From positions 1 through 58,236 of the forward strand of contig JAJYVZ010000001.1 in the NCBI GenBank assembly GCA_021791725.1: a DNA stretch of 58,236 nucleotides. Reading direction: 5' to 3'. The notes beneath the pieces were generated by a model. It was not told where the DNA came from. It was given only the letters and a program-made list of their open reading frames with translations, and did no database searches. The stretch is from Candidatus Micrarchaeota archaeon. GTDB taxonomy: Archaea > Micrarchaeota > Micrarchaeia > Micrarchaeales > CABMGC01. The position numbers and the translations under genes were made by a program. How positions within the stretch are numbered: position 1 is the first letter of the stretch; the number at the start of each line of letters is the position of its first letter. Below, one piece after another: positions 1-58,236 of this stretch.

Positions 1-115
1 CCGTGCCTCATCAGTTGCGGCTCTATATGTGTGTTCGGTATCTGTGCAGCTTCAGTATTCCTAACAATCTCCATTCAAATCAATGCATTTGCCAATAAAA
101 ATGAAATGAGTTATG

Positions 116-3106
116 TCATACCCGCATGAGCTTCACTAGAACCTGTGTGTCGTATTCCTGCTCATCGTCTCTTATCCCCTCAAGGAACTGCTTCTCTTCC
201 AGGAGAAGGCGTATGTTTATATTTTCTTCCGGCAGTTGCAACTCTTTTACAAATTCCCCCGGATAACCGGCAGGTTCAGTATAAAACGCCACGTAATCTG
301 CATTCACCAACCTCGCGCCCTTTGCGAGCATGCCGGCGATCTCGCCCTCTCTCTTCCGAGCAACATGTTTGAAATCCGTCCCTCCTTCCATGCTGTCCAC
401 ATAAAGAATTCTCTCCTCTCTGCCTCTTATTGACGCCATTCCAAGAGCCGCCACTGCAACACCATGAACCTTCAATGTTTCCAATTTTGCCTTGAAAGGC
501 GTTTTGATCACAGAGAAATTAACAAGTACAATGCCATTATCTGCCGCATAATTAATCCATCCATCTTCTGACGAATATGGCATTAATGCGCAGCAACCTG
601 TCATTTCGCTGCTTATTTCCATCATGTTGCCTTTGCCTTCAACCGTGTATGCTATCATCCTGCTGCCTACCATTAGCATCTTAGTCCCTAAGGCTTCACG
701 GAAAGCCCATATTACCCCGTTTAAAGCCTCTTTTTCTATTCCGCTTTCTACTTCTTGCGAACCCTTCTCAAATATATCTATGATCTTGATTCCGGCGTTC
801 ATGTCGCCACATGTCTTGAATGCATTATAGGCGGATCGTAATTCCGCCATGTGCGCTTTCCTTACTCCTGCCCACGCTTTCAATGCCCTGCCGAATTCCT
901 TTTCCCCGAAAGCACGCGTTAACTTCTCTCTCATGCCGGCAGTATCGAGGTTTAGTGATCCTTTTATCCCTATTCCTATGACAAGCAAATCTATTGCCTC
1001 TCGTATGCTATCAAACTCAATGGTTTCGCGCAGCGGCAAGGTTGCTATTATCCCTGTATTGGGTTTTTTAAATCCCGTTTCGCGAAGTTCTTTGGTGAAA
1101 TTAACCCCATTTATTCTCGCTGCCACAAGTTTGTTGATATTGCCCGCATTATTAATTATTCTTTCTTTGTTTAATGAGGATAGGAGGAGGAATTTCTGGC
1201 CATAAGTCATGTTTTTTTGCGCGGTTATTCCCAAATTATCCAATATCGTGCCCATTACTGCCTCAGTATCGACATCCTTTAATGCATTTTCAAAATTTTT
1301 GCCTAAATACAAGTATGCTATTGCAGCAAACGCATGTTTATCCGGGTCATCCTGCCCTATTTTAAAATTCTGCTTAATCACGTTAATAAACTCCGCATCT
1401 CCTATGATCATGTTATCTCTCGCTAACGTGAAAAATGATTCTGATGCCTTGAATAGGCGCGCATAATATCTGACTGCCCAAGCGTCACCAGTTTTTCTTG
1501 CGATATCCATCAACCCAAATGAAATGTCTTCTTGCATTTCTGCATCCGCGTATGCATTTAACGCGTTGTTTATTTCCGGCCCGGATTCGGATAAAATATC
1601 CATAATCTTCTGCGGTGATTTCTGGTCCCTGTCTAACAACCTTCTGAAGACAAAATCCCTAAAAACAGGATTTGAAGCGAAGAAAGACCGCTTCTCGAAT
1701 TCGTCTTTCAAGGTAAAGACGTCATGAAGATAATCAATTATGTTTTTCCCGTTCCAACCGGAATTCCAAAAAACAAAGCCAATAATCCTATTAAATTCCT
1801 TTGCCGTCGTTTCGTCATCCAATTTTACTGCAAGAAACTGCGCTGTCTTAAAGGCGTCGTACTCATCGGAACCGCATACAAGTTCGTGAGGCGCCATAAG
1901 CCCCTCGTCACGGTGTTCTAGCAACCTGAATGTACCTAATAACATTTCTTTGAACTGGCCATTCTTAAGTATTTTCAATCTCCTGTTTAATTCATCTGTT
2001 GTCCCGCACGCGGGCTTTAACTCGTTTCCCTGGTTATCCGTATCCCCAATTTTCTGGAAGCGCATGCGTTTCGATATAAAATATGTTTCGTATACGGAAT
2101 TTATTATTATCCGCTCTGCCAGCTCCGGAATTTCTTTATACTCTTTCGCAACATCCATTATGACGTCCTTTGCGTCATTTATAACCCTTGTCGCATCTCC
2201 CGGATCCATCCGGAGCTTTCTCCTGCTGCTGATCATCGCGTCTATCAGATCTAAGACTAAGAACTCCTCGCCCCCAGCGATCTCAGTCGCCTCTTTTATG
2301 AACTCCCGAATCTCTACGATATCTGACAACACCTGTTTAATATCAACGTAGGCTTCATCAGTTCCACTTGCCATAAACAACAGTTTCCGAAATACATGAA
2401 TGCCGGCCCTCTGTGAATCTTTGAATGACGATAGCACGTCCAACGTTTCGATTACTAATTCCTTGTCGCGTACCCTTGAAATAAAACTGCTGATATATGC
2501 GAAGAGCACTTCCCTACTCCATTCATCAAATTTCAGAAACGTGGAGATGAGTGCTTCCTTTACGTCTATGGCTGTTTTGGCGCTCGTTGCCACCTCTTCC
2601 GGACCGATCCTTACCGTACTGAGAAAAAGAAGCCTTACCATATCTCCAGCAAGCGCAGGAACATCGCTGTAGACACGGAAAACCTCAAATATATCCTCCT
2701 TTACGAGTGACAAGGTTTCAGCAGACTTCCTTGCGGATTCCGAATAATTATTCTTCCTCCATAACTGCGCCTTCATTGCGTAAGCCAATTTCTCAGAAGT
2801 TGATATCACCAGCGCCCTCTCCTCCTCCCCATTAAAAGTAGTCGCAAAGTCTTTGATGAAATCGCATATAATATTCAATCCGTTTACCGTATCCCTAAAA
2901 GAATCATATTCTGTATCCCTATACCTTTTGTTTCCAACCTCCTTTAACACTGCCTCCAATATCTCAGGATGCGCTGCTAATTTTCCGGCTATGCTTCTTA
3001 TGTCTGCTGCGGTTCTGCCGTCCCCTCTTGCTTCCACATCCTCAAGTATATTATCAAGAATCCCCTTCCTCTCGAAACCCGCCGCGCTCTTTCTGACCGT
3101 CTCCAT
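116..3106 (-). CDS. Large uncharacterized protein (996 aa), mostly helical, no assignable catalytic motif
   Basis: This is by far the longest ORF here and the antisense ORFs are short. It is co-directional with and 71 nt downstream of pmbA. I recognise no family signature. Confidence 0.6.
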   Translation of the reverse strand: METVRKSAAGFERKGILDNILEDVEARGDGRTAADIRSIAGKLAAHPEILEAVLKEVGNKRYRDTEYDSFRDTVNGLNIICDFIKDFATTFNGEEERALVISTSEKLAYAMKAQLWRKNNYSESARKSAETLSLVKEDIFEVFRVYSDVPALAGDMVRLLFLSTVRIGPEEVATSAKTAIDVKEALISTFLKFDEWSREVLFAYISSFISRVRDKELVIETLDVLSSFKDSQRAGIHVFRKLLFMASGTDEAYVDIKQVLSDIVEIREFIKEATEIAGGEEFLVLDLIDAMISSRRKLRMDPGDATRVINDAKDVIMDVAKEYKEIPELAERIIINSVYETYFISKRMRFQKIGDTDNQGNELKPACGTTDELNRRLKILKNGQFKEMLLGTFRLLEHRDEGLMAPHELVCGSDEYDAFKTAQFLAVKLDDETTAKEFNRIIGFVFWNSGWNGKNIIDYLHDVFTLKDEFEKRSFFASNPVFRDFVFRRLLDRDQKSPQKIMDILSESGPEINNALNAYADAEMQEDISFGLMDIARKTGDAWAVRYYARLFKASESFFTLARDNMIIGDAEFINVIKQNFKIGQDDPDKHAFAAIAYLYLGKNFENALKDVDTEAVMGTILDNLGITAQKNMTYGQKFLLLSSLNKERIINNAGNINKLVAARINGVNFTKELRETGFKKPNTGIIATLPLRETIEFDSIREAIDLLVIGIGIKGSLNLDTAGMREKLTRAFGEKEFGRALKAWAGVRKAHMAELRSAYNAFKTCGDMNAGIKIIDIFEKGSQEVESGIEKEALNGVIWAFREALGTKMLMVGSRMIAYTVEGKGNMMEISSEMTGCCALMPYSSEDGWINYAADNGIVLVNFSVIKTPFKAKLETLKVHGVAVAALGMASIRGREERILYVDSMEGGTDFKHVARKREGEIAGMLAKGARLVNADYVAFYTEPAGYPGEFVKELQLPEENINIRLLLEEKQFLEGIRDDEQEYDTQVLVKLMRV

Positions 3107-3177
3107 ATTAATACGTTCGGTTGTCCTGTTTTTAAAAGTTCTCCTGTTTTTGTATAATTCGTCTATTGGCGAAGTCC

Positions 3178-4572
3178 CTATGCCACCGTTACATTCGCGC
3201 CTCTCACGAGCACGCTCGGGGCAACATAAGAGCCTTCCTCGTAATCCCAGGATGACGTCTGCCTTGCGTCTCTTGCCGCATAGTCCACGTTCTCCATCAT
3301 GCGTATCATGTTGTCGCTTATTCTTATGCCGACCATGTTCTCCGTCTTAGTCTGTCTTATCGAGAATTTTATCTCCCCGTTTTCTATATAATAAGCCAGA
3401 TCCCTGGGCACGGTAGAGAAGTCGCCTTTGAGATAGTTGCTGAACCTTGTATACCATGTATTTGTTACCAGTATGCCCTTATCGACCTTGCTTACAAGGC
3501 TCCGCACGTCATCCACTGTCTTCCTGCATTCCACGACTGTCGTGTTCGGCGACGGGAGCACGAGGCCCGCATTTCCCGTGCTCTTTTTCTTGTACTTCAT
3601 CGCCGTTGAATAGTTGTGAAGGTAATTCTCAAGCACGCCGTTGCGGATTATGGGGGTTTTCTGCGTTGGATATCCTTCAGCATCGAAGCGCGAGGAGCCC
3701 ACGAGCTCCGGAGACGCTCCGTCGTCATAGATATTCACGTTCCTATTCGCCACCTGCTTCCCCATCTTGCCCGCAAGATAGCTTCCGGTCTCTACGCTTG
3801 AGATGCATGCCATGCTGTTTATGTTTGACAGGAGGAGCCCAGCCGGCAATTGAAGATATATCACGTCATACGTGCCCTTCTCTATCTTGCCTTCTCTCCC
3901 ATTTCCCATCCTGAACATCTCTCCGGCCTTGGTTCCCATGCCATGCGGCATTATATCGTTCAGCCTTCTAGATACCGCAACGTCCTGGAATGCCGACCTA
4001 TCGTTGTAGATGCGAAGGTTCAGCCTCGCATAAGTAGAGGTTCCAGATGCCTCTGCGCCGTTGCTCGTGGCTAAGAATGTCTTCAGGTGACCTACCTGCA
4101 GCATGCCTGCTACCGCGTTGCCTCTTCCGGCGTCCTCTGCGCCCGATATTGCGTTGCCGGCAATGTCCTCCATTGTGCAGTTTATACATGCTAATATGTT
4201 CCTGTCTGCCAAATCCCTTCCCTTGTATTTGAATGGACCATTGGCCATTCCGTAGTAATCGTCTTTTGGCTTCTGCCTCTCCACCATGCTCCTTGCCCTG
4301 CGTATTCTTTCCTCTATGCCCTTCTTGCTCAGGTCCTCTATGTTGGTGAAGAAATTTCTCTTTCTTGACGATGCGAACATCATGGCGTATATATCCTTCT
4401 TCTCCACTATCGAATCAATCTTGGAATTGGCTATCTTGAGATAGCTCCTTCTCCTGTCGAAGAGCATGACTGCCGCCTCATCAAACCCGCCGGTTATCGC
4501 AGACCTTGCTATCTCCCTTGCCTTGCCTATGCTGTTCTCTTCCATATCATCATCCAAAACAGAGCAGCGCAT
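3178..4572 (-). CDS. pmbA: TldE/PmbA-family metallopeptidase subunit
   Basis: Length is about 450 aa with TldD/PmbA-type C-terminal region (GDFSTVPRD..., ...GSYVAPSVLVRGANVTVA). It lacks the HExxxH motif found in its TldD partner. It overlaps tldD by 23 nt, though an alternative start at Met10 (4545) is possible. Confidence 0.8.
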   Translation of the reverse strand: MRCSVLDDDMEENSIGKAREIARSAITGGFDEAAVMLFDRRRSYLKIANSKIDSIVEKKDIYAMMFASSRKRNFFTNIEDLSKKGIEERIRRARSMVERQKPKDDYYGMANGPFKYKGRDLADRNILACINCTMEDIAGNAISGAEDAGRGNAVAGMLQVGHLKTFLATSNGAEASGTSTYARLNLRIYNDRSAFQDVAVSRRLNDIMPHGMGTKAGEMFRMGNGREGKIEKGTYDVIYLQLPAGLLLSNINSMACISSVETGSYLAGKMGKQVANRNVNIYDDGASPELVGSSRFDAEGYPTQKTPIIRNGVLENYLHNYSTAMKYKKKSTGNAGLVLPSPNTTVVECRKTVDDVRSLVSKVDKGILVTNTWYTRFSNYLKGDFSTVPRDLAYYIENGEIKFSIRQTKTENMVGIRISDNMIRMMENVDYAARDARQTSSWDYEEGSYVAPSVLVRGANVTVA

Positions 4573-5947
4573 GCGGCCCTCCCATGGTCACAGGCACGCC
4601 CTGCACAGGCTCTCCCTTTCCGCACTCTCCCAGAGTCAATTCAAAATCGCTCCCCAACTCTCTGACCGCATGCCAGAAGTCAAGCGTCTTGGCCTCAAGC
4701 GCGTAGTTCTTCACCGGCGTGCTTATCCTTCCGTTCCTTATGAGGTATGCCTCGTTTCCCTGATACCTTGCGAAACTCCTTGTGTCGTCTATGTTCCATT
4801 CTGTGAAGCTCTTTATGTAAATTCCTTCCTTCGCCACTTCAACGAGCTCTTCCAGGCCAAGCTCTCCGCGCTCAAGGTACGTATTCGACATCCTGACAAG
4901 CGGCTCATTCGAGTACATGTCGCTCCTTGCAGAGCTGTTGCTTCTAATCTTGAGATCATTCGCATATTCCCTGTTCACCAGCAACGCATCCTGCTTTCCG
5001 CCCCTTACTATTACCTTCTTCCTCGCCTTTACTCCCTCATCGTCGTATAAATAGAAACCGTATGAACCTTTTATCGTGGGATCGTCGGCTATTGTAACCT
5101 TCTCGCTGCCTATCTCTATGCCAAGATCTCCAGGACCAAGATAGCTTGTGCCTGCCTGCGCCGCCTCCCTGCCGAATACCCTGTCGGCCTCGCTCGGGTG
5201 GCCTATGCTCTCGTGTACAGCAATTCCGATTATCTCAGGCGAGACTACGACATTCGTTATCCCCGCCAGCTCTGCTTTTGCCAGCGTCTTTCCGGTTTTA
5301 ATGACGTTCCTAAGCGCGCCTGCCTCACTCTCAAGCCTCTCGCATATAGCGCCAGGATCGAAGAGTTCAAGGCCTCCGGTGCCGCCGAACTGCAGCATGC
5401 GCTGCCGCGAATCCCCGCCAGCGCTTACGGTCATTGCCGCGAACGCGCTCACGTAAGGCAGCTCGGCGCCTATGCGCGTACCATCAGAATTAACGAAATA
5501 CGAAGTTGCCTTTCCGGCATCTGCGTACACGCTCCTGTACTTGACGTATCCTATTCCCTTTACCCTCTTGTCTATCTCGAGCAGCGATGACAGTAGCGCC
5601 TCGTCTTCTATGATCTCTTTCTCCCGCACAACATAATCGTCCTGCTCTACCCGTTCCTCCGACATCTCAACTTCCTTGCCGTTGAACTTTATTAATTTAT
5701 CCAGCAATGCGCGTATTTCTGATTCTTCTATCTTATTTGTTGAGAGCGTGTATAGCTTTTTTTCGCTTATTATCCTTATCCTCAAGCCTGTGCTGTCGTT
5801 GAACGCGCCTCCTGTAAGCTCTCCCTGTTCCATGCTGTAAGCGGTAGAATAGCTTCTCTCGAGGTAAGCCTCGGCATACTCGCCCATCCTAGAAGCTAGC
5901 ATAAGCGCGTATTCCGCTATATTCTCGTCGAACTTTGATATCCACAT
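4550..5947 (-). CDS. tldD: TldD-family zinc metallopeptidase
   Basis: Contains VHESIGHPSEADR (TldD HExxxH motif) and a C-terminal GECGKGEPVQGVPVTMGGPHALL. It starts 8 nt after the P1 stalk gene stop. Confidence 0.85.
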   Translation of the reverse strand: MWISKFDENIAEYALMLASRMGEYAEAYLERSYSTAYSMEQGELTGGAFNDSTGLRIRIISEKKLYTLSTNKIEESEIRALLDKLIKFNGKEVEMSEERVEQDDYVVREKEIIEDEALLSSLLEIDKRVKGIGYVKYRSVYADAGKATSYFVNSDGTRIGAELPYVSAFAAMTVSAGGDSRQRMLQFGGTGGLELFDPGAICERLESEAGALRNVIKTGKTLAKAELAGITNVVVSPEIIGIAVHESIGHPSEADRVFGREAAQAGTSYLGPGDLGIEIGSEKVTIADDPTIKGSYGFYLYDDEGVKARKKVIVRGGKQDALLVNREYANDLKIRSNSSARSDMYSNEPLVRMSNTYLERGELGLEELVEVAKEGIYIKSFTEWNIDDTRSFARYQGNEAYLIRNGRISTPVKNYALEAKTLDFWHAVRELGSDFELTLGECGKGEPVQGVPVTMGGPHALLCFG

Positions 5948-5954
5948 GGGCAGT

Positions 5955-6257
5955 TCAGCCGAACAGGCTTGCCAGTCCTCCGGCCGCTTCTTCCTCGCTC
6001 TTCTTCGCTTCCTCCTTCTTCTCGGCTTTCGTCTCGCCTCCGCCTGACGGCGCTGCCGCAGCCGGAGCTGCTGCCTGCACGGCCTGAGCGTTCTTTATCA
6101 CTTCCTTTATGTCCACTCCCTTTAGGGATGAGACTATTGCCTTTGCCCTTGCCTGGTCAGGCTGCATTCCTGCAGCTTTCACGACACCTTCGAGGTTTTC
6201 CTCTGTCACTTCCTTGCCCGCCGCGTTTAGCAGAAGAGCAGCGTATATGTATTCCAT
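5955..6257 (-). CDS. rpl12: Ribosomal stalk protein P1 (aL12)
   Basis: MEYIYAALLLNAAGKEVTEENL... followed by an Ala/Pro hinge and an acidic tail ending in GLASLFG. The likely start is the second Met of the ORF. Confidence 0.9.
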   Translation of the reverse strand: MEYIYAALLLNAAGKEVTEENLEGVVKAAGMQPDQARAKAIVSSLKGVDIKEVIKNAQAVQAAAPAAAAPSGGGETKAEKKEEAKKSEEEAAGGLASLFG

Positions 6258-6290
6258 AGTTTTCACCTTTAAGCATATAATTTCAAGCCT

Positions 6291-7163
6291 CTACCTGACC
6301 TGCGCATCGCCCTCTTGCCTATCCTCTTCCTCCGGAACCCTGCTCTTCAGCGACACCGCCTCCAAGAATGCCTGTGCAAGCAGTCTCTCAGATATCGTGG
6401 GCTCATAGATCTTTGCTGACAGGCCAAGCGCAAGCGCGGACGTATAAGCCTTTGCAAGAAGCCTCTCGACGTTGTAATGCGTCACGTATCCAATCTGCAT
6501 TGTCATGCTGTCGGCTGCCCTGAACGCTGAGGCAATCTCGCTCGAGACTATCTCGTACGTTATTCCAAGCACATCCTCTGTATAGACAAGCCCGCCGCTC
6601 ACGGCAACGCACATCCTCGGGCTGACCTCAAACGGCATGACGTTCAGCGTCTTCAGCGCCTTTGAGACAGGCGAGGCTATCTTCGTGCCCTTTGGCACTA
6701 GCACCTTTGTCTTCGATATAACAACCTTTCCCTTGTCTATCTTTACGTCTATTCCAGCAGCCTTCAGCTCTGTCACTGCCTGTCCCGGAGGGATCGACGT
6801 CTCACCCTCCTCTATCATTATGTCGCTTGGGGCTATCTGGTTGGGCTTTGCGAAGAGCTTAAGCCTGTTTGCGCTTATCTGCCTGTAAAGCGCAAAAGGG
6901 TCTTCGTCCTTTGACATTACCAAGGCTACGTTGCCTTCCACGTACTTCATAAGGAGCGAGGCCTGCTTGTCCTTTTCTATGATCTTCCTCAGCAGGTTGT
7001 TCCTTGTAACAATGACGCGCGCGCCAGGCTTCAACTGATTCCTGACCTTCTGGAACAGCGTATCTGGCGTGGCGCTCAACGGTATTATCGCGAAGAGCTT
7101 GTAGTTTTTAATATCCTTACTTACTTCCTCGACGAACGCCATCTTGTCTTTCTTAAGCATCAT
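6291..7163 (-). CDS. rplP0: Ribosomal protein uL10 (P0)
   Basis: Lies between L1 and P1. The N-terminal uL10 domain is KNYKLFAIIPLSATPDTLFQKVRNQL, and the length of about 290 aa is typical for archaeal P0. Confidence 0.85.
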   Translation of the reverse strand: MMLKKDKMAFVEEVSKDIKNYKLFAIIPLSATPDTLFQKVRNQLKPGARVIVTRNNLLRKIIEKDKQASLLMKYVEGNVALVMSKDEDPFALYRQISANRLKLFAKPNQIAPSDIMIEEGETSIPPGQAVTELKAAGIDVKIDKGKVVISKTKVLVPKGTKIASPVSKALKTLNVMPFEVSPRMCVAVSGGLVYTEDVLGITYEIVSSEIASAFRAADSMTMQIGYVTHYNVERLLAKAYTSALALGLSAKIYEPTISERLLAQAFLEAVSLKSRVPEEEDRQEGDAQVR

Positions 7164-7170
7164 AGCATCA

Positions 7171-7803
7171 CTACATTATCCTCAAGGGCTTGCTCATCGT
7201 GAACTTCACGTAAACCGACCGTATCCTGTTGTTCCCTACTTTCTTCGATACGCTGCCCACTATTTCCTTCACGTTCTCGTATATCTTGTCCGCATCCATG
7301 TCCTCTGCGCCTATGACGCAGTGCACCGTAGGCAGGAACTTGCCCTTGTTCTTCAGCTCCACGCTCCTGCTCATCTGATTCGCTATCTCCTCCATGTTCA
7401 CATTTCCGAGCAGCGGCTTTGGCATCTTGCCCCTGGGACCAAGAAACTGGCCAAGGAACTTTGCTATGTTAGGCATCAGGCTGGGCTGTGCCAGCAGATC
7501 ATAGTTAAGAAGCGAGTTCAACCTAACCTTGTCCTTAGATATCGCGTCAAGCTCCTCGCCGTTTATCACGCTGATCTTGCTCCGCTCTGCCTTGGCTATC
7601 AAGTCCTTGTCTGTCGCGAATACGGTTAGCTTGTTTGCCTTCCCCCTGCCATGCGGCAACAGTATGCTCATGTTCAGCCTGTTGTCCTGCTTGGTGAAGT
7701 CTATGCCCCTGAAATTTATCGCAAGCTCCACCGTCTGCCTGAACTTCCTACTGCCCTTGTTCTCGGCAACGTACTTTCTGAATCCTTCCAAATCTTCTTC
7801 CAT
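7171..7803 (-). CDS. rpl1: Ribosomal protein uL1
   Basis: RKFRQTVELAINFRGIDFTKQDNRL...LGPRGKMP motifs. I start it at the internal ATG (MEEDLEG), which is preceded by GGAGGG. The track ORF extends to a TTG at 7848. Confidence 0.9.
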   Translation of the reverse strand: MEEDLEGFRKYVAENKGSRKFRQTVELAINFRGIDFTKQDNRLNMSILLPHGRGKANKLTVFATDKDLIAKAERSKISVINGEELDAISKDKVRLNSLLNYDLLAQPSLMPNIAKFLGQFLGPRGKMPKPLLGNVNMEEIANQMSRSVELKNKGKFLPTVHCVIGAEDMDADKIYENVKEIVGSVSKKVGNNRIRSVYVKFTMSKPLRIM

Positions 7804-7867
7804 CCTAATCCCTCCTGCAATGTGCAGTGCTTGCGGGAAAATAAGCAACTAACTCTCCATAAATAAG

Positions 7868-7875
7868 TATATAAA
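7868..7875. promoter_or_regulatory. Palindromic TATA-like box (TATATAAA), candidate promoter for the L1-P0-P1 operon (minus) and/or a plus-strand transcript
   Basis: TATATAAA lies about 65-72 nt upstream of the L1 ATG on the minus strand. It also lies about 25-30 nt upstream of the structured region that begins near 7900 on the plus strand. Confidence 0.4.
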
Positions 7876-7894
7876 CGTTCCTCCCATATTTCTT

Positions 7895-8100
7895 TAAGAC
7901 CGTGAGCGGGAAATCCCACACCCTCTTCAGAGAGTTCCCTTCAGGGGTGGGATGAAGTAAAGCTGTTGAAAACAATGCCAGGAAGAACTGAGAACCGATA
8001 AAACACATCCTTTGCGGGATGCAGTGATTGCATGAACGCAGAGGAAGCCCACACCGTTTACGGGTGGGAGAATGTCACGAAAAGGATAAATAACCAAGCC
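7895..8100. ncRNA. Candidate structured RNA or long structured leader with two homologous bulged hairpins; strand unresolved
   Basis: Hairpin A is 7913-7953 (AUCCCAC-A-CCC ... GGG-GUGGGAU). Hairpin B is 8048-8068 (CCCAC-A-CCG UUUA CGG-GUGGG). Both have purine-rich GGAA/GA flanks and sit in a 278-nt spacer that holds only three short overlapping minus-strand ORFs (about 67 aa each), none convincing. Confidence 0.3.
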
Positions 8101-8144
8101 GTCAACATTTAAAGCAAAACGGTGTTTTGCGTACGGAACGTGTA

Positions 8145-8660
8145 ATGATCTTCATAGATGGCAGCAATTTCTACTACGGGCTTAAGGCAGAAGCTGGCAA
8201 GACCGAACTAGACCTTGAAAAATTCGGGCGGACTTTATGCACCGACCGAAGACAGCTCACACGAATTTATTACTACAATGCCCCATTGGATCAGAACCAG
8301 AATCCAGAAAGATACAAGAGCCAGCAAAAATGGTTTGATAAAGTAAGAAACACGCCAAATACCACCCTTGTTCTGGCAAAAATGAAGAAGAGGCACAACA
8401 AAGACGGGAAGATGGAATACTACGTAAAAGGAGACGACATACACATAGCCGTTGACATGCTAAAACTTGCATATAACGATGCTTATGACACGGCGATATT
8501 GGTAAGCGGTGACGGAGATTTTTACCCTGCAATAAGGGCTGTCAAAGAAAAGGGCAAGAAAGTTGAAAACGCTTATTTTGCATCGAATAGGTCTTCGCTT
8601 CTTGGTCAGGAATGCGACAGAAGTGTGAATATAATACAATTCATAAAAGACTGTTTCTGA
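8145..8660 (+). CDS. NYN-domain (LabA/DUF88-like) predicted ribonuclease
   Basis: MIFIDGSNFYYG..., GDDIHIAVDML..., and DTAILVSGDGDFYPAIRAVKEKGKKV match the NYN/LabA acidic-residue pattern. I use the ATG start; the track ORF starts at TTG 8127. Confidence 0.8.
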   Translation: MIFIDGSNFYYGLKAEAGKTELDLEKFGRTLCTDRRQLTRIYYYNAPLDQNQNPERYKSQQKWFDKVRNTPNTTLVLAKMKKRHNKDGKMEYYVKGDDIHIAVDMLKLAYNDAYDTAILVSGDGDFYPAIRAVKEKGKKVENAYFASNRSSLLGQECDRSVNIIQFIKDCF

Positions 8661-8842
8661 CCAAATAAAAAGGCCTAACGTTGGCGAACCAACGATAGGG
8701 AACATATAATATCATTATGATATACAAGATATTTAAACCTTATCTCTCCCGGGAGATTGGGACAAACGTCTTCATTGCCTCCCTGCCAAAATTCTTGCAC
8801 AACTTATAAATATAGATACTTCCAATTTAAATTTTAGATTGA

Positions 8843-9424
8843 GTGGAATCAAGGGAATTCAAGGAACTGGCAAGGAAAAATTCGAGGCCCGCCGACTCAA
8901 ACGAGGCATCCGGCGCGCCAGAGACGATAAGCTACAACATATGCGTACTGATCGATAACGACAAACTTCTCCTAAAATTCGCGAACAGGGGCATAAGCAA
9001 GGGGAAATGGAACTTTCCAGGAGGCCACGTAGAGGAAGGGGAGACGCTTGAGGAAAGCGTGATAAGGGAGATAAGGGAAGAGACCGGGCTTGTGCTTGAA
9101 CAAGAAAGTCTTTTCTATCACGGCAAGATAGACAAGACCATCAATTCGGACAACACCCTCCACAGGATCCACGTATTCTCTTCGAGATCCTTCACCGGCA
9201 GAATAAGGGATTCAGAAGAGGGCGCGCTGATGTGGTTTGATAAGAAATCATTGCCGGAAGGCGAGATGTGGAAGGACGCGAAGCTGTGGATCGACCATAT
9301 ATACAAATCTAGAAAATTCGATGTCGATATAGCGCAGGACAATTACGATGACAGCACAGTTAAGAGTAGCCATGTCAGGGTAAACGTGCCAATTGCCGAA
9401 AAGAAGAAAAAGATCCGAAATTGA
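8843..9424 (+). CDS. NUDIX hydrolase
   Basis: Nudix box GGHVEEGETLEESVIREIREETGL. GTG start. Confidence 0.85.
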   Translation: MESREFKELARKNSRPADSNEASGAPETISYNICVLIDNDKLLLKFANRGISKGKWNFPGGHVEEGETLEESVIREIREETGLVLEQESLFYHGKIDKTINSDNTLHRIHVFSSRSFTGRIRDSEEGALMWFDKKSLPEGEMWKDAKLWIDHIYKSRKFDVDIAQDNYDDSTVKSSHVRVNVPIAEKKKKIRN

Positions 9425-9438
9425 GCCGCACACCGAAC

Positions 9439-10749
9439 TTACAGCGTGAACTGCTCCCCAATCCTTGGCAGGTGGGTCTTGTACTTCTCCTTCAACGCGT
9501 CATTGAACTGCCTTGACTTTGCGGGCTCTCCGTGCACTATGAATATATTCTCCAATCCGTTTATGCTTTCCACGAACCTCTCGAGCTGCTGCCTGTCTGC
9601 GTGCGCCGAAAGATGGTAAGTCTCGACCTCGAGATTCACCGGAACCTTGCGTCCGTTTATGTCAAGCTCCTTCTTCCCGTCCTGCAGGTCCCTTCCTCTC
9701 GTTCCTTCCACCTGATATCCTACAAGCATCATCTTGTTCTCCGTATATCTTCCAAGCCTTTCCAGGTATCTCAGCACAGGCCCTCCGTTCAGCATTCCGC
9801 TGGTCGTGACTATGATGCACGATTCCTGCGAATTCATTATCTTCCTGCGCATCTGGTTCGAAGTCACGTCGAAGAAGTTCTTGCTCTTGAACGGGTCGTC
9901 CTCGCTCATGAGTATCCTCTTCTGCAGCTCCTCCCTGCAGTATATTACGTTGTGCCTGTGTATCCTCAGGGCCTTGTTTATCATGCCGTCTGTGTATATC
10001 GGTATATGAGGCAGCGATCCGGAATGCATGTAATCGTCAAGGGTGAGCATTATCTCCTGACTCCTTCCAACCCCGAAGCTGGGTATTATCACCTTGCCTC
10101 CCTGCTTGACCGTCTCCTTTATGCTGCTCACCATGTCTGTCGTTATCTTCTTCTCCGTGGGAAATATGTCATTGTCCCCCCCGTAAGTGCTCTCGGTTAT
10201 AAGCGTGCGCGCATGCAGGTTCTCGCGCGGTGCAGGATCAAGGATCTTCGACATCCCGAAGTTTATATCGCCAGTGTATATGAGGCTCTCCCTTCCGTCA
10301 CTTACCTCTATTATGGAGCTTCCCAGGATATGCCCCGCCTTCTGGAGCTTTACCGTAAGGTCCTTTATCCTGAATTCTTCGTTGAACTCCGCCATCTTGG
10401 AGTTCCTCTGCATCTTAAGCACACCGTCCCTAGTGACGTCCTTAGGGTTGGATATCTTCAGGTAATCGCTTATTATCACGTTTCCGAGCTCGAAAGTCGG
10501 CTTCGTGAGGTACGTGGGGCCTTCCCATCCTCCGGAATATATGTGCGGCAGGAATCCGATGTGGTCAAGGTGCGCGTGAGTGACCACTATCCCATCCACA
10601 TCCTTGAGTTCATGCTTTTCTATGGTTGGATATGCGATTGGATCGCCAATCTTCACTCCAGAGTCCAGCAGGATCTTCGTATTTCCGCTCTCTATCATTA
10701 TGCAGCTCCTTCCAACTTCTTCAGCCGCTCCAAAAAATTTTAATATCAA
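9439..10749 (-). CDS. Metallo-beta-lactamase / beta-CASP family RNase (aCPSF2-like)
   Basis: EEVGRSCIMIE, VVTHAHLDHIGFLP (HxHxDH), and a C-terminal HLSAHADRQQL plus IFIVHGE beta-CASP motif. Length about 430 aa. Confidence 0.85.
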   Translation of the reverse strand: MILKFFGAAEEVGRSCIMIESGNTKILLDSGVKIGDPIAYPTIEKHELKDVDGIVVTHAHLDHIGFLPHIYSGGWEGPTYLTKPTFELGNVIISDYLKISNPKDVTRDGVLKMQRNSKMAEFNEEFRIKDLTVKLQKAGHILGSSIIEVSDGRESLIYTGDINFGMSKILDPAPRENLHARTLITESTYGGDNDIFPTEKKITTDMVSSIKETVKQGGKVIIPSFGVGRSQEIMLTLDDYMHSGSLPHIPIYTDGMINKALRIHRHNVIYCREELQKRILMSEDDPFKSKNFFDVTSNQMRRKIMNSQESCIIVTTSGMLNGGPVLRYLERLGRYTENKMMLVGYQVEGTRGRDLQDGKKELDINGRKVPVNLEVETYHLSAHADRQQLERFVESINGLENIFIVHGEPAKSRQFNDALKEKYKTHLPRIGEQFTL

Positions 10750-11415
10750 TCAAACACCTAGTTGTGCGCCACCGCCCCTGGCGTCTTCCTTCTGTATTTC
10801 GTCAATGCTGGCTGCACTGGGGCGGCTCTTCTTCTTTATGACCGCAATGTCCTCAAGGCTTATGCTCATCGGCCCCTGTTCCTCGTGCCTCTGCGGCTTC
10901 CTCTCATCATGAACCCTCCTAGACCTGTCTATGCTCCTCAGCTCCGAATACAGGTCATCGAGTCTTTTGTGGTTCTCCTCAATCTTCTTATCGAGCTCGT
11001 CTATCTCCTTGTTGAGGCTGACTGTGTCGTCCTTGAGAAAATTAATTCTCCTCTTCATCCTGAATATTTTTATCGCGCCGTCTATCTGAGAGTCTATGTC
11101 GTTTATCTCTCTGATTATCTCCTTCTCCGCCCCCAGGCTTCTTGTCTCGGTGGATATCCTGAACTCGAGCTTGTCCTTCATCCTCCTAAGCCTGCCTATG
11201 TTCGGTCCCCTGCCTGCGCTCTCTGACTGCTTTGAAAGCGCCTCGAGTTCTGCTTCCTTGTACTTGAGCAGCTTTCTCTTCTTCTTTATGCTTATTATAA
11301 TGTCTATCCTCTTTTTCTTCTCCTCTTCTATGAGCCTGTTGAGCTCTATTATTCTTCCCTCCTTGGGGCTTGGCTTTGCCCCATTCTGAACAGGCGCCCC
11401 GTTGTTGGTATCCAC
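10750..11415 (-). CDS. Coiled-coil protein (archaeal coiled-coil family-like)
   Basis: Heptad-rich and charged (KEIDELDKKIEENHKRLDDLYSELR). Its stop abuts the start of the beta-CASP gene, suggesting an operon. Confidence 0.6.
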   Translation of the reverse strand: MDTNNGAPVQNGAKPSPKEGRIIELNRLIEEEKKKRIDIIISIKKKRKLLKYKEAELEALSKQSESAGRGPNIGRLRRMKDKLEFRISTETRSLGAEKEIIREINDIDSQIDGAIKIFRMKRRINFLKDDTVSLNKEIDELDKKIEENHKRLDDLYSELRSIDRSRRVHDERKPQRHEEQGPMSISLEDIAVIKKKSRPSAASIDEIQKEDARGGGAQLGV

Positions 11416-11433
11416 TGCATCCCTTATCTATTA

Positions 11434-12603
11434 TCATTTCTCGTTAGAGGCAACTAGCCTATAAATGCTAAGCATTTTATCCGTAACCTTCTCCAAAGAA
11501 AAGTTCTGCGCCGTTTTAACGGCACTCTGATAATAGGCCCCATCATTATTTAAGACTTTCTCTATCTTTCCAGCGCAGGCCGCAGGATTCATAGGATCGA
11601 ACTTCTCGCCATTTCTCCCATTCTTTATCAGTTCCCTAAGCGCAAGGCTGTCCGCCCCTATCACCGGCTTTCCAAGAGCCATTGCCTCAAGAGCTACGAC
11701 TCCCTGCGTCTCGAACGTCGACGGTATGCAAAACGCGTCGCATGCCGCATAATAATCCGGCAGTTCCGCCTTATCCACGAAGCCCACGAACCTTACGTTG
11801 CCGAGACTAAGCCTGTCTGCATAGTTCCTGTAATATTCGTATGCAGGGCCCGTGCCTCCTATAATAAATTTTATATCCTTCCTAGATCTCCCGAGCCTGT
11901 GAGCTGCAAGAAGCAGGGTTTCTATCCTCTTCTCTCGGCTCGTCCTTCCTATGTATAGCACCAATTTCTCCCTGCTGCGCACTCCAAGGCTCTTCCTCAC
12001 GCGCTCGCCGTCAGCGTTCTTGTCGTTGAACACCGACAGGTCTATGCCGTTTGGCACCACGTGCGTGTTCTTTATCTTCATACGCCTCAGCATCCTCTCT
12101 ATCGTGCCTGTCGGCGCGACAGTTGCGTCGCATCTATTGTAGAACAGGCGCAGATACGCCTTCACCGACCTGTTTGCGAAGAACTTGAAGACGCGTATGT
12201 TCGGATAGTAATTCTCCATTATGCTCTTGTCGTTAACGAGCGTATGGTACGACCCTACTATCGGCTTTCCGGAGAACTTGGCGGCCACTATGGCAGCAAG
12301 GCCCATTGGCGCAGGCGTCTGCGCATGTATAAGATCTATCTTGTTTGCCATTACCCTGAAAACAGACGCATAAGGGAAGACAGCAACCTTGTATTGCGGA
12401 TAAGGCTTGAAATCGAAGCCTTCTACTATGAACACCTTTTTGTTCCCGTACTTCCTCTTTGTCCTGGCGGTGCCGCTGGCGAATATATATACCTCATGGC
12501 CTCTCCTCTCAAGCTCTTTCTTAAGCCCAAGCATTGACGTTACAACGCCATCGACGGCAGGCAGATAAGAATCGGAGTAGAACGCTATCTTCAGCTTGTC
12601 CAT
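11434..12603 (-). CDS. Glycosyltransferase, GT4 family
   Basis: The N-terminus reads KIAFYSDSYLPAVDGVV. The C-terminal PSTFETQGVVALEAMALGKPVIG contains the E-x7-E region. Confidence 0.85.
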   Translation of the reverse strand: MDKLKIAFYSDSYLPAVDGVVTSMLGLKKELERRGHEVYIFASGTARTKRKYGNKKVFIVEGFDFKPYPQYKVAVFPYASVFRVMANKIDLIHAQTPAPMGLAAIVAAKFSGKPIVGSYHTLVNDKSIMENYYPNIRVFKFFANRSVKAYLRLFYNRCDATVAPTGTIERMLRRMKIKNTHVVPNGIDLSVFNDKNADGERVRKSLGVRSREKLVLYIGRTSREKRIETLLLAAHRLGRSRKDIKFIIGGTGPAYEYYRNYADRLSLGNVRFVGFVDKAELPDYYAACDAFCIPSTFETQGVVALEAMALGKPVIGADSLALRELIKNGRNGEKFDPMNPAACAGKIEKVLNNDGAYYQSAVKTAQNFSLEKVTDKMLSIYRLVASNEK

Positions 12604-12610
12604 CTATACA

Positions 12611-13009
12611 CTACAACTTTACCGGCTCCCCGCCGGCGCTCTTTATCTTTTCAGCTGCTGACGCAGAAAAAGCGGCAGCTCTTACTATGGCTGGTTTCTC
12701 AAGCTTGCCGTCTCCCAGCACCTTGTATCCCGCAAGCTCTATCACAGGTCTCTCCTCTTTCTTCTCTCTCGCCATCTTCGATACTTTCCACAGGTCTATC
12801 TCCTTGAGGTCCTTCCTTCCCCATCTTGTGAAGCCTGTCTTGCCTATCCTCTCCCTCTCATATTTGACTATGTGCGTGAACTTGTGCTTTCTTCCAGCCT
12901 TTCCAACTCCTCCCCTTCCACCTGCCCCTCTCCTGTTCTTTATGTTGCCGGCTCCCCACCTTCTTGTGCCAAGATACCTCCTGTTCCGCTTCCTGTTTCT
13001 CATTACCAT
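12611..13009 (-). CDS. rpl15: Ribosomal protein uL15
   Basis: RGAGGRGGVGKAGRKHKFTH glycine/basic loop. Lies immediately downstream of uL30. Confidence 0.9.
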   Translation of the reverse strand: MVMRNRKRNRRYLGTRRWGAGNIKNRRGAGGRGGVGKAGRKHKFTHIVKYERERIGKTGFTRWGRKDLKEIDLWKVSKMAREKKEERPVIELAGYKVLGDGKLEKPAIVRAAAFSASAAEKIKSAGGEPVKL

Positions 13010-13449
13010 CAGATCATCCTCTCTATAAGCGCGTTTATCTCCACGCCCCTGTATCCAAGATCGCCCTTGTCCACGAAGCTTCTCTTTATGTCCTTGTATC
13101 CGCGCTTTGGTGGCTTCATGCCCATCGGCAGCCTTATACCGGCGTCAGCGGCCCTCACCGCCCCGTTCATCAGCTTGTCCATGTTATCCTTCTCCACCTT
13201 AATGCCTTTGCTCTCGAGCAGCCTCTCAAGCACCTTCCTGTCTATCTCTCCGAAGGTTATGAAATCCTTGCACTTGTTTATCATCCCTACGTTTGACTTC
13301 GTGCCGTAGATGAGCGATAGGCTGTTCACCCTCTTGAGGTTCAGCCTATTCATGGTCTCCGCTATGCTCTGCCTGACGTTCACGCGTCCGCGGATCCGTA
13401 CTGCTGCTACTAGCTTGTTGTCAATCTTAACTTTTGCCATAGAAGACAC
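13009..13449 (-). CDS. rpl30: Ribosomal protein uL30
   Basis: AAVRIRGRVNVRQSIAETMNRLNLKRVNS. Archaeal-size at about 146 aa, with a 1-nt overlap with uL15. Confidence 0.9.
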   Translation of the reverse strand: MSSMAKVKIDNKLVAAVRIRGRVNVRQSIAETMNRLNLKRVNSLSLIYGTKSNVGMINKCKDFITFGEIDRKVLERLLESKGIKVEKDNMDKLMNGAVRAADAGIRLPMGMKPPKRGYKDIKRSFVDKGDLGYRGVEINALIERMI

Positions 13450-13562
13450 TGTTTCTATCGAAATAAAGCAATTAGATTTAGTTATTATTGCTGGGAAAGG
13501 TTTTTAACCCCTCGCTTGAATCCCTCACCAGACCGAGATTCTTCTTTGAAATGGCGCCGTAC

Positions 13563-14138
13563 TCACTCCCCGCGGAATCCCAGTCGTTTCCTTATCGCAT
13601 CGTTTATCAGTTCCAGAGCCTCCTTGTTGTTGGAAGCGTAGACAGAAGTGCCGATGCCCTTGTCATCTTTCAGGGTTGGATCAGCGCCCCTGGAGAGCAG
13701 CAGCCTCACAATGTCTATATTCTTCTCGCTTAGGCACGCGATCATGAGGGCAGTTACTCCCCCGTCAGTTCTGGCATCTATGTCAAGGCCCTTGCCCTCC
13801 TCTATTAAAATTTTTGCGATATCGCTGCGTTCCATGTATACTGCCCACACCAGCGCCGTCTCTTTATTATAACTCAGCAGGTTTGGATCCGCGCCCTCTT
13901 GCAGGAGCTTCCTTACGCTTTCCCCCTTTCCCCAGCCTACCGCGTACATCAACATTGTATTCCCGTCGGAATAGGCGTTTATGTTGGCTCCGCCCTTTAT
14001 GCTCCTCCCGATCTGTTCTGCATCTCCTTTGAACACTGCCATGAGGAGCATCTTATCCAGCTCAGGCTGCATCTTGCTTCTGACTATGTCCTTCGCCTGT
14101 TCCAGAATTGGCTTGTAATGCGCCCCCATCCCATCCAT
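13563..14138 (-). CDS. Ankyrin-repeat protein
   Basis: Repeated GNTMLMYAV...LLQEGADPN, TALVWAV...ILIEEG and VTALMIAC...LLLSRGADPT units. Confidence 0.8.
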   Translation of the reverse strand: MDGMGAHYKPILEQAKDIVRSKMQPELDKMLLMAVFKGDAEQIGRSIKGGANINAYSDGNTMLMYAVGWGKGESVRKLLQEGADPNLLSYNKETALVWAVYMERSDIAKILIEEGKGLDIDARTDGGVTALMIACLSEKNIDIVRLLLSRGADPTLKDDKGIGTSVYASNNKEALELINDAIRKRLGFRGE

Positions 14139-14599
14139 TCATATATGTGTCTTGCGTTTCAGACTTTATGCCTTCTCTACAATCTACCCCTGTATAAAAT
14201 CCGATTTGAATCACGGCTCTTCGACAAAGGCGGATCCGCACGCCGCTTCCTATAAATCCGAGCCGGCGCACCGTACAAAACAAAAACCGAAGTATCTACG
14301 CACCTCCGTGTACGTAGCGCCTGCCCCTTAGAGCTGACGCAACCGCCGCTATCGCCGCCATTATCGCAGCTACTATCAACACAGTGTGAATACCGTCACT
14401 AAACGGCCGCGAAATCAAGGTTGGAAAGAAGGATGTACCGGTTATTATGGTAAGATTTGCTTTCGGTATGGTCTGCATCGCATTCTGCTAATCCTAACTG
14501 GAATTATACATTGAATTAGTCAACTTATTTTGCTGTAATCCCTAAGTTCCACTCTCATGCCACATGCGTCCAGCGATCCAAACACCAAAGGAAGCAACG

Positions 14600-15988
14600 C
14601 TACTTCTTGTTTAGGTATCTCGCATAATCGAGAAGTTTCCTGAGGGAAAGGACCGCGGAAGTCGGAGAATCGTAAACCGGCAACCCAGAGCTTTCCATCT
14701 CCGCCTTGTGCACCTGCGTGTAATCAGAACCCACGCTTATCACGACCATAGGTATGTTCAGCTCCTCCTTGTAGCGCGCAAGCGTGGCAGCTACCTTCGA
14801 ATCCGCGCCAGGGGTCTGGAAAAGAGCTATCGCTATTATCATGTCGACGTTCCCATCCTTTGATATCGCAGACAGCGCAGTCTCGTAACTCTTGTCGTTT
14901 GCGTCTCCGGCCATGTCCAGCGGATTCTTTATGTTGACTATGGAAGAGAAGGAATTCTTGAAAATCTTCTTGGTATTTTCACTGAACCCGGCCAGTCTCA
15001 GGCCGTTCAGGTATATCCTGTCAGTAGTCAGTACTCCCGCTCCTCCCCCATTCGTTATCACTGCCACCCTGTCGCCTTTTGGCATGGGTTCGGAATCGAA
15101 CGCCTTCGCAAAGTAGAGCAGGTCATTCAGATCATTGGCCACGACAAAGCCGAACTGCCTGAACAACGCTTCGTATGCCTCGTTGCTCCCTGCAAGCGCA
15201 GCAGTGTGCGAATGCGCGGCAACTGCTCCCTCTGATGTCACGCCGCCCTTCAGCACTATCACGGGCTTCCTCTTTGTTACCTCCTTTGCAATTTCTATGA
15301 ACTCCTTCCCCCTTTTTACGCCTTCTATGTACATTATGATGACCTTAGTATCCTTGTCTTTCATCAGGTATTCGAGTATGTCGGCTTCGTCTATGTAAGC
15401 CGCGTTCCCGTAAGATATGAACTTCGAGAGCCCGAAGCCTTCCTTAGATATTAGGTCAAGGATTGTACTTCCTACCGCTCCACTCTGCGAGACGAAGCTC
15501 ACACCGCCTATCCTTGGCCTGCTGAGCTTGTACGTCGGCAGGAAAAGGGTGTCTATCCTCGATCTCGGGTCCATGACTCCAAGGCAGTTCGGCCCTAACA
15601 TCGGAATCCTGTACTTTTCCGCGATCCTGGCTATTCTTTCCTGCAGTTGCACGTTGCCTATCTCAGCGAATCCTCCGCTGACTACCACTACGCTCTTAAC
15701 CTTTGCCCTGCCGCACTCTTCCAAGACAAGCGGCACCACCTGTGCAGGGACCGCTATGACCGCAAGGTCGATCTCACTACCTATCTTCATGACACTGGTA
15801 TATGTTGTCATTCCTAATATCTGCTCCCCGCTCTTGTTCACCGGATACAGTTTTCCAGTATATCCTGCGTCTATGTAATTCTGGAGTATGACGTGGCCTA
15901 CCTTCCTCTGATCCCTAGATGCGCCTATAATCGCCACACTCTTTGGTTTCAGCATCGGGCCTAAGTCGAACCTCTTTTTGAAAACCAC
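14600..15988 (-). CDS. acdA: ADP-forming acetyl-CoA synthetase, alpha subunit (CoA-binding / ligase-CoA domains)
   Basis: PKSVAIIGASRDQRKVGHVILQN...YPVN CoA-binding N-terminus, and AAHSHTAALAG with the phosphohistidine region. Confidence 0.85.
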   Translation of the reverse strand: MVFKKRFDLGPMLKPKSVAIIGASRDQRKVGHVILQNYIDAGYTGKLYPVNKSGEQILGMTTYTSVMKIGSEIDLAVIAVPAQVVPLVLEECGRAKVKSVVVVSGGFAEIGNVQLQERIARIAEKYRIPMLGPNCLGVMDPRSRIDTLFLPTYKLSRPRIGGVSFVSQSGAVGSTILDLISKEGFGLSKFISYGNAAYIDEADILEYLMKDKDTKVIIMYIEGVKRGKEFIEIAKEVTKRKPVIVLKGGVTSEGAVAAHSHTAALAGSNEAYEALFRQFGFVVANDLNDLLYFAKAFDSEPMPKGDRVAVITNGGGAGVLTTDRIYLNGLRLAGFSENTKKIFKNSFSSIVNIKNPLDMAGDANDKSYETALSAISKDGNVDMIIAIALFQTPGADSKVAATLARYKEELNIPMVVISVGSDYTQVHKAEMESSGLPVYDSPTSAVLSLRKLLDYARYLNKK

Positions 15989-15992
15989 AACA

Positions 15993-16607
15993 TCACCAAA
16001 TCATTCTTATGTCTACTACGTCATATCCGCCTTTTCTTATTATTATCGGATTTAGGTCTAACTCCTTTATCCTGTTTTCCTCAAGCATCTTAGATATCTT
16101 CATTAGCAGTTCAACTACCATGTCTTCGGATTCCCCGTTGTTGGTTATAATATCCCGTGACCTGAGCTGCCCTACCATCTGCCTCGCATCATATCTTGTT
16201 ATTGGGCAGATGCGCACAGCCACATCCCTGAAAGCCTCGGCATAAACGCCTCCAAGGCCAAGAAGTATGAGGTTGCCGAACTGGTCGTCCTTCCTACCTC
16301 CGAATATGGCCTCTATTCCACTCTCGGCCATCCTCTGCGCAATGATCTTGTATGGCCTCAGCTTCCTTCCCTTTCCTGCCAGCTGCCTGAACGCTTCCTC
16401 TATCTCCGCGTCTTCCTTTAAATCGACCTTCACGAGCCCAGCCTTTGACTTGTGCAGTGCCTTTTGTGACAGAAGCTTGAGAACTATCTTCCTTCCCTTC
16501 GAGAATTCCTTTGCGTCCTCAGCATCCGTCACGTACCTGCTCTCTATGCTCCTTATGCCGTACTTCCTCAGGAGATTGCTGGCTTCTACGTAATCCAGAA
16601 GGGCCAT
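15993..16607 (-). CDS. acdB: ADP-forming acetyl-CoA synthetase, beta subunit (ATP-grasp)
   Basis: LKLLSQKALHKSKAGLVKVDL, GVYAEAFRDVAVRICP and ELDLNPI. Lies 4 nt upstream of acdA. Confidence 0.75.
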   Translation of the reverse strand: MALLDYVEASNLLRKYGIRSIESRYVTDAEDAKEFSKGRKIVLKLLSQKALHKSKAGLVKVDLKEDAEIEEAFRQLAGKGRKLRPYKIIAQRMAESGIEAIFGGRKDDQFGNLILLGLGGVYAEAFRDVAVRICPITRYDARQMVGQLRSRDIITNNGESEDMVVELLMKISKMLEENRIKELDLNPIIIRKGGYDVVDIRMIW

Positions 16608-16621
16608 TCTATCATGTGCTT

Positions 16622-17275
16622 CTATATGGTTATAGTGTTTGTGTAGACGAGCGCAACAACCACAATCACTACAACGATGATCACAAGCGGGATGGCTATG
16701 CCCTTTCCCGGCTTCTTTAACTTTGCGGCAAGCTTCTCTGCATCTTCCACCTGCCCTTCCTTCTGCTCGGTCTGCTGCGCTGGCGGCACCGCACCGGCCT
16801 GTGACGTCTTTATCTGGGTATCAGACTTGACCTTAAGGAATCCGTTCTCGGTGAGGAGCAGTTCAGCGTTGCCATTCTTGAGCTCGTATATGACAAGGCC
16901 CTGCTTGTAGAGCTTGTACAGCCTCAGGGCAAGGTCTCTTGACCTTATGTTAAGGCTTGAGGAAAGCTCCATCGGCATTCTCTTGCCTCCGGAGAGCTGG
17001 TTCAGTATCACAGAATCCAGCGGATCGAAGGGCTGCGTGCTCTTCTCATCCGCCTCCTTTATCAGGTCCCTGCCCTTCTGCGTCACGCTCATTCCGTTGG
17101 GGCCGGGAAAGGTCGAGACGAACTCTATCAGGCCCTTCTGCTTGAGCGTGCCTGCTATGTTAGAGCCGTCAAAAAAACTCGCGTTTATCATCCCAGGGAA
17201 TTTCTCCAGCGTCGCATCCGGAGTTATCCTTAGTATGCATGCAAGATCCATGAAATTTATGTCGTCAACGTCCAT
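16622..17275 (-). CDS. Hypothetical protein with two winged-helix-like segments and a C-terminal transmembrane anchor
   Basis: Two similar GLIEF.../GLVIYELKNG segments are followed by a Gln/Glu-rich linker and the hydrophobic tail IAIPLVIIVVVIVVVALVY. Confidence 0.5.
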   Translation of the reverse strand: MDVDDINFMDLACILRITPDATLEKFPGMINASFFDGSNIAGTLKQKGLIEFVSTFPGPNGMSVTQKGRDLIKEADEKSTQPFDPLDSVILNQLSGGKRMPMELSSSLNIRSRDLALRLYKLYKQGLVIYELKNGNAELLLTENGFLKVKSDTQIKTSQAGAVPPAQQTEQKEGQVEDAEKLAAKLKKPGKGIAIPLVIIVVVIVVVALVYTNTITI

Positions 17276-17351
17276 CCCATCCCTAATCCAATAGAAATAT
17301 TTGACATGGGTATATTAAATATGTTGTTCTGGCAAATATTGTAGTGGTCTA

Positions 17352-18605
17352 TTGGAAATCCAATTCCTCGGAGGGGCAGGAGAAGTAGGAAGGTCATCTA
17401 TACTAATTGACGGAAAGAAGAAGATACTCCTTGACAACGGAATAAAGATAGACCACATTGCCGAGTATCCGATACGCACTCCAATGGTCGATGCGCTAAT
17501 ACTCAGCCACGCGCACCTTGACCACAGCGGCTTCTCACCGGCACTCTACTTCACATCCAACTCCCCGGTTGCATTCGGCACCAAACCAACGCTTGAGCTA
17601 GGGGAGATGCTCATAGAGGACTCCATGAAGATAGCAAGGAAGGAGAAGCTGGTGCAGAGGTTCTTCAAGAAGCAGCTCAGCATGTTCGAGAAGCATTATG
17701 TGCCCCTCGCATACGGAAAGCAGATCAATTTCGCAGAGTACAACATCTCCCTTCACGATGCCGGCCACATAACCGGCAGCGCCATTAGTGCCATAGAGGA
17801 TCAGCATTCCGGGAGGAGGATTGTATACACCGGCGATTTCAAATCGTCGCCGCAATTGCTGCACAACGGCGCCGAGACGGTGAAGGGCGACATACTAATC
17901 ACCGAATCCACATATGCGAACAAGGAGCATTCGGATCGCGAAGAGATAACCAAGAGGCTGGTAGAGGAGATAAAGGACACCATAGATAATGACGGGACCG
18001 CGCTGCTGCCTGTTTTCGCGATAGGAAGAGGGCAGGAGGTTCTTGCGCTGCTCGAAAAGAACGGCCTTACCGACAGGGCCTTCCTGGACGGCATGGTTGT
18101 AAGGGCCACAGAGACCGTGCTCCAGCACAAAAGCTTCATAAGCAACCCGAAGCTTCTGGAGAGCGGGATGAGCCACGCATGCATAGTCAGGGACAGGAGG
18201 GAGAGGGCAGACGCGCTGCAACCCGGAAACATAATACTTACCACGGCAGGCATGCTTAACGGCGGGCCAATACTCGATTATATAAAAAAAGCAGACGCAA
18301 ACTCCAAGATATTCCTGACAGGATACCAGGTAGAAGGCACTAACGGCAGGAAGATACTAGAAGGCAGGCCGCTGACTATAGACAACAGAAAGTACAGGCC
18401 TAAGATGCCCGTATCCCTTTATGACATGTCTGCGCATGCAGGCAACAGCGACCTTCTAAGCTACATAAAGGAATCGGGAGCAGAGAAGATAATCTGCGTG
18501 CATGGGGAGCATGAGAACTCGCTGAGGTTCGTAGAAAAACTGAAAGAAGAAGGATTCGACGCAAGCGCGCCAAGGGTTGGGGAGAGCCTGGAAGTGGATC
18601 TCTGA
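17352..18605 (+). CDS. Metallo-beta-lactamase / beta-CASP family RNase, second paralog
   Basis: GEVGRSSILID, ILSHAHLDHSGFSP, and C-terminal MSAHAGNSDL plus ICVHGE. TTG start. Confidence 0.85.
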   Translation: MEIQFLGGAGEVGRSSILIDGKKKILLDNGIKIDHIAEYPIRTPMVDALILSHAHLDHSGFSPALYFTSNSPVAFGTKPTLELGEMLIEDSMKIARKEKLVQRFFKKQLSMFEKHYVPLAYGKQINFAEYNISLHDAGHITGSAISAIEDQHSGRRIVYTGDFKSSPQLLHNGAETVKGDILITESTYANKEHSDREEITKRLVEEIKDTIDNDGTALLPVFAIGRGQEVLALLEKNGLTDRAFLDGMVVRATETVLQHKSFISNPKLLESGMSHACIVRDRRERADALQPGNIILTTAGMLNGGPILDYIKKADANSKIFLTGYQVEGTNGRKILEGRPLTIDNRKYRPKMPVSLYDMSAHAGNSDLLSYIKESGAEKIICVHGEHENSLRFVEKLKEEGFDASAPRVGESLEVDL

Positions 18606-18609
18606 AATA

Positions 18610-18966
18610 TCAGAATTCCTCCTCAGAATTGCCAGCTTCTTCCTCCTCACTGCCAAGCGATTCGCTCGATTCCCCCTTGCCTATAACCTCGACCTTGCCG
18701 AACTTGCCTGTCGAGAGCTGCGGCGATCCGCGGAATTCCCCGACATATGCATTGGAGACCCTTACCTTATCGCCGACATTGACAGTGTCTATGTCGTTGC
18801 CCCACAAGGACATCGCTATGCTACCGCTCTGGTCCTTAAGGGTTATGTTGCAAACGTTAAGCCTCTTTCCGTACTTTGTCACTACCTCTCGTGGCTCTGC
18901 CTTCTCAGATACTACCGCCTCTACAGTGACGTTAGAAGCGCCTGCCTTTAACTCGCTTATATTCAT
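18610..18966 (-). CDS. ssb: Single OB-fold ssDNA-binding protein with acidic C-terminal tail
   Basis: VTVEAVVSEKAEPREV...NITLKDQSGSIAMSLWGNDID...GDKVRVSNAYVGEFRG OB-fold pattern. The tail reads SEEEEAGNSEEEF. Confidence 0.7.
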   Translation of the reverse strand: MNISELKAGASNVTVEAVVSEKAEPREVVTKYGKRLNVCNITLKDQSGSIAMSLWGNDIDTVNVGDKVRVSNAYVGEFRGSPQLSTGKFGKVEVIGKGESSESLGSEEEEAGNSEEEF

Positions 18967-19084
18967 TTTTTCACCTAAGATTCAGACTATTAAATTAAGG
19001 TATCTATAAAATAACAAATTATATATACGTTTTGGCAGTTGACTACTCAAGGGAAAATGGCGCTTTTGTGGATAATGTGATTTG

Positions 19085-19906
19085 ATGGCTGAAACTTTGA
19101 AGACGAGGAACGAGGAAGAGAAGGTCGAGCTCAAGCCAGGAATGCACCCGTCGTATCTGAACATACTCATACAGAAGAGGGAGATAAAAGAGAAGACCGT
19201 AGGCATAAAGCACAGGATAGGCGTATACAGCGCAAAGGGCGGCGTGGGCAAGACTACGGTTGCGGTGAACCTTGCCTATGCCCTGAAGGGCATGGGCCTG
19301 AAGGTAGGCCTTCTTGACGCCGACATAGACTGCCCCAACATTCCTTTCTTCCTGGGAATGAACAATGTGGTTCCTCAGGATTATCCAATAATCCCCGTCG
19401 AAAAGGACGGGCTCAAGATAGTATCCACTGGAATGTTCCTTGAGGATAAAGAGAAGCCGATAATCTGGCGCGGGCCGATGAAGTCAAAGATGCTTAGGGA
19501 GTTCTTCGAGAACACAAGCTGGGGGGAGCTTGACTATATAATCATAGACCTCCCTCCAGGCACCTCTGACACGCCCCTGTCCCTTATGCAATTGCTCTCG
19601 CTTGACGGGATAATATTAGTAACAACGCCGCAGACCATAGCCGCAAAGAACGCCATAAGATCCGGAATGATGGCCAAGAGGATGAACGTTTCTATACTTG
19701 GAATAGTAGAGACGATGTCCGGCGCGGGGCTAAAAGGGGCGAAGGATGCGGCCGAGAAGCTTAATACTGCTGTCTTGGGTTCAATAAGATACAGCGAGAA
19801 ATTCGACGCTTTGAGCGATTCTGGAAAGGTGCCTTTCATTGAGGATAAAGAGATAAGGGATGCATTCACAGACATAGCCAAGAAGATTGATTCACGCCTC
19901 AAGTAA
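19085..19906 (+). CDS. Mrp/NBP35 (ApbC) family Fe-S cluster carrier ATPase
   Basis: IGVYSAKGGVGKTTVAVNLA deviant Walker A, and DYIIIDLPPGTSD. Confidence 0.85.
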   Translation: MAETLKTRNEEEKVELKPGMHPSYLNILIQKREIKEKTVGIKHRIGVYSAKGGVGKTTVAVNLAYALKGMGLKVGLLDADIDCPNIPFFLGMNNVVPQDYPIIPVEKDGLKIVSTGMFLEDKEKPIIWRGPMKSKMLREFFENTSWGELDYIIIDLPPGTSDTPLSLMQLLSLDGIILVTTPQTIAAKNAIRSGMMAKRMNVSILGIVETMSGAGLKGAKDAAEKLNTAVLGSIRYSEKFDALSDSGKVPFIEDKEIRDAFTDIAKKIDSRLK

Positions 19907-19963
19907 GATTATTTTTTATATGTTTATCTCCTCTTATTATCCTTTATTCTTCTGGGGGCTACT

Positions 19964-21196
19964 ATGCAGGATCAAGAACCGTTCGCAAAACTGATGGAGG
20001 AATCAAACATATTCTTGGACAGGTCCGCACTTTCTCCCCATTTTACCCCGGACACGCTGCTGTACAGGGACAAACAGATAAACAGCATAGTCAAGGCGCT
20101 CACCCCGTCGCTCAAGGGCGACAAGGGAAGGAACCTGTTCCTGTACGGCGCTCCAGGCACAGGAAAGACATCGTGCATAAAGTACGTCATTGACAAGGTT
20201 AAGGTACTGCCCCTTGTCAAATCGAAGATATCCTACATGGGCTGCAAGATATACAACTCAAGGTACAAGGTATTGAACAAGATAATGAGCGACCACATGC
20301 CGACATACGCGAAGAGGGGATATGGCATAACAGACATCTACGAGAAGCTGATATCTTGGATAGATCAGGACTCCAAGATACTGATAGTCGTGCTTGACGA
20401 GATCGACATGGTCAAGGACCTGGACGATCTAATATATACGCTGACTAGGTCGAACAGCGACGTCAAGTCAGGCGGCATAACCACCGTTGGGATATCAAAC
20501 AACGTATCGTTCAAGGAGGTGCTGGATCCGAGAAGTCTCTCAACGCTCTATGAGACTGAGCTTGCATTTCCACCCTACAACTCTACTGAGCTCTCAGACA
20601 TAATACGGCAGAGGGCCAAGAAGGCGCTGAAGGAAGGCGCCATAGACATAGCAGCGATAAATTATGCGGCTGCAATAGCCGCAAAGGAGAACGGCGACGC
20701 GCGCCTTGCGTTAAAGATGCTTACAAAAGCCGGAGAGAATGCCGAGGATGGGGGAAAGTCAAAAATAGAGATATCCGACATAAAGGAAGCGGCGAAGAGC
20801 ATCGAGAGCGATATAGCATACGACCTGGTCGCCATGCTGCCTGAGCACCAGAAACTCCTGCTTTATGCCATCTCCCTGCTGTCCATACAAGGCGGCAAGT
20901 ACAAGAAGCTGTCCGAGGAGGTGAACGGCACTTTCCTGCTTAGCGGCGAGGTGTACGAGAAATACGCAAGCATAGCATCTTCTCTGAAGAAGGAATCAAA
21001 GAGCTCCAGGTGGTACAGGAAGTACGTGTCTGACCTTGAGATGCAGGGATTGATCGAGATGATGAACTCCGGAAAGGGCATACGCGGGCAGACAAAGCTG
21101 ATCCGGCTTAGGTATCCGGCGGAGAAGATAAAAGCAACTATAGAACAGAGCCTCTTCAACGATTCGGAGCAGCCTTCCGACCAGGGCCAAGGATAG
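19964..21196 (+). CDS. cdc6: Orc1/Cdc6 replication initiator
   Basis: NLFLYGAPGTGKTS Walker A, VVLDEID Walker B, GDARLALKML sensor 2, and a C-terminal winged helix (LLLYAISLL...). Confidence 0.9.
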   Translation: MQDQEPFAKLMEESNIFLDRSALSPHFTPDTLLYRDKQINSIVKALTPSLKGDKGRNLFLYGAPGTGKTSCIKYVIDKVKVLPLVKSKISYMGCKIYNSRYKVLNKIMSDHMPTYAKRGYGITDIYEKLISWIDQDSKILIVVLDEIDMVKDLDDLIYTLTRSNSDVKSGGITTVGISNNVSFKEVLDPRSLSTLYETELAFPPYNSTELSDIIRQRAKKALKEGAIDIAAINYAAAIAAKENGDARLALKMLTKAGENAEDGGKSKIEISDIKEAAKSIESDIAYDLVAMLPEHQKLLLYAISLLSIQGGKYKKLSEEVNGTFLLSGEVYEKYASIASSLKKESKSSRWYRKYVSDLEMQGLIEMMNSGKGIRGQTKLIRLRYPAEKIKATIEQSLFNDSEQPSDQGQG

Positions 21197-21201
21197 ATTC
21201 G

Positions 21202-21720
21202 ATGGAGTCCTTTGACATAATAAGAACAAAGCCCAGCGACAAGAAGGCGCTTGCCAGGCTCCTTGGTTTCAAGAAGATCCTTGTCGAAGGAGAGGATATG
21301 GAAATAACGGAAAGGCACGAAGACGTTCAAGGTGCCAGGGGCGCCATAAGAATAGCAAAAGGCAGCCAGTCCGCGCTTCCATCCCTGATCAAAGAGGGGA
21401 GCATAGCTGGCGCAATCCTAGACGGCCTGGAGATCGACAAGAAGCTTATGCTGGCAATGAAGGATGACAACAAGATACTCATACTCAACGCATCCTCTCT
21501 CACGACATCCGCAAAGCCCCAGAGAATACACGCCTTCTTCAAGATGCGCAACATAGTCTCTTACGCCATGAGGATAAAATGCAAGGTTGCGCTCGCATCG
21601 CTGGCGGAGAGCGAGGAAGAACTGGTATCATCGATGCAGCTGCTCGAGATCGCCAACATGCTCTGCAGGAACGAGGCATACGCGAGGAAGATGATCTCCG
21701 CGCTTGGTGAAATCATATGA
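21202..21720 (+). CDS. rnp3: RNase P protein component 3 (Rpp30-like), short form
   Basis: The C-terminal pattern KVALASLAESEEELVSSMQLLEIANML...ISALGEII resembles archaeal Rpp30. It overlaps a Pop5 gene by ATGA, the usual Rpp30-Pop5 pairing. Confidence 0.6.
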   Translation: MESFDIIRTKPSDKKALARLLGFKKILVEGEDMEITERHEDVQGARGAIRIAKGSQSALPSLIKEGSIAGAILDGLEIDKKLMLAMKDDNKILILNASSLTTSAKPQRIHAFFKMRNIVSYAMRIKCKVALASLAESEEELVSSMQLLEIANMLCRNEAYARKMISALGEII

Positions 21721-22064
21721 TAACAAGGAGGAAGAGCAGATACGTGTTGATAAGGTCGTCTGAGCCGCTGGACATGAACTCCAAGGCAGATTTCGGGTCT
21801 TTCAGGAACTGTATGAAAGATTTCATGGGCGAGAGGGCATACGTATCCGCATCGATGCAGATGGCAAGGCAGACTGCGGCAAACACATTCATAATAAGGG
21901 TGAACAGGGGAACGGAGAGGGACGCGATGCTTGCCACGGCATTCATCAAAGAGCTTAACGGCAGGAAGCTGGGGCTGCTTACCCTGAGAATGTCCGGTTC
22001 GATCAACGCCCTGATGACATTCCAAAACCAGCGTGATGCAAACGGGGCATTGACGAAGCCATGA
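21717..22064 (+). CDS. rnp2: RNase P protein component 2 (Pop5-like)
   Basis: KSRYVLIRS..., FMGERAYVSAS, TFIIRVNRGTERDAMLATAFIKELNG and LRMSGSINAL match the Pop5 pattern. Confidence 0.65.
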   Translation: MITRRKSRYVLIRSSEPLDMNSKADFGSFRNCMKDFMGERAYVSASMQMARQTAANTFIIRVNRGTERDAMLATAFIKELNGRKLGLLTLRMSGSINALMTFQNQRDANGALTKP

Positions 22065-22104
22065 GTAAAATATATATACAAAGAAACCGTATAAAATTGA
22101 TCAT

Positions 22105-22575
22105 ATGGCAAGGACGCACAACAAGGTAGGAACGTCTGGCGCACACTTAGACGACTGGACCGTGAGAAACAAGATCATAGGCAATGAGAAGCCTTCAAAA
22201 AAATACATACTAAGGTTTATGGCAAAATGCAGCCCAGACAAGCTAGAGACCCTGCTCTGGAGCAGGGAACTGCCAAAAGAGGCATTCGACGAAGCGCTAA
22301 AACACAAGGACTGGAGGGTGCGCGCAGCGGCTGCAAGGAGCACGGGAGCCACAGAAGAGCAGAAGCTAAGGGCGCTTGATGATCCCGATCCTAAGGTCAG
22401 GAAGGCGGCTTTGGAGAACGGCAGTATGTGCGAGGACGTGCTGAAGAAGGCAATGCGCGATCCTAATTTCGATGTTAAGATGGCTGCATCAGAAATTACC
22501 ATAGACGCAGACGAATATTTCGAACTTCTCTCCAACAGCGAAATCTGTACAGGCAGAAGAAAAAAGGACTTCTAG
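22105..22575 (+). CDS. HEAT-repeat (PBS-lyase-type) protein
   Basis: Repeated D(W/P)xVRxAAA units: KDWRVRAAAARS, DPDPKVRKAALEN and DPNFDVKMAASE. Confidence 0.6.
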   Translation: MARTHNKVGTSGAHLDDWTVRNKIIGNEKPSKKYILRFMAKCSPDKLETLLWSRELPKEAFDEALKHKDWRVRAAAARSTGATEEQKLRALDDPDPKVRKAALENGSMCEDVLKKAMRDPNFDVKMAASEITIDADEYFELLSNSEICTGRRKKDF

Positions 22576-22652
22576 ACTGACCATTTATAAAGTTTCCGCC
22601 AGCACGGGGCAATCCTTTTATACGGACAAAAGCATAGTTACAATGTGATGAA

Positions 22653-23303
22653 ATGAACGTGCAGAAGCAAACCGCGCAATTCAGGGAGGTAAAAAGCACA
22701 GGGACATTCGTACGCGAATTCCATGCAAGCAAGGCCACTGGGGTATTCATATACCAGAATGAAAAAATTAGATTCCTAGCAAACCGCGCCGAATCCATGT
22801 CGCTTCTGAAGCAGAACGGACTCAGGGCATTGACCCACCAGGAGGCGCTCATACTCATTGACCAGAATCCAGAACTTGATAGGCAACTGTATACAGAGCG
22901 TTTCTGGCTTGCTGACGAAGGCTCTGAATTGTCAGGATACTACACATTCAACGAGAAGGGAAAACTCACAGAAGGAAAAGGAGACCCAAAGATTACCGTT
23001 TATGTTCTTAAAGGTTCACAGCCGATGATGATGCAAGTGATGGGGGGTGCTAATGAACATTACTTCATCGATACCCATAACGACCCGTCGTGGGATGCGT
23101 CGGTGGTGGTTGGGGTTAAAGACGACTTCGCCATCGCGCCTAAAACCGAGGAGAAAGCTAACATAATCGGAATCACGGCTGAGCAGCTATTTGAACTTCG
23201 AAGAGATTCAATCCAAGAATTGTCGGAAGCCCAAAATATCCTTGGTTCTAATAGCCTTCAAAAGACGATAAGACTGATCGAAGCGTTGAGAGCAAGGGAA
23301 TGA
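22653..23303 (+). CDS. Hypothetical protein (216 aa)
   Basis: ORF with coding-like composition. No recognisable motif. Confidence 0.45.
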   Translation: MNVQKQTAQFREVKSTGTFVREFHASKATGVFIYQNEKIRFLANRAESMSLLKQNGLRALTHQEALILIDQNPELDRQLYTERFWLADEGSELSGYYTFNEKGKLTEGKGDPKITVYVLKGSQPMMMQVMGGANEHYFIDTHNDPSWDASVVVGVKDDFAIAPKTEEKANIIGITAEQLFELRRDSIQELSEAQNILGSNSLQKTIRLIEALRARE

Positions 23304-23384
23304 AACGCATCGTCCTTTCTGCCTAGGTTGCGGATTGCTGGCCATTGCCACCAAGACGATGGACATTCGACTCTAAAGAGAATT

Positions 23385-23506
23385 CGCCAAGGATGGGATT
23401 TGAACCCATAATCCCCGAAGGGACCGGTTTGCTTGTCGCATCATCTATAAATCAGCTCTTGAAATAAACTCAAGACCGGCGCAATACCAGATTATGCAAC
23501 CTTGGC
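23385..23506 (-). tRNA. tRNA-Ser (anticodon UGA) with an approximately 39-nt intron at the canonical 37/38 position
   Basis: Cloverleaf read by eye. Acceptor stem is GCCAAGG/CCTTGGC. The anticodon arm is CCGGT-CTTGAG[intron]A-ACCGG. The long variable arm is TCCCTTCGGGGA and the T arm is ATGGG-TTCAAAT-CCCAT. Intron segment CAAG can pair with the anticodon-loop CTTG (BHB-like). CCA is not encoded. Confidence 0.85.
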
Positions 23507-23544
23507 AGTTACAAGTAGTAAGAAGCCGCAATAAAATAAAAACA

Positions 23545-25068
23545 TTACTTCGCCGTGGCATTCGCGGACGCATACGAGAGATTGTCTCCACTCACGCCTA
23601 TATCGTATGTCTGGTTCTGTATCAACACCACGGCCACCTGACCCATGCCTCTTCCTATACGTATGCCTTCTGTGCCAACGAAGTCAAACATTGCAGATTC
23701 TCCCGGGGTGAGCGCATATCCGCTGTTCTCCAGATCCGAGGCCTCGGTAAACGGGAGGGAAAGCATGCCGGTATTCGATACGAAGAAATTCAGCGATCCG
23801 TGGAAATCGTGCTGGAATGCCTCGCTTTCGCCGACAATCTGCCTAAATTCCGCGCCAGAGTCGTTTGACATGTGCGTATCCTCGGCTATAGTTGCATTTA
23901 GCCTGCCGTTAAGTATGCTTTCGAGCATGCGCATGCGCTGGCCTGGGCTTAGGCCGCTCTGCCCGATAACCGCAGCTGCCTTGCCTGAAGATGACGCTAT
24001 CGATCCCAGACTGATGTTGAAAAGCGTAAGGTTAAACCTGCCTCCCATATGTTCGGCTATCTGCCCTCCTAGGGAACCTCCTGCTCCCAGACCCGTGCCC
24101 AACTCATTGCCCACAGCAACGCCTATTTGCGTGACATTGCTAGCTATGGCGTTCGAATTTATGCTGTTTATGAGGTAATTTTCCCCCTCAGTTATTCCTC
24201 CAAGCTCGCTTCCGAGTACGCCTGGCGGAACCGCCACTGAATCTATTCCTCTGCCTGCATTCGGAAGCCTGCGCAATCCTGCAATCTCCCTCATATTCCC
24301 AATAACCATCACGTGCCTTAATGTAACTGATCTGTTGCCAGTGTCGGTGACGGTCAAGGATATGCTGGTTACGTTGCCATTAACAGAGAGCTGCGCATTT
24401 GATATAGAGATATTCGCGATTCCCTCTTGCAATCTATCCCTGATATGCGCAACCATTGACATTCTGCCCCCAATCATAGTTGAGATGCCGGCATCTGAAA
24501 GATTGCCTATTGCCACGGCCCTTGCAGACGGAATCATTAGAAAAGCCGTCTGGTTTGGCCCATAAACTTGTATGACAGTTGGCATCAAATCTATAAGTAC
24601 GCCACTGCTATTCCGTGCAACCTCGTCTAGTTTTATCATGATACTATTGCCGGGAACGCCGACGTTATATGTAGAATTGCCCATAGTTATCCTTGCCGAA
24701 GTTATATTGAATCTTACCAGGTCGAAACCTGTGCTGGTATTTATGGCGGATGCAGCTATAGTATCAGTAACGTTGGTCAGGTTCATCAGGTTCACGCTTC
24801 CGCTGGCATTGAGATTAACAAACCCCCCGTTCCCCGAACTTCCTGCCCGGTGAACCTGCACTCCAGAGTAGTAGATTACCAGCGCCGTAGTGCCTGGAGG
24901 GACCTGTGGCGGATCCGTCAATGCAACTGCAAAGTTTGGGGCGGCAGGCCCTGCTGGCTGCTGCACGGCATCTCCCCCCGAATTCAAGATAGCATACGAC
25001 GCTACGAGTATAATCACAAGCGCTGCTAATGCACCTGCAATTATCCTAGTATTGGTTTTATCTGCCAT
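23545..25068 (-). CDS. Membrane-anchored extracellular protein, N-glycosylation-sequon rich (DUF4382-like N-terminal region)
   Basis: N-terminal TM segment IIAGALAALVIILVASYAIL is followed by ALTDPPQVPPGTTALVIYYSGVQVH. There are many N-x-S/T sequons. Confidence 0.6.
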   Translation of the reverse strand: MADKTNTRIIAGALAALVIILVASYAILNSGGDAVQQPAGPAAPNFAVALTDPPQVPPGTTALVIYYSGVQVHRAGSSGNGGFVNLNASGSVNLMNLTNVTDTIAASAINTSTGFDLVRFNITSARITMGNSTYNVGVPGNSIMIKLDEVARNSSGVLIDLMPTVIQVYGPNQTAFLMIPSARAVAIGNLSDAGISTMIGGRMSMVAHIRDRLQEGIANISISNAQLSVNGNVTSISLTVTDTGNRSVTLRHVMVIGNMREIAGLRRLPNAGRGIDSVAVPPGVLGSELGGITEGENYLINSINSNAIASNVTQIGVAVGNELGTGLGAGGSLGGQIAEHMGGRFNLTLFNISLGSIASSSGKAAAVIGQSGLSPGQRMRMLESILNGRLNATIAEDTHMSNDSGAEFRQIVGESEAFQHDFHGSLNFFVSNTGMLSLPFTEASDLENSGYALTPGESAMFDFVGTEGIRIGRGMGQVAVVLIQNQTYDIGVSGDNLSYASANATAK

Positions 25069-25175
25069 ACCTCGTTTAACCAGGACAACCCCTATAAATG
25101 CTCTGTCCCAAGGGTCCTAAGGGCCTGCAAAGGCCAATTGCACAGCTTTTTATTATTTTATCACTAAATCCCAGT

Positions 25176-25940
25176 ATGCCAGGAACAATGGGGAAGTCCT
25201 CGTCGTATTTGATATACGTAATATTGATTGTAGCAGTCATAGCTTATGGGGTGGCAGGAAGCATGATCATAAGCAAATTCAACGGGTTCAACATAAACAT
25301 TGGCAATCCTGTTACCGCACTTTACTTTACAATAAGCACAATATCCACCGTAGGATACGGCGACATAGTGCCTGTTACCGAAGTAGCAAGGATATTCGAC
25401 ATAATTCTTATACTCTCTGGCATTGCAGTATTCATAAGCGCACTGACGTTCCTGTCCGGGGAGTTCGTCAACGAGAGGGTAATAAATATGTCAGGAAGAA
25501 TCTCATCGCTGGAGAAGAGGAGGCTAAAAGACCACATAATACTCGTAGGCACTAACTCGATGAACATGTATCTTGCAGACATGTTCAGGTTGAAGAACCA
25601 GCGTTTCATCATAATAACAGCTGACAAGATAATGTATGACAGGTTGACAGACAACGGCTACAAGGTGTATGTTGCTGACGCGACAAGCGAGATGGACATG
25701 GCTGGATTCTCACTGGACAAGGCAAGGAGCATAGTCATAGACATGAGGGACAACTCCATGGCGGTATATGCCGCACTTGTCGCAAAGAAACTGTCAAAAG
25801 GCGCAAGGATAATAGTCGTGGCCCAGACCAGCGAGGTGGAGAAGCACCTGAGGGACATAGGCGTAGCGGAGTTCGAGGATATAATAAATCCCACCAGCAT
25901 AGTGGCTGACAGCATAAGCAAGAAGCTATTTAAGATCTGA
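25176..25940 (+). CDS. Potassium channel (2-TM pore) with C-terminal RCK/TrkA-N domain
   Basis: Selectivity filter TISTVGYGDIVP and Rossmann-like HIILVGTNSMNM. I use an internal ATG just downstream of an A/T-rich box; the track ORF starts at 25098. Confidence 0.85.
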   Translation: MPGTMGKSSSYLIYVILIVAVIAYGVAGSMIISKFNGFNINIGNPVTALYFTISTISTVGYGDIVPVTEVARIFDIILILSGIAVFISALTFLSGEFVNERVINMSGRISSLEKRRLKDHIILVGTNSMNMYLADMFRLKNQRFIIITADKIMYDRLTDNGYKVYVADATSEMDMAGFSLDKARSIVIDMRDNSMAVYAALVAKKLSKGARIIVVAQTSEVEKHLRDIGVAEFEDIINPTSIVADSISKKLFKI

Positions 25941-25963
25941 GATCATACCCCCTCCATTCTGAA

Positions 25964-26698
25964 TCAACCGATGTATTGGTCGAAGACGGCTTTGTACGTG
26001 TCTATGGTACCTATGTCGAACCATCTTCCCTCGTACACCACACCCTGCACTTCCTTCCTCTCAGCCAGCCATTTTATGAAGTAGCCTGGCGAATCCCTGT
26101 GGTTCTTGTCGTCGAGATAAGACTTTATGCTTCCCAGGTCTTTCCTGGGCAGCGCGTATATGCCTGTGCTTATAAGCGTTGATTCCGGATTTTCAGGTTT
26201 CTCCGCGAACTCGGTTATCCTGCCGTTCTCCACCCTGACAACGCCGAAGCGCCTTGCTTCATCCTTCGACTTTATGTCGTATAATCCTATCGTCGGTTTT
26301 CCAGATTCCCTGAAACTGCCATGGAGCTTTTTCATGTCGAAATCGTAGAGGTTGTCGCCGGCTATTATCATTAGGTCATCATCTATGCCTGCATTCTCGA
26401 TAACGTACTCTATTCCCCCTACGGCGCCGAGCTTCTCGCCGTCGTTTGTCGTAGGCTCCACAACGAGCCTAAGCTCCATACTGTTCTTGTACCCGGATCT
26501 TTCTACCCACAAGGCGAACTGATCGGCGAACTTCTTGTTTGCGGATATTGTTATTCTCTTTAGTCCGAGGCCGTTTATGCTTTCCATTATGTAGTCTAGT
26601 ATCGGCCTCCCGTTTACGGGCAGCAGCGGCTTTGGCACGAAATACGTTATCGGCTCAAGCCTTGTCGCAAATCCGCCGCAGAGTATTATCGCCTCCAT
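25964..26698 (-). CDS. Sugar-phosphate nucleotidyltransferase (glucose-1-phosphate thymidylyl/uridylyltransferase family)
   Basis: MEAIILCGGFATRLEPITYFVPKPLLPV signature. Confidence 0.85.
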   Translation of the reverse strand: MEAIILCGGFATRLEPITYFVPKPLLPVNGRPILDYIMESINGLGLKRITISANKKFADQFALWVERSGYKNSMELRLVVEPTTNDGEKLGAVGGIEYVIENAGIDDDLMIIAGDNLYDFDMKKLHGSFRESGKPTIGLYDIKSKDEARRFGVVRVENGRITEFAEKPENPESTLISTGIYALPRKDLGSIKSYLDDKNHRDSPGYFIKWLAERKEVQGVVYEGRWFDIGTIDTYKAVFDQYIG

Positions 26699-26764
26699 AA
26701 TCTCATTATTATTAATTTTTGATTTTATATATAAATAAGAAGATTAAAGATAATTCCTGTTTGC

Positions 26765-27103
26765 ATGAGAAGAGAATTGCTGGAGAAGAGGATCGCCCTC
26801 GAGAGGATAACGAAGCTGATTGAGCTGGCACTTGAAAGGTCAAAAGACAATACCGGAGCTTCCGAACTGCTGGGCAAAAGGTACGTTGCCCTTGCGAAGA
26901 AAATGAGCAGTCACTATAAAGTGAGCATACCAGAGCGTTTGGACGACCTGCTGTGCAAGAAGTGCGGCAACGCAATGGTTCCTGGGATAAACTGCACGGT
27001 GAGGGTATCTAGATCCGTGATGATTTATAGATGCAGATGCGGCAGGGAAAACAGGATGTTTCCAAAACGTGCTATTTCAGACCCAGCTTCTCGAGAAGCC
27101 TGA
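26765..27103 (+). CDS. rnp4: RNase P protein component 4 (Rpp21/Rpr2-like zinc ribbon)
   Basis: ALERITKLIELA..., GKRYVALAKKMS and CKKCGNAMVPGINCTVRV...YRCRCG zinc-ribbon pattern. Confidence 0.75.
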   Translation: MRRELLEKRIALERITKLIELALERSKDNTGASELLGKRYVALAKKMSSHYKVSIPERLDDLLCKKCGNAMVPGINCTVRVSRSVMIYRCRCGRENRMFPKRAISDPASREA

Positions 27104-27593
27104 TTGCCGCTTCCATGCTGTCGGAAGAGCCCCTAGCGGTTATTATTCCGTTGCTGCTCTCCACGCTGTTCCTTGTTATGACTCCGCTGTAAAGCCTTAT
27201 CATGTTCTCCACCTCTTTGTCAGCAGGCATGGCCATCTTGGCATCGCGTATTATGTTCGTCCGGGCTATTATCTTTACGGCGTTCCCTATTCCCAAGACC
27301 GGTTTCTTTTGGGAGAAGAAATCCCGTACGATGTCGAGCAGTGGCCTGTACTCGAACAGCCTGTGCTTGTCTACTCCTGGCCCATCTACGAGTATTATTG
27401 CGTCATAGTCCGCTGAACGTATACTCGACGCATTTATGTCCGGTTTGCAAACCGCTCCGTGATATCCCACGCATTCTGATGAGGAATAGCTGGATATGTC
27501 ATAATCCACTCCCCATTTCTTGAGCATGGAACGTATCGAAGCAAGGGTCTCGTCCTTGAATTCTTGTTTCGCTATAAATACTACGGCTTTCAT
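27072..27593 (-). CDS. DJ-1/PfpI-superfamily protein (nucleophile Cys apparently absent)
   Basis: KAVVFIAKQEFKDETL..., YDAIILVDGPG and KPVLGIGNAVKII, where the family normally has a Cys elbow. Confidence 0.65.
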   Translation of the reverse strand: MKAVVFIAKQEFKDETLASIRSMLKKWGVDYDISSYSSSECVGYHGAVCKPDINASSIRSADYDAIILVDGPGVDKHRLFEYRPLLDIVRDFFSQKKPVLGIGNAVKIIARTNIIRDAKMAMPADKEVENMIRLYSGVITRNSVESSNGIITARGSSDSMEAAIRLLEKLGLK

Positions 27594-27605
27594 GCAAATC
27601 TCCGC

Positions 27606-29582
27606 CTAATTATTCCTGCCCTTACCTCTCTTCGAGAGGCCAATGTACAACATTGCTAGTAAAATTATTATTAAGATGACCCCAAATATGTTATATATTG
27701 ATATAAACCTGAGCGTAACTCCAGAACCCTTCTCGGCAAGCACGTTTGCCGAAGAGAGGAGATACGATGCCGTTCCGTTTACATATCCGTACGGGATGTC
27801 GCGCAGCGACAGATTTCCGGAATTCCCGGTATAAAATCCATTAGCAGTCCCATTCAGAAATCTCAAGTCGACAAACGCATTTACCGGCAATCCAAAATAA
27901 TCCGAGGTCTTGACGTAAATGTCATAGACTGGAAGTTCTATCGGCACAACAGAAGGCGAGGTTATCCTGAAGCTGAAGTTCACTGGCATTATGGCTCCTT
28001 TGTATGTAGCATTGCTTATGGTCGCGGTGCTGTTTTCGTCAAGAAATATTCTGGACGCTATGAAAGTATGATCTACTGAAAAACCACTGACGTTTATCCT
28101 GTCACCATAGTGGTCTTCCCCAACCAACTCCATCATGTCCTGCTTTTTGAAGACTGTTTTGATTCGGGACGGCCCATTGATTAGAATTCTTATTGATCTG
28201 CTCGTATTGCCGTTGCTCCATCCCTTGAAAGCGTATCTCTCTGACACGCTGACATTGTACAACGTACCTGCCACCGAAAGGTTCGCATAGGTTCCATTCG
28301 CATACCATCCGCTCCCAGAAGCGTTATAATAGTCGGAAGTAGCATTGACATAATACTCCCTTTGCCACAGAGCCCTCAAAATCTCAGGTTGCGAAATAAT
28401 CACGCTCCCGCTGGAGTTCTTGTTCCCGTTGCTCCATCCTGTAAATATCTCTCTGGCAGTGCTGTTCAGATAAACAACAGACTCGTTTACCGAGTATGCC
28501 CCCCCGGCGCCGCTGTCATACCATCCGCTCCCGCTAACGCTTCCATATTGTGATAACAGCGATAGAAGATACTGTGTCTGCCATTCTACGGTCTCTGTTA
28601 TGTTGGATTGCAATATGATGCTCTTTGGATTCTGCGTTCCTGTATAAGAACCCAAACCCTCCCCCATCCATCCCGCAAAAAGCTCTCTTGCGGAGCTTGT
28701 TATGTTTACAATCCTCTGCGCAGAAAGATTTATCTGCGAATTCCCTATGTACTGCTGCTGGCTACTAAGGTTTCCGAATGGAGATTTTATGTTTAATTCA
28801 AAAGCCGATTTCCATAACAAGACGCCGTTCATCGGCTGTGCCAGACCTGATCCAACCCTGAAGTAATTAGCCAAGTTGCCAACCTCTCCGACACCGTAAC
28901 TGTTCTTCAGGGTCTGGAGACTGCCAACCCCGTATCCTATATATGCCGAGGCTTCAGGGACCGATAGGTATTGTCCATCCTGGAATACCGAGAAGTTCTT
29001 GAATGCGACGTCACTAAGTTGCTGCGAGTTTGTGCTTGCATTGGCCAATTCGCCGAAAGCAACAGGCGCATTGGGCCCAGAATTCGGATTCCCTATGCTT
29101 GTCGAGCCTATGTTATTCCCGTCAAAATTGAAGTAATACCTGCCATTCGAGTAATAAAAATAATATCTATGGAATGTACCGTTTCTGCCGGCGGATCCGT
29201 CTGGTCCTATGGCTCCCATGAAACTGTCGTTGTTTCCAGGAGGAAAATATTCGTAGAACCACTCCGGACTGCCAGCATGGAGGAGTTCATAGTTCCTGCA
29301 GGAAGTGGCATCGCATAAAGCAGGATAGTTGGCTGTCTGGTTCTCTATAAGGTAGCCAATCTGAAGAAACGAACCATCAGGCATGTCTTCGCCTACCCAG
29401 TAAGCCAGCGATCCAATACCTATGTGCTGATCTATTGTCTGCAGTGTTACTCCGGCTCCGGTGTTCTGGTCTGCCGAAATGCCTGCCCTTGCGCCGAACT
29501 GGAACCAGTATTCCGCATGCGCCATGAAAACGGCGCCAGTAAGCATTATGAAAAACGCAAGTCTGACGCTAGATCCGTTCAT
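27606..29582 (-). CDS. Secreted, C-terminally anchored surface protein: possible glutamic-peptidase (G1/eqolisin)-like N-domain plus InlB-B-repeat-like modules
   Basis: The signal-like N-terminus is MNGSSVRLAFFIMLTGAVFMAHA. G1-peptidase-like strings are LAYWVGEDM..FLQIGY and PEWFYEYFP. Repeats have the form GSGWY..G....F.GWSNGN. The C-terminal TM is ILIIILLAMLYIGL followed by basic residues. Confidence 0.6.
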   Translation of the reverse strand: MNGSSVRLAFFIMLTGAVFMAHAEYWFQFGARAGISADQNTGAGVTLQTIDQHIGIGSLAYWVGEDMPDGSFLQIGYLIENQTANYPALCDATSCRNYELLHAGSPEWFYEYFPPGNNDSFMGAIGPDGSAGRNGTFHRYYFYYSNGRYYFNFDGNNIGSTSIGNPNSGPNAPVAFGELANASTNSQQLSDVAFKNFSVFQDGQYLSVPEASAYIGYGVGSLQTLKNSYGVGEVGNLANYFRVGSGLAQPMNGVLLWKSAFELNIKSPFGNLSSQQQYIGNSQINLSAQRIVNITSSARELFAGWMGEGLGSYTGTQNPKSIILQSNITETVEWQTQYLLSLLSQYGSVSGSGWYDSGAGGAYSVNESVVYLNSTAREIFTGWSNGNKNSSGSVIISQPEILRALWQREYYVNATSDYYNASGSGWYANGTYANLSVAGTLYNVSVSERYAFKGWSNGNTSRSIRILINGPSRIKTVFKKQDMMELVGEDHYGDRINVSGFSVDHTFIASRIFLDENSTATISNATYKGAIMPVNFSFRITSPSVVPIELPVYDIYVKTSDYFGLPVNAFVDLRFLNGTANGFYTGNSGNLSLRDIPYGYVNGTASYLLSSANVLAEKGSGVTLRFISIYNIFGVILIIILLAMLYIGLSKRGKGRNN

Positions 29583-29852
29583 GCTACATTCCGGTATCGT
29601 GCGGCATCCTCCATCCGTGCCTCTGCCAGTTCCACGCATTTTATATCATTATTCGTATTTATACACTTTTCTGCGGTTCGCTCCCATCTGGCTCCCGAAA
29701 GGAACTCTCTGAATGCGGTGCGGGAGTTCCAGCTTAACTTGTCAAATGTTTTGTTTGAATAAACGAATGTTCCGGATAATGCTCGGATGTATGAATGCCG
29801 TAATAAAATCATATTCCTGGATGCTGCTCCTTCCGTTGCCTTCATCGCAGCC

Positions 29853-30761
29853 TCATCTGAGCGAGGCGATTATCCCGTCGATTATGCCGTGCGCGCCAAT
29901 TCCTCCCGTCGCACGCACCGATATCCTGTGGCTCAGTATGGGCTTTGCCAGGAACTTTATGTCGTCCCTTGCGACCTCCTTCCTTCCAGAGAGGTATGCG
30001 CGGGCCTTTGAGCAGTTCATGAATGCCAGGTCTGCCCTGGGGCTTGCCCCCATGACGACATGTATCTCTTTCCTCGTTGCGTCGACAATCTGCGTTATGT
30101 ACTCTGCCACGTCGTCTGGCAGGGTTACGGCCTTTGCATCCTGCTGCATGCCCATCACGTCGTTGGCATCTATCACTTTCTTTATGGAATACGTCTCTTC
30201 CTTCTCCTTGAGCCGCATCATCTCCTGCTCCTCCTTCATGTTCGGGTAATCTACGTCGATCTTCATTATGAACCTGTCTGCAAGCACCTTGGGCAGCGGC
30301 TCGGTTCCCTCTATCTTCAGGGGGTTCTGCGTAGCGAATGTTATGAACGGCTTCGGGAGTTGGAAGTCCCTGCCCCCTACTGTCACCTGCCTTTCCTCAA
30401 GCGTCTCCAGGAGCGCGGACATCGTCTTTGGCTGCGTCCTGTTCAGTTCGTCGACAAGCAGCATGTTAGTGAATATCGGGCCTCTCCTGAACTGCACGTT
30501 GCCGATCTCGTCCCTGTAGGTGTATCCGGTTATGTCGGAAGGTACCAGATCCGGAGTGCCCTGCACCCTCTTGAAGTCAGCGCTCACCGCGGAGGCAAGC
30601 GCCTTTGTCATAGTAGTCTTCGCCACTCCCGGCACGCCTTCGAGAAGCGCGTGCCCGTTTGCCACGATGGCTATTATCATGAGCTCTATCGTCTCGTCCT
30701 TTCCGGCTATATGCTTCTTTACCTCGTCCCTAATCTCTTGGAACACAGTGGCCCCGTCCAT
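29853..30761 (-). CDS. MoxR-family AAA+ ATPase
   Basis: HALLEGVPGVAKTT Walker A, LLVDELNR Walker B, FATQNP, and a C-terminal GASPRA lid. Confidence 0.9.
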   Translation of the reverse strand: MDGATVFQEIRDEVKKHIAGKDETIELMIIAIVANGHALLEGVPGVAKTTMTKALASAVSADFKRVQGTPDLVPSDITGYTYRDEIGNVQFRRGPIFTNMLLVDELNRTQPKTMSALLETLEERQVTVGGRDFQLPKPFITFATQNPLKIEGTEPLPKVLADRFIMKIDVDYPNMKEEQEMMRLKEKEETYSIKKVIDANDVMGMQQDAKAVTLPDDVAEYITQIVDATRKEIHVVMGASPRADLAFMNCSKARAYLSGRKEVARDDIKFLAKPILSHRISVRATGGIGAHGIIDGIIASLR

Positions 30762-30875
30762 GCTTGCACCATCGCCGTGTCGGCAATCTGATTTGCGTGC
30801 GAAAAGTATTTATAATTGATAAAACAAGAGGAATAACGGATTTCAATAGGCTTAGTAGATTCAGCCGATGATTGC

Positions 30876-31214
30876 ATGATAGGCAAAAACACAGGGGAAA
30901 CAAGGCCAGTATCAGTGCCGGTCGCGTTCGACATACTTGAGAAAAGGAAGAAGGAGAGCGAGCTTGGATACGAGCAGCAGCTCGCGTTCGAGCATGGAGA
31001 GAAGGCCGCGCTGCTCAGCAGGGAGAAGGCAGAGAAGCTAGAGAAGGAACTTGTCGAATTGGGGGTGAAGGTAAAGACTGCGATAAAGATAGTGGACGTA
31101 ATGCCGCTAAACGAGACGCAGCTAAGGCAGGTCCTTGTGATAGAGAAGAGACAGGTGGAGGACGAGGACGTGAAGAAGCTCCTAGAGGCAGTAAGCAAAT
31201 ACAGGGAAAAGTAA
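30876..31214 (+). CDS. rpoF: RNA polymerase subunit Rpo4 (RpoF)
   Basis: Length about 110 aa with LGYEQQLAFEH... and KIVDVMPLNETQLRQV, the Rpb4/RpoF pattern. A DUF655 gene follows, as in many archaea. Confidence 0.8.
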   Translation: MIGKNTGETRPVSVPVAFDILEKRKKESELGYEQQLAFEHGEKAALLSREKAEKLEKELVELGVKVKTAIKIVDVMPLNETQLRQVLVIEKRQVEDEDVKKLLEAVSKYREK

Positions 31215-31229
31215 TCCCATGGAAGCGCG

Positions 31230-31823
31230 GTGCGGCATATGTATGAGAGAGAACAGCCCAGAAAGGAGAGCCTTGAAGATTATGCAATAGTGCTAGACTA
31301 TCTGCCTACAGGCAAATCCTTCTCAGTCAAGTCCGAGCCGATAACGCAGCTCCTTGGGGAGGAGAGGTTTACGCTTCTTGAGGCTATCCTCAAGCCCGGA
31401 ACAGGAGTGAAGAACGAGGAAAGGGTGTACATAGGCAAGGGCGAACGCGACAAGATACAGCTCATAAAATTGCGCATAACGTACAACGAGCTCACAGAAG
31501 GCGCGCGCAATGAGCTTCCGCACGCGATATCGCAGATAATAAAGGGCAACGAGAAGAGATTCATAGACTTCTTCAACGGCGCAGGGCCCATAAACATACG
31601 TGAGCACTCGCTTGAGTTGCTTCCTGGAATAGGCAAGCGATACCTCAACGCGATACTCAAGGCCAGGGAGGAGAAGCCCTTCGAGAGCTTCCAGGACATG
31701 TCAGGAAGGGTGCAGCTGCTTCAGGATCCGGTAAGGCTGCTTGTGGAGAGGGTTATCATGGAGCTCAAGGGAGAGAGCAGGTTCTACATACTCACAAGGC
31801 CGTACAGCAGGAGATACGAATAG
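31230..31823 (+). CDS. DUF655-family putative RNA-binding protein (OB + helix-hairpin-helix)
   Basis: EDYAIVLDYLPTGK, FTLLEAILKPG, FIDFFNGAGPINIREHSLELLPGIGKR. Confidence 0.8.
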   Translation: MRHMYEREQPRKESLEDYAIVLDYLPTGKSFSVKSEPITQLLGEERFTLLEAILKPGTGVKNEERVYIGKGERDKIQLIKLRITYNELTEGARNELPHAISQIIKGNEKRFIDFFNGAGPINIREHSLELLPGIGKRYLNAILKAREEKPFESFQDMSGRVQLLQDPVRLLVERVIMELKGESRFYILTRPYSRRYE

Positions 31824-31902
31824 ATTTCCGGTTTAGCTGGCTTATGCTTGGGGCACAACTGGCAATAACACGAATGGATAGGGCTGGCCATCCCTGCCGT
31901 TT

Positions 31903-32193
31903 CTAGGAATGTCTCTCAATATGCCTCTGCTGCGCTATTATCTTTCTGGTTAGCGACTTAGAGGTCTTTATCTCGACTACGTATGCAGAGCCCCTTTTTT
32001 CTATTACTCTGCCAACCTTTCCCCTGTACCTCGGATGCGGTATGTCGGCGGTGTTGCCTTTTGGCACTATGACTACATTGTCTCCTATACTGAACTTCTT
32101 TATCCGATTTGCTATAGTTAGGGATGATGCTTTGTGGTGCTTTGAGAGCCTTCTCGTCCTCCTTGCGAATATTCCTTTTGACATGCCGGCCAC
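31903..32193 (-). CDS. rpl21e: Ribosomal protein eL21
   Basis: SKGIFARRTR..., FSIGDNVVIVPKGN and PHPRYRGKVGRVIEKRGSAYVVEI. Confidence 0.9.
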   Translation of the reverse strand: MAGMSKGIFARRTRRLSKHHKASSLTIANRIKKFSIGDNVVIVPKGNTADIPHPRYRGKVGRVIEKRGSAYVVEIKTSKSLTRKIIAQQRHIERHS

Positions 32194-32270
32194 TTCTTTT
32201 CCTTCTTCTTATTGCAGGCTACATTTTATAATACTTCCTGAAGGCGCCTGGATTTTATGCTCCCCGCCTG

Positions 32271-32693
32271 TTAGTTGTTAGATGTTTTTACGACTCTGAT
32301 CTCCCTGTTTAAAAACAATTCAACGGCGTTTTCGTAAACCATCTTTCCGTTCTCGTCCTTTTTGACTGAGTTGTTGCACGATAATACGGCCCGTTTTACA
32401 ACCGGGGCGACAGGCGATGTTACAGTTACGAAATTGTATATCAGCGTAACCACCGCGTTGCACTCCTCTGTCAGAAATCTCGCTATGTCTATCTTATTGC
32501 TTGCGAACGCCAGCATTGCAGCGGTCTTCCCATCCGCATCCTTTGCATCTATGTTGCCCCCCAGGGCCTTGATGTCCCTTGCCAGCTTCTTCACGTCCTC
32601 GATCCTGCCGTTTCTTGCGGCTTCCCTGAGCCCAGATTCCTTTGCTGCCTTCACTGTTTCTATAAGCGGATCTTTTCCAGAGAAACTCTCCAT
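32271..32693 (-). CDS. Small protein with one or two ankyrin-like repeats
   Basis: AARNGRIEDVKKL...GGNIDAKDADGKTAAMLAFASNKIDIARFL. Confidence 0.55.
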   Translation of the reverse strand: MESFSGKDPLIETVKAAKESGLREAARNGRIEDVKKLARDIKALGGNIDAKDADGKTAAMLAFASNKIDIARFLTEECNAVVTLIYNFVTVTSPVAPVVKRAVLSCNNSVKKDENGKMVYENAVELFLNREIRVVKTSNN

Positions 32694-32756
32694 AAAATCA
32701 TGTAGCGTGCTCCGAATAGCTATATATATCTTTAGTGTAATATTCTATCGGTAACG

Positions 32757-33062
32757 ATGGCGAAGGCGAAGAGAGGGAAAGGAAGGGTGCTTAGGCCTGA
32801 CTTCAGGGTCGAGAACATAGTGGCAAGCGCAGACCTTGGGGTAGACCTTGACCTCTACAGCATAGCAAAGGCCTCTCCGGATATAGACTACGAGCCCGAG
32901 CAGTTCCCGGGAGCGATATGCAAGATCCATGAGCCGAAGACCGCGCTTCTCCTATTCAAGAACGGGAAGATAATCTGCACAGGCGCGAAGACCGAGGCCG
33001 ACATAAGAAGGGCCATAGACAAGGCAATAAAGATAATAAGGAACTATACGCTTGCAAGCTAG
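32757..33062 (+). CDS. tbp: TATA-binding protein homolog consisting of a single TBP repeat (101 aa)
   Basis: FRVENIVASADLGVDLDL..YEPEQFPGAICKIHEPKTALLLFKNGKIICTGAKTEADIRRAIDKAIKII is one complete TBP repeat. The ORF then ends, with no second repeat. Confidence 0.8.
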   Translation: MAKAKRGKGRVLRPDFRVENIVASADLGVDLDLYSIAKASPDIDYEPEQFPGAICKIHEPKTALLLFKNGKIICTGAKTEADIRRAIDKAIKIIRNYTLAS

Positions 33063-33264
33063 TTTTAAGGCGAATCTTAGATATTATCTTAGATGACTCT
33101 TTATCCCCCTTTGCACTTTTTGATCTTTGAAACCTTGACATGCTTGGATCGTTGAAATAGCAATTCCCTGAAATTGGACAATGAAACCTTCCTCTCACGA
33201 CGAAAGACGTTGTCCTGCCTATGGGAGATATTCCGGGAGTGGCCTTTTCCAGGAAGAAAAACTT

Positions 33265-33915
33265 TTATCTCCCGTGCTTCTTTATCCTCTTCGTGGCAAA
33301 ATAGTACAGTGCATACATGGCTATGGCGAACGCTGCCACCTCGATGAAGATTACAGTCAGATTTGAGGTCGAGAGCGCATAATATCCGAACATTACAAGT
33401 ATAGTGTTCCATATCAGCATGCCTGCTATCGAATAGAGTATGAACTTCTTCTGGTCCATGAATGCGAATCCAGCCACAAGGCTCACAAGGCCGCGCACCT
33501 CGGGTATGAACCTTGCTATGAAGACCGCGAACGCGCCATTGGACGAGAACCATCTGTCGAACGAATCAAGAGATCCCTTCTTTATCCTGAATGTTGAGAG
33601 GTGCCTGTAAATTATGTCCTTTCCAACAAAGTACGCCAAGAAGTAGTTTATCTCCATCCCCACGAAGCTCGCTATCGTAACAACGATTATCGAAAGCACC
33701 ATTGCCAAGAAAGGGTTTGGATTGAGGAGCCCCTGCGCGGAGAGATAGCCTGCTAGGGGCAGCACGATCTCGCTTGGTATGGGCAGCGACGCACTCTCCA
33801 TAGCCATGAGGAGGAACAGGGCCAGATACCCGTAGCCCTTTACGAAAGAGGCAAGCGAAGAGTAAGATATCATGCTTAATATGCCTGATGCAGATAGCAA
33901 TAAAATAGAGCTCAT
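33265..33915 (-). CDS. DedA/SNARE-associated family membrane protein
   Basis: ESASLPIPSEIVLPLAGYL, FIARFIPEVRGLVSLVAG, and multiple TM segments. Confidence 0.8.
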   Translation of the reverse strand: MSSILLLSASGILSMISYSSLASFVKGYGYLALFLLMAMESASLPIPSEIVLPLAGYLSAQGLLNPNPFLAMVLSIIVVTIASFVGMEINYFLAYFVGKDIIYRHLSTFRIKKGSLDSFDRWFSSNGAFAVFIARFIPEVRGLVSLVAGFAFMDQKKFILYSIAGMLIWNTILVMFGYYALSTSNLTVIFIEVAAFAIAMYALYYFATKRIKKHGR

Positions 33916-33956
33916 GGTATTATATGACTAATACATTTTAAAAAAGATTTGAGAGT

Positions 33957-35015
33957 ATGCGAGTAATAAGATTCAACGATGTTGAGAACAGACTGAAGCT
34001 GCAGGTCGATTCGTTCGACGACCTTTATCTGGTGGAGAGGATACTTTCAGGAGGGGACATGGCGGAGTCCAGAAGCTTTAGGAGGTTCAGGGGGAACGAG
34101 GAGGATGTTGGGGAGCAGAAGGAAGTTGTGGTGAAGATAGATGTTGAGAAGATTGAGCTTGACAGGGGAGCACAGAAACTGCGCATAAACGGCAGAATAG
34201 TAAGCGGAAGGCCTGAGGAATACATAAAGATAGGCGGCTACCACACGCTGAACATAGGCAGCAGGGACGTCATAGAGATAGAGAAGAAAGAATGGAAGAG
34301 CTACATACTAAGAAGGATAAAACAGGCGGTTGACGATACTAAGAGGCCTAGGCTGGCCATAGTCGCCATGGACGAGGAGAAGGCGACGTTCGCATACGTC
34401 AAGGGATACGGCATAGACGTGATAACCGAGATCTACAGCCATCTTAGCAAGAGGATGAAGGAGAAGGACTTCCTCAAAACCAGGGAGGATTACTTCAATG
34501 AGATAATCAACGGCATTGGAAATCTTGACGTTGAGATAGTCGTGCTGGCAGGGCCCGGATTCACAAAGGATGACATAAAGAGATACATGAATGAGAAGGA
34601 GATAAGCGCTGGCAAGAAGCTGCTATATGTACAGGCGGGGGACGCTGAGAGGAGCGGAATAAGGGAGGCGGCGCAGAGCGAGGAGGTTGCAAAGGCAGTT
34701 GAGCAACAGCAGGTAAAGAAGGAATTCGATCTTCTGAACGCGTTCATGGCCGGACTTAGGACAAACGCCTCGTTTTACGGAAACAACGAAGTTACAAAAT
34801 CGTTGGAATCATATGTTGCCGGAGTTGTGCTTGTTAATGACAGCGTATTGAACATCAAAGATTTTCAGCGCGTGCTTGACGTGGCTGACAGCCAGAAGGT
34901 AAGGATAGAGATATTCAATTCCGAGGATGAAGCAGGAAAACAGCTTAGGGGCTTCAGGGATATAGCAAGCATAAGCAGGAAGATTCTGGAAGGGGACAGG
35001 GATCTGCGCGTGTAA
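33957..35015 (+). CDS. pelA: Pelota (aDom34) mRNA surveillance / ribosome rescue factor
   Basis: The N-terminal Sm-like region is LKLQVDSFDDLYLVERIL.GGD. The central and eRF1-like domains contain VLAGPGFTKDD. Length about 350 aa. Confidence 0.85.
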   Translation: MRVIRFNDVENRLKLQVDSFDDLYLVERILSGGDMAESRSFRRFRGNEEDVGEQKEVVVKIDVEKIELDRGAQKLRINGRIVSGRPEEYIKIGGYHTLNIGSRDVIEIEKKEWKSYILRRIKQAVDDTKRPRLAIVAMDEEKATFAYVKGYGIDVITEIYSHLSKRMKEKDFLKTREDYFNEIINGIGNLDVEIVVLAGPGFTKDDIKRYMNEKEISAGKKLLYVQAGDAERSGIREAAQSEEVAKAVEQQQVKKEFDLLNAFMAGLRTNASFYGNNEVTKSLESYVAGVVLVNDSVLNIKDFQRVLDVADSQKVRIEIFNSEDEAGKQLRGFRDIASISRKILEGDRDLRV

Positions 35016-35085
35016 GCCCCAACAATGGATATCCTGGCAGATGGTCTCGCAGTTGGAATATACGCCAAAACCAAACGGCATGATG

Positions 35086-35349
35086 TCAGGAAAGTAAGTG
35101 CGAACGGCGCAATGGGGCAACGATGCCAAGCGCAGCTGCCGTGATGTCGTATCCTTCAAAGATGTTGGCGATTCTGTTTATGGTACTGCTTGCCTCAACT
35201 ATTATTTTCGAACCATCCACTTTTCCAAAAAAGGTAGAGAACCTGTCTTTTGTCGTTGTCACATACCCCTCTGTACACACCTCCCCGTTGTTTTCCACAA
35301 CGATATAACTACTTTTCTTTCCCACATCTATTGCTGTCTTCTTGCGTAT
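35086..35349 (-). pseudogene. N-terminal remnant of an IS110-family (DEDD) transposase
   Basis: ...TAIDVGKKSSYIVVENNGEV...KIIVEASSTINRIANIFEGYDIT matches the DEDD_Tnp_IS110 N-domain pattern. There is no ATG, the ORF truncates after about 85 codons, and the C-terminal domain is absent in every frame. Confidence 0.5.
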
Positions 35350-35522
35350 CTTATAAAATATGGAATGTGAGGGGGATTTGGTGATACAATCGAATGACGA
35401 TGGCGATTCTATGTAAATGTCAAGTCCCTACTATCTTATATGCGCAGATGTATTATTAAACTCTTTTGTGATAATATTAAGAAACGTCTCAGATTCTTGC
35501 CGGTATTTTATCTGTGGTCCGC

Positions 35523-36869
35523 ATGGGAATGCTTGGGGACATGAAAGTCGCTGATCCTGAGATATACAAGGCTATACGGAAGGAGCTCAAGAGGCAGAGG
35601 GAGTACCTGGAGATGATACCTTCCGAGAACTTCGCAAGCATGAACGTGCTCAGGGCCTCTGGCACAATGCTGAACAACAAATACTCTGAGGGGTATCCGG
35701 GGAAGAGGTATTACGGGGGGAACGAGTTTGTAGACGTGATAGAAAGACTTGCAATCGAAAGGGCGAGGAAGCTGTTTGGCGTACCGCACGCAAACGTTCA
35801 GCCTTATTCCGGTTCTCCTGCCAACTTCGCGGTTTATTCTGCCTTGTGCAGTCCTGGAGACGCGATAATGGGGCTGAATCTTACCGACGGAGGGCATCTT
35901 ACCCATGGGTGGAAGGCAAGCATAACCGGCAGGTTCTTCAGAAGCGTGCCATATCATGTAAAAGAGGACGGTTACATAGATATCCAGGAGGCTAGAAGGC
36001 TTGCCATTGAGAACAGGCCGAGATTGATATGGATAGGATCTACTGCATACACGCGGGAACTGCCGTTTGAGGAATTTGCAACGATAGCGGATGAATGCGG
36101 GGCTTACCTTGTTGCGGACATATCGCATGTTGCAGGGCTTGTGGCGGCAGGGGTGCACAAGAGCCCAGCTCAACACGCGCATATAATAACTACGACAACG
36201 CACAAGACCCTTCGCGGGCCAAGGGGCGCAATGATAATGGTTACGGAAAAGGGCCAGCGCAAGGATCCCGAGCTTCCAGACAGGATTGACAAGGCGGTCT
36301 TCCCAGGCTTGCAAGGAGGGCCGCACGATCATACCACAGCTGCGATAGCCGTAGCGCTGCTTGAAGCATCGACGCCAGAATTTGCTGACTATGCAAGGCA
36401 GGTAGTGAAGAACGCAAAGATGCTAGGAGAGGAGCTTATGCGGAAAGGCGTAAAGCTTGTCACCAACGGCACTGACAACCACATGCTGCTTATAAATCTT
36501 ACGCCGTTCGGAAAGAGCAGAGGGGTCTTGGCGCAGGAGGCATTGGAAGCGGCAGGGATAGTGGCGAACAAGAACACAATACCAAAGGAGCCTGGAAGCC
36601 CGTTCTATCCCAGCGGGATAAGGATAGGAACCCCCGCAATAACCACGCGCGGAATGAGAGAAGGCGAGATGAGGGAGATAGCCGGGATTATGGCTGAGGT
36701 CCTGAATCAGGCAAAGGACTACGAACTACCGGAAGACGCCGCGAAGAGAGAGGCTTACATGAGGAGATACAGGAAGGAGATCAAGGCAAACAAAGCGATA
36801 AAAGATGCGAGAATAAAGACGCTGGAGCTATGCTCAAGATTTCCTCTATATCCGGAGATGAGGCTTTGA
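35523..36869 (+). CDS. glyA: Serine hydroxymethyltransferase
   Basis: DPEIYKAIRKELKRQ, YSGSPANFAVYSAL and TTTTHKTLRGPRGAMI, which contains the PLP-binding lysine motif. Confidence 0.95.
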   Translation: MGMLGDMKVADPEIYKAIRKELKRQREYLEMIPSENFASMNVLRASGTMLNNKYSEGYPGKRYYGGNEFVDVIERLAIERARKLFGVPHANVQPYSGSPANFAVYSALCSPGDAIMGLNLTDGGHLTHGWKASITGRFFRSVPYHVKEDGYIDIQEARRLAIENRPRLIWIGSTAYTRELPFEEFATIADECGAYLVADISHVAGLVAAGVHKSPAQHAHIITTTTHKTLRGPRGAMIMVTEKGQRKDPELPDRIDKAVFPGLQGGPHDHTTAAIAVALLEASTPEFADYARQVVKNAKMLGEELMRKGVKLVTNGTDNHMLLINLTPFGKSRGVLAQEALEAAGIVANKNTIPKEPGSPFYPSGIRIGTPAITTRGMREGEMREIAGIMAEVLNQAKDYELPEDAAKREAYMRRYRKEIKANKAIKDARIKTLELCSRFPLYPEMRL

Positions 36870-36891
36870 AGATAATGCATATGTCCGGGCT

Positions 36892-38631
36892 CTAGCTCTG
36901 CTTTGAAATCGCGTTCTTCTTCACAGCTATCCTTATCTCGGAGTCAAGCCTGCCCAGTGTCTTGTCGCTCATGTTCAGGTATCTCATGTGCTCTATTACC
37001 GTTGGGTGCACTTTCTTTGCCGCAATGGCCATCTGCTGAACTAACTTCCTGTAATCAGGATGGCCCTGCTGGGACGATCTCAGCTCGCACAGGTGATAGA
37101 GCTGCCTCGCGTTCAGCCTGTAGTACCAGCTGATGTCGAAGCCGAACGTGACCGCGTACTGCGCCTGGTGCGGCAAGATGGAATGCAGTTTTTGATAAAG
37201 CGACTTTACGTCTGACATCTTCTGCCTGTAATCGTCTTCTATCCCTATCTCCCCGAATGCCGGTCTCGTCTCGTAGCCGTGGACTATGCTGAAGTTCTGG
37301 CGTTCCTGCGTGCCTATCCTGTGCCTCTGTATGTCCCTGTATATTCCTATCCTGCCGTTAAGGTCGAATAGGTATTCAACATTCTCAAATGCCCTGCCCG
37401 GCTTATGCCTCCTATTCGCCCGCGGCCCCACATATGCGGCAATAAGTCCCTTCCTGCCGGCTTCGCCCATACTCTTCGCCCTTTCCATTGCCTCTTTCAT
37501 GCCAAGGCCGTCGGAGAATGTGTAGAGTATCGGACCGGATATCGCTATCTGCGCCTTATGGTCCGCATTGTCCGAGCCTTCTCCGGTATAGTCGACAAGC
37601 GCGACGCTGTCTGTGACGGGCTTTGGATCGACTTTCAGCGCATTGACAAAAGAACCAGCATTCTCCCTTCTCTCCTTCATGAAATTCTGCATGGCTAATC
37701 CGTGTTCCTCGTCAACCCTCTTGAGTAGAGAGGGCGCAATATTCCTCATCTCAGAGAGTATCCTCTTCCCAAGCGTCCTTGCCTCGCCCAGCCCTGAGGA
37801 CATGAGCTTATGGACGAGATTCTCGTATGACCTTGCATCCATGCTCACCCCGACATGTGTAAGCGTAGACATCGGAAGGTAGTCCCTCAGGAAGTCAAGC
37901 GCATTTGCCCTTATGGCGTTCTCATACGCCTTCCTCAGATCTTCCTCTGTGGCGCCATAGGCTTCAAAATCACCATTCCTCATCTCTGTTATCTTCTTTG
38001 AGCTCTCCCCGAACCTGAAGCTGATGCCGTTTATCGGGTTCGTATTCCTTATGTAGCCTATCATCCTATCCATGTTGGCAGAGTACGAGCTAAACAGCCC
38101 GTGCATAAGATCCAGATAATCCCCCGAATATCTCGAATCCATTATGTCAGGATCTTTGTAGAACATGTATTCTCCGTTTGGGAGCTTCTTGTCGAATGGG
38201 ACATACCTGGTCGATTTCTCTATGTAAGAGCCAAGCCTGCAGTCCTCTATCTCCTTTACCGCAAGGTTGGATATGAACTCGCACGACAGCGGAAGCCCTC
38301 CTGCCATCTCCTGTATCGAGTCGTCGCCGTAATCCACAAGCCATGCGTCGAAGAATTCCCTTCCGCGATCCTTGTTCGGATAGAACTCCTTGAGGAACAG
38401 CCTTCTGCCTGTAAGGGACGTCCTGCTGTATCTCGAAAGCAGCGCGCCGACCTGTTCGTGCGTAAGGTTCTCGGATACCTTCCACGCGAAAACGTTGCTT
38501 GTGGCGTTGGTTATGTTCCTGTCAAGTATTTTTGCTTCTTCGTCATTGAAATGTTCGATTTGAATATCTTCTTTGTAGGAACTTATTGTATAATCTGCGC
38601 TCAAGGAATCAACAATCTTAGGGTTAAACAC
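36892..38631 (-). CDS. thyX: Long (579 aa) ThyX-like FAD-dependent thymidylate synthase, two-domain form
   Basis: A C-terminal-half IQRHRIGTQERQ (RHR motif) and an N-terminal-half degenerate LLSRYSRTS. Convergent with glyA. GTG start. Confidence 0.7.
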   Translation of the reverse strand: MFNPKIVDSLSADYTISSYKEDIQIEHFNDEEAKILDRNITNATSNVFAWKVSENLTHEQVGALLSRYSRTSLTGRRLFLKEFYPNKDRGREFFDAWLVDYGDDSIQEMAGGLPLSCEFISNLAVKEIEDCRLGSYIEKSTRYVPFDKKLPNGEYMFYKDPDIMDSRYSGDYLDLMHGLFSSYSANMDRMIGYIRNTNPINGISFRFGESSKKITEMRNGDFEAYGATEEDLRKAYENAIRANALDFLRDYLPMSTLTHVGVSMDARSYENLVHKLMSSGLGEARTLGKRILSEMRNIAPSLLKRVDEEHGLAMQNFMKERRENAGSFVNALKVDPKPVTDSVALVDYTGEGSDNADHKAQIAISGPILYTFSDGLGMKEAMERAKSMGEAGRKGLIAAYVGPRANRRHKPGRAFENVEYLFDLNGRIGIYRDIQRHRIGTQERQNFSIVHGYETRPAFGEIGIEDDYRQKMSDVKSLYQKLHSILPHQAQYAVTFGFDISWYYRLNARQLYHLCELRSSQQGHPDYRKLVQQMAIAAKKVHPTVIEHMRYLNMSDKTLGRLDSEIRIAVKKNAISKQS

Positions 38632-38656
38632 GTATTTATACGGTTCGATTTTTATT

Positions 38657-38729
38657 TAGCCCCGGTCGGATTCGAACCGGCGTGTGTGGGTCCAAAGCCC
38701 ACTATCCTTGGCCACTAGATGACGGGGCT
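38657..38729 (-). tRNA. tRNA-Gln (anticodon UUG)
   Basis: Acceptor stem is AGCCCCG/CGGGGCT plus A. The anticodon arm is GTGGG-CTTTGGA-CCCAC. The T arm is GCCGG-TTCGAAT-CCGAC with one C-A mismatch. Length 73 nt, no CCA encoded. Confidence 0.8.
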
Positions 38730-38775
38730 GACTAAGATTATCAAATGGCAGAATATGCTTATATTCGTTCGGGGT

Positions 38776-39180
38776 TCAAAGACGTTTCGTCTTTTCGTCG
38801 ATTCCCTTATGCCCATATTCTAATACTGCTTTCTTCACCGCCTTGAGGGACAGCGTAGCGCAGTGAAGCCTTGCCGCTCCCGGATCTATCCCTATTATCC
38901 CGAATAACTCTTCCTTCCCCAATCCCTCTATATCTCCAAGCGCCTTGCCCTTTATGAAATCCGTGAGAATGCTCGCGCTTCCCATGCTTATCGCGCAGCC
39001 GCTTCCCTCGAACTTGACATCCCTTACCTTGCCGTCTTCTATCTTTATGTACAGGTCTATCTCGTCGCCGCACGATGGATTGTCCTCGTGCATGGAGGCG
39101 CTTGAATCTTCCATCTTTCCCTTATTGTGCGGCTTCTCGTAGTGCCTTATGAGGTTCTCTGCATACATGTCCAATGGCAT
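38776..39180 (-). CDS. IscU/SufU-type Fe-S cluster scaffold protein
   Basis: NPSCGDEIDLYIK, FEGSGCAISMGSAS and RLHCATLSLKAV, which carry the conserved Cys ligands. Confidence 0.85.
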   Translation of the reverse strand: MPLDMYAENLIRHYEKPHNKGKMEDSSASMHEDNPSCGDEIDLYIKIEDGKVRDVKFEGSGCAISMGSASILTDFIKGKALGDIEGLGKEELFGIIGIDPGAARLHCATLSLKAVKKAVLEYGHKGIDEKTKRL

Positions 39181-39184
39181 TTTG

Positions 39185-39763
39185 TCAAGCCTTGTTAGTG
39201 GCGAATCTGTCCCTTATCTTCAGCACACCCGTGACGCTTGCGTATATGCGCCAGCATGTGCCGTTTATCCTGTCCTTGAGCCTTAAGAGCGCAAGCATGG
39301 CCACCGTGCTTATTGCCATGCCCGCAATGACATCGGTCAGGTAATGCTGGCCAAGATAGATCCTTCCGAACAGCACCAGGGCAAGCCAGATTATATATAG
39401 GATTCTCAGATATTTATAGTTTTTCGTGAGAAAGGCCAGTCCTGTGAGTGTAGTCGCATGGTTGCTGGGGAAGGAGAAGCCCGCTTCGCAGCCAACATGG
39501 TTTATCCACGACAGATCGCTGACCGAGCATGGCCTGGGTTCCTGAACCAAGAGTTTCAGCAACTCTCCGATGACGACCAGAGCAACAGCAGAGACTGCAA
39601 ATAAGAAGACGTTCCTGTCCTTCTTATAATAAAGATAAATTGCAATGGCTGGAAGCACAAGATAAAAGCTCTCTGCAAGATATGCCATCACCGTATTGAG
39701 CTGCGGGCTTGCCAGGTATCCGACAAGCCTGAATGCCTCTGCGTTAAGGGCGCTGAGATACAT
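39185..39763 (-). CDS. PAP2-family membrane phosphatase
   Basis: KLLVQEPRP, SFPSNHAT and GRIYLGQHYLTDV, the three PAP2 motifs. Confidence 0.8.
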   Translation of the reverse strand: MYLSALNAEAFRLVGYLASPQLNTVMAYLAESFYLVLPAIAIYLYYKKDRNVFLFAVSAVALVVIGELLKLLVQEPRPCSVSDLSWINHVGCEAGFSFPSNHATTLTGLAFLTKNYKYLRILYIIWLALVLFGRIYLGQHYLTDVIAGMAISTVAMLALLRLKDRINGTCWRIYASVTGVLKIRDRFATNKA

Positions 39764-39808
39764 TTATCCACTCTGATATTCTTTCAGAACAGAATAAAAA
39801 CATGTGCG

Positions 39809-40609
39809 TCAGGGGAGCTGCGCGTTTTCTTGTTGTACCATGTGCTGGCCCTGTTCCATCCCTTTCGTGATTCCCAGACCCCAGCCGTACCTGTCCAGCC
39901 ATCTGCTGGCTTCCCTGTGGTTCGGCATCGCTTCTTCTACCGCCTTCCAGAACATCTTTGAATGGCCCCTGTTCTTTGTGTGCGCAAGCTCGTGCACTAT
40001 CACGCTATCGAGTACGTATGCAGGCGCGAAGAGCAGCTTGAAGTCTAGGTTTATTGAGTTTTTCGCAGAGCAGCTGCCCCACCTGCTTGACGTATCCTTC
40101 AGCGATATCCTGTCTATCCTTGAGTTGAAGTGTTTCTTGTTTATCTCGTCTATGTGCATGGCAAGGCATGGCATTATCGCTCTTGTTATTACCATGCGCG
40201 AGATGTATGTCACATGCTTTCTCTTTATCTTTTCGGGCAGTGCGGCCGGAATACTGATCTCCACCGTCTCTCCATCGAGTCTTCCCGAGGAAGACTTCCT
40301 TTCCGTTTCCTTTACAGTTATCCTGAAGATGCTGCCAAGTATTGTTACAGTTTCCCCGTCATTGAACTCAAGGGGCCTCTTCCTCCCGAAGTATGGCCCA
40401 TTCTTCTCAATCTTCTTCAATATCCTGCTCTTCAGGCTTGCGAGCCACTTCTCGCTTTCTAATTCGTTGAGATATGCCGGTATGGATATGATTATGTCGC
40501 CTTCTACGACCTTTGCGTATCCGGACCTGGAATTTGACAAGATATGCCTTATATTATACGTTATGCCGTTGACAGTTGCAACGTTTCCGCCCGGTGACCG
40601 TGTTTCCAT
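39809..40609 (-). CDS. YgjP-like (DUF45) zinc metallohydrolase
   Basis: SRWGSCSAKNSINLDFKLLFAP...VIVHELAHTKNRGHSKMFW. The 277-aa antisense ORF lacks any motif. Confidence 0.8.
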   Translation of the reverse strand: METRSPGGNVATVNGITYNIRHILSNSRSGYAKVVEGDIIISIPAYLNELESEKWLASLKSRILKKIEKNGPYFGRKRPLEFNDGETVTILGSIFRITVKETERKSSSGRLDGETVEISIPAALPEKIKRKHVTYISRMVITRAIMPCLAMHIDEINKKHFNSRIDRISLKDTSSRWGSCSAKNSINLDFKLLFAPAYVLDSVIVHELAHTKNRGHSKMFWKAVEEAMPNHREASRWLDRYGWGLGITKGMEQGQHMVQQENAQLP

Positions 40610-40633
40610 GATTAGTTTTTATCGCTGCAGTTT

Positions 40634-41533
40634 TTAAATATTATCCAACCGATTGAACCTAATGCAACCGGCAACGATAAAGTTGTAGCCAAATCCGCTA
40701 TCTGATAGCTTTTCGTAGTCGCCAAAAATCCCGGTGGTAGGATCTGCATAATATCGCTTGTTGGATATGTCTACCATCAGGGCCGCATGAAGATCAGTTG
40801 TTGATGGGTCTTTATCCCTAAGTATTAGGATGGTTGGTTTAAGCCCTTCGGCCATCATTAATACCGAACACACCATCGCTTGACCCTTGCACACCTCCTT
40901 GCCACTTTCAATTATCTCGTCAAGGCTTGCTATGTCATAATACGATAAAGATGGAATAGCTTCAATAGCTTCCCTATCATACTTAATCGTCATATTGACA
41001 AATAACGTGACGGCGGCAGCCCTGAGAACTTTCTCCTCGTTAATATAACCCATACGCATGCCTTTGACGCTTGCGGTTTTTCGATTGGAACGTATGAACC
41101 TTTCGAATTCCTCGCGTGCATACCTCCTATAGAAACTTTCGAATTCCTCGTGTGTTTTTACGATCCTTTCGCTGTTGAAATTCGGCACCGCGATGCTGCC
41201 ATTTTCAAACGGGATTATGCTTCCCTCTTCTATGATTTTCTCTTTACAGTATTCAATCACCGGCTCTTTACTGGATTCCTCTTGCGCTATCACGTTTAGT
41301 TGTGGAAGCGGGTGAAACTTTAAGAATCCGATGCATCTTTCAACTGTGAGGCCTGTGTAAAATCTTTTGATTGTATCCTCTTCTATGCCGGTTCTCCTTG
41401 CGACGCCCTTTATCTCATCGGCGGTCCAGCGTGCTTTGTGCTCTTTTTTTATCAACATGCCCATTGTACATCTCCCGCTTTCTCCATTATCCTGTGCCTT
41501 CCCATTCGTATAAACATGCGTTTCGGAGTTCAT
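40634..41533 (-). CDS. Hypothetical protein with C-terminal transglutaminase-like Cys-His-Asp core (paralog 1)
   Basis: VCKGQAMVCSVLMMAEGLKP...LHAALMVDISNKRYYADPTTG. It shares an N-terminal block with the next gene (VARRTGIEEDTIKRFY; IEEGSIIPFENGSIAVPNF). Confidence 0.55.
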   Translation of the reverse strand: MNSETHVYTNGKAQDNGESGRCTMGMLIKKEHKARWTADEIKGVARRTGIEEDTIKRFYTGLTVERCIGFLKFHPLPQLNVIAQEESSKEPVIEYCKEKIIEEGSIIPFENGSIAVPNFNSERIVKTHEEFESFYRRYAREEFERFIRSNRKTASVKGMRMGYINEEKVLRAAAVTLFVNMTIKYDREAIEAIPSLSYYDIASLDEIIESGKEVCKGQAMVCSVLMMAEGLKPTILILRDKDPSTTDLHAALMVDISNKRYYADPTTGIFGDYEKLSDSGFGYNFIVAGCIRFNRLDNI

Positions 41534-41708
41534 GGAATCGTCTATGATATATTGCCAGTATGCCTCTTAACTTGTAAGCTTTTTTAGGCTCCATCTAATC
41601 TATATCGCCATTTATAATTATGTGTCTTTCCGCGATTCGCCCCCCTTTTCGTCCCTGAAAAGAACCTTTTAAAGGTGGAATATCCCGTTCATGTTGTTAA
41701 ATCCTATT

Positions 41709-42719
41709 TTACGGATCCAACACCACGATTGTGACAGGTAAGTATTTTTCGGCATATGCGTTGGCCGTTGCAGAACCTCCGAATATACCCAAGCTAGGGT
41801 CGGCAATGTATATCTTCCCTCCTATTTCAACTTCCAGCCATGCATGGCCTATCCTCGTTTTCTTAGATATACCTGCGGTCATCTTTGAATTAATGCCCTC
41901 TAATTTCATGAGAGCAAATAGCACTGATGACAGGTCTTTGCAGCATCCTGTATTGTCTTCTATTATTTCGTCTATGCCGGCAATTTCATAAAAGCGAAAG
42001 TAATTTCTGGCCATGTGTATCATCTTTTCGTCTACGAACTTTGTCAGAGCTATGGCTTTGAACACGTTTTCGGCGTCTGCCACGGTCAACATTTCCTTGT
42101 ATGATCCTCTTTTGTGTCCTTGCCCATAATCGATAGCCATTTGAATGCGCATTTCCGATGTCAATAATTCATATGCGTTTTTGAATTCTTTGTGCATATC
42201 CGCGAGTTTTGGGCTGCTAAAACTTGGAAAAGCTATGCTGCCGTTGAGGCATACAAATATGTTCCCTTCCTCGATATCCCTCTTGGATGTGAGTGTTGCG
42301 TGTTGAGGAAGATATGTTTCTGCAGACGACATAATGTTGAATACTGGGAAGGGGTAGAATTCCAGAAGGATAGAGCAGTCATTTATGTTGTGATATAAGT
42401 AGAAAGAACGGATTGTTTCCTCTTTCATTCCCGTTCTCCTTGCGACGCGTTTTATATCTTCTGTGTCTGTGCAGCTCTTGCCGAACCAGTTAACTAATAC
42501 GTTGGCGTAGGGTATTATTATTTCCGCGTAGTCTTTTCTCAGACCTCTTTTGCATTTCCGTATGTCTATGTATTTCGTTTGCGTTTCTGGTTGGCACTGC
42601 GCCTGCGGATTGCCGATTCTGGAAGCCGTGCCGGTATCCCCTCTTATGCATGCCTTCCCTGCCCTCTCGAATATATTCTTTACCTGCGAGGGATTGGCCG
42701 TCTCTCCTCTGTACCACAT
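41709..42719 (-). CDS. Hypothetical protein with C-terminal transglutaminase-like Cys-His-Asp core (paralog 2)
   Basis: GCCKDLSSVLFALMKLEGINS...IGHAWLEVEIGGKIYIADPSLG. The paralogous N-terminal blocks are VARRTGMKEETIRSFY and IEEGNIFVCLNGSIAFPSF. Confidence 0.55.
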   Translation of the reverse strand: MWYRGETANPSQVKNIFERAGKACIRGDTGTASRIGNPQAQCQPETQTKYIDIRKCKRGLRKDYAEIIIPYANVLVNWFGKSCTDTEDIKRVARRTGMKEETIRSFYLYHNINDCSILLEFYPFPVFNIMSSAETYLPQHATLTSKRDIEEGNIFVCLNGSIAFPSFSSPKLADMHKEFKNAYELLTSEMRIQMAIDYGQGHKRGSYKEMLTVADAENVFKAIALTKFVDEKMIHMARNYFRFYEIAGIDEIIEDNTGCCKDLSSVLFALMKLEGINSKMTAGISKKTRIGHAWLEVEIGGKIYIADPSLGIFGGSATANAYAEKYLPVTIVVLDP

Positions 42720-42833
42720 TTATTGCACCGCACAATTAGCCCATTCAACGTATTTAAGGGTTGTTGCGGGTTTCGTCTATTGGGCAGCCGATACGTCTTT
42801 TATTGTCAGCAGGCATCGCCTTTGCCTTTCTGT

Positions 42834-43838
42834 TCATCTCTCGCTCTTTGCGGCCCAGTATGCCTCATCCGAGATGGCAAGCATCCTGTCTGCCTCTCTC
42901 TCAGCATCGGCAATGTCCTTGAAATAGAATGACAGAACATAGGTCATGGAGGAATCGGCCATCTGGACGAGCTTCACCTCGGGAACGTGGCTCTCCTTTG
43001 CCTGCATGCCTGCCTTACCGTACTCTGAACCTATCTTCTTGGCTAACATGCTCTTAAACCTTGAGGACCTGACGTCGCGCCTTATGCTTATGCTCATGTT
43101 GTAATTATACAGCCCTTCCTGGTCGGGCTCCAGTTTTGTTATAATGGTGCTGTTCAGCAGTATAGTGTTTGGTATCTTTGTTATCGAACCGTGCAATACG
43201 CGTATCTGGGTGAAGACCGGGCCCACCTGCCTGACTCTGCCAAACTTAGGATTTGCCACACCCCAGACCCAGGAATCGAGGACCACCATATCTCCCGCCT
43301 TGAGATTCCTAGATGTGGTTATCAGGGCACCGGAGAGCACTATTGGGGTTATGGTCTGCAATGCAAGGCCCGCTACTACACCGCCCACTGCTCCTCCGAC
43401 CAGGAGATTCTGAATGCTGACCCCAAGAATGGAGAGTATTATGGCCATAAGTATAAGGAAAGCCAGTATCTGGAACGTAGACTTCAGGATACCTGGTTTT
43501 GGCATGCCTTTTTTGTATATGAACCTGTCGACAATGTGCGTTATCGTCCTTATAAGCACAAAGCCCACAGAGAATCCTGTCACTATTATGGCTATGTCGT
43601 AGAAATAAGCAACGTATCCGGAGAGGCCATGGAAGGCGTTTGCCTGTAGGTACTGCACAACAAGATACATCAGAAACGCAAGCACTGTTATCGATACGGC
43701 AACCTCCCATTCCTTCAATATGGCTCTTTTGGAGTTCTCGTGTGGCATATAGTAAGATATCCATATAAGATTTATATATCGTGCGTCTTCTGTTGATTGA
43801 AGGCGCGTAAAGTTTGAGGTTTCGTCGAACGCTTCCAA
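42834..43838 (-). CDS. MscS-family mechanosensitive channel
   Basis: TM segments are followed by LKAGDMVVLDS...GRVRQVGPVFTQIRVLHGSITKIPNTILLNSTIITK. TTG start, with an alternative ATG at 43748. Confidence 0.8.
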   Translation of the reverse strand: MEAFDETSNFTRLQSTEDARYINLIWISYYMPHENSKRAILKEWEVAVSITVLAFLMYLVVQYLQANAFHGLSGYVAYFYDIAIIVTGFSVGFVLIRTITHIVDRFIYKKGMPKPGILKSTFQILAFLILMAIILSILGVSIQNLLVGGAVGGVVAGLALQTITPIVLSGALITTSRNLKAGDMVVLDSWVWGVANPKFGRVRQVGPVFTQIRVLHGSITKIPNTILLNSTIITKLEPDQEGLYNYNMSISIRRDVRSSRFKSMLAKKIGSEYGKAGMQAKESHVPEVKLVQMADSSMTYVLSFYFKDIADAEREADRMLAISDEAYWAAKSER

Positions 43839-43842
43839 GTGC

Positions 43843-43912
43843 TAGGATAATGGAAGAGATAGGGGGGATAGCGGGTTCTGCATGCCTGCGAAGCCCTGTC
43901 CCAGAGGCGATG
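43843..43912. repeat. 70-bp direct repeat, copy 1 (identical to 45355-45424)
   Basis: Letter-by-letter identical: TAGGATAATGGAAGAGATAGGGGGGATAGCGGGTTCTGCATGCCTGCGAAGCCCTGTCCCAGAGGCGATG. It contains the long imperfect hairpin GGGATAG-C-GG-G-TTC ... GAA-G-CC-CTGTCCC. Confidence 0.95.
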
Positions 43913-43984
43913 CGCGCTGGAGAGTACCGGCTTCCCTACTATCCGGAGTTAAGGAAATGCACAGAATTACATTATCCTTAGTGT

Positions 43985-44031
43985 GTTAGTATAGTAATAC
44001 ACAAAATATAAATATGTATTAGTGTACTAAT
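43985..44031 (+). promoter_or_regulatory. A/T-rich TATA-like box flanked by an imperfect 16-nt inverted repeat upstream of the ATPase gene
   Basis: GTTAGTATAGTAATAC (43985-44000) and GTATTAGTGTACTAAT (44016-44031) match 13 of 16 as an inverted repeat. They flank AAAATATAAATAT, and the ATG is at 44038. Confidence 0.35.
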
Positions 44032-44037
44032 ATACAT

Positions 44038-45354
44038 ATGGAAGGACATATTATTGAAGAGATAATTGAAGAATTTGAAAAAGATCCGCTGCCCAAGTTT
44101 ATTAAAAGAGAACTGGACATACCTCTTAATTCCACCAGGGCAGTGACAATAATAGGGCTTAGACGATCCGGCAAGACTTTTTACCTATACCAGACCATTG
44201 AAAAACTGCTTAATGAAGGGATAGATAAAAGCAGGATAATTTACATAAATTTTGAGGATGAAAGGCTACTTGATTTCAAAACAGAGGATTTCACAAAAAT
44301 TATAGAGCTTTACCACAAAAGAAACCAAGACGGGAAGATAGGCTATCTCTTTTTTGACGAGATCCAGAACATCCGTGGCTGGGAAACGTTTATAAGGAGA
44401 ATTCTGGAAAAAGGGAAGTTTAGGATCTTTATTACCGGTTCCTCAGCAAAACTTCTCAGTGCGGAGATAGCCACTGGGCTCAGGGGAAGAAGTCTTTCTT
44501 TTCATCTCCTTCCTCTCTCCTTTAAGGAATTTTTAGCATTGCGAGACGGCAAACACAAAGCCCCCTTTACCGAGAAAGGCAAAGGCGCCCTGGGAAAACT
44601 GCTTGAAGAATATATGGCTTTTGGCGGATTCCCCGAAGTAGGCACATTTGAAAAAGAACTGAGGATAAGGCTTCTCAGTGACTATCTCGATATGATAATT
44701 TATAGGGATATAGTTGAAAGATATGAGGTGAAACGGTTAAATGCGCTTAAATTTCTTATAAAAACCCTTTCTGCCAATTATGCAAAGGAACTTTCATTGA
44801 GAAAATTGTATAACTTCTTTGTATCTTCTGGTAAGAGATTGGGGAAAAGCAAGCTATATGAATACTTTTCATATCTGGAAGATATTGGCTTTGTATTCCT
44901 TTTAAGAAAATTCGGATACGGAATAAGGGAGACCGAGGGAAGCATTCCCAAAGCATATATATCAGACACAGGATTTGCCGCTGTCGCGGGAGACGCGGAT
45001 AGGTCAAGACTGCTTGAGAACATAGTAGCACAAGAACTGTTAAGGAAAAGATATTACTGGAATCCACTGGAAGAAATTTTTTATTGGAAAGATATTAATG
45101 GGTGGGAAGTCGATTTTGTAGTAAAAGAAAAAAGGGACGTAAAGCAAATAATACAAGTGGTATATGCTGTTAGCGACCCGAATACAATGGAAAGAGAAAC
45201 CAGGTCTTTGGTAAAGGCTAGCAAAGAACTTAAGTGTAGCAATGCGCTAGTAATCACTTTTGATTATGAAGGAAGAAAAAATAAGGACGATCTTGATATC
45301 GCTTTTGTTCCGTTATGGAAATGGCTATTAGAATCACATGAAACTTCCCATTGA
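44038..45354 (+). CDS. AAA-family ATPase with DUF4143-type C-terminal domain (COG1373-like)
   Basis: IIGLRRSGKTF Walker A, YLFFDEIQ Walker B, a C-terminal EVDFVV... restriction-endonuclease-like segment. Length about 440 aa. Confidence 0.85.
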   Translation: MEGHIIEEIIEEFEKDPLPKFIKRELDIPLNSTRAVTIIGLRRSGKTFYLYQTIEKLLNEGIDKSRIIYINFEDERLLDFKTEDFTKIIELYHKRNQDGKIGYLFFDEIQNIRGWETFIRRILEKGKFRIFITGSSAKLLSAEIATGLRGRSLSFHLLPLSFKEFLALRDGKHKAPFTEKGKGALGKLLEEYMAFGGFPEVGTFEKELRIRLLSDYLDMIIYRDIVERYEVKRLNALKFLIKTLSANYAKELSLRKLYNFFVSSGKRLGKSKLYEYFSYLEDIGFVFLLRKFGYGIRETEGSIPKAYISDTGFAAVAGDADRSRLLENIVAQELLRKRYYWNPLEEIFYWKDINGWEVDFVVKEKRDVKQIIQVVYAVSDPNTMERETRSLVKASKELKCSNALVITFDYEGRKNKDDLDIAFVPLWKWLLESHETSH

Positions 45355-45424
45355 TAGGATAATGGAAGAGATAGGGGGGATAGCGGGTTCTGCATGCCTG
45401 CGAAGCCCTGTCCCAGAGGCGATG
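45355..45424. repeat. 70-bp direct repeat, copy 2 (identical to 43843-43912)
   Basis: It starts on the base after the ATPase stop codon. About 15 further bp show degenerate similarity (GGAGAGTA[C/T]C[G/A]G). Confidence 0.95.
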
Positions 45425-45600
45425 AGGGAGAGTATCAGATTTTGAATAAGAAACTTACGGCCGCATGTACCAACAGGCCATTGGCTTATGCGCGGCACCT
45501 GTTGAGGTTCAGCCGTTGCCGCATATGCTTTGGGCACAGCTCCCACCCGGCCAGACGGCAATGTTCCTGCGGTCCGGATGCAACTCCGGCCTGCCTATCT
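45369..45600 (-). ncRNA. Candidate structured RNA, possibly a reduced RNase P RNA
   Basis: This is a GC-rich spacer. The ends are complementary: AGAUAGG at the 5' end and CCUAUCU at the 3' end. GCAGAACCCGCUAU (45393-45380) resembles CR-V. AUA-U-GCGG (45526-45519) can pair with CCGCUAU in a P4-like geometry with a bulged U. There are several internal hairpins. CR-I is not conserved, so identity is uncertain. Confidence 0.35.
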
Positions 45601-45969
45601 GAGCCTGCCCTTTCTTGTCAGCGTGAAGACTTTGACGTTCTTCTCCCTTAGCCTTTTCCTGAGCCCTGTGTCATTGGTGCATACGCCCATGCCCCTTCTC
45701 TGTGCATTCCTCAGCATCCACGAATCTGCGCTGCCAAGCCTATCGCTCCCGCTTCCTCTTATTATCATGCCATCATGGCCTGATATGTCTGACAGCGCAG
45801 TCCTGGCATATTTTGCGTACTTTCCAGTGCCGTTGCCTATTCCGGCCAGCTCCCGTATGACGCATTCGGGGATCATCGGCGCCATGCCCTCGGATCGCAC
45901 TATGCCGAAGATGTTTATGTGGTTTGAGAATCCGAAGATTATCGAGCTTGTGTCTATTACGATATCCAT
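45595..45969 (-). CDS. PIN-domain nuclease (Fcf1/Utp24-like)
   Basis: MDIVIDTSSII at the N-terminus and a C-terminal VCTNDTGLRKRLREKNVKVFTL pattern. Confidence 0.7.
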   Translation of the reverse strand: MDIVIDTSSIIFGFSNHINIFGIVRSEGMAPMIPECVIRELAGIGNGTGKYAKYARTALSDISGHDGMIIRGSGSDRLGSADSWMLRNAQRRGMGVCTNDTGLRKRLREKNVKVFTLTRKGRLR

Positions 45970-46110
45970 TATGACCTTTCTTTTACCTAAAGAAAGAGAA
46001 TTTATAAATAAATATTTAAATCTTTTTATATAAAATAGTTCAGTCCGTAATGAGAGTTAGTATTATCTCCTTGCTTCAAATTCTAACATTGCAGTCTTAA
46101 CGGTGTATGC

Positions 46111-46347
46111 TTGGCTTCCGAGATAGAACATGAACTGGTACCTTTGCACAAGATTCTTAGTGACAAGGAAGCCAATGACGTCCTTGGCGAACTCGGCATA
46201 AACAGGGATCAGCTTCCAAAGATATTCGATACAGACCCGCAGGCGAAGAAGCTTGGGGCGGTGAACGGGCAGATGATAAGGATAAACAGGGAGGACAATG
46301 GAAAGAAATATGCCTACTACAGGATTGTGGTAAAGGCATATTCCTAA
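46111..46347 (+). CDS. rpoH: RNA polymerase subunit Rpo5 (RpoH)
   Basis: HELVPLHKILSDKEANDVL...LPKI...DPQAKKLGA..GQMIRI.R. TTG start. First gene of the RNAP operon. Confidence 0.9.
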   Translation: MASEIEHELVPLHKILSDKEANDVLGELGINRDQLPKIFDTDPQAKKLGAVNGQMIRINREDNGKKYAYYRIVVKAYS

Positions 46348-46365
46348 AACGTATCTGGTGTTAAG

Positions 46366-47841
46366 ATGGGCAACGAAGTGCTTGAATCGTATCTAAGTTC
46401 TACTCCGCTCATGCAGCAGCATCTCGACAGCTACAACAGGTTCATTGACATAGGGATACAGCGCATAATAGACGAGCAGAAGGTCATAGAGCCGAACGTG
46501 GAGGGCTTTGCGCTCAAGCTCGGAAAATTAAGGCTTGACAGGCCGTCTATAATAGAGGCCGACAGCTCAAGGCGCAACATACTGCCGAACGAGGCCAGGC
46601 TTAGGAACCTTACGTACGCTGCGCCAATGTTCCTTGAGCTAATACCGGTAATAAGGGGCATAGAGAAGCCATCTTCCTATGGCGAGGTCTTCATAGGAGA
46701 ACTGCCGGTCATGTTAAAGAGTAGTTTGTGCAACATAAACCTTTACAACAGGGGCCAGCTCACAGAGAACGGCGAGGACCCCGATGACCCCGGAGGCTAC
46801 TTCATAATAAAGGGTACGGAACGCGCTCTGGTGGGTCTTGAGGACATAGCGCCCAACAGGATAATAACTACGCTTGAGAAGGATGGCGCAGAGGTTGTCA
46901 GCAAGGTGTTCTCCACCTCTACGAACTTCAGGGCGAGATGCACTACAACCAGGAACATGCACGGCATGTTCAATGTCAACTTCCCCACGGCGCCGAAGAA
47001 CATAGACCTTGTGCTCGCGCTCAAGGCCCTTGGCATGCAGGCAAAGGAGATAATAGAGATATCCAGCGACATAGAGGTCGTGAAGAACGACATGCTTCTT
47101 AACGTAGAGTCCAGCAAGGGCGCCGAGATGCCTGCTGCCGAGGCTGTGCTTGAGATCGGAAGGCTCTCTGCGCCGAACCAAGCGGCTGAATATCAGCAGA
47201 AAAGGGCAGAGACGCAGCTCGATACCTATCTTCTTCCGCACATAGGCTCCGATCCCGAGCTCAGGAAGCAGAAGGCAAGATACCTTCTTGACATGGCGCG
47301 TCGTGCGGCTCTCGTAGGAAGCCGGTACATAAAACAGGACGACAAGGACCACTACGCAAACAAGAGAGTCAAGTTCTCGGGCAAGCTTATGGAGGATCTG
47401 TTCGCATATGCGTTCAAGTTCTTCGTGAAGGACGTGAAGTACCAGATAGAGAGGACGAATGCCAGGGGAAGGAGAATGAGCATACAGACAATAATAAGCC
47501 CTGACACCATAACGGAGAAGATATCATATGCGATGGGAACCGGAACGTGGGTGGCAGGGCAGACAGGAATTTCGCAGGTGCTTGACAGGACAAACATAGT
47601 GAGCATGAATGCGCACCTTCGAAGGATAAAGTCGCCGCTTGCAAAGAAACACCCGCATTTCAAGGCAAGGGACGTGCACGGCACGCAGTGGGGCAAGATC
47701 TGCCCTTCGGAATCCCCTGAAGGGCAGGAGGTTGGCCTGACCAAGTACCTTGCAATAATGTCCAAGGTCACCATAGGCACTGACGACAAGTTCATAGAGG
47801 GCAAGATAAAGGAGATAGGAAAACTGAAGAGTTCTGCATGA
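46366..47841 (+). CDS. rpoB2: RNA polymerase subunit B'' (Rpo2N, N-terminal part of split subunit B)
   Basis: LMQQHLDSYNRFI, PNEARLRNLTYAAP, GGYFIIKGTERA and KSPLAKKHPHFKARDVHGTQWGKICPSESPEG. Confidence 0.95.
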   Translation: MGNEVLESYLSSTPLMQQHLDSYNRFIDIGIQRIIDEQKVIEPNVEGFALKLGKLRLDRPSIIEADSSRRNILPNEARLRNLTYAAPMFLELIPVIRGIEKPSSYGEVFIGELPVMLKSSLCNINLYNRGQLTENGEDPDDPGGYFIIKGTERALVGLEDIAPNRIITTLEKDGAEVVSKVFSTSTNFRARCTTTRNMHGMFNVNFPTAPKNIDLVLALKALGMQAKEIIEISSDIEVVKNDMLLNVESSKGAEMPAAEAVLEIGRLSAPNQAAEYQQKRAETQLDTYLLPHIGSDPELRKQKARYLLDMARRAALVGSRYIKQDDKDHYANKRVKFSGKLMEDLFAYAFKFFVKDVKYQIERTNARGRRMSIQTIISPDTITEKISYAMGTGTWVAGQTGISQVLDRTNIVSMNAHLRRIKSPLAKKHPHFKARDVHGTQWGKICPSESPEGQEVGLTKYLAIMSKVTIGTDDKFIEGKIKEIGKLKSSA

Positions 47842-47860
47842 CGCATGGTTTGGTGTTAAT

Positions 47861-49690
47861 CTGGCAAAGAAGATAAACGAGAGATGCTACGTATACCTCA
47901 ACGACAGGATAATAGGATACGTCGAGAACGGCGAGGAGTATGCAAAGGAGATAAGGGACGCAAGAAGGAAGGGCATGCTCTCCGGGGAGATAAACGTAGC
48001 TTACATAGAGCGGCTCAACGCCGTCCGCATAAACACGGATTTCGGAAGGATCAGAAAGCCATATGTCGTAGTCGAGAATGGGGTCTCGAAGCTGACGAAC
48101 GAGATAAGGGAGAAGATAAGGAACAAGGAAGTGGATTTCAATTACCTGACAAGGAACGGCATAGTAGAGTACCTTGACGCAGAAGAGGAGGAGAATGCGC
48201 TTGTTGCCTTCTTCGACAGCGATATAACAAAGGAGAACACGCACGTTGAGGCCGACCTTGCCGGCATATTCGGGTTTACGCTGAGCGTGTCGCCCTTCCC
48301 AGAGCACAACAGCCTGGCAAGGCATGCAATGCTCTCCAACTTCATAAAGCAGAGCGAGGGTCTATATGCTACGAACTTCGGCCTCAGGTTCGATTCGCGG
48401 GCATACCTGCTTTTCTATCCGCAGAACCCCATCGTATCGACAACAGCGTACAGGAACACAAAGATAGAGACGCATCCCTCAGGGCAGAACCTGATAGTCG
48501 CGCTCTCTACATATTACGGATACAACATGAAAGACGCCATAGTGCTTAACAAAGCTGCCGTAGACAGGGGCATGGGGCGCAGCATGTTCTACAAGACATA
48601 CTCCGACGAGGAAAGAAGGTATCCCGGCGGGCAGAAGGACAGCTTCAGGATACCGCCGGCGACGTCCGAAGGGTACCTGGGCGAACACGCATACGCCAAT
48701 CTCAGCGACGACGGGATAATAGAGCCCGAGACCAAGATAGACGAGGGGAATATAGTCATAGGGAAGGTCTCGCCGCCAAGATTCCTCGAGGAGAACGTAG
48801 GTGCGTCCGGGCTTGAGGAAAGGCTTCGCGATTCGTCGACATCACTCAAGGGCGGGGAGAGCGGCATAGTAGACAGCGTCATATTCACAGAATCAACAGG
48901 CGCGACCAAGGTCGTCAAGGTAAGGATAAGGAGCCTGAGGATACCAGAGAACGGCGACAAGTTCGCCAGCAGGCACGGGCAGAAAGGGGTAGTTGCGCTT
49001 ATAGTGAATCAGGAGGACATGCCTTTCAGCGACGACGGGATAATACCCGACATTCTTGTCAACCCGCACAGCATACCTACAAGGCTTACGTTCGGCCATC
49101 TGCTTGAAGAGATGGCAGGCAAGGTCGGAGCGGTCTCTGGAAAGCTCATGGACGGCACGGCATTCTCAGAGAAGGGGATAAACAGGATAGAAGAATACGG
49201 GAAGGAGCTCGAGGCGCGTGGCTTCGACAGGTACGGCAACGAGAACTTCTATGACGGCATAACCGGCAAGAGGTTCAAGGCGGAGATATTCAACGGCATA
49301 GTCTACTACAACAGGCTTTACCACATGGTAAGCAACAAGATGCAGGTAAGGAGCAGAGGCCCTGTGCAGATTCTCACGCACCAGCCTACGGAAGGCAAGG
49401 CGAGGCAGGGAGGCCTAAGATTCGGGGAGATGGAGAGAGACGTAATAGTCGGATACGGGGCAAGCCTTCTCTTAAAGGAAAGGCTCCTTGACCAGAGCGA
49501 CAAGGCATCGGTGCTCGTATGCAAGGAGTGCGGCAACATAGGATATTACGATTACATAAAGAGGACCGGCGCGTGCCAGATATGCAGGAGCACAAACCTT
49601 GCCGAGATAGAGATGAGCTACGCGTTCAAGCTCCTGCTTGACGAGATAAAGTCCTTGCACATAATGCCTAGGATACGCATGAGGGATTGA
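47861..49690 (+). CDS. rpoB1: RNA polymerase subunit B' (Rpo2C, C-terminal part of split subunit B); 5' end uncertain
   Basis: GDKFASRHGQKGV, PDILVNPHSIPTRLTFGHL, GGLRFGEMERD and a C-terminal Zn ribbon CKECG...CQIC. The first ATG is 47975, but the conserved N-terminal sequence YVYLNDRIIGYVENGEEYAKEIRDARRKG is encoded in frame upstream. I provisionally start at CTG 47861. Confidence 0.85.
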   Translation: MAKKINERCYVYLNDRIIGYVENGEEYAKEIRDARRKGMLSGEINVAYIERLNAVRINTDFGRIRKPYVVVENGVSKLTNEIREKIRNKEVDFNYLTRNGIVEYLDAEEEENALVAFFDSDITKENTHVEADLAGIFGFTLSVSPFPEHNSLARHAMLSNFIKQSEGLYATNFGLRFDSRAYLLFYPQNPIVSTTAYRNTKIETHPSGQNLIVALSTYYGYNMKDAIVLNKAAVDRGMGRSMFYKTYSDEERRYPGGQKDSFRIPPATSEGYLGEHAYANLSDDGIIEPETKIDEGNIVIGKVSPPRFLEENVGASGLEERLRDSSTSLKGGESGIVDSVIFTESTGATKVVKVRIRSLRIPENGDKFASRHGQKGVVALIVNQEDMPFSDDGIIPDILVNPHSIPTRLTFGHLLEEMAGKVGAVSGKLMDGTAFSEKGINRIEEYGKELEARGFDRYGNENFYDGITGKRFKAEIFNGIVYYNRLYHMVSNKMQVRSRGPVQILTHQPTEGKARQGGLRFGEMERDVIVGYGASLLLKERLLDQSDKASVLVCKECGNIGYYDYIKRTGACQICRSTNLAEIEMSYAFKLLLDEIKSLHIMPRIRMRD

Positions 49691-49691
49691 G

Positions 49692-52337
49692 ATGCAGACC
49701 GAAGCGATAAACAACATAAAGTTCGGGATACTTCCTTCAGAGACGATAAGGAAGGCCAGCGTAGTGAAGCTGAGCGTTCCCGACACATACAACGAGGACG
49801 GCTATCCGATAGACAACGGCCTTCTTGACCAGAGGATGGGCGTCATAGACCCAGGCCTCGTGTGCAAGACATGCGGAGCCAGGGCAAAGGTATGCCCCGG
49901 GCACTTTGGCCACATAGACCTGGTAAGGCCAGTGATACATTCGGAATTCTCCAAGATAATATACGCAGTGCTTGATTCGATATGTCAAAAATGCGGCAGA
50001 ATACTCATGACCGGAGAGCAGCTTGAGCAGAAGGCCGACGAGCTAAAGGAGATAATCGTTGAGGAGAAGCCGGCCCTGGAATCGCAGCACGAAGCGCCGC
50101 AGGAGAGAGAAGCGAAGGAAGATGAGAGCGGGAGCACGGATGAGAATGTGCAGAAACAAGGCAGGAGGTCGAAGACTGATCACGGGAGCGACAAGAGGAA
50201 GCGGGCGTCGATGTTCAAGAAGCTGAAGAGCATAAGGACATGCCCGCACTGCGGAGCCCCGCAGGAAAAGGTAAAGTTCGAGGCGCCTACATACTTTTAC
50301 ATAGGAGATAGGAGGATGCGGCCAGACGAGATACGCGACATGTTCGTAAAGGTGAGCGATGACGATCTTAGGTCGCTGGGCATAGACCCTGAGATAAGCA
50401 GGCCGGAGAACCTGATAATAACCGCGCTGCTCGTTCCTCCGGTCAACGTCAGGCCGTCAGTGACGCTTGAGACCGGAGAGAGGAGCGAGGACGACCTAAC
50501 GCACAAGCTTGTCGACATAATGAGGATAAACCAGAGACTCGAGCAGAACATAAACGCCGGTGCCCCGCCGATAATAATAGACGACCTGTGGGAGCTCCTG
50601 CAGTACAACATAACCACATACTTCAACAACGAGACATCAGGCATACCCCCAGCGCGTCACAGGAGCGGGCGCGCCTTGAAGACAATAGCCCAGAGGCTGA
50701 AGGGCAAGGAGGGGCGTTTCAGGTACAACCTTAGCGGGAAGAGAGTGAACTTCTCCGCAAGAACGGTCATATCGGTAGACCCGAACATAGGGCTTGACGA
50801 GGTTGGGGTGCCCAGGATAATAGCAGGCAAGCTTACTGTGCCGTTCTACGTTACCGAATGGAACTTCGAGAGGGCAAAGCAGATGATGGAAAGGACAGAG
50901 TACCCGATGGTCCTAAGCATAATATCAAAGGACGGCAAGAGGAAGAGGGTTACAGAGACAAACAGGGAGGAGCTGATAAAAGGAATGGTTCCGCACGACA
51001 TACTCGAGAGACAGCTGGTCGACGGCGACATAGCCGTATTCAATAGGCAGCCTTCGCTGCACAGGATGTCAATGATGGCGCACAAGGTCAAGGTGCTGCC
51101 AGGCAAGACGTTCAGGATGAACTTCTGCGTAACGCATCCGTACAATGCCGACTTCGACGGGGACGAGATGAACCTGCACATACCGCAGACGCTGGAGGCG
51201 CAGGCCGAGGCGGTATACCTGATGTCAGTGAAGGACCAGATATTCTCCCCCAGGGACGGCGCTGCCATAATATCCGGAGATGAGGACGACATAACCGGAC
51301 TTTACCTTCTTACGCTCGACGATACGGAACTGACAAAGGAAGACGCATGCTACCTGCTTGGGCTGATAGGCATAACGGAGCTGCCAGACCCGAGAAGGAA
51401 CGGCATGTACAGCGGCAAGGACATCTTCTCCATGTTGCTGCCCGAGGGCCTTGACGTGGAGCAGAAGGGAAAGAGCGGAACGTTCGAGGTGAAGAAAGGG
51501 AAGCTCACAGGAGGAAGGATAACAAAGGAGATATATACGCACAACTCGAGGCTACTGTCTGCGATAGCGTATGAGTACGGCGCCGAGGCGCTGAAGAGGT
51601 TCATAGAGATATCCGCAAGGCTCGCTGACGCTTACGTTACCCTTTACGGCACAACGGTGGGAATAAAGGAGTACCAGATAGACAGGAAGGTGCAGGAGGA
51701 GAGGGAAGCGTCGATAACCGAGATATTCGAGAGGACGAGCAAGCTGATAGAGCAGTACAAGGCGGGAAAGCTCGAGTCGCTCATAGGCTACACGGCCAAA
51801 CAGTCGCTTGAGATGCAGATCATGGCCGAGCTGGCAAAGGCCATAGACATAGAAGGCGAGATAATAACGAAGCATGCGAACGCAGACAACAATGCGGTGA
51901 GAATGGTGCGCGCGGGATCGAGGGGAAGCATATTCAACCTGGTGCAGATGTCAATGCTCCTGGGCCAGCAGTCAACCCTAAGCGGAGGAAGGATAAAGAG
52001 AGGATACTACACCAACAGGGTGCTGCCGCACATAAAGCCTGGATCGATAGACCCGAGATCAAGGGGGTTCGTAACCACCAACTTCTACATTGGGCTGTCG
52101 CCGATAGACATATACATGCACGCGATAGGGTCAAGGACATCGGTCGTATACAAGGCGCTCCTCACCGCGAGAAGCGGCTACCTTCAGAGAAGGCTGATGA
52201 ATGCGCTGCAGGACTATTACGTGGAGCAGGACCTGAGCGTGCGGGATGTGTACGGAAACATGATAGAGACGGTTTATGCCGGCGACGGAATAGACCCAGT
52301 GAAACTGTCGTTTACGAAGATAAAGGAGAAGAAGTGA
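49692..52337 (+). CDS. rpoA1: RNA polymerase subunit A' (Rpo1N)
   Basis: CKTCG...CPGHFGHIDL, RFRYNLSGKRVNFSARTVIS and NADFDGDEMNLH, the catalytic motif. Confidence 0.95.
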   Translation: MQTEAINNIKFGILPSETIRKASVVKLSVPDTYNEDGYPIDNGLLDQRMGVIDPGLVCKTCGARAKVCPGHFGHIDLVRPVIHSEFSKIIYAVLDSICQKCGRILMTGEQLEQKADELKEIIVEEKPALESQHEAPQEREAKEDESGSTDENVQKQGRRSKTDHGSDKRKRASMFKKLKSIRTCPHCGAPQEKVKFEAPTYFYIGDRRMRPDEIRDMFVKVSDDDLRSLGIDPEISRPENLIITALLVPPVNVRPSVTLETGERSEDDLTHKLVDIMRINQRLEQNINAGAPPIIIDDLWELLQYNITTYFNNETSGIPPARHRSGRALKTIAQRLKGKEGRFRYNLSGKRVNFSARTVISVDPNIGLDEVGVPRIIAGKLTVPFYVTEWNFERAKQMMERTEYPMVLSIISKDGKRKRVTETNREELIKGMVPHDILERQLVDGDIAVFNRQPSLHRMSMMAHKVKVLPGKTFRMNFCVTHPYNADFDGDEMNLHIPQTLEAQAEAVYLMSVKDQIFSPRDGAAIISGDEDDITGLYLLTLDDTELTKEDACYLLGLIGITELPDPRRNGMYSGKDIFSMLLPEGLDVEQKGKSGTFEVKKGKLTGGRITKEIYTHNSRLLSAIAYEYGAEALKRFIEISARLADAYVTLYGTTVGIKEYQIDRKVQEEREASITEIFERTSKLIEQYKAGKLESLIGYTAKQSLEMQIMAELAKAIDIEGEIITKHANADNNAVRMVRAGSRGSIFNLVQMSMLLGQQSTLSGGRIKRGYYTNRVLPHIKPGSIDPRSRGFVTTNFYIGLSPIDIYMHAIGSRTSVVYKALLTARSGYLQRRLMNALQDYYVEQDLSVRDVYGNMIETVYAGDGIDPVKLSFTKIKEKK

Positions 52338-52352
52338 TGTTTGGTCGATCTT

Positions 52353-53000
52353 ATGCCTATAGAGAAGAACATGAATCCGGAAGAGGGCGGAAGGGGAAGG
52401 AGCGAGCTGGAGCTTAAGGCCGAGAGGTTTTACGGCGAACTCACGCTGCCAAGATACCTTGAGCTCTCTTTGGTCAACGCCGCGCGGCAAGGCGACGCCT
52501 ATGGGTGCAAATTCTTAATCAGGAACGGGGTGGACGTGAATGCGAGGGGCATTGCTAACGATACGGCATTGATGCACGCATGCTCCCAGGGAGACGTGGA
52601 ATTCTCGAAATTCCTTATAGAGAATGGGGCAGACGTAAACGCACAGGAAAATTCAGGATTCAGTCCCCTGATGCTTGCGGTAACGGCCGGCGCGACCGAG
52701 ATAGTAAAAATGCTGCTTGAGAAAGGCGCGGATCCCAACGCAAGAAATAGCGAGGGAAACACGGCACTGATATATGCAAAGGCCGGCGCGCTGCTGGGAA
52801 TGGACGGCTATGAGTACATGATGCAGCTTCTTGAAGGCAGAGGAGCGACATTAAGCAAAGAGGACGAGGAGAAGGTCGATAAGAATATAAGAGAAGCAAA
52901 GAAAGAGCAAAACGAAATCGAGGCTCTTAGAAGGGACATGCAGGATGCGCAGGAATGGGGAGAAGAAGAACACGGAAACGGCAATTCAGGCCTAAATTAA
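52353..53000 (+). CDS. Ankyrin-repeat protein encoded inside the RNAP operon
   Basis: LVNAARQGDAYGCKFLIRNGVDVNA, TALMHACSQGDVEFSKFLIENGADVNA, SPLMLAVTAGATEIVKMLLEKGADPNA, and NTALIYA. The ORF opens 3 nt after the rpoA' stop, and its TAA overlaps the rpoA'' ATG. Confidence 0.85.
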   Translation: MPIEKNMNPEEGGRGRSELELKAERFYGELTLPRYLELSLVNAARQGDAYGCKFLIRNGVDVNARGIANDTALMHACSQGDVEFSKFLIENGADVNAQENSGFSPLMLAVTAGATEIVKMLLEKGADPNARNSEGNTALIYAKAGALLGMDGYEYMMQLLEGRGATLSKEDEEKVDKNIREAKKEQNEIEALRRDMQDAQEWGEEEHGNGNSGLN

Positions 53001-54070
53001 TGCAAGTGCATACGATGAAGAAAGAAAACGATAAAAATAATCTGAGCGTTACGCCTGGAGAGCCGGTAGGGGTTATTGCGGCGCAGTCCATAGGGGAGCC
53101 AGGCACGCAGATGATCCTTAGGTCCTTCCACAGGGCAGGAATGGCGTCGGTGACGGCGACCGCAGGGCTGCCGAGGCTTGCCGAGATAATAGACGCGAAG
53201 AAGAAGCCTGGCACGCCGTTCACATTCATATACCTTGACGGCAGGACGAGCAAGAACGCCGAGAGGGCCTTCGAGATCGCAAAGAAGATAAACGAGGTGA
53301 AGGTAAGGGACCTCGCGAAGAGGATAACGGAGAAGTTCTCGATAGGGGCGATAAAGATAGTGCTGAACGAGCAGGCCCTGAATTCCAACGAGCTCACGGC
53401 GCGGGAGGTTGCTGCGAAGATAGTAAAGTTGACTGAGTACGTAGCGAAGACGAAGAACAACGTGATACTGATCGGAACGCACACGAAAGACCTCAAGAAG
53501 ATACGCTCCTCGGCAGTCAGGATATCGGATCTTACCATAAGCGGCGTGGAAGGCGCAGGGCGTGCAGTAATACAGCAGGACAAGAACACCGGAGAGTTTT
53601 ACCTGATATCCGCGGACAGCAACTTGGAGAGCATAATGCAGATAGAAGGGGTTGACGGATCACGGATATACACCAACGACATCTTCAAGGTATACGGCGT
53701 GTTTGGGATAGAGGCCGCGAGGAACGCGATATACAGGGAACTGAAGAAGACGCTTGACGACCAGGGCATAACTGTTGACGGGCGGCACCTGATGCTTGTA
53801 GCCGACGCCATGACCTTCTCGGGCCAGATAAAGAACGTCGGCAGGCACGGGCTGAGCGGGGAGAAGGGATCTGTGCTAGCAAGGGCCGCATACGAAGAGA
53901 CCGTGAAGCACCTTGTCAACGCAGCCGCATTCGGAGAGGAGGACAGCATGAGGGGCATTACCGAGAGCGTGCTCCTGGGCAAGCAGATAATGGTCGGCAC
54001 CGGAACCGTAGAGCTCTCGGTAAGGAAGGAGGACATGGCCAAGATGAAGGCGAAGGAGCAGAAAAAGTGA
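53000..54070 (+). CDS. rpoA2: RNA polymerase subunit A'' (Rpo1C)
   Basis: VTPGEPVGVIAAQSIGEPGTQM, DGRHLMLVADAMTFSG and ETVKHLVNAAAFGEED. ATG at 53000 (TAATG junction). Confidence 0.95.
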   Translation: MQVHTMKKENDKNNLSVTPGEPVGVIAAQSIGEPGTQMILRSFHRAGMASVTATAGLPRLAEIIDAKKKPGTPFTFIYLDGRTSKNAERAFEIAKKINEVKVRDLAKRITEKFSIGAIKIVLNEQALNSNELTAREVAAKIVKLTEYVAKTKNNVILIGTHTKDLKKIRSSAVRISDLTISGVEGAGRAVIQQDKNTGEFYLISADSNLESIMQIEGVDGSRIYTNDIFKVYGVFGIEAARNAIYRELKKTLDDQGITVDGRHLMLVADAMTFSGQIKNVGRHGLSGEKGSVLARAAYEETVKHLVNAAAFGEEDSMRGITESVLLGKQIMVGTGTVELSVRKEDMAKMKAKEQKK

Positions 54071-54153
54071 AGTAATAAAAGCATTGGCGTCTATAGACTA
54101 ACTTGTCCTGATGCATACGCGCATCTGGTTGATTTATTTTGTTTGGTGTGAAG

Positions 54154-54378
54154 ATGACGCAAGAGAGGCCTTTCGACCTGTTGAACAAGGCAATAGGAAA
54201 CCAGGTTCTGATACGGCTTAAGAACGGGATGGACATACGGGGAGTGATGAACTCCTTCGACGTTCACATGAACATAGTGATGGAGAACGCCGAGGAACTC
54301 GACGAAGGCAATATCAAGGCGAAGCTCGGCACCATACTGTTAAGAGGAGGAAACATACTATTCATATCCCCAGCATGA
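54154..54378 (+). CDS. Sm-like archaeal protein (SmAP/LSm)
   Basis: Sm1 is VLIRLKNGMDIRGVMNSFDVHMNIVMENAEE. Sm2 is LGTILLRGGNILFI. Confidence 0.85.
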   Translation: MTQERPFDLLNKAIGNQVLIRLKNGMDIRGVMNSFDVHMNIVMENAEELDEGNIKAKLGTILLRGGNILFISPA

Positions 54379-54388
54379 CGCGTATCCT

Positions 54389-54494
54389 GGGCTCCTGGCG
54401 CAACGGTAGCGCGCTTGCATGGCATGCAAGAGGTTGCGGGTTCGAAGTGCACTTCTCCTGAAAAGCGGAAGTCGCGAAAATCCCGCGGAGTCCA
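54389..54494 (+). tRNA. tRNA-Ala (anticodon GGC) with an approximately 33-nt intron inside the T-loop
   Basis: The acceptor stem GGGCTCC/GGAGTCC contains G3:U70, the Ala identity pair. The D arm is GCGC-AACGGTA-GCGC and the anticodon arm is CTTGC-ATGGCAT-GCAAG. The T stem GCGGG...CCCGC is interrupted after TTCGAA by GTGCACTTCTCCTGAAAAGCGGAAGTCGCGAAA(A). Confidence 0.8.
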
Positions 54495-54773
54495 CATATT
54501 CAATGGCTGTCAGCTCAGAAAAAGCGCCTATTGCGGGGAATACCTGTCGCGGAGACGTTCCAGGCACAGAACACATGCGAACATGCTGCTTGCGGATATC
54601 CGAGTTCGAAGCGATGATCATGAATTATTCCTGCAGCGTCGCAGAAGACGCGCGGGCAGCGCAGGGCGCGCGGGAAGCGCATAAATTGAAGCCAGGCCCA
54701 AACGACTCAGGAAGCAAGCGCGCGATAAAATAATACCAATATTCTTGCTACCAGAAATTTTCTGCGTTTTCCT

Positions 54774-54932
54774 TTATATAATGCGCATCTTTTTGTATGG
54801 TATATTCTCAAAATCCGCATCTTCGGTAACCAGCGTTTCGTTGTTTGACATTGCGATACTCGCTATTAGAATGTCGGCATCTCCGATTGGCTTTCCACTC
54901 TGCTTTAACAGTTGCTTAGTTGTTCTATAGAA
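54774..54932 (-). pseudogene. C-terminal remnant of a PIN-domain (VapC-like) toxin
   Basis: ...LLKQSGKPIGDADILIASIAMSNNETLVTEDADFENI matches only the C-terminal half of VapC. The N-terminal half and any antitoxin are missing. The track ORF start overlaps the 3' end of the aminotransferase gene. Confidence 0.5.
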
Positions 54933-54933
54933 G

Positions 54934-56268
54934 CTACCTCTTTTTGTTGTATTTCTTAACCGCTTCCTCAAATATGTTCAGACCTTTATCTATGCTCTCG
55001 TAGCTTATTGTAAGAGGAGGAATCAACCTTATGGTTGACTCACCGGCAGGCAGAAGCAGCAGGTTATTGTAGAAGCAGTCTTCGATTATCATCTCTCTCT
55101 TTGCTGCTGCAGGCTCCTTGCTCTTTTTGTCTTTGACAAGCTCCACCCCTATCATCAAGCCGATGCCGCGCACGTCTCCTATTATCTCGTACTTCTCCAT
55201 CATCTGCTTCAGCCGTTTCATTATATAATTTCCTTTCTCGACAACAGACCTCGAGAACTGCGAATGGTTCTCTTTTACATAGTCAATCGACGCCTCGGCA
55301 GCCGCTATTGACAGCAGATTGCCTCCGAACGTGTTCGCGTGCGCGCCGCTCTTTATGTTGCCAAGGGATCTCCGCGTCACTGTGACGCCTATTGGAAGCC
55401 CGCCGCCGAGCGCCTTAGCCATTGTGTATATGTCTGCCTCTACGCCGAAATTGTCAAGGGCAAGGAACCTGCCCGTCCTCATATAACCTGCCTGGATCTC
55501 GTCGTCTATGAGCAGAATGCCGTTCTCAGTCGCAATCTTCCTTATCTCCTTGACGAACTCCTTCGGAGGGACAACGTAGCCTCCCTCTCCCTGTATGGGC
55601 TCCATCACTATCGCCGACACCTCGTTCGGCGGAAGCTCCTTGCTCAGCGGGTACTTCCTTATGTAGTCTGCGCATGCTATGCCGCAGTCCGGATACCTGA
55701 GCTTGAGGGGGCATCGGTAGCAGTATGCGTAAGGCACGTGCACTGTCCCGCTCAGCGGCCCGAAGTTCTCCCTGTGCACCAGCCTTGAAGCGGTAAGCGG
55801 CAATGTGCCCATCGTCCTTCCGTGGAATGCTCCGTAGAACGCTATGTTGTATACTCCTTTCTTGAAGAGCCTCGCGAACTTTATCGCGGCTTCGTTGGCC
55901 TCGGTGCCGGAATTCGAGAAGAAGACCCTGCCGAAATCCCGTGGGAACATCGTGAGGAGCTTCTTCGCGAACCTCACGGGCCTTTCTGAATAATAGTCGG
56001 TAAAGGCGGAATGGGTCAGCAAGTCGGCCTGCTCCTTTACCGCATTCCTTATTGCAAAGTTGCCGTTGACGCCGAGGTTGTACACGGCTATGAAGCTTGA
56101 GAAGTCGAGGAACTTGTTGCCTGCCACGTCATAGGCGAACTCGCCGTCACCATGCGAAGCGACGAACGGATAGCTCTCCCTGGTGGTCCTTATCATCACT
56201 TCGTCGTCTTCCTTTATTATCCTTTTTATCTTATCGTTTACGTTTACCGTCATCTTCCATTCCCTCAC
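54934..56268 (-). CDS. Class III pyridoxal-phosphate aminotransferase (GABA/acetylornithine aminotransferase family)
   Basis: FFSNSGTEANEAAIKFAR, LLIDDEIQAGYMRTGRFLA and TMAKALGGGLPIG. GTG start. Confidence 0.9.
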   Translation of the reverse strand: MREWKMTVNVNDKIKRIIKEDDEVMIRTTRESYPFVASHGDGEFAYDVAGNKFLDFSSFIAVYNLGVNGNFAIRNAVKEQADLLTHSAFTDYYSERPVRFAKKLLTMFPRDFGRVFFSNSGTEANEAAIKFARLFKKGVYNIAFYGAFHGRTMGTLPLTASRLVHRENFGPLSGTVHVPYAYCYRCPLKLRYPDCGIACADYIRKYPLSKELPPNEVSAIVMEPIQGEGGYVVPPKEFVKEIRKIATENGILLIDDEIQAGYMRTGRFLALDNFGVEADIYTMAKALGGGLPIGVTVTRRSLGNIKSGAHANTFGGNLLSIAAAEASIDYVKENHSQFSRSVVEKGNYIMKRLKQMMEKYEIIGDVRGIGLMIGVELVKDKKSKEPAAAKREMIIEDCFYNNLLLLPAGESTIRLIPPLTISYESIDKGLNIFEEAVKKYNKKR

Positions 56269-56338
56269 TTTATATTTATGGCGATTGCTTCTTATACCTT
56301 ATAGGCATATTATGTCTGTTATTATCCAGTTTTGATTT

Positions 56339-58236
56339 GTGATACCCGAGTTTAAGGCGGTTTTTTTGGAAGAGAAGAAGACTGTAATAGAAGAGAAGCA
56401 CTGGTCGCCAAAGTTAGAGGAAGGCATAATCAACTCGTGGTCAAAGAGCGGCGTATATGCGTTCAATGCGGACAGGAAGGGCGGAAAGGTCTTCAGCATA
56501 GATACGCCACCGCCTTACATAAACGCGCCTGTCCACATGGGGCATGCATACACGTATACGTGGATGGATGCGATAGCCAGGCATAAGAGGATGCAGGGGT
56601 TTAACGTCCTGTTTCCAATAGGCAGCGACAGGAACGGGCTGCCTATAGAGGTGCAGGCAGAGAAGGAGTTCAAGATGTCTATACTTAAGACGCCAAGGGA
56701 GGAGTACATAAAGAACTGCAGGCTCCTCCTTGACAAATATGAGAGTAGCTCGCTTGCCACGTTCAACAGGATAGGGATAGGGTTCAACAGCTGGGATGTG
56801 GGCAGTTCCATAGGCAGTGCATACGAGACGGACAGCGAGGATTACAGGAGGATGACGCAGGAGACGTTCATAATGCTCTACAGGAAAGGCCTTGTCTACG
56901 AGAATTCTATGCCCTCGAACTACTGCACCGAATGCCATACGACGCTCTCAGATTCAGAGGTAGAATACAAGGAGGTGCAGGCGCCCCTTTACCATCTAAG
57001 GTTCAAGACAGAGACGGGAGACGGCATAACAGTGGCAACAACCAGGCCAGAGCTCCTCGCCGCATGCAAGGTCGTACTCTTTAATCCGGAAGACGGCAGG
57101 TACAAGAAGTATGAGGGTATGAAGGCAAAGGTGCCGGTGTTCGGCAACGAGGTAAAGATAATAGGCAATACATATGCAGATCCGAATTACGGATCTGGAG
57201 TAGTCATGGTGTGCAGCTACGGAGACCTTGACGACATAAGGATACTAAGGGAATTGCGGATAGAGCCGACATACGTCATAGACGAGCTAGGAAGAATGAG
57301 GATAGAGGACAGCGAATACAGCGGCATGAAAGCGGCAGCGGCAAGGGAGGAGATAGTCAAGAGGATGAAGGAAGAAGGGGATCTGCTGAAGGTAGAGACT
57401 GTCAGCCACAGATACCCAATATGCTGGCGCACGAAGAACCCGATAGAATTCATAGCGAGCAAGGAGCTTTATCTGAAGCAGGTAGAGTTCAAAGAAGATC
57501 TGCTCAAGCTATCCAAAGGCATGAGGTTCTTCTCGGAGAAGAGCAGGAAGCTGCTTGAGAACTGGATAAACGGGATAACAATAGACTGGGTTATCTCAAG
57601 GAGGAGGTATTACGGAACGGAGATACCGCTATGGTACTGCAGATCATGCGGAGAGGCTCTTGTACCAGAGCCAGGAAGATATTACAGGCCGTGGAAAGAA
57701 AAGGCGCCGGCCGAGAGGTGTGAAAAGTGCGGAGGCAGCGAATTCAGGGGGGAGGAGCGCGTCTTCGACACATGGTTCGACAGCGCGAGCAGCCAACAGT
57801 ATGCACTCGGATACCTATGGGACAGGAAATATTTCGAGGAGAATTACCCTGTGACGCTTAGGCCGCAGGGCAAGGAGATAGTAAGGAGCTGGTTGTACTT
57901 CACGCTGTTGAAGTCTTACCTGCTATTCGGCAAGGCGCCGTTCGCAGATGTCTGGGTAAACATGTACATAGTAGACGAAAAAGGCGAGAAGATGAGCAAG
58001 AGCCTTGGAAACGTCATAGACCCGATGAAAATAATCCAGGACTTCGGATCTGAGGCCTTCAGGGTATGGGTATTCTCTGAGGGAATAACAGAAGACGACG
58101 TAAGGTGCTCGAACGAGAGGATAAGGGCCTCTGGAAAATTCCTCACAAAGCTGTGGAACATAGCAAGATTCATATCCTCCCTCGAAAAGCCGCAGGTGGA
58201 AGGTGTGACCGAAGATACTGACAAAGTCTTGCTGTC
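56339..58236 (+). CDS. valS: Valyl-tRNA synthetase, 5' partial (runs off the window end)
   Basis: It is absent from the ORF track because there is no stop in the window. My own translation gives FSIDTPPPYINAPVHMGHAYTY, FPIGSDRNGLPIE, DWVISRRRYYGTEIPLWYC and GEKMSKSLGNVIDP. The start is GTG 56339 or TTG 56366. Confidence 0.8.
   Translation, partial: MIPEFKAVFLEEKKTVIEEKHWSPKLEEGIINSWSKSGVYAFNADRKGGKVFSIDTPPPYINAPVHMGHAYTYTWMDAIARHKRMQGFNVLFPIGSDRNGLPIEVQAEKEFKMSILKTPREEYIKNCRLLLDKYESSSLATFNRIGIGFNSWDVGSSIGSAYETDSEDYRRMTQETFIMLYRKGLVYENSMPSNYCTECHTTLSDSEVEYKEVQAPLYHLRFKTETGDGITVATTRPELLAACKVVLFNPEDGRYKKYEGMKAKVPVFGNEVKIIGNTYADPNYGSGVVMVCSYGDLDDIRILRELRIEPTYVIDELGRMRIEDSEYSGMKAAAAREEIVKRMKEEGDLLKVETVSHRYPICWRTKNPIEFIASKELYLKQVEFKEDLLKLSKGMRFFSEKSRKLLENWINGITIDWVISRRRYYGTEIPLWYCRSCGEALVPEPGRYYRPWKEKAPAERCEKCGGSEFRGEERVFDTWFDSASSQQYALGYLWDRKYFEENYPVTLRPQGKEIVRSWLYFTLLKSYLLFGKAPFADVWVNMYIVDEKGEKMSKSLGNVIDPMKIIQDFGSEAFRVWVFSEGITEDDVRCSNERIRASGKFLTKLWNIARFISSLEKPQVEGVTEDTDKVLL

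What the first reader, a model, noticed from the sequence alone, without database searches (positions are those of the whole stretch)
32757..33062. Half-size TATA-binding protein made of a single TBP repeat
The 101-aa ORF has a short basic tail (MAKAKRGKGRVLRPD) followed by exactly one complete TBP repeat, then a stop. The repeat reads FRVENIVASADLGVDLDL...YEPEQFPGAICKIHEPKTALLLFKNGKIICTGAKTEADIRRAIDKAIKII.

Canonical archaeal and eukaryotic TBPs carry two tandem copies of this repeat (about 180 aa), which together form the DNA-binding saddle. This repeat mixes hallmarks of the N-repeat (ENIVAS) and the C-repeat (YEPEQFPG, GKIxCxGAK).

The 200 nt downstream (33063-33264) has stops in all plus-strand frames and nothing TBP-like. 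Both neighbours (an ankyrin-like gene and DedA) look intact. This therefore does not look like a frameshifted two-repeat gene.

A one-repeat TBP would have to homodimerise to form a saddle, which is the postulated ancestral state of the fold. Alternatively it could act as a competitor or modulator of a full-length TBP encoded elsewhere.
Basis: partly seen in the sequence, partly recalled or inferred. Interest (0 to 1): 0.7.

Follow-up and report, generated by a model that had tools for sequence, protein, structure and literature searches.

The report
Half-size TATA-binding protein of Micrarchaeota
This is a real, strongly conserved gene for a TATA-binding protein with one repeat instead of the usual two, sitting where the normal gene sits in related archaea, so these tiny archaea probably start transcription with a symmetric dimer of half-proteins.

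Summary
Window 32757-33062 (+) encodes 101 aa: a basic tail plus exactly one full-length TBP repeat (Pfam PF00352, profile 1-85/85, E 1e-29).

It is not an artefact. The identical protein with identical neighbours occurs on at least 20 independently assembled contigs. One-repeat orthologues (52-84% identity) occur in 61 of 80 species-level Micrarchaeota genomes found. These include the complete genome of the cultured Ca. Micrarchaeum A_DKE.

The gene occupies the same position (divergent from L21e-Rpo4-DUF655) as the two-repeat tbp of sister Micrarchaeota. It is the best-conserved gene in its neighbourhood (dN/dS 0.007-0.16). It keeps the minor-groove Asn, both intercalating Phe and both TFB-contacting Glu.

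Best reading: it is the lineage's general TBP and acts as a homodimer, with promoter polarity left to TFB/BRE.

It is probably a derived state, not a relic. Repeat number changed at least twice within the phylum. Two-repeat relatives carry identical DNA tracts of up to 89 nt between their two repeats, which suggests recombination as the mechanism.

Not tested: whether a second TBP exists elsewhere in these genomes, and dimerisation itself. I found no publication describing this.

The parts
32757..33062 (+). Single-repeat tbp gene (101 aa plus stop)
   Evidence: ORF list and sequence. One PF00352 stretch. The identical protein is on at least 20 independent contigs.
32757..32798 (+). Basic N-terminal tail, residues 1-14 (MAKAKRGKGRVLRP)
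   Evidence: It lies outside the Pfam match. In 65 family members it is variable in length but always K/R-rich. pLDDT is low.
32799..33047 (+). One complete TBP repeat, residues 15-97 (S1-H1-S2-S3-S4-S5-H2)
   Evidence: Matches Pfam profile 1-85/85. The AF2 model has pLDDT 84.6. Foldseek: the top 44 PDB hits are all TBPs, with TM about 0.75 on the query and about 0.44 on the target, i.e. half a TBP.
32889..32912 (+). Stirrup motif Y45-E46-P47-E48-Q49-F50-P51-G52: the two TFB-contacting Glu and the first intercalating Phe
   Evidence: Invariant in 65 family members. E46 and E48 align with human TBP E284/E286 (C.L3.2/C.L3.4), which contact TFIIB/TFB (PMC7221094).
32955..32957 (+). Codon of F67, the second intercalating Phe (L5.1 position)
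   Evidence: Invariant. Equivalent to yeast F116 / human F305 (PMC7221094).
32721..32729 (.). Palindromic TATA-like box TATATATAT, 32 nt from the tbp ATG and 32 nt from the divergent Ank-like start codon
   Evidence: Read directly from the sequence. TATA-like boxes lie at similar distance upstream of tbp in relatives. Its function is inferred.
33063..33264 (.). Non-coding spacer downstream of tbp, with no remnant of a second repeat
   Evidence: Stops in all three plus-strand frames. No tblastn hit.
31903..32193 (-). Ribosomal protein L21e gene, the conserved divergent neighbour of tbp
   Evidence: Pfam PF01157. It is adjacent to tbp in about 70 of 80 related genomes, whether tbp has one or two repeats.
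30876..31823 (+). Rpo4/RpoF and DUF655 genes, part of the conserved L21e-Rpo4-DUF655 cluster that marks the tbp locus
   Evidence: Pfam hits. Synteny table.
32271..32693 (-). Ank-like gene inserted between L21e and tbp in this species only
   Evidence: Ank_2 at 25.7 bits, below the cut-off. It is absent from this position in the other loci.

Best explanation
The gene encodes the general TATA-binding protein of this Micrarchaeota archaeon in a half-size form.

Proposed mechanism (inferred):
- Two copies pair through their S1 strands and H2 helices, as the two repeats of a normal TBP do. This gives a perfectly symmetric ten-stranded saddle.
- The saddle binds and kinks a TATA box with four Phe side chains.
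- It offers two identical acidic stirrups, either of which can dock TFB.
- Promoter direction is then set only by TFB reading the BRE. This is already the rule in archaea (Bell et al. 1999 PNAS 96:13662; my knowledge, listed as ref. 28 of PMC5501381).

Proposed origin (inferred): the form arose inside Micrarchaeota from a two-repeat tbp whose repeats were being homogenised by intragenic recombination. The same recombination can delete, or re-create, exactly one repeat.

Shown here:
- one repeat only;
- conservation;
- positional orthology with canonical tbp;
- retained contact residues;
- the TBP-repeat fold (as a prediction);
- identical-DNA tracts between the repeats of relatives.

Inferred only:
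- dimerisation;
- being the only TBP of the cell;
- activity in initiation.
For: (1) Real gene. The identical 101-aa protein with the same neighbours occurs on at least 20 contigs from different samples and assemblers.

(2) Family.
- 106 of the 126 TBP relatives whose sequences I collected (120 listed plus 6 cluster members) have one repeat and are 93-130 aa.
- In GTDB species genomes, 61 of 80 loci have a one-repeat ORF and 19 a two-repeat ORF. There is never a second TBP ORF or a frameshifted remnant within +-10 kb, and there is one locus per genome.
- One-repeat genomes include the complete chromosomes NZ_CP060530.1 (Ca. Micrarchaeum A_DKE, cultured) and OY969902.1, and contigs of 1.05 Mb, 658 kb and 587 kb.

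(3) Positional orthology.
- Both the one-repeat and the two-repeat genes lie divergently next to L21e-Rpo4-DUF655.
- L091 (89 aa, one repeat) and L011 (174 aa, two repeats) share both flanks and are sisters at 90% bootstrap on neighbour genes.

(4) Constraint.
- TBP is 77% identical between the window and L034, against 48-67% for six neighbouring genes.
- dN/dS has a median of 0.16 and falls to 0.007 in the closest pair.
- 39 columns are invariant in 65 sequences. They include N20, E46, E48, F50, F67 and T75.

(5) Fold. AF2 gives pLDDT 84.6. Foldseek gives rmsd of about 1 A over about 80 residues to M. jannaschii and other TBPs, covering half of the target.

(6) Symmetry already present in the lineage.
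- The N and C repeats of Micrarchaeota two-repeat TBPs are 64-75% identical, against 40-57% in P. woesei, S. acidocaldarius and M. jannaschii.
- They share identical nucleotide runs of 89, 62, 46 and 42 nt.

(7) Context. The window is core chromosome: RNAP Rpo1/Rpo2 and ribosomal proteins L1, L10 and L21e.
Against: - No whole genome could be searched.
- No expression data were retrieved. The A_DKE supplementary tables are stored truncated.
- The known precedent for a one-domain TBP, halobacterial TbpA, is a non-essential accessory paralogue (PMC3597702).
- The deep nodes of my NJ trees are weakly supported.
Confidence: 0.7

Rival explanations
1. Accessory half-TBP. The cell has a normal two-repeat TBP elsewhere. 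This protein modulates or competes with it, for example by forming mixed or inactive complexes on TATA boxes, like halobacterial TbpA.
For: Single-TBP-domain paralogues that coexist with full-length TBPs are known, and TbpA is non-essential (PMC3597702). Absence of another TBP from the rest of the genome was not tested (limits).
Against: - The gene sits in the canonical tbp slot and replaces the two-repeat gene there.
- The states are mutually exclusive per genome among 80 species.
- It is the best-conserved gene of its neighbourhood, with very low dN/dS.
- It is on core chromosome, not on a plasmid.
- No two-repeat protein at all appeared among the named Micrarchaeaceae hits.
Confidence: 0.12
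2. Split TBP. A second, different half-TBP gene elsewhere supplies the other lobe, so the saddle is a heterodimer of two gene products. Split genes are common in DPANN archaea.
For: Split genes occur in this window (Rpo2 in two genes, Rpo1 in two genes). The rest of the genome was not searchable.
Against: - There was one locus per genome among the best 80 of 95 confirmed relatives, in a scan that picked up relatives down to 52% identity.
- The 50 one-repeat sequences of the window's own clade form one group (90% bootstrap). Almost all one-repeat genes, including the 11 outside that clade, sit at the same locus. There is no sign of two paralogous classes.
- The repeat carries the TFB-type stirrup, and the two-repeat relatives are already nearly symmetric.
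Confidence: 0.08
3. Non-initiation role. It acts as a monomeric double-strand nucleic-acid binder, as single TBP-like lobes do in RNase HIII or DNA glycosylases, and transcription initiation uses something else.
For: Single TBP-lobes bind duplexes in other contexts (PMC7221094; PMC3597702).
Against: - It is 45-60% identical to bona fide TBP repeats, not to those divergent lobes.
- The TFB-contacting Glu pair and both Phe are invariant.
- It is the positional orthologue of tbp.
Confidence: 0.05
4. Artefact or pseudogene: a truncated or frameshifted two-repeat gene, or an assembly error.
For: None found.
Against:: independent assemblies, no remnant in any frame in 61 genomes, and purifying selection.
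Confidence: 0.01

Closest known systems
Canonical archaeal TBP (two repeats, about 180 aa; e.g. P. woesei 1PCZ/1AIS, M. jannaschii 2Z8U, S. acidocaldarius 1MP9)
   Same: - Same Pfam family.
- 45-50% identity to each repeat.
- Same predicted repeat fold (rmsd about 1 A).
- Same DNA-contact Asn/Phe/Thr and TFB-contact Glu residues.
- Same genomic slot as the two-repeat tbp of sister Micrarchaeota.
   Different: One repeat per chain instead of two. It falls far below the NCBIfam TBP cut-offs (97 bits against 181-347). The saddle would have to be built from two chains and would be exactly, not pseudo-, symmetric.
Two-repeat TBPs of other Micrarchaeota (Anstonellaceae P0122, Bilamarchaeaceae P0124, L011, L055-L092)
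   Same: These are the closest relatives: 55-65% identity per repeat and the same L21e-Rpo4-DUF655 neighbourhood. Both of their repeats carry the ENIVAS, EYEPEQFPGAI and LLLFKNGK motifs.
   Different: They keep two repeats. Their repeats are unusually alike (64-75% aa) and share identical DNA tracts of up to 89 nt.
Halobacterial TbpA (single TBP domain)
   Same: A protein made of one bona fide TBP repeat that clusters with true TBPs (PMC3597702).
   Different: TbpA is a non-essential extra paralogue, very similar to the full-length TBPs of the same species. The Micrarchaeota protein occupies the canonical locus in place of the two-repeat gene, in a whole clade of at least 39 species.
Euryarchaeal monopartite TBP-domain proteins (e.g. 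P. furiosus NP_578195) and bacterial single TBP-lobes (RNase HIII N-domain, DNA glycosylase N-domain)
   Same: A single helix-grip TBP-like lobe (PMC3597702, PMC7221094).
   Different: Those are highly divergent in sequence and form separate clusters from TBP. This protein is a typical TBP repeat at E 1e-29.

Membership tests
TBP (Pfam PF00352 / archaeal TATA-box-binding protein) | Sequence match to the TBP repeat above the curated threshold | tested here: met
   102.3 bits against a cut-off of 22.9, profile 1-85/85.
TBP (Pfam PF00352 / archaeal TATA-box-binding protein) | Two tandem repeats in one chain forming the saddle | tested here: not met
   One stretch only. NCBIfam TBP models score 65-97 bits against cut-offs of 181-347.
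TBP (Pfam PF00352 / archaeal TATA-box-binding protein) | Helix-grip S1-H1-S2-S3-S4-S5-H2 fold of a TBP repeat | tested here: met
   AF2 pLDDT 84.6. The top 44 Foldseek PDB hits are all TBPs, TMq 0.72-0.78. This is a prediction, not a solved structure.
TBP (Pfam PF00352 / archaeal TATA-box-binding protein) | DNA-contact residues: minor-groove Asn in S1, two intercalating Phe, Thr in S5 | tested here: met
   N20, F50, F67 and T75 are invariant in 65 homologues. Equivalence to yeast F116 / human F305 follows PMC7221094 and the alignment.
TBP (Pfam PF00352 / archaeal TATA-box-binding protein) | Acidic stirrup residues that contact TFB/TFIIB (C.L3.2, C.L3.4) | tested here: met
   E46 and E48 in YEPEQF are invariant. 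Their role is taken from PMC7221094.
TBP (Pfam PF00352 / archaeal TATA-box-binding protein) | Orthology with the organism's tbp gene (same locus as in relatives) | tested here: met
   Divergent from L21e-Rpo4-DUF655 in about 70 of 80 genomes, for both repeat numbers.
TBP (Pfam PF00352 / archaeal TATA-box-binding protein) | Binds and bends TATA DNA and supports TFB/RNAP initiation | not testable with these tools
   Needs EMSA, FRET or in-vitro transcription.
Homodimeric (one-repeat) general TBP: proposed class | Forms a homodimer | not testable with these tools
No multimer model or measurement was made.
Homodimeric (one-repeat) general TBP: proposed class | Only TBP-repeat gene in the genome | tested here: inconclusive
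   There is no other TBP in the 58 kb window or within +-10 kb in 61 genomes, and one locus per genome in the scan. Whole genomes were not searchable.
TbpA-type accessory single-domain TBP | Coexists with, and is a recent copy of, full-length TBPs of the same genome; dispensable | tested here: inconclusive
   The locus-replacement pattern argues against this. Coexistence elsewhere in the genome was not testable.

The most novel reading that the evidence does not exclude
A whole archaeal lineage (the Micrarchaeum-type Micrarchaeota, including a cultured strain with a closed genome) runs all transcription initiation on a homodimeric, perfectly symmetric TBP.

Repeat number in this phylum flips between one and two through recombination between homogenised repeats. 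This makes it a living fusion/fission series for the textbook 'TBP arose from a homodimer' scenario.

A symmetric TBP with two TFB-competent stirrups could also nucleate two opposed pre-initiation complexes on one TATA box. That fits the palindromic TATA boxes lying exactly midway between divergent start codons in this window.
Probability: 0.55. Interest if true: 0.85.

Novelty: new variant of a known kind. Interest (0 to 1): 0.75.

Why it matters
TBP is the universal nucleator of archaeal and eukaryotic transcription. Its two-repeat architecture is treated as invariant, and the idea that it descends from a homodimer has had no natural test case among true TBPs that serve as the cell's main factor.

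Here there is a clade-wide, strongly constrained one-repeat TBP at the canonical locus, with closely related two-repeat sisters (for example L091 and L011). One member is in culture with a closed genome (A_DKE). This makes several questions directly testable:
- whether a symmetric TBP dimer can support oriented initiation;
- how much of the asymmetry of the pre-initiation complex is supplied by TFB/BRE alone;
- how repeat fusion and fission happen at the DNA level.

There is also a practical annotation issue. PGAP calls these proteins 'hypothetical protein' because they fall below the TBP model cut-offs. Genome surveys may therefore score Micrarchaeota as lacking TBP, or may count a half-protein as a normal one.

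Tried and rejected
(1) Second TBP in the window. A weak tblastn hit (E 0.02) at 16841-17092(-) was checked. hhalign probability is 4.5% and there is no Pfam family, so it is not TBP-like.

(2) Sole-TBP test.
- The supplementary annotation tables of the A_DKE paper are stored truncated and contain no PF00352, K03120 or TATA-box entry.
- Baker et al. 2010 and Bell et al. 1999 are not held.

(3) Literature. Eight searches and two supplement searches found nothing on a Micrarchaeota/DPANN half-size TBP. One further query was rejected by the search tool before it ran. One search was badly designed and uninformative.

(4) N-type or C-type origin of the window's repeat.
- The repeat tree and diagnostic-residue tracks give no clear answer for the main clade (N 4-7 against C 1-9).
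- Only L091 against L011 shows an N-then-C pattern, with few sites. I treat it as suggestive only.

(5) Direction of change. The NJ trees (371 and 86 columns, 50 bootstraps) have weak deep nodes. I therefore claim only 'at least two changes' and leave loss versus re-duplication open.

(6) Homodimer modelling.

Full report
**1.

Window 32757..33062 (+) is an ATG-started ORF of 101 aa.
- Pfam TBP (PF00352) matches once: residues 15-97 against profile positions 1-85 of 85, at 102.3 bits (cut-off 22.9) and E 1.3e-29.
- NCBIfam's full-length TBP models reach only 65-97 bits against cut-offs of 181-347. That is what a single repeat should give.
- Against solved structures the protein aligns equally well with the N and the C repeat of P. 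woesei TBP (75.7 and 77.8 bits, about 50% identity).
- The 202 nt downstream carries stops in all three plus-strand frames.
- tblastn with one- and two-repeat TBPs finds no other TBP-like sequence in the 58 kb window.
- A weak hit at 16841-17092(-) was examined and rejected.

**2. It is not an artefact**

The identical protein, with the same gene order, is found on at least 20 contigs from different samples and assemblers. These comprise ENA MEGAHIT assemblies, the NCBI MAGs GCA_027363615.1 and GCA_027335325.1, and several Logan SRA assemblies. The gene order is MoxR, Rpo4, DUF655, L21e, Ank-like, TBP, DedA, pelota.

The window is core chromosome. It also carries ribosomal proteins L1 and L10/P0 and the RNA polymerase genes Rpo2 (split) and Rpo1N/Rpo1C.

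**3. It belongs to a large conserved family**
- A protein search returned 810 relatives. Of the 126 sequences I collected (120 listed plus 6 cluster members), 106 have one repeat and are 93-130 aa long. They are labelled Candidatus Micrarchaeota, Micrarchaeia or Micrarchaeaceae where named.
- A scan of one genome per GTDB species returned 80 loci, each from a different genome.
- hmmsearch of all six-frame ORFs shows a one-repeat ORF in 61 loci and a two-repeat ORF in 19. No locus holds a second TBP gene or a frameshifted second repeat within +-10 kb.
- One-repeat genomes include the closed chromosome of the cultured Ca. Micrarchaeum sp. A_DKE (NZ_CP060530.1, 989,838 bp) and the chromosome OY969902.1 (852,977 bp). 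They also include contigs of 1.05 Mb, 658 kb and 587 kb.
- The A_DKE protein (WP_203134431.1 / QRF74309.1, 110 aa) is labelled 'TATA-box factor' or 'hypothetical protein'. ARMAN-1 has a near-identical 'hypothetical protein'.

**4. It is the positional orthologue of canonical tbp**
- The closest two-repeat TBPs (55-65% identity per repeat) come from other Micrarchaeota lineages: Anstonellaceae (P0122, 189 aa) and Bilamarchaeaceae (P0124, 186 aa).
- They lie divergently next to the L21e-Rpo4-DUF655 cluster. The one-repeat genes lie in the same place.
- Across the 80 loci about 70 have L21e immediately upstream on the opposite strand, whatever the repeat number.
- There are two layouts. All two-repeat loci and nine one-repeat loci have DUF655-Rpo4-L21e all on the minus strand. 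The window's clade has Rpo4-DUF655 inverted, with DedA and pelota downstream.
- The cleanest pair is L091 (89 aa, one repeat) and L011 (174 aa, two repeats). They share both flanks: L21e-Rpo4-DUF655 upstream, and an unknown gene, DUF1805 and S26e downstream. They are sisters at 90% bootstrap on the neighbour genes.

**5. It is under strong constraint and keeps the working parts of TBP**
- Between the window and L034, TBP is 77% identical. L21e, Rpo4, DUF655, DedA, pelota and MoxR are 57, 48, 65, 48, 57 and about 67% identical.
- Nei-Gojobori dN/dS has a median of 0.16 over 170 pairs. It falls to 0.007, 0.045 and 0.049 in the closest pairs.
- In 65 family members 39 columns are invariant. They include:
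  - N20, the central minor-groove Asn of S1;
  - Y45-E46-P47-E48-Q49-F50-P51-G52;
  - F67;
  - K68-N69-G70-K71;
  - C74-T75-G76.
- F50 and F67 are the two DNA-kinking Phe of a repeat. E46 and E48 align with human E284/E286 (C.L3.2/C.L3.4), the Glu pair that contacts Arg and Thr of TFIIB/TFB (PMC7221094; alignment).
- AlphaFold2 with this alignment gives pLDDT 84.6 and the S1-H1-S2-S3-S4-S5-H2 topology.
- The 44 best Foldseek matches in the PDB are all TBPs, with rmsd of about 1 A over about 80 residues. TM-score is about 0.75 normalised on the query and about 0.44 on the target, which is half a TBP.
- Only the length and sequence of the K/R-rich N-terminal tail vary.

**6. How it most likely works**

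A single TBP repeat covers only half of a TATA box and leaves the S1 edge strand unpaired. In every solved TBP the two repeats pair through S1/S1' and the H2 helices around a pseudo-dyad.

The simplest reading is that two copies of this protein do the same. That would give an exactly symmetric saddle with four intercalating Phe and two identical TFB-competent stirrups.

This is viable in archaea because promoter polarity there is imposed by TFB reading the BRE, not by TBP (Bell et al. 1999 PNAS 96:13662; my knowledge, cited as ref. 28 of PMC5501381).

The lineage was already close to this state.
- In Micrarchaeota two-repeat TBPs both repeats carry the TFB-type stirrup EYEPEQFPG.
- The two repeats are 64-75% identical. 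The figures are 40% for P. woesei, 48% for S. acidocaldarius, 57% for M. jannaschii and 54-56% for the Iainarchaeota-type outgroups.
- HMMER even aligns P0122's N repeat to the C repeat of reference TBPs and the reverse.

Dimerisation, DNA binding and activity are inferred, not shown.

**7. Origin**

All other archaea, the DPANN outgroups in the scan (L093, L094) and several Micrarchaeota lineages have two repeats. The one-repeat form therefore arose inside the phylum and is not a surviving primordial state.

On a neighbour-gene NJ tree (371 columns) the one-repeat state appears in four groups:
- a 39-taxon clade that includes the window and A_DKE;
- L081, L064, L086 and L063;
- L091, sister of the two-repeat L011 (90% bootstrap);
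- L076, L074, L078 and L069 (100% bootstrap), next to an 18-taxon two-repeat clade (84% bootstrap).

Deep nodes are weak, so I claim only at least two changes of repeat number.

In the repeat tree the main one-repeat clade (50 sequences) has 90% support. In several two-repeat lineages the N and C repeats are each other's closest relatives: L011 at 70%; L065, L092, L067, L070 and L080; and L093/L094. That fits either lineage-specific gene conversion or re-duplication of a one-repeat gene.

At the DNA level the two repeats of one gene share runs of identical nucleotides: 89 nt (L080), 62 nt (L092), 46 nt (L070, L011) and 42 nt (L058). The runs are 11-17 nt in L077, L071 and L094, and about 14 nt is expected for 73% identity. 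Between 44% and 79% of conserved residues use the same codon.

Such tracts show recent exchange between the repeats. They are also direct repeats on which recombination or slippage can remove, or add, exactly one repeat in frame.

L091 compared with L011 shows N-type diagnostic residues before the conserved core and C-type residues after it. A crossover deletion predicts this pattern, but the number of sites is small.

**8. What remains open**

The main gap is whether these genomes encode any other TBP repeat.
- The genome scan relied on 8-mers taken from the query, so it would miss a divergent paralogue.
- Whole chromosomes could not be fetched.
- The A_DKE supplementary tables are stored truncated.

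This leaves room for an accessory role (as for halobacterial TbpA; PMC3597702) or for a split, heterodimeric TBP. I give these 0.12 and 0.08. The reasons are that the gene replaces the two-repeat gene at the canonical locus, the two states never co-occur among the 80 genomes, and almost all one-repeat genes sit at that same locus.

**9. Comparison with what is known**

Single-TBP-domain proteins in archaea have been reported:
- halobacterial TbpA, a non-essential copy very similar to the full-length TBPs of the same species;
- a divergent euryarchaeal group that clusters apart from TBP (PMC3597702).

[quoted passage not shown] Neither paper mentions Micrarchaeota or ARMAN in its main text. The held supplements of PMC7221094 do not either, and none are held for PMC3597702. 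Eight full-text searches found no description of this family.

A survey of 1.84 billion cluster representatives shows how rare the form is. Among the 150 best TBP relatives only five are short one-stretch proteins (P0172, P0188, P0210, P0220, P0235), all of this family. Nearly all the rest have two stretches, and a few have three or four.

I therefore class it as a new variant of a known kind. It is a member of the TBP repeat family, but it fails the two-repeat architecture that defines a TBP protein. It differs from the known one-domain cases because it sits in the place of the main gene.

**10. Verdict**

The homodimer interpretation is the best-supported one (0.7). The 'ancestral relic' framing is not supported.

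Interest is 0.75. A specialist would be surprised by a clade-wide half-size TBP at the canonical locus in a culturable organism. It also turns the homodimer-origin hypothesis and the question of the source of promoter polarity into direct experiments.

Noticed in passing
window 32721-32729; also about 26725-26734: Palindromic TATA boxes lie midway between divergent start codons.
- TATATATAT is exactly 32 nt from both the Ank-like start (32693, -) and the tbp ATG (32757, +).
- TTATATATAA lies about 32 and 36 nt from the starts at 26698(-) and 26765(+).
These may be shared bidirectional promoters, which would suit a symmetric TBP.
   Followed up: partly
window 52353-53000 (+): A clear ankyrin-repeat gene (215 aa, several Ank families at E 1e-16 to 1e-24) lies between the RNA polymerase genes Rpo1N (49692-52337) and Rpo1C (52955-54070) and overlaps the start of the latter.
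   Followed up: no
window 32271-32693 (-): A sub-threshold Ank-like gene (140 aa; Ank_2 25.7 bits against a cut-off of 27.3) is inserted between L21e and tbp in this species only. In other genomes L21e directly abuts tbp.
   Followed up: partly
L080 10001-10570; L092; L070; L011 8001-8525; L058: Two-repeat tbp genes of other Micrarchaeota carry identical nucleotide tracts of 89, 62, 46, 46 and 42 nt between their own N and C repeats. This indicates recent intragenic gene conversion or recent duplication.
   Followed up: yes
L091 1052-1321 versus L011 8001-8525: This is a natural one-repeat/two-repeat sister pair. Both flanks are shared, but the tbp gene encodes 89 aa in one and 174 aa in the other.
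   Followed up: yes
protein P0154 (272 aa, from the representative search): An archaeal-type TBP with three repeats, the first two nearly identical. P0156 is a two-repeat TBP with a lysine-rich C-terminal tail of about 80 aa. P0155 and P0249 are plant TBPs with four repeats, probably fused gene models.
   Followed up: no
window 23385-23506 (-): The Rfam tRNA match spans 122 nt, which implies an intron-containing tRNA gene.
   Followed up: no
window 46366-47841 and 47975-49690 (+): RNA polymerase subunit Rpo2 is split into two genes separated by a 133-nt gap.
   Followed up: no
annotation of homologues (P0013, P0024, P0127, P0128 and others): NCBI PGAP labels the half-size proteins 'hypothetical protein', while IMG labels them 'TFIID TATA-box-binding protein'. 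Neither label flags the missing repeat.
   Followed up: partly
L060 (DATJLP010000011.1): An 89.8 kb contig with a Micrarchaeota-type one-repeat tbp and typical neighbours is filed in a MAG titled Candidatus Acidoferrum sp. (a bacterium). This is probably a binning contaminant.
   Followed up: no

What the first reader, a model, noticed from the sequence alone, without database searches (positions are those of the whole stretch)
43843..45424. Perfect 70-bp direct repeats bracketing a single DUF4143-type AAA ATPase gene
Positions 43843-43912 and 45355-45424 are identical over 70 bp, with about 15 more bp of degenerate similarity on the right side of each copy. Between them lie only a 125-bp promoter region and one ATPase gene. 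The promoter region has a TATA-like box flanked by an imperfect 16-nt inverted repeat. The ATPase stop codon abuts repeat copy 2.

The repeat contains a long imperfect hairpin. In the opposite orientation it forms the 3' end of the GC-rich structured RNA candidate at 45369-45600. The layout is an intact RNA gene, a cargo gene, and then a duplicated RNA 3' end. That is the classic footprint of site-specific integration into a stable-RNA gene, but no integrase or transposase is present.

Alternative explanations are a decayed or integrase-less cassette, a mobilised ATPase gene, or a dispersed REP/MITE-like element.
Basis: seen in the sequence. Interest (0 to 1): 0.6.

Follow-up and report, generated by a model that had tools for sequence, protein, structure and literature searches.

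The report
Repeat-flanked one-gene defence cassette insertion
A foreign gene for a candidate antiviral ATPase sits in a tiny archaeon's genome between two copies of about 95 bases of the host's own spacer DNA, an insertion scar that also turns up around many relatives of this gene and hints at how such genes spread without carrying a recombinase.

Summary
Positions 43843-43912 and 45355-45424 are identical over 70 bp. Weaker similarity widens the repeat to about 95/91 bp (43832-43926 and 45344-45434). It has only these two copies in the 795-kb genome.

Between the copies lie a 111-bp AT-rich promoter/operator region and one 438-aa AAA_14+DUF4143 ATPase gene. This gene matches the PADLOC defence candidate PDC-S01 (E 1e-107).

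The insert looks foreign. Its GC3 is 0.37, against 0.58-0.67 in neighbouring genes. Its nearest homologues (52-58% identity) include named euryarchaeal proteins, while the best match in its own family is 43% or less. The repeat itself has host-like GC.

The arrangement is present in every metagenome contig that spans the site. I saw no empty site and no second context.

The "stable-RNA gene target" idea is not supported. There is no Rfam or tRNA hit, RNase P and SRP RNAs lie elsewhere, and folding is no better than shuffled sequence.

My best reading is a single-gene defence cassette inserted with a long target duplication and now fixed. Bracketing repeats occur at 17 of 56 homologue loci across genomes, against 2 of 86 shifted controls. 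In related Micrarchaeota, repeat-bounded cassettes are 98% identical between genomes whose core flank is 83% identical, and their order is permuted.

How the insertion happened remains inferred.

The parts
43832..43926 (.). Direct repeat copy 1. The perfect core is 43843-43912. It lies about 85 nt upstream of the MscS-like gene's start, on the other strand. Its GC (0.57 in the core) is host-like.
43927..44037 (+). The cassette's own 5' region (GC 0.32). It holds a TATA-like box at about 44003-44014 and two related imperfect palindromes: 43981-44001 / 44015-44035, and 44012-44023 / 44026-44037. The second palindrome runs into the ATG. The box-to-ATG spacing fits a leaderless mRNA and an operator (inferred).
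44038..45354 (+). 438-aa AAA_14 + DUF4143 ATPase, matching PADLOC PDC-S01. GC3 is 0.37. Walker A (GLRRSGKT) and Walker B (FFDEIQ) motifs are present. The C-terminal PD-(D/E)XK-like module reads EVDF...IQVVY, without the usual lysine, as in its closest 120 homologues.
45344..45434 (.). Direct repeat copy 2. The perfect core is 45355-45424. Its degenerate left edge overlaps the last 11 nt of the ATPase ORF, including the stop codon.
45439..45455 (.). AT-rich patch GATTTTGAATAAGAAAC, with T-tracts on both strands. It is a possible terminator for the ATPase on the + strand and for the PIN gene on the - strand (inferred from sequence only).
   Evidence: the terminator scan did not flag it
45456..45594 (.). 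GC-rich (0.63) non-coding block of unknown nature between the PIN stop and repeat copy 2. It has no family match, no excess folding stability, and is not an rpoE remnant.
42834..43748 (-). Left flanking host gene: MscS-like channel, 304 aa from ATG 43748. A TATA-like ATATATAAAT lies about 25-35 nt upstream of that ATG.
45595..45969 (-). Right flanking host gene: PIN_9 / Fcf1-like protein, 124 aa, followed on the other strand by rpoH and rpoB''.

Best explanation
A 1.42-kb foreign cassette (about 43927-45343) was inserted into the spacer between the PIN gene and the MscS-like gene. The cassette consists of its own promoter, palindromic operator-like sites and one PDC-S01-type AAA_14/DUF4143 ATPase gene.

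The event duplicated about 95 bp of native spacer DNA, so one copy now sits on each side. This is an 'insertion with long target duplication'. The insertion is old enough to be fixed in the species.

The perfect 70-bp core with frayed edges is best explained in one of two ways. Either the two copies keep homogenising each other by gene conversion, or the original recombination joined two similar but not identical copies.

**How the duplication arose is inferred, not shown.** I think the most likely route is a circular cassette that carried one copy of the target and recombined with the chromosomal target by a single crossover. Host homologous recombination or a recombinase acting in trans could do this.

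**Function.** The gene itself most likely acts as a defence or conflict ATPase with a DNA-binding, nuclease-derived C-terminal module. Its function has not been tested.
For: **Shown: the insert is foreign.**
- ATPase GC3 is 0.37 and the cassette 5' region has GC 0.32. Neighbouring genes have GC3 0.58-0.67. The repeat core (0.57) and the adjoining block (0.63) are host-like.
- Nearest non-self homologues are 52-58% identical. Those that carry names are Methanosarcinales, Thermoplasmata, Aciduliprofundum and Pyrococcus proteins. The best match in 118 genomes of the window's own family is 43% or less.

**Shown: the repeat is unique to this locus.** Two copies in the genome, none found elsewhere.

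**Shown: no mobility gene in the unit**.

**Shown: the same footprint recurs.**
- 17 of 56 testable homologue loci across GTDB genomes have bracketing direct repeats, against 2 of 86 shifted control intervals (Fisher p = 2e-6).
- 10 of 29 loci in the same archaeal family have them, against 8 of 161 windows of the own genome (p = 3e-5).
- The geometry matches. The upstream copy usually ends about 95-150 nt before the ATG. The downstream copy often starts close to the stop. In the focal locus these values are 111 and -11.

**Shown: such units move.**
- In genomes G112 and G116, repeat-bounded ATPase and AbiE cassettes are 98.3-98.4% identical. The adjoining core DNA is 83% identical, and the cassette order is swapped.
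- A second 1.5-kb ATPase block is 94-98% identical in four genomes with different neighbours.

**Shown: target origin of such repeats in the same genome.** On contig C15, a 212-bp repeat is the promoter plus 5' end of the RFC small-subunit gene. It brackets a low-GC ORF.

**Published analogue.** Insertion with long target duplication of restriction-modification genes (PMC2853133).
Against: - No empty site is available. All 15 contigs read for the PIN protein and all 12 read for the MscS-like protein are filled or end in the unit. No same-genus relative exists. So the target origin of the repeat rests on composition only.
- Differences between the two copies cluster at the edges, which a simple duplication followed by drift does not predict.
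- In relatives of genera g15 and g26, the repeats travel with the cassettes and occur in arrays. There the repeat behaves as a recombination site rather than a one-off target copy, and the focal repeat might be of that kind.
- One strain (L024) has 17 differences packed into 43893-43948, at the junction of copy 1 and the cassette. I cannot explain this.
Confidence: 0.66

Rival explanations
1. The repeat is a cassette-borne recombination site, and the locus is a one-cassette version of the repeat-bounded cassette arrays seen in related Micrarchaeota. These arrays are integron- or CALIN-like in layout. Cassette plus site would excise as a circle and re-insert at another copy of the site, using a recombinase encoded elsewhere or homologous recombination.
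For: - Related genomes have arrays of 3 to 5 copies of a genus-specific repeat of about 60 nt. These bound DUF4143, AbiEii and ATPase_2 cassettes, with swapped order and 98% cassette identity against 83% in the core.
- In those arrays the repeat starts 0-3 nt after the upstream ORF's stop, as it does here.
- The focal repeat holds an imperfect hairpin, and in copy 2 its two ends can pair.
- Integrons and clusters of attC sites without an integrase are reported in Archaea (PMC9668308).
Against: - The focal repeat has only two copies and bounds one cassette.
- It lacks the attC end motifs RYYYAAC and GTTRRRY on either strand (read directly).
- The own genome shows only a weak tyrosine-recombinase match of 20 bits.
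- In the g15 arrays, repeat variants travel with the upstream cassette up to the repeat's right edge, not up to a G|TT site.
- Folding of the repeats as attC-like hairpins is inconsistent.
- The repeat's GC is that of host DNA, not of the cassette.
Confidence: 0.17
2. This is site-specific integration into the 3' end of a stable-RNA gene (45369-45600, minus strand). An element that has lost its integrase left a duplicated RNA 3' end.
For: - The layout resembles attL/attR around tRNA-targeting elements.
- The block next to copy 2 is unusually GC-rich for a spacer (0.63).
- The same genome does have tRNA-linked cases. A toxin-antitoxin pair lies at tRNA-Asp with a 135-bp repeat, and tRNA-Arg fragments surround another DUF4143 gene plus VapBC.
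Against: - No Rfam family or tRNA is found in 43600-46200, even at E up to 10.
- RNase P and SRP RNAs are found elsewhere.
- Folding z-scores lie between -0.3 and +0.6.
- No DNA match in 60 relatives beyond weak short hits (E 0.002 or worse).
- No promoter-like AT-rich box precedes the block, and a T-rich patch separates the block from the repeat.
Confidence: 0.07
3. The ATPase protein itself drives the insertion. The cassette would be an autonomous one-gene mobile element whose AAA+ / HTH / nuclease-like protein binds its own palindromes and makes the long duplication.
For: - Bracketing repeats are strongly enriched around this gene family in both domains of life.
- The cassette has sharp limits: about 110-150 nt upstream of the ATG, and the stop codon.
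- Palindromes overlap the promoter and the ATG.
- The C-terminal domain derives from a nuclease fold (PMC3424549).
Against: - In the same genome, cassettes without this ATPase carry the same kind of repeat: AbiEi/AbiEii, a YafQ-like toxin pair, and an unknown ORF in the RFC 5' end.
- AbiE and ATPase_2 cassettes share arrays with it in relatives.
- The nuclease-like motif lacks the catalytic lysine throughout the clade.
- No terminal inverted repeats are present.
Confidence: 0.08
4. This is an assembly artefact or a chance local duplication unrelated to the arrival of the gene.
For: The genome is a metagenome-assembled bin in 54 contigs. Several short contigs break at the repeat.
Against: - At least four independent assemblies with k = 141 or other pipelines span both copies.
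- Strain-specific SNPs distinguish the copies.
- The compositional boundary coincides with the repeat edges.
- The same geometry recurs in many genomes.
Confidence: 0.02

Closest known systems
Insertion with long target duplication of restriction-modification gene units (Nobusato et al. 2000, cited as reference 37 in Furuta, Abe and Kobayashi 2010, PMC2853133)
   Same: A small defence-type gene unit with no mobility gene. It is bracketed by direct repeats longer than 30 bp that are unique in the genome. The insert's GC differs from the host's. Repeat length varies from case to case.
   Different: The cargo is a PDC-S01 ATPase, not an RM system. The host is a DPANN archaeon; that survey reports that no archaeal RM case survived its selection. 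No empty-site genome is available here to prove that the repeat is the target.
PDC-S01, the PADLOC single-gene 'phage defence candidate' (AAA_14 + DUF4143; COG1373)
   Same: The protein matches the PDC-S01 model over its full length (E 1e-107). PMC12988326 describes the family as abundant in Archaea and transferred many times between the domains.
   Different: That literature, as far as I read it, treats the family as a defence candidate and does not describe flanking duplications. Antiviral activity is untested for this protein.
Integron gene cassettes and clusters of attC sites lacking an integrase, including those reported in Archaea (PMC9668308)
   Same: An ORF is followed directly by a repeat with an imperfect hairpin. 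[quoted passage not shown] In related Micrarchaeota the repeats form arrays with shuffled cassettes.
   Different: The focal repeat has no RYYYAAC / GTTRRRY ends. No integron integrase was found. There is only one cassette. The cassette carries its own promoter.
attL/attR repeats of integrase-mediated islands that integrate into tRNA or gene ends
   Same: Direct repeats bracket foreign DNA. The same genome holds true tRNA-linked examples.
   Different: There is no tRNA or other recognisable RNA gene at the site, no integrase or integrase fragment, and only 1.4 kb of cargo.

Membership tests
Insertion with long target duplication (criteria of PMC2853133) | Inserted segment shorter than 20 kb and without integrase or transposase genes | tested here: met
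   1.42 kb with one ORF, carrying AAA_14 + DUF4143 only
Insertion with long target duplication (criteria of PMC2853133) | Flanking direct repeats longer than 30 bp | tested here: met
   70 bp exact, about 95 bp in all
Insertion with long target duplication (criteria of PMC2853133) | The repeat is not a multi-copy element of the genome | tested here: met
   Two copies in 795 kb. A core 22-mer found none in the metagenome or genome collections, though near-identical records may be left out of those scans.
Insertion with long target duplication (criteria of PMC2853133) | A related genome without the insert carries one copy of the repeat at the same site | not testable with these tools
   Every contig that reaches the site is filled. 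There is no same-genus genome.
PDC-S01 (PADLOC) | Full-length match to the family's profile, with AAA_14 followed by DUF4143 | tested here: met
   PDLC04787 E 1.2e-107, residues 25-433. Pfam AAA_14 E 1e-37 and DUF4143 E 7e-19.
PDC-S01 (PADLOC) | Protects against viruses | not testable with these tools
Integron cassette / attC cluster | Site with inverted R''/R' cores (RYYYAAC ... GTTRRRY) closing an imperfect hairpin | tested here: not met
   The only GTT lies mid-repeat (GGGTTCT), and there is no matching AAC core at either end on either strand. The hairpin is internal. The IntegronFinder attC model could not be run.
Integron cassette / attC cluster | An integron integrase in the genome, or at least two attC sites within 4 kb | tested here: inconclusive
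   The genome has only a 20-bit Phage_integrase match, but it is 86% complete. There are two repeats 1.5 kb apart, but their attC nature is not shown.
Integration into a stable-RNA gene | The repeat is part of a recognisable tRNA or other RNA gene | tested here: not met
   No hits from ARAGORN or Rfam at gathering or at E up to 10. RNase P and SRP RNAs are elsewhere.
Integration into a stable-RNA gene | An integrase gene or fragment at one end of the insert | tested here: not met
   The ATPase is the only ORF.
REP / MITE-type dispersed repeat | Many copies scattered through the genome | tested here: not met
   Two copies
Transposon with target-site duplication | Terminal inverted repeats, a transposase, and a short fixed-length duplication | tested here: not met
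   No inverted repeats at the unit's ends, no transposase, and a duplication of 70-95 bp.

The most novel reading that the evidence does not exclude
PDC-S01 cassettes (own promoter plus one AAA_14/DUF4143 gene), and perhaps other small defence and toxin cassettes of DPANN archaea, would spread by a recombinase-poor pathway not yet described. In this reading the cassette leaves as a circle carrying one copy of a long flanking repeat. It then re-enters at the matching sequence of another genome, building repeat-bounded arrays. A bolder variant is that the ATPase-nuclease-like protein itself catalyses the step that first creates the long duplication.
Probability: 0.2. Interest if true: 0.75.

Novelty: new member of a known kind. 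Interest (0 to 1): 0.45.

Why it matters
PMC12988326 reports PDC-S01 as the fourth most common defence system across prokaryotes, especially abundant in Archaea and transferred repeatedly between the two domains. I did not find a description of how a lone gene with no recombinase moves.

This locus shows that the gene often sits between long duplications of host DNA, and so do its relatives (30% of testable loci against 2% of controls). That footprint was so far published for restriction-modification genes of bacteria.

In related Micrarchaeota the same units are 98% identical between species whose core DNA is 83% identical, and they change order. So they are exchanged.

The same genome also has this footprint around AbiE, a toxin-antitoxin pair and an unknown ORF. 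That points to a general insertion route for small conflict genes in very small archaeal genomes, rather than a property of the ATPase alone.

For this particular locus the event is old and fixed. On its own, it is an ordinary example of the pattern.

Tried and rejected
**RNA gene at 45369-45600.**
- Rfam at gathering and at E up to 10, and ARAGORN, found nothing.
- RNase P and SRP RNAs were located elsewhere.
- Folds on both strands and of sub-parts are no better than shuffles.
- Rejected as unsupported, though a new small RNA cannot be excluded.

**Remnant of rpoE.** Relatives have PIN-rpoE-spt4. tblastn of two RpoE proteins found nothing in the block or convincingly in the genome. Rejected.

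**Dispersed repeat.** BLAST against the own genome and an exact 22-mer scan of the metagenome and genome collections found only the two copies.

**Empty site or other context.** I looked up the exact ATPase, a strain variant, the PIN protein and the MscS-like protein. Every contig has the same arrangement. One search repeated by mistake, because the variant was synonymous.

**DNA conservation in 60 relatives**: only weak short matches (E 0.002 or worse).

**Integron reading.** I checked for attC end motifs and folds in the focal repeat and in the g15 repeat family, and for tyrosine recombinases. Two of the recombinase ORFs in relatives begin with tRNA-like sequence, as integrases next to tRNA genes do; I did not test them against an integron-integrase model. 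The attC model itself was not available.

**Shared motif among repeat families.** YGAAGC occurs in the focal, g15 and g26 repeats (focal GCGAAGCC). It is absent from several other repeats, so I did not pursue it.

**Sequencing-run tools.** They were closed, so circular junctions and excision reads could not be sought.

**First script.** A fuzzy regex search timed out and was replaced by BLAST.
Full report
**1. The observation**

Positions 43843-43912 and 45355-45424 are identical over 70 bp.

A gapped alignment widens the repeat to 43832-43926 versus 45344-45434:
- On the left, 8 of 11 bases match.
- On the right there is one mismatch and a 4-nt indel, followed by GGAGAGTA in both copies.
- Further out, the flanks align no better than shuffled sequence.

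Between the perfect cores lie 125 bp and one ORF, 44038-45354, whose TGA abuts copy 2.

The promoter region has a TATA-like box between 21-nt inverted arms. A second palindrome ends in the ATG.

The repeat is not an artefact. At least four independent assemblies span both copies, and in some strains one copy carries private changes.

**2. The organism and the neighbours**

The genome bin is 795 kb in 54 contigs, 86% complete. A genome of the same family bears the title Candidatus Micrarchaeota (L154 is the same 1664-bp contig as L053).

The layout around the unit is:
- Left: an MscS-like gene on the minus strand (42834-43748), with its own TATA-like box.
- Right: a GC-rich 139-bp block, then a PIN_9 gene on the minus strand, then rpoH and rpoB''.

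In other genera the PIN gene is followed by rpoE and spt4. So gene order here has been rearranged, and no close relative shares this context.

**3. The gene**

The ORF is a 438-aa AAA_14 + DUF4143 protein.
- It matches the PADLOC candidate PDC-S01 over its whole length (E 1e-107).
- No solved structure matches by sequence.
- PMC12988326 describes PDC-S01 as an untested single-gene defence candidate. It is an ATPase fused to a PD-(D/E)XK-superfamily domain, very common, enriched in Archaea and often transferred between domains.
- In this protein and its 120 closest homologues, the nuclease-like motif reads EVDF ... IQV(C/A/V)Y. The usual lysine is absent.

**4. The insert is foreign; the repeat is not**

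- The gene has GC3 of 0.37 and its 5' region has GC of 0.32.
- The neighbouring genes have GC3 of 0.58-0.67.
- The repeat core (0.57) and the adjoining block (0.63) look like host DNA.
- The nearest non-self homologues are 52-58% identical. Those with names come from Methanosarcinales, Thermoplasmata, Aciduliprofundum and Pyrococcus.
- The best match in 118 genomes of the window's own family is 43% or less. The six paralogues in the same genome reach 41% at most.

**5. Copy number and population state**

- The repeat has two copies in the genome.
- A 22-mer from its core found nothing in the metagenome or genome collections. Near-identical records may be left out of those scans.
- Look-ups of the ATPase, the PIN protein and the MscS-like protein returned more than 25 contigs from several studies. 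Each one that reaches the site carries the ATPase between the two repeats.
- Short Logan contigs break at the repeat edges, as expected for k = 31.

The insertion is therefore fixed. Nothing suggests present-day movement at this locus.

One strain (L024) has 17 differences packed into 43893-43948, the junction of copy 1 and the cassette. The rest of the aligned 1.9 kb has only four. I cannot explain this patch.

**6. The RNA-gene idea**

- Rfam at gathering thresholds and at E up to 10, and ARAGORN, find nothing between 43600 and 46200.
- The genome's RNase P RNA (92 bits, contig C6) and SRP RNA (contig C27) are elsewhere.
- Minimum free energies of 45340-45610, of the repeat and of the GC-rich block, on both strands, do not differ from dinucleotide shuffles.
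- The block is not a remnant of rpoE.
- An AT-rich patch with T-tracts on both strands (45439-45455) lies between the block and the repeat. This argues against one RNA spanning both.

The block remains unexplained. The claim that the repeat is the 3' end of a stable-RNA gene has no support.

**7. The same footprint elsewhere**

*(a) In the same genome*, a self-comparison finds other short, high-identity repeat pairs that bracket low-GC accessory genes:
- 212 bp on C15. This repeat is the promoter plus 5' end of the RFC small-subunit gene, so it is clearly host-derived. It surrounds an unknown 290-aa ORF.
- 50 bp on C33, around AbiEi/AbiEii.
- 135 bp on C36, around a YafQ-like toxin pair at the 3' end of tRNA-Asp.
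- 29 bp on C34.
- tRNA-Arg fragments on C45, around another DUF4143 gene plus a toxin-antitoxin pair.

*(b) In the same family*, 10 of 29 homologue loci have bracketing repeats, against 8 of 161 windows of the own genome. Most of those 8 are paralogue pairs (p = 3e-5).

*(c) Across GTDB genomes* of bacteria and archaea, 17 of 56 testable loci have them, against 2 of 86 same-sized intervals shifted by 3 kb (p = 2e-6). With three low-complexity cases removed it is 14 of 56 (p = 4e-5).

The geometry is constant across these cases:
- The upstream copy usually ends about 95-150 nt before the ATG.
- The downstream copy often starts close to the stop.
- The focal values are 111 and -11.
- The repeats differ in sequence from locus to locus and sometimes include a neighbour's end or a gene junction.

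**8. Such units move**

In genomes G112 and G116 of one genus, a repeat of about 60 nt occurs 9 and 8 times. It forms arrays that bound DUF4143, AbiEii and ATPase_2 cassettes.
- The ATPase and AbiE cassettes are 98.3-98.4% identical between the two genomes.
- The adjoining core DNA is 83% identical.
- The two cassettes stand in opposite order.

A second 1.5-kb ATPase block is 94-98% identical in four genomes where at least one neighbour differs. Its repeat has 1 to 4 copies per genome in the six genomes searched.

These arrays look like integron cassette arrays in layout. However, the repeats do not show consistent attC ends or folds. Repeat variants travel with the upstream cassette up to the repeat's right edge. 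Two of the tyrosine-recombinase ORFs inspected in these genomes begin with tRNA-like sequence, as integrases beside tRNA genes do; none was tested against an integron-integrase model.

**9. Reading**

The locus is one more case of a PDC-S01 cassette bracketed by a long duplication. The published analogue is 'insertion with long target duplication' of restriction-modification genes in bacteria (PMC2853133). That survey reports no archaeal case.

Four of the five criteria I could list are met. The fifth, an empty site with one copy, cannot be tested here.

The way the duplication arises is unknown, both in the literature and here. A clean core with frayed edges is common among the repeat pairs I aligned. 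That pattern fits continuing gene conversion between the copies. It also fits a crossover between two similar but non-identical sequences, as in single-crossover integration of a circle that carries a copy of the target.

Cassettes without the ATPase show the same footprint in this genome. So I think a general route is more likely than an ATPase-driven one.

**10. Earlier notes of this scan**

A word search returned eight follow-ups, out of 21 findings, that describe the same pattern around DUF4143 genes in other genomes. I treated them as leads. The enrichment, the geometry and the arrays were re-measured here on independent loci.

**11. Verdict**

The locus itself is a fixed, ordinary member of a recurrent pattern that I did not find described for this gene family. 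Interest is moderate.

Noticed in passing
window 45456-45594: A 139-bp non-coding block with GC 0.63 lies between the PIN stop and repeat copy 2. It has no family match, no excess folding stability and no similarity elsewhere in the genome. On the minus strand it holds a 7-bp stem (CAACAGG / CCTGTTG) followed by GTACA. Its nature is unknown.
   Followed up: partly
L024 (ena:ERZ27237019:k141_70061), equivalent to window 43893-43948: One strain has 17 differences, including a 6-nt deletion, within 55 bp at the junction of repeat copy 1 and the cassette. The rest of the aligned 1.9 kb has only four. This looks like a short import from a diverged source. The source was not found.
   Followed up: partly
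own genome contig C15, 9274-9485 and 10401-10611: A 212-bp direct repeat (93% identical) is the promoter plus first codons of the RFC small-subunit gene. It brackets a 290-aa ORF with GC 0.35 and no Pfam match. The upstream copy is a truncated pseudo-start of RFC.
   Followed up: partly
own genome contig C36, 14598-14732 and 15350-15484: A 135-bp direct repeat (97% identical) brackets a YafQ/ParE-like toxin gene and a DUF2683 gene. The downstream copy overlaps the last 23 nt of tRNA-Asp.
   Followed up: partly
own genome contig C33, 1103-1152 and 2410-2457: A 50-bp direct repeat (94% identical) surrounds an AbiEi/AbiEii pair. The copies partly overlap coding sequence.
   Followed up: no
L011 (own genome C45, about 8100-11500): tRNA-Arg is followed by at least two tandem fragments of tRNA 3' ends. 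Then come another DUF4143 ATPase gene and a PIN-type toxin pair, and then one more tRNA 3' fragment. This looks like the remains of repeated integration at one tRNA gene.
   Followed up: partly
L075 (G112:C21:1-6000) and L076 (G116:C29:13000-16600): Arrays of a GC-rich repeat of about 60 nt (consensus CCTCACGCCACGCTCCCGAAGCTGAAGCCTGGCATCACGCCGTTGGGCGGGCAGGCGCG) bound DUF4143 and AbiEii cassettes. The cassettes are 98% identical between two species whose core DNA is 83% identical, and their order is swapped. ATPase_2 cassettes bounded by the same repeat lie on other contigs (L078, L079).
   Followed up: partly
window 45595-45969 and relatives L034-L040: In other genera of the order the PIN_9 gene heads a PIN-rpoE-spt4 cluster. 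Here it stands next to rpoH-rpoB instead, and no rpoE was found in the 86%-complete genome.
   Followed up: partly
ATPase residues 357-376 (window about 45106-45165): The PD-(D/E)XK-like motif of this clade reads EVDF ... IQV(C/A/V)Y. The usual catalytic lysine is absent in nearly all of the 120 closest homologues. The domain may bind DNA rather than cut it.
   Followed up: partly
L095 (ena:ERZ27237444:k141_406613) bases 1-79: The first 79 bases of this contig are an inverted copy of window 43644-43722. This is most likely a hairpin-type assembly artefact at the contig end.
   Followed up: no

What the first reader, a model, noticed from the sequence alone, without database searches (positions are those of the whole stretch)
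52341..53002. Ankyrin-repeat gene inserted and translationally coupled between rpoA' and rpoA''
The gene order is rpoH, rpoB'', rpoB', rpoA', an ankyrin gene, then rpoA''. The rpoA' stop (TGA, 52335-52337) is followed 3 nt later by the ankyrin ORF, which opens at TTG 52341 with its first ATG at 52353. The ankyrin stop overlaps the rpoA'' start as TAATG (52998-53002).

In archaea the two halves of the largest RNAP subunit are normally directly adjacent. A four-repeat ankyrin protein with a charged C-terminal tail is not a known RNAP operon member. The tight junctions argue for co-transcription and co-translation with the core RNAP subunits. That suggests an RNAP-associated or regulatory role, or a selfish insertion tolerated in a highly expressed operon.
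Basis: partly seen in the sequence, partly recalled or inferred. Interest (0 to 1): 0.6.

Follow-up and report, generated by a model that had tools for sequence, protein, structure and literature searches.

The report
Ankyrin guest gene splitting rpoA'/rpoA''
One uncultured tiny archaeon (Micrarchaeota) carries an intact ankyrin-repeat gene wedged exactly between the two halves of its largest RNA polymerase subunit gene, but none of 86 checked relatives has it, so it looks like a species-specific guest of the operon and not a polymerase part.

Summary
The join is not an assembly artefact: the same rpoA'-ANK-rpoA''-LSM order stands on 11 contigs, and the 7 shown come from 7 sample or run accessions.

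The insert is unique. In 86 Micrarchaeota genomes and the 3 closest metagenomic relatives, A' and A'' are adjacent or fused. The protein has no ortholog among 5.8 billion proteins.

No promoter-like box or T5 run lies between the rpoH promoter region and the end of LSM, so the gene should be co-transcribed. It sits where relatives have a 2-10 nt spacer. It took over the (A)GTGA ribosome-binding motif built into the A' stop. It passes ribosomes to A'' through the TAATG overlap or a second AAGTGC-N5-ATG motif.

Nothing supports an RNA polymerase role. Its codon usage is genome-average, while the four flanking polymerase genes sit in the 87th-99th percentile. No relative has an ankyrin gene within about 20 kb of rpoA''.

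Best reading: a lineage-specific guest gene for a cytoplasmic protein-binding adaptor. An RNA polymerase-linked chaperone or regulator remains a minority possibility.

The parts
46000..46035 (+). A/T-rich region with the only TATA-like boxes of the operon, upstream of rpoH; presumed single promoter region
   Evidence: Motif scan. TTTATA, TTTAAA and TTATAT cluster here. The only other hits before 54600 are two ATATAT matches inside the coding sequence of A' and ANK. Promoter function is inferred, not shown.
46111..46347 (+). rpoH (Rpb5 C-terminal domain)
   Evidence: Pfam PF01191, E 2e-21
46366..47841 (+). rpoB'' (Rpb2 domains 1-3)
   Evidence: Pfam; gene called identically on L051
47861..49690 (+). 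rpoB' (Rpb2 domains 4-7), probably starting at CTG 47861; first ATG at 47975
   Evidence: Pfam. GGTG lies at -9 from the CTG. From the CTG the protein is 609 aa, against 608-609 aa in relatives.
49692..52337 (+). rpoA' (881 aa, Rpb1 domains 1-5), TGA stop at 52335-52337
   Evidence: called identically on independent contigs
52332..52343 (+). Left junction AAGTGA-TGT-TTG. The A' stop is embedded in the (A)GTGA ribosome-binding motif that serves rpoA'' in relatives. Here it lies 3 nt before the ankyrin TTG.
   Evidence: Sequence. Relatives' junctions read GTGA-N4/5-ATG. In this genome GTGA peaks at -8 and GGTG at -9 before first ATGs.
52341..53000 (+). Ankyrin-repeat gene: 219 aa from TTG 52341 or 215 aa from ATG 52353. 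It has an N-terminal helix, four ANK repeats (about residues 34-166 of the 215-aa form) and a charged C-terminal helix. pI 4.7, net charge -14.
   Evidence: an identical protein stands on 11 contigs
52998..53002 (+). TAATG: the ankyrin stop overlaps the first in-frame ATG of rpoA''
   Evidence: Sequence. Gene callers of the public assemblies used this ATG, giving 356 aa.
53004..53017 (+). Right junction AAGTGC-ATACG-ATG. This is a second, degenerate copy of the ancestral junction motif, 672 nt (224 codons) downstream of the first. ATG 53015 is the alternative, family-typical rpoA'' start.
   Evidence: Sequence compared with relatives' junctions and N-termini. The 5-nt repeat AAGTG alone is not statistically strong.
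53000..54070 (+). rpoA'' (356 aa, or 351 aa from ATG 53015; Rpb1 domain 5; pI 9.45)
54154..54378 (+). LSM (Sm-like) gene, the next gene on the same strand
   Evidence: Pfam PF01423, E 6e-22

Best explanation
This is a species-specific guest gene. About 670 nt encoding a cytoplasmic four-repeat ankyrin adaptor was inserted into the 2-10 nt spacer that separates rpoA' from rpoA'' in all sampled relatives.

How it is expressed (inferred from sequence):
- It has no promoter or terminator of its own, so it is transcribed on the rpoH-B''-B'-A'-A'' message.
- Ribosomes finishing A' meet the (A)GTGA motif built into the A' stop, then TTG 52341 three bases later and ATG 52353 fifteen bases later. The ankyrin gene therefore uses the ribosome-binding site that serves A'' in relatives.
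- A'' is then translated by re-initiation at the TAATG overlap, or from a degenerate second copy of the motif (AAGTGC-N5-ATG 53015).
- This arrangement explains how the insertion was tolerated: it keeps A'' expression.

What the product is:
- It is a folded, acidic protein-binding module with a long charged C-terminal helix.
- It is most probably not a polymerase subunit. Its partner is unknown.

Shown: the insertion, its uniqueness, the fold and the junction anatomy.
Inferred: co-transcription, coupling, and the lack of a polymerase role.
For: - The ORF and its domains are real.
- The same join stands on 11 contigs, and the 7 shown come from 7 sample or run accessions; they are 99.96-100% identical to the window.
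- A'/A'' are adjacent or fused in 29 loci of family and order relatives. In the phylum survey this holds for 73 genomes. The two sets together make 86 distinct genomes.
- The 3 closest RpoA'' known, at 66-68% identity, also have the genes 2-10 nt apart.
- The ankyrin protein has no ortholog. The best non-self hits are 37-51% identical, on repeats only. The C-terminal 56 residues hit only the protein itself among 5.8 billion proteins. Exhaustive HMMER returns only generic multi-ANK proteins.
- In-genome paralogs are at most 44% identical, on repeats only.
- Codon usage: ANK has GC3 0.597 (42nd percentile) and a CAI-like index at the 53rd percentile. rpoB'', B', A' and A'' have GC3 0.67-0.73 and sit in the 87th-99th percentile.
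- No relative has an ANK hit on the rpoA'' contig closer than about 20 kb.
- No TATA-like box or T5 run lies between 46035 and 54600 on the + strand.
- Junction motif analysis supports the takeover of the A'' ribosome-binding site.
Against: - Genomes of about 0.8 Mb tend to lose useless DNA, yet this ORF is intact, folds confidently and is packed to the base at both ends. That fits a selected function made in step with polymerase subunits.
- The protein is strongly acidic (net -14) and lies next to a basic A'' (net +10). This pattern recalls dedicated chaperones.
- An earlier unchecked note of this scan reports another ankyrin pair inside a Micrarchaeota polymerase operon. That would make the ANK-rpo association recurrent.
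- No expression, interaction or selection data exist. All known copies are one near-clonal population.
Confidence: 0.6

Rival explanations
1. The ankyrin protein is a lineage-specific polymerase-linked factor. It could be a dedicated assembly chaperone that captures nascent basic A'' (or A') as it leaves the ribosome, or an accessory or regulatory subunit docking near the A'/A'' seam.
For: - It is encoded exactly between its putative clients, with coupled translation.
- It is acidic (pI 4.7, net -14) while A'' is basic (pI 9.45, net +10).
- It has no signal peptide or membrane segment in the sequence and a well-folded ANK binding module.
- Analogy from the literature: the ankyrin protein Yar1 captures nascent Rps3 co-translationally (PMC4491177, PMC5098186).
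- An earlier unchecked note reports an ANK pair in another Micrarchaeota rpo operon.
Against: - It is absent from all 86 checked relatives, whose polymerases are otherwise orthologous.
- No ortholog exists anywhere.
- Its codon usage is average, unlike the four polymerase genes around it.
- It has no specific similarity to Yar1, gankyrin or any polymerase subunit family. All NCBIfam hits are far below their cut-offs.
Confidence: 0.2
2. The ORF is a recent, functionally neutral passenger. It stays open mainly because translating it relays ribosomes from A' to A''. A frameshift or early stop would uncouple A'' translation and be lethal.
For: - The TAATG overlap and the loss of the direct SD-to-A'' arrangement seen in relatives.
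- Average codon usage.
- Single-lineage occurrence with no sequence diversity.
Against: - Relay alone would not preserve four near-consensus ANK repeats and a confidently predicted fold, unless the insertion is very young.
- A degenerate SD-like AAGTGC-N5-ATG 53015 could allow independent A'' initiation.
- The gene has no close donor anywhere, which argues against a very recent copy.
Confidence: 0.12
3. Occasional readthrough of the A' TGA yields an A'-ankyrin fusion. This would tether an ANK domain to the polymerase at the A' C-terminus.
For: The ANK ORF is in frame with rpoA', separated only by TGA and TGT. The read-through frame is 1105 aa.
Against: - Being in frame has a one-in-three chance expectation.
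- TGA is the commonest stop codon of this genome, at 334 of 693 crude ORFs, so it is not reassigned.
- No readthrough signal is known here.
- The TGA is part of the conserved GTGA ribosome-binding motif, which explains its presence.
Confidence: 0.03
4. The insert is a selfish mobile element or homing-type insertion.
For: It is a precise insertion into an essential operon. A 5-nt direct repeat AAGTG sits at both borders, 672 nt apart.
Against: - It has only an ANK domain, with no transposase, integrase, endonuclease or intein motif.
- There are no terminal inverted repeats.
- There is no second copy in the genome.
- GC content equals that of the flanks.
- The repeat coincides with a functional ribosome-binding motif.
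Confidence: 0.03
5. The join is an assembly chimera at 52338 or 53000.
For: None found.
Against: 11 contigs from ENA (MEGAHIT-type) and Logan assemblies carry the identical join; the 7 shown come from 7 sample or run accessions. Several of them cover little more than the insert and both flanks.
Confidence: 0.01

Closest known systems
Generic prokaryotic ankyrin-repeat proteins and consensus DARPins (Pfam PF00023, PF12796)
   Same: It has four 33-residue helix-turn-helix repeats. It is 36-41% identical to designed consensus ankyrins, at rmsd 1.4-1.9 A over about 131 residues. The family is patchy in Micrarchaeota: 18 of 41 related genomes have hits. This genome has at least 7 such loci above the Pfam cut-off, plus two weak ones.
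   Different: The N-terminal 33 residues and the 49-residue charged C-terminal helix are orphan. The genomic position inside rpoA is unprecedented in the genomes surveyed.
Lineage-restricted archaeal polymerase subunits Rpo13 and Rpo8/RpoG of Crenarchaeota
   Same: These are small, lineage-specific proteins added to a conserved polymerase core. This is what the gene would resemble if the polymerase-link reading were true.
   Different: Those subunits are conserved across a whole phylum-level clade and were found in purified enzyme and crystal structures. This gene occurs in one species-level population and has no biochemical evidence.
Yar1, the ankyrin-repeat dedicated chaperone of ribosomal protein uS3 (PMC4491177, PMC5098186)
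   Same: It is a small acidic ANK protein proposed to shield a basic client co-translationally. This is the mechanistic model for rival 1.
   Different: There is no specific sequence relationship beyond the ANK fold. Yar1 acts in trans in eukaryotes. Client binding is untested here.
Guest genes at the rpoB/rpoA' junction of other DPANN archaea
   Same: Small, lineage-variable genes are packed between polymerase core genes. One Micrarchaeota case is an ankyrin-like pair.
   Different: Here the junction is A'/A'', which is empty in every relative checked. In this family the B'/A' junction is also clean in 60 of 60 relatives, so there is no variable 'slot' here.

Membership tests
Ankyrin-repeat family (Pfam Ank PF00023, Ank_2 PF12796) | Tandem 33-residue repeats scoring above the Pfam gathering cut-offs | tested here: met
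   Ank scores 83.6 bits against a cut-off of 21.1. Ank_2 scores 80.1 bits against 27.3.
Ankyrin-repeat family (Pfam Ank PF00023, Ank_2 PF12796) | Stacked helix-loop-helix repeat solenoid fold | tested here: met
   The AlphaFold2 model has pLDDT 89.2 with four helix pairs. Foldseek matches DARPins at rmsd 1.4-1.9 A with probability 1.00.
Archaeal RNA polymerase subunit (core or accessory) | Conserved presence in related genomes | tested here: not met
   No ortholog was found in 40 relatives or in 5.8 billion proteins. The A'/A'' junction is empty in 86 genomes.
Archaeal RNA polymerase subunit (core or accessory) | Sequence or fold similarity to a known Rpo subunit | tested here: not met
   Only ANK families are hit in Pfam, NCBIfam and the PDB fold search.
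Archaeal RNA polymerase subunit (core or accessory) | Physical association with the enzyme | not testable with these tools
   This needs purification, pull-down or complex modelling. The structure tool folds single chains only.
Dedicated ANK chaperones (Yar1, gankyrin/Nas6 type) | Acidic ANK protein with a specific basic client | tested here: inconclusive
   The acidic ANK part is met: pI 4.7, next to A'' at pI 9.45. Client binding is untestable, and no orthology signal was found.
Mobile or selfish element | Mobility gene, terminal repeats, multiple copies | tested here: not met
   No mobility domain, no terminal inverted repeats and a single copy. The only repeat is a 5-nt AAGTG at both borders.
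Stop-codon recoding or programmed readthrough fusion | Two ORFs in frame, separated by one stop | tested here: met
   TGA and TGT separate A' and ANK in one frame; the open frame is 1105 aa if TGA is read through.
Stop-codon recoding or programmed readthrough fusion | TGA reassigned or demonstrably leaky | tested here: not met
   TGA ends 334 of 693 crude ORFs and is the commonest stop. Leakiness at this particular site cannot be tested here.
Variable gene-cassette slot inside DPANN polymerase operons (earlier notes) | The same junction is occupied by differing small genes in relatives | tested here: not met
   The A'/A'' junction is empty in all relatives checked. The B'/A' junction is empty in 60 of 60 relatives.

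The most novel reading that the evidence does not exclude
The ankyrin protein is a newly recruited, species-specific partner of the archaeal RNA polymerase. It would be made from the same mRNA, in step with A' and A''. It would bind the basic A'' (or the A'/A'' seam near the secondary channel) as an assembly chaperone or regulator. A minor A'-ANK fusion from TGA readthrough could tether it. That would be a snapshot of how a multisubunit polymerase acquires a new subunit.
Probability: 0.15. Interest if true: 0.7.

Novelty: new variant of a known kind. Interest (0 to 1): 0.35.

Why it matters
The rpoA'/rpoA'' pair is among the most rigidly linked gene pairs in archaea. Here a foreign-type gene has been inserted into its few-base spacer without breaking the operon. 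It appears to have taken over the ribosome-binding site of A'' and to pass ribosomes on.

This is a clean natural example of how an essential, tightly coupled operon can absorb a new gene. If the product does bind polymerase, it would show how a new subunit or chaperone is born. As it stands, it is a single-lineage curiosity without functional evidence. It adds one more case, at a new junction, to the guest genes seen in DPANN polymerase operons.

Tried and rejected
Expression and read-level junction support could not be examined. Independent assemblies stand in for the junction check.
- Closer relatives: scans of metagenome contigs and genome contigs with RpoA'' returned only distant loci at 46-52% identity. 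The 5.8-billion-protein search found nothing closer than 68%. The insertion therefore cannot be dated and dN/dS cannot be computed.
- Orthologs by exhaustive HMMER: the output was swamped by giant multi-ANK proteins and was uninformative. A tail-only search found only the protein itself.
- Defence, phage or effector families: the PADLOC hits (PDC-M72A, Ankyrin, MzaA) and the NCBIfam hits (MzaA, Legionella Ank effectors) are generic repeat matches far below their cut-offs. They were rejected as memberships.
- TGA recoding: rejected.
- Foreign composition: rejected, since GC content equals the flanks.
- Terminal or target-site repeats: none convincing.
- 16S anti-SD: not found in this MAG. Upstream-motif statistics were used to infer the SD instead.
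- Literature: no paper links ankyrin proteins with archaeal polymerase or its operon.
- A paralog tree was not built, because repeat proteins with at most 44% identity on repeats only give no reliable tree. Pairwise scores were used. The window's other ANK genes are not the donors: 13563-14138 on the minus strand is 31-41% identical, and 32271-32693 on the minus strand is sub-threshold.
Full report
**1. What is there**

The ORF list and raw sequence confirm each coordinate of the finding:
- rpoA' runs 49692-52337 and ends in TGA at 52335-52337.
- TGT follows, and then an ORF opens at TTG 52341. Its first ATG is at 52353 and its stop is TAA 52998-53000.
- The last A of that stop is the first base of ATG 53000, which is in the rpoA'' frame (to 54070).

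Pfam assigns the following:
- Rpb1 domains 1-5 to the 881-aa A', and Rpb1 domain 5 to A''.
- Rpb5_C to the upstream 78-aa ORF (rpoH).
- Rpb2 domains 1-3 to B'' and domains 4-7 to B'.
- LSM to the gene after A''.

The inserted ORF hits Ank, Ank_2, Ank_3, Ank_4 and Ank_5 above their curated cut-offs (E 4e-24 for Ank).

AlphaFold2 on an alignment of 37 sequences gives mean pLDDT 89.2 and pTM 0.80. The model has an N-terminal helix (18-28), four helix-pair repeats (33-57, 72-90, 105-123, 138-162) and one long C-terminal helix (169-207). Foldseek places the core on four-repeat DARPins and consensus ankyrins (rmsd 1.4-1.9 A over about 131 residues, 36-41% identity).

The protein is acidic (pI 4.7, net -14). 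The neighbouring A'' is basic (pI 9.45, net +10). The sequence shows no signal peptide or membrane segment.

**2. It is not an artefact**

The exact 215-aa protein is encoded on 11 contigs. The 7 shown come from 7 sample or run accessions: three ENA assemblies and four Logan runs. The order is always rpoA'-ANK-rpoA''(-LSM). The seven contigs fetched are 99.96-100% identical to the window, with five SNPs in all and none in the ankyrin gene. The join is therefore real. All copies belong to one near-clonal population, so they give no evolutionary depth.

**3. It is unique to this lineage**

The genome is a 0.8-Mb Micrarchaeota MAG, 85.6% complete.

*The A'/A'' junction in relatives*
- In 29 loci from family- and order-level relatives, the A' C-terminus and the A'' N-terminus lie within a few bases of each other, or are fused. 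No ankyrin match lies between them.
- A phylum-wide search with a fused A'-end/A''-start query (221 genomes) lists 41 genomes where one match spans the junction. It lists 32 more where both halves appear and abut.
- Together this makes 86 distinct genomes, including all 39 same-family genomes with matches. The window's genome is the only one with a gap.
- Weaker class-level rows were cut from the listing and remain unchecked.
- The three closest RpoA'' proteins among 5.8 billion (66-68% identity) also have A' and A'' 2-10 nt apart.

*The ankyrin protein itself*
- It has no ortholog. The best non-self hits are 37-51% identical over the repeats only.
- Its C-terminal 56 residues find only the protein itself.
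- The exhaustive HMMER scan returns only giant multi-ANK proteins.

*Ankyrin genes in this genome and its relatives*
- The genome has at least seven loci above the Pfam Ank_2 cut-off, plus two weak ones. The nearest paralogs are 43-44% identical on repeats only. Neither the N-terminus nor the tail has a relative in the genome.
- The two other ankyrin genes of the window are not donors. The ORF at 13563-14138 (minus strand) is 31-41% identical. The ORF at 32271-32693 (minus strand) falls below the Pfam threshold.
- In relatives, no ankyrin hit lies on the rpoA'' contig closer than about 20 kb.

**4. Anatomy of the insertion**

*The junction in relatives.* It reads ...(A/G)(A/G)GTGA-N4/5-ATG GCA AA(A/G).... 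The A' stop is usually TGA.

*The ribosome-binding motif in this genome.* GGTG peaks at -9 and GTGA at -8 before first ATGs. GGTGA-N4-ATG is therefore the ribosome-binding motif used by a minority of genes. In relatives the A' stop codon is part of the ribosome-binding site of A''.

*The left junction in the window.* The motif survives at the A' end (AAGTGA, 52332-52337). It is now followed after 3 nt by the ankyrin TTG, and after 15 nt by the ankyrin ATG.

*The right junction in the window.* A degenerate second copy, AAGTGC-ATACG-ATG (53004-53017), lies exactly 672 nt (224 codons) downstream. It precedes ATG 53015. The product from that ATG begins MKKEN, which matches relatives' MAKKEN and the usual N-terminal length. 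A'' may therefore start at 53000 (the TAATG overlap, chosen by the public gene callers) or at 53015.

*Signs of a mobile origin.*
- The five-base repeat is too short to prove a target-site duplication.
- No inverted repeats flank the insert.
- GC content equals that of the flanks.

*Transcription signals.* On the + strand there is no T5 run and no TATA-like box between 46035 and 54600, apart from two ATATAT matches inside coding sequence. An A/T-rich cluster of TATA-like boxes sits at 46000-46035, before rpoH. I infer one transcript for rpoH through at least A''.

**5. Does it work with the polymerase?**

Against a polymerase role:
- The four polymerase genes around it have the codon bias of highly expressed genes (GC3 0.67-0.73; CAI-like index in the 87th-99th percentile of 693 crude ORFs). 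The ankyrin gene is average (GC3 0.597, 42nd percentile; index at the 53rd percentile).
- It is absent from every relative.
- No ANK-rpo linkage is conserved.

For a polymerase role:
- The packing is base-perfect at both ends.
- The ORF is intact and well folded in a very small genome.
- The acidic ANK lies next to a basic A'', which recalls the Yar1-uS3 model of co-translational capture (PMC4491177, PMC5098186).
- An earlier unchecked note of this scan reports an ankyrin-like pair between rpoB' and rpoA' in another Micrarchaeota genome.

I tested whether this family has a variable guest-gene slot like those notes describe. It does not. The B'/A' junction is clean in 60 of 60 relatives, and the A'/A'' junction is clean in all relatives checked.

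One caveat applies to the intact ORF. Because ANK translation probably relays ribosomes to A'', ORF integrity alone does not prove that the protein is useful.

**6. The in-frame detail**

The ankyrin ORF is in the rpoA' frame, separated from it only by TGA and TGT. The read-through frame is 1105 aa. TGA is the commonest stop of the genome (334 of 693 crude ORFs), so it is not reassigned. It is also part of the conserved GTGA motif. Low-level readthrough cannot be excluded, but nothing supports it.

**7. Verdict**

The gene is a species-specific ankyrin guest, inserted into the A'/A'' spacer. It is co-transcribed and probably translationally coupled.

I put about 0.6 on 'guest adaptor gene, not a polymerase part'. 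About 0.2 goes to a polymerase-linked chaperone or regulator, and about 0.12 to a neutral relay ORF. The rest goes to readthrough fusion, a mobile element or an artefact.

It is a new variant of a known kind: an archaeal polymerase operon with an ankyrin gene at a junction not seen occupied elsewhere. Interest is 0.35.

No literature on ankyrin proteins in archaeal polymerase operons was found.

Noticed in passing
window 47825-47975: rpoB' has no ATG, GTG or TTG before its conserved N-terminus. In-frame CTG 47861 (CTG GCA AAG AAG) is preceded by GGTG at -9, the genome's ribosome-binding position. From the CTG the protein is 609 aa, as in relatives (608-609 aa), and Pfam Rpb2_4 then starts at residue 11. 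The same bases appear in the independent contig L051. A CTG start looks likely.
   Followed up: partly
L031 (G012), and G173, G081, G194, G064 and G229: Several Micrarchaeota have rpoA' and rpoA'' as one uninterrupted ORF of about 1130-1220 aa with no stop. Many others have the two halves in frame, separated by a single stop. The split of subunit A, usually treated as an archaeal constant, is labile in this phylum.
   Followed up: partly
whole genome G000: Only about 2-7% of first-ATG upstream regions carry the individual GGTG, GTGA or GGTGA motifs, and these are sharply positioned (GGTG at -9, GTGA at -8). Most genes seem to lack a Shine-Dalgarno motif. The 16S 3' end is missing from the MAG.
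   Followed up: partly
G104:C5:44-610 against G104:C8:135061-135633: An order-level relative has an extra rpoA'' fragment at a contig start. It is 63% identical to the window, which is family-level similarity, and it lies apart from that genome's rpoA'. This could be bin contamination or a second copy.
   Followed up: no
window 52337-52417: ATG 52337 overlaps the A' stop (GTGATG, as in several relatives, where it is the A'' start). Here it opens a 26-codon out-of-frame ORF inside the start of the ankyrin gene. It may be a relic of the ancestral A'' start or a decoy for re-initiating ribosomes.
   Followed up: no
window 54154-54378; L062 6948-7172: An LSM gene follows rpoA'' directly, where the usual archaeal order has rpl30e-nusA. 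In the closest relative with a long contig, the LSM gene lies about 2.4 kb downstream, beyond three other genes. The region after A'' has therefore also been rearranged.
   Followed up: no
window 13563-14138 (-) and 32271-32693 (-); G000 contigs C20, C22, C28, C30, C32: This 0.8-Mb genome has at least seven ankyrin loci above the Pfam cut-off, including a 607-aa multi-repeat protein on C28. 18 of 41 related genomes have ankyrin hits, some with in-frame stops (G028 C20, G026). This is a patchy, turning-over accessory family in Micrarchaeota.
   Followed up: partly
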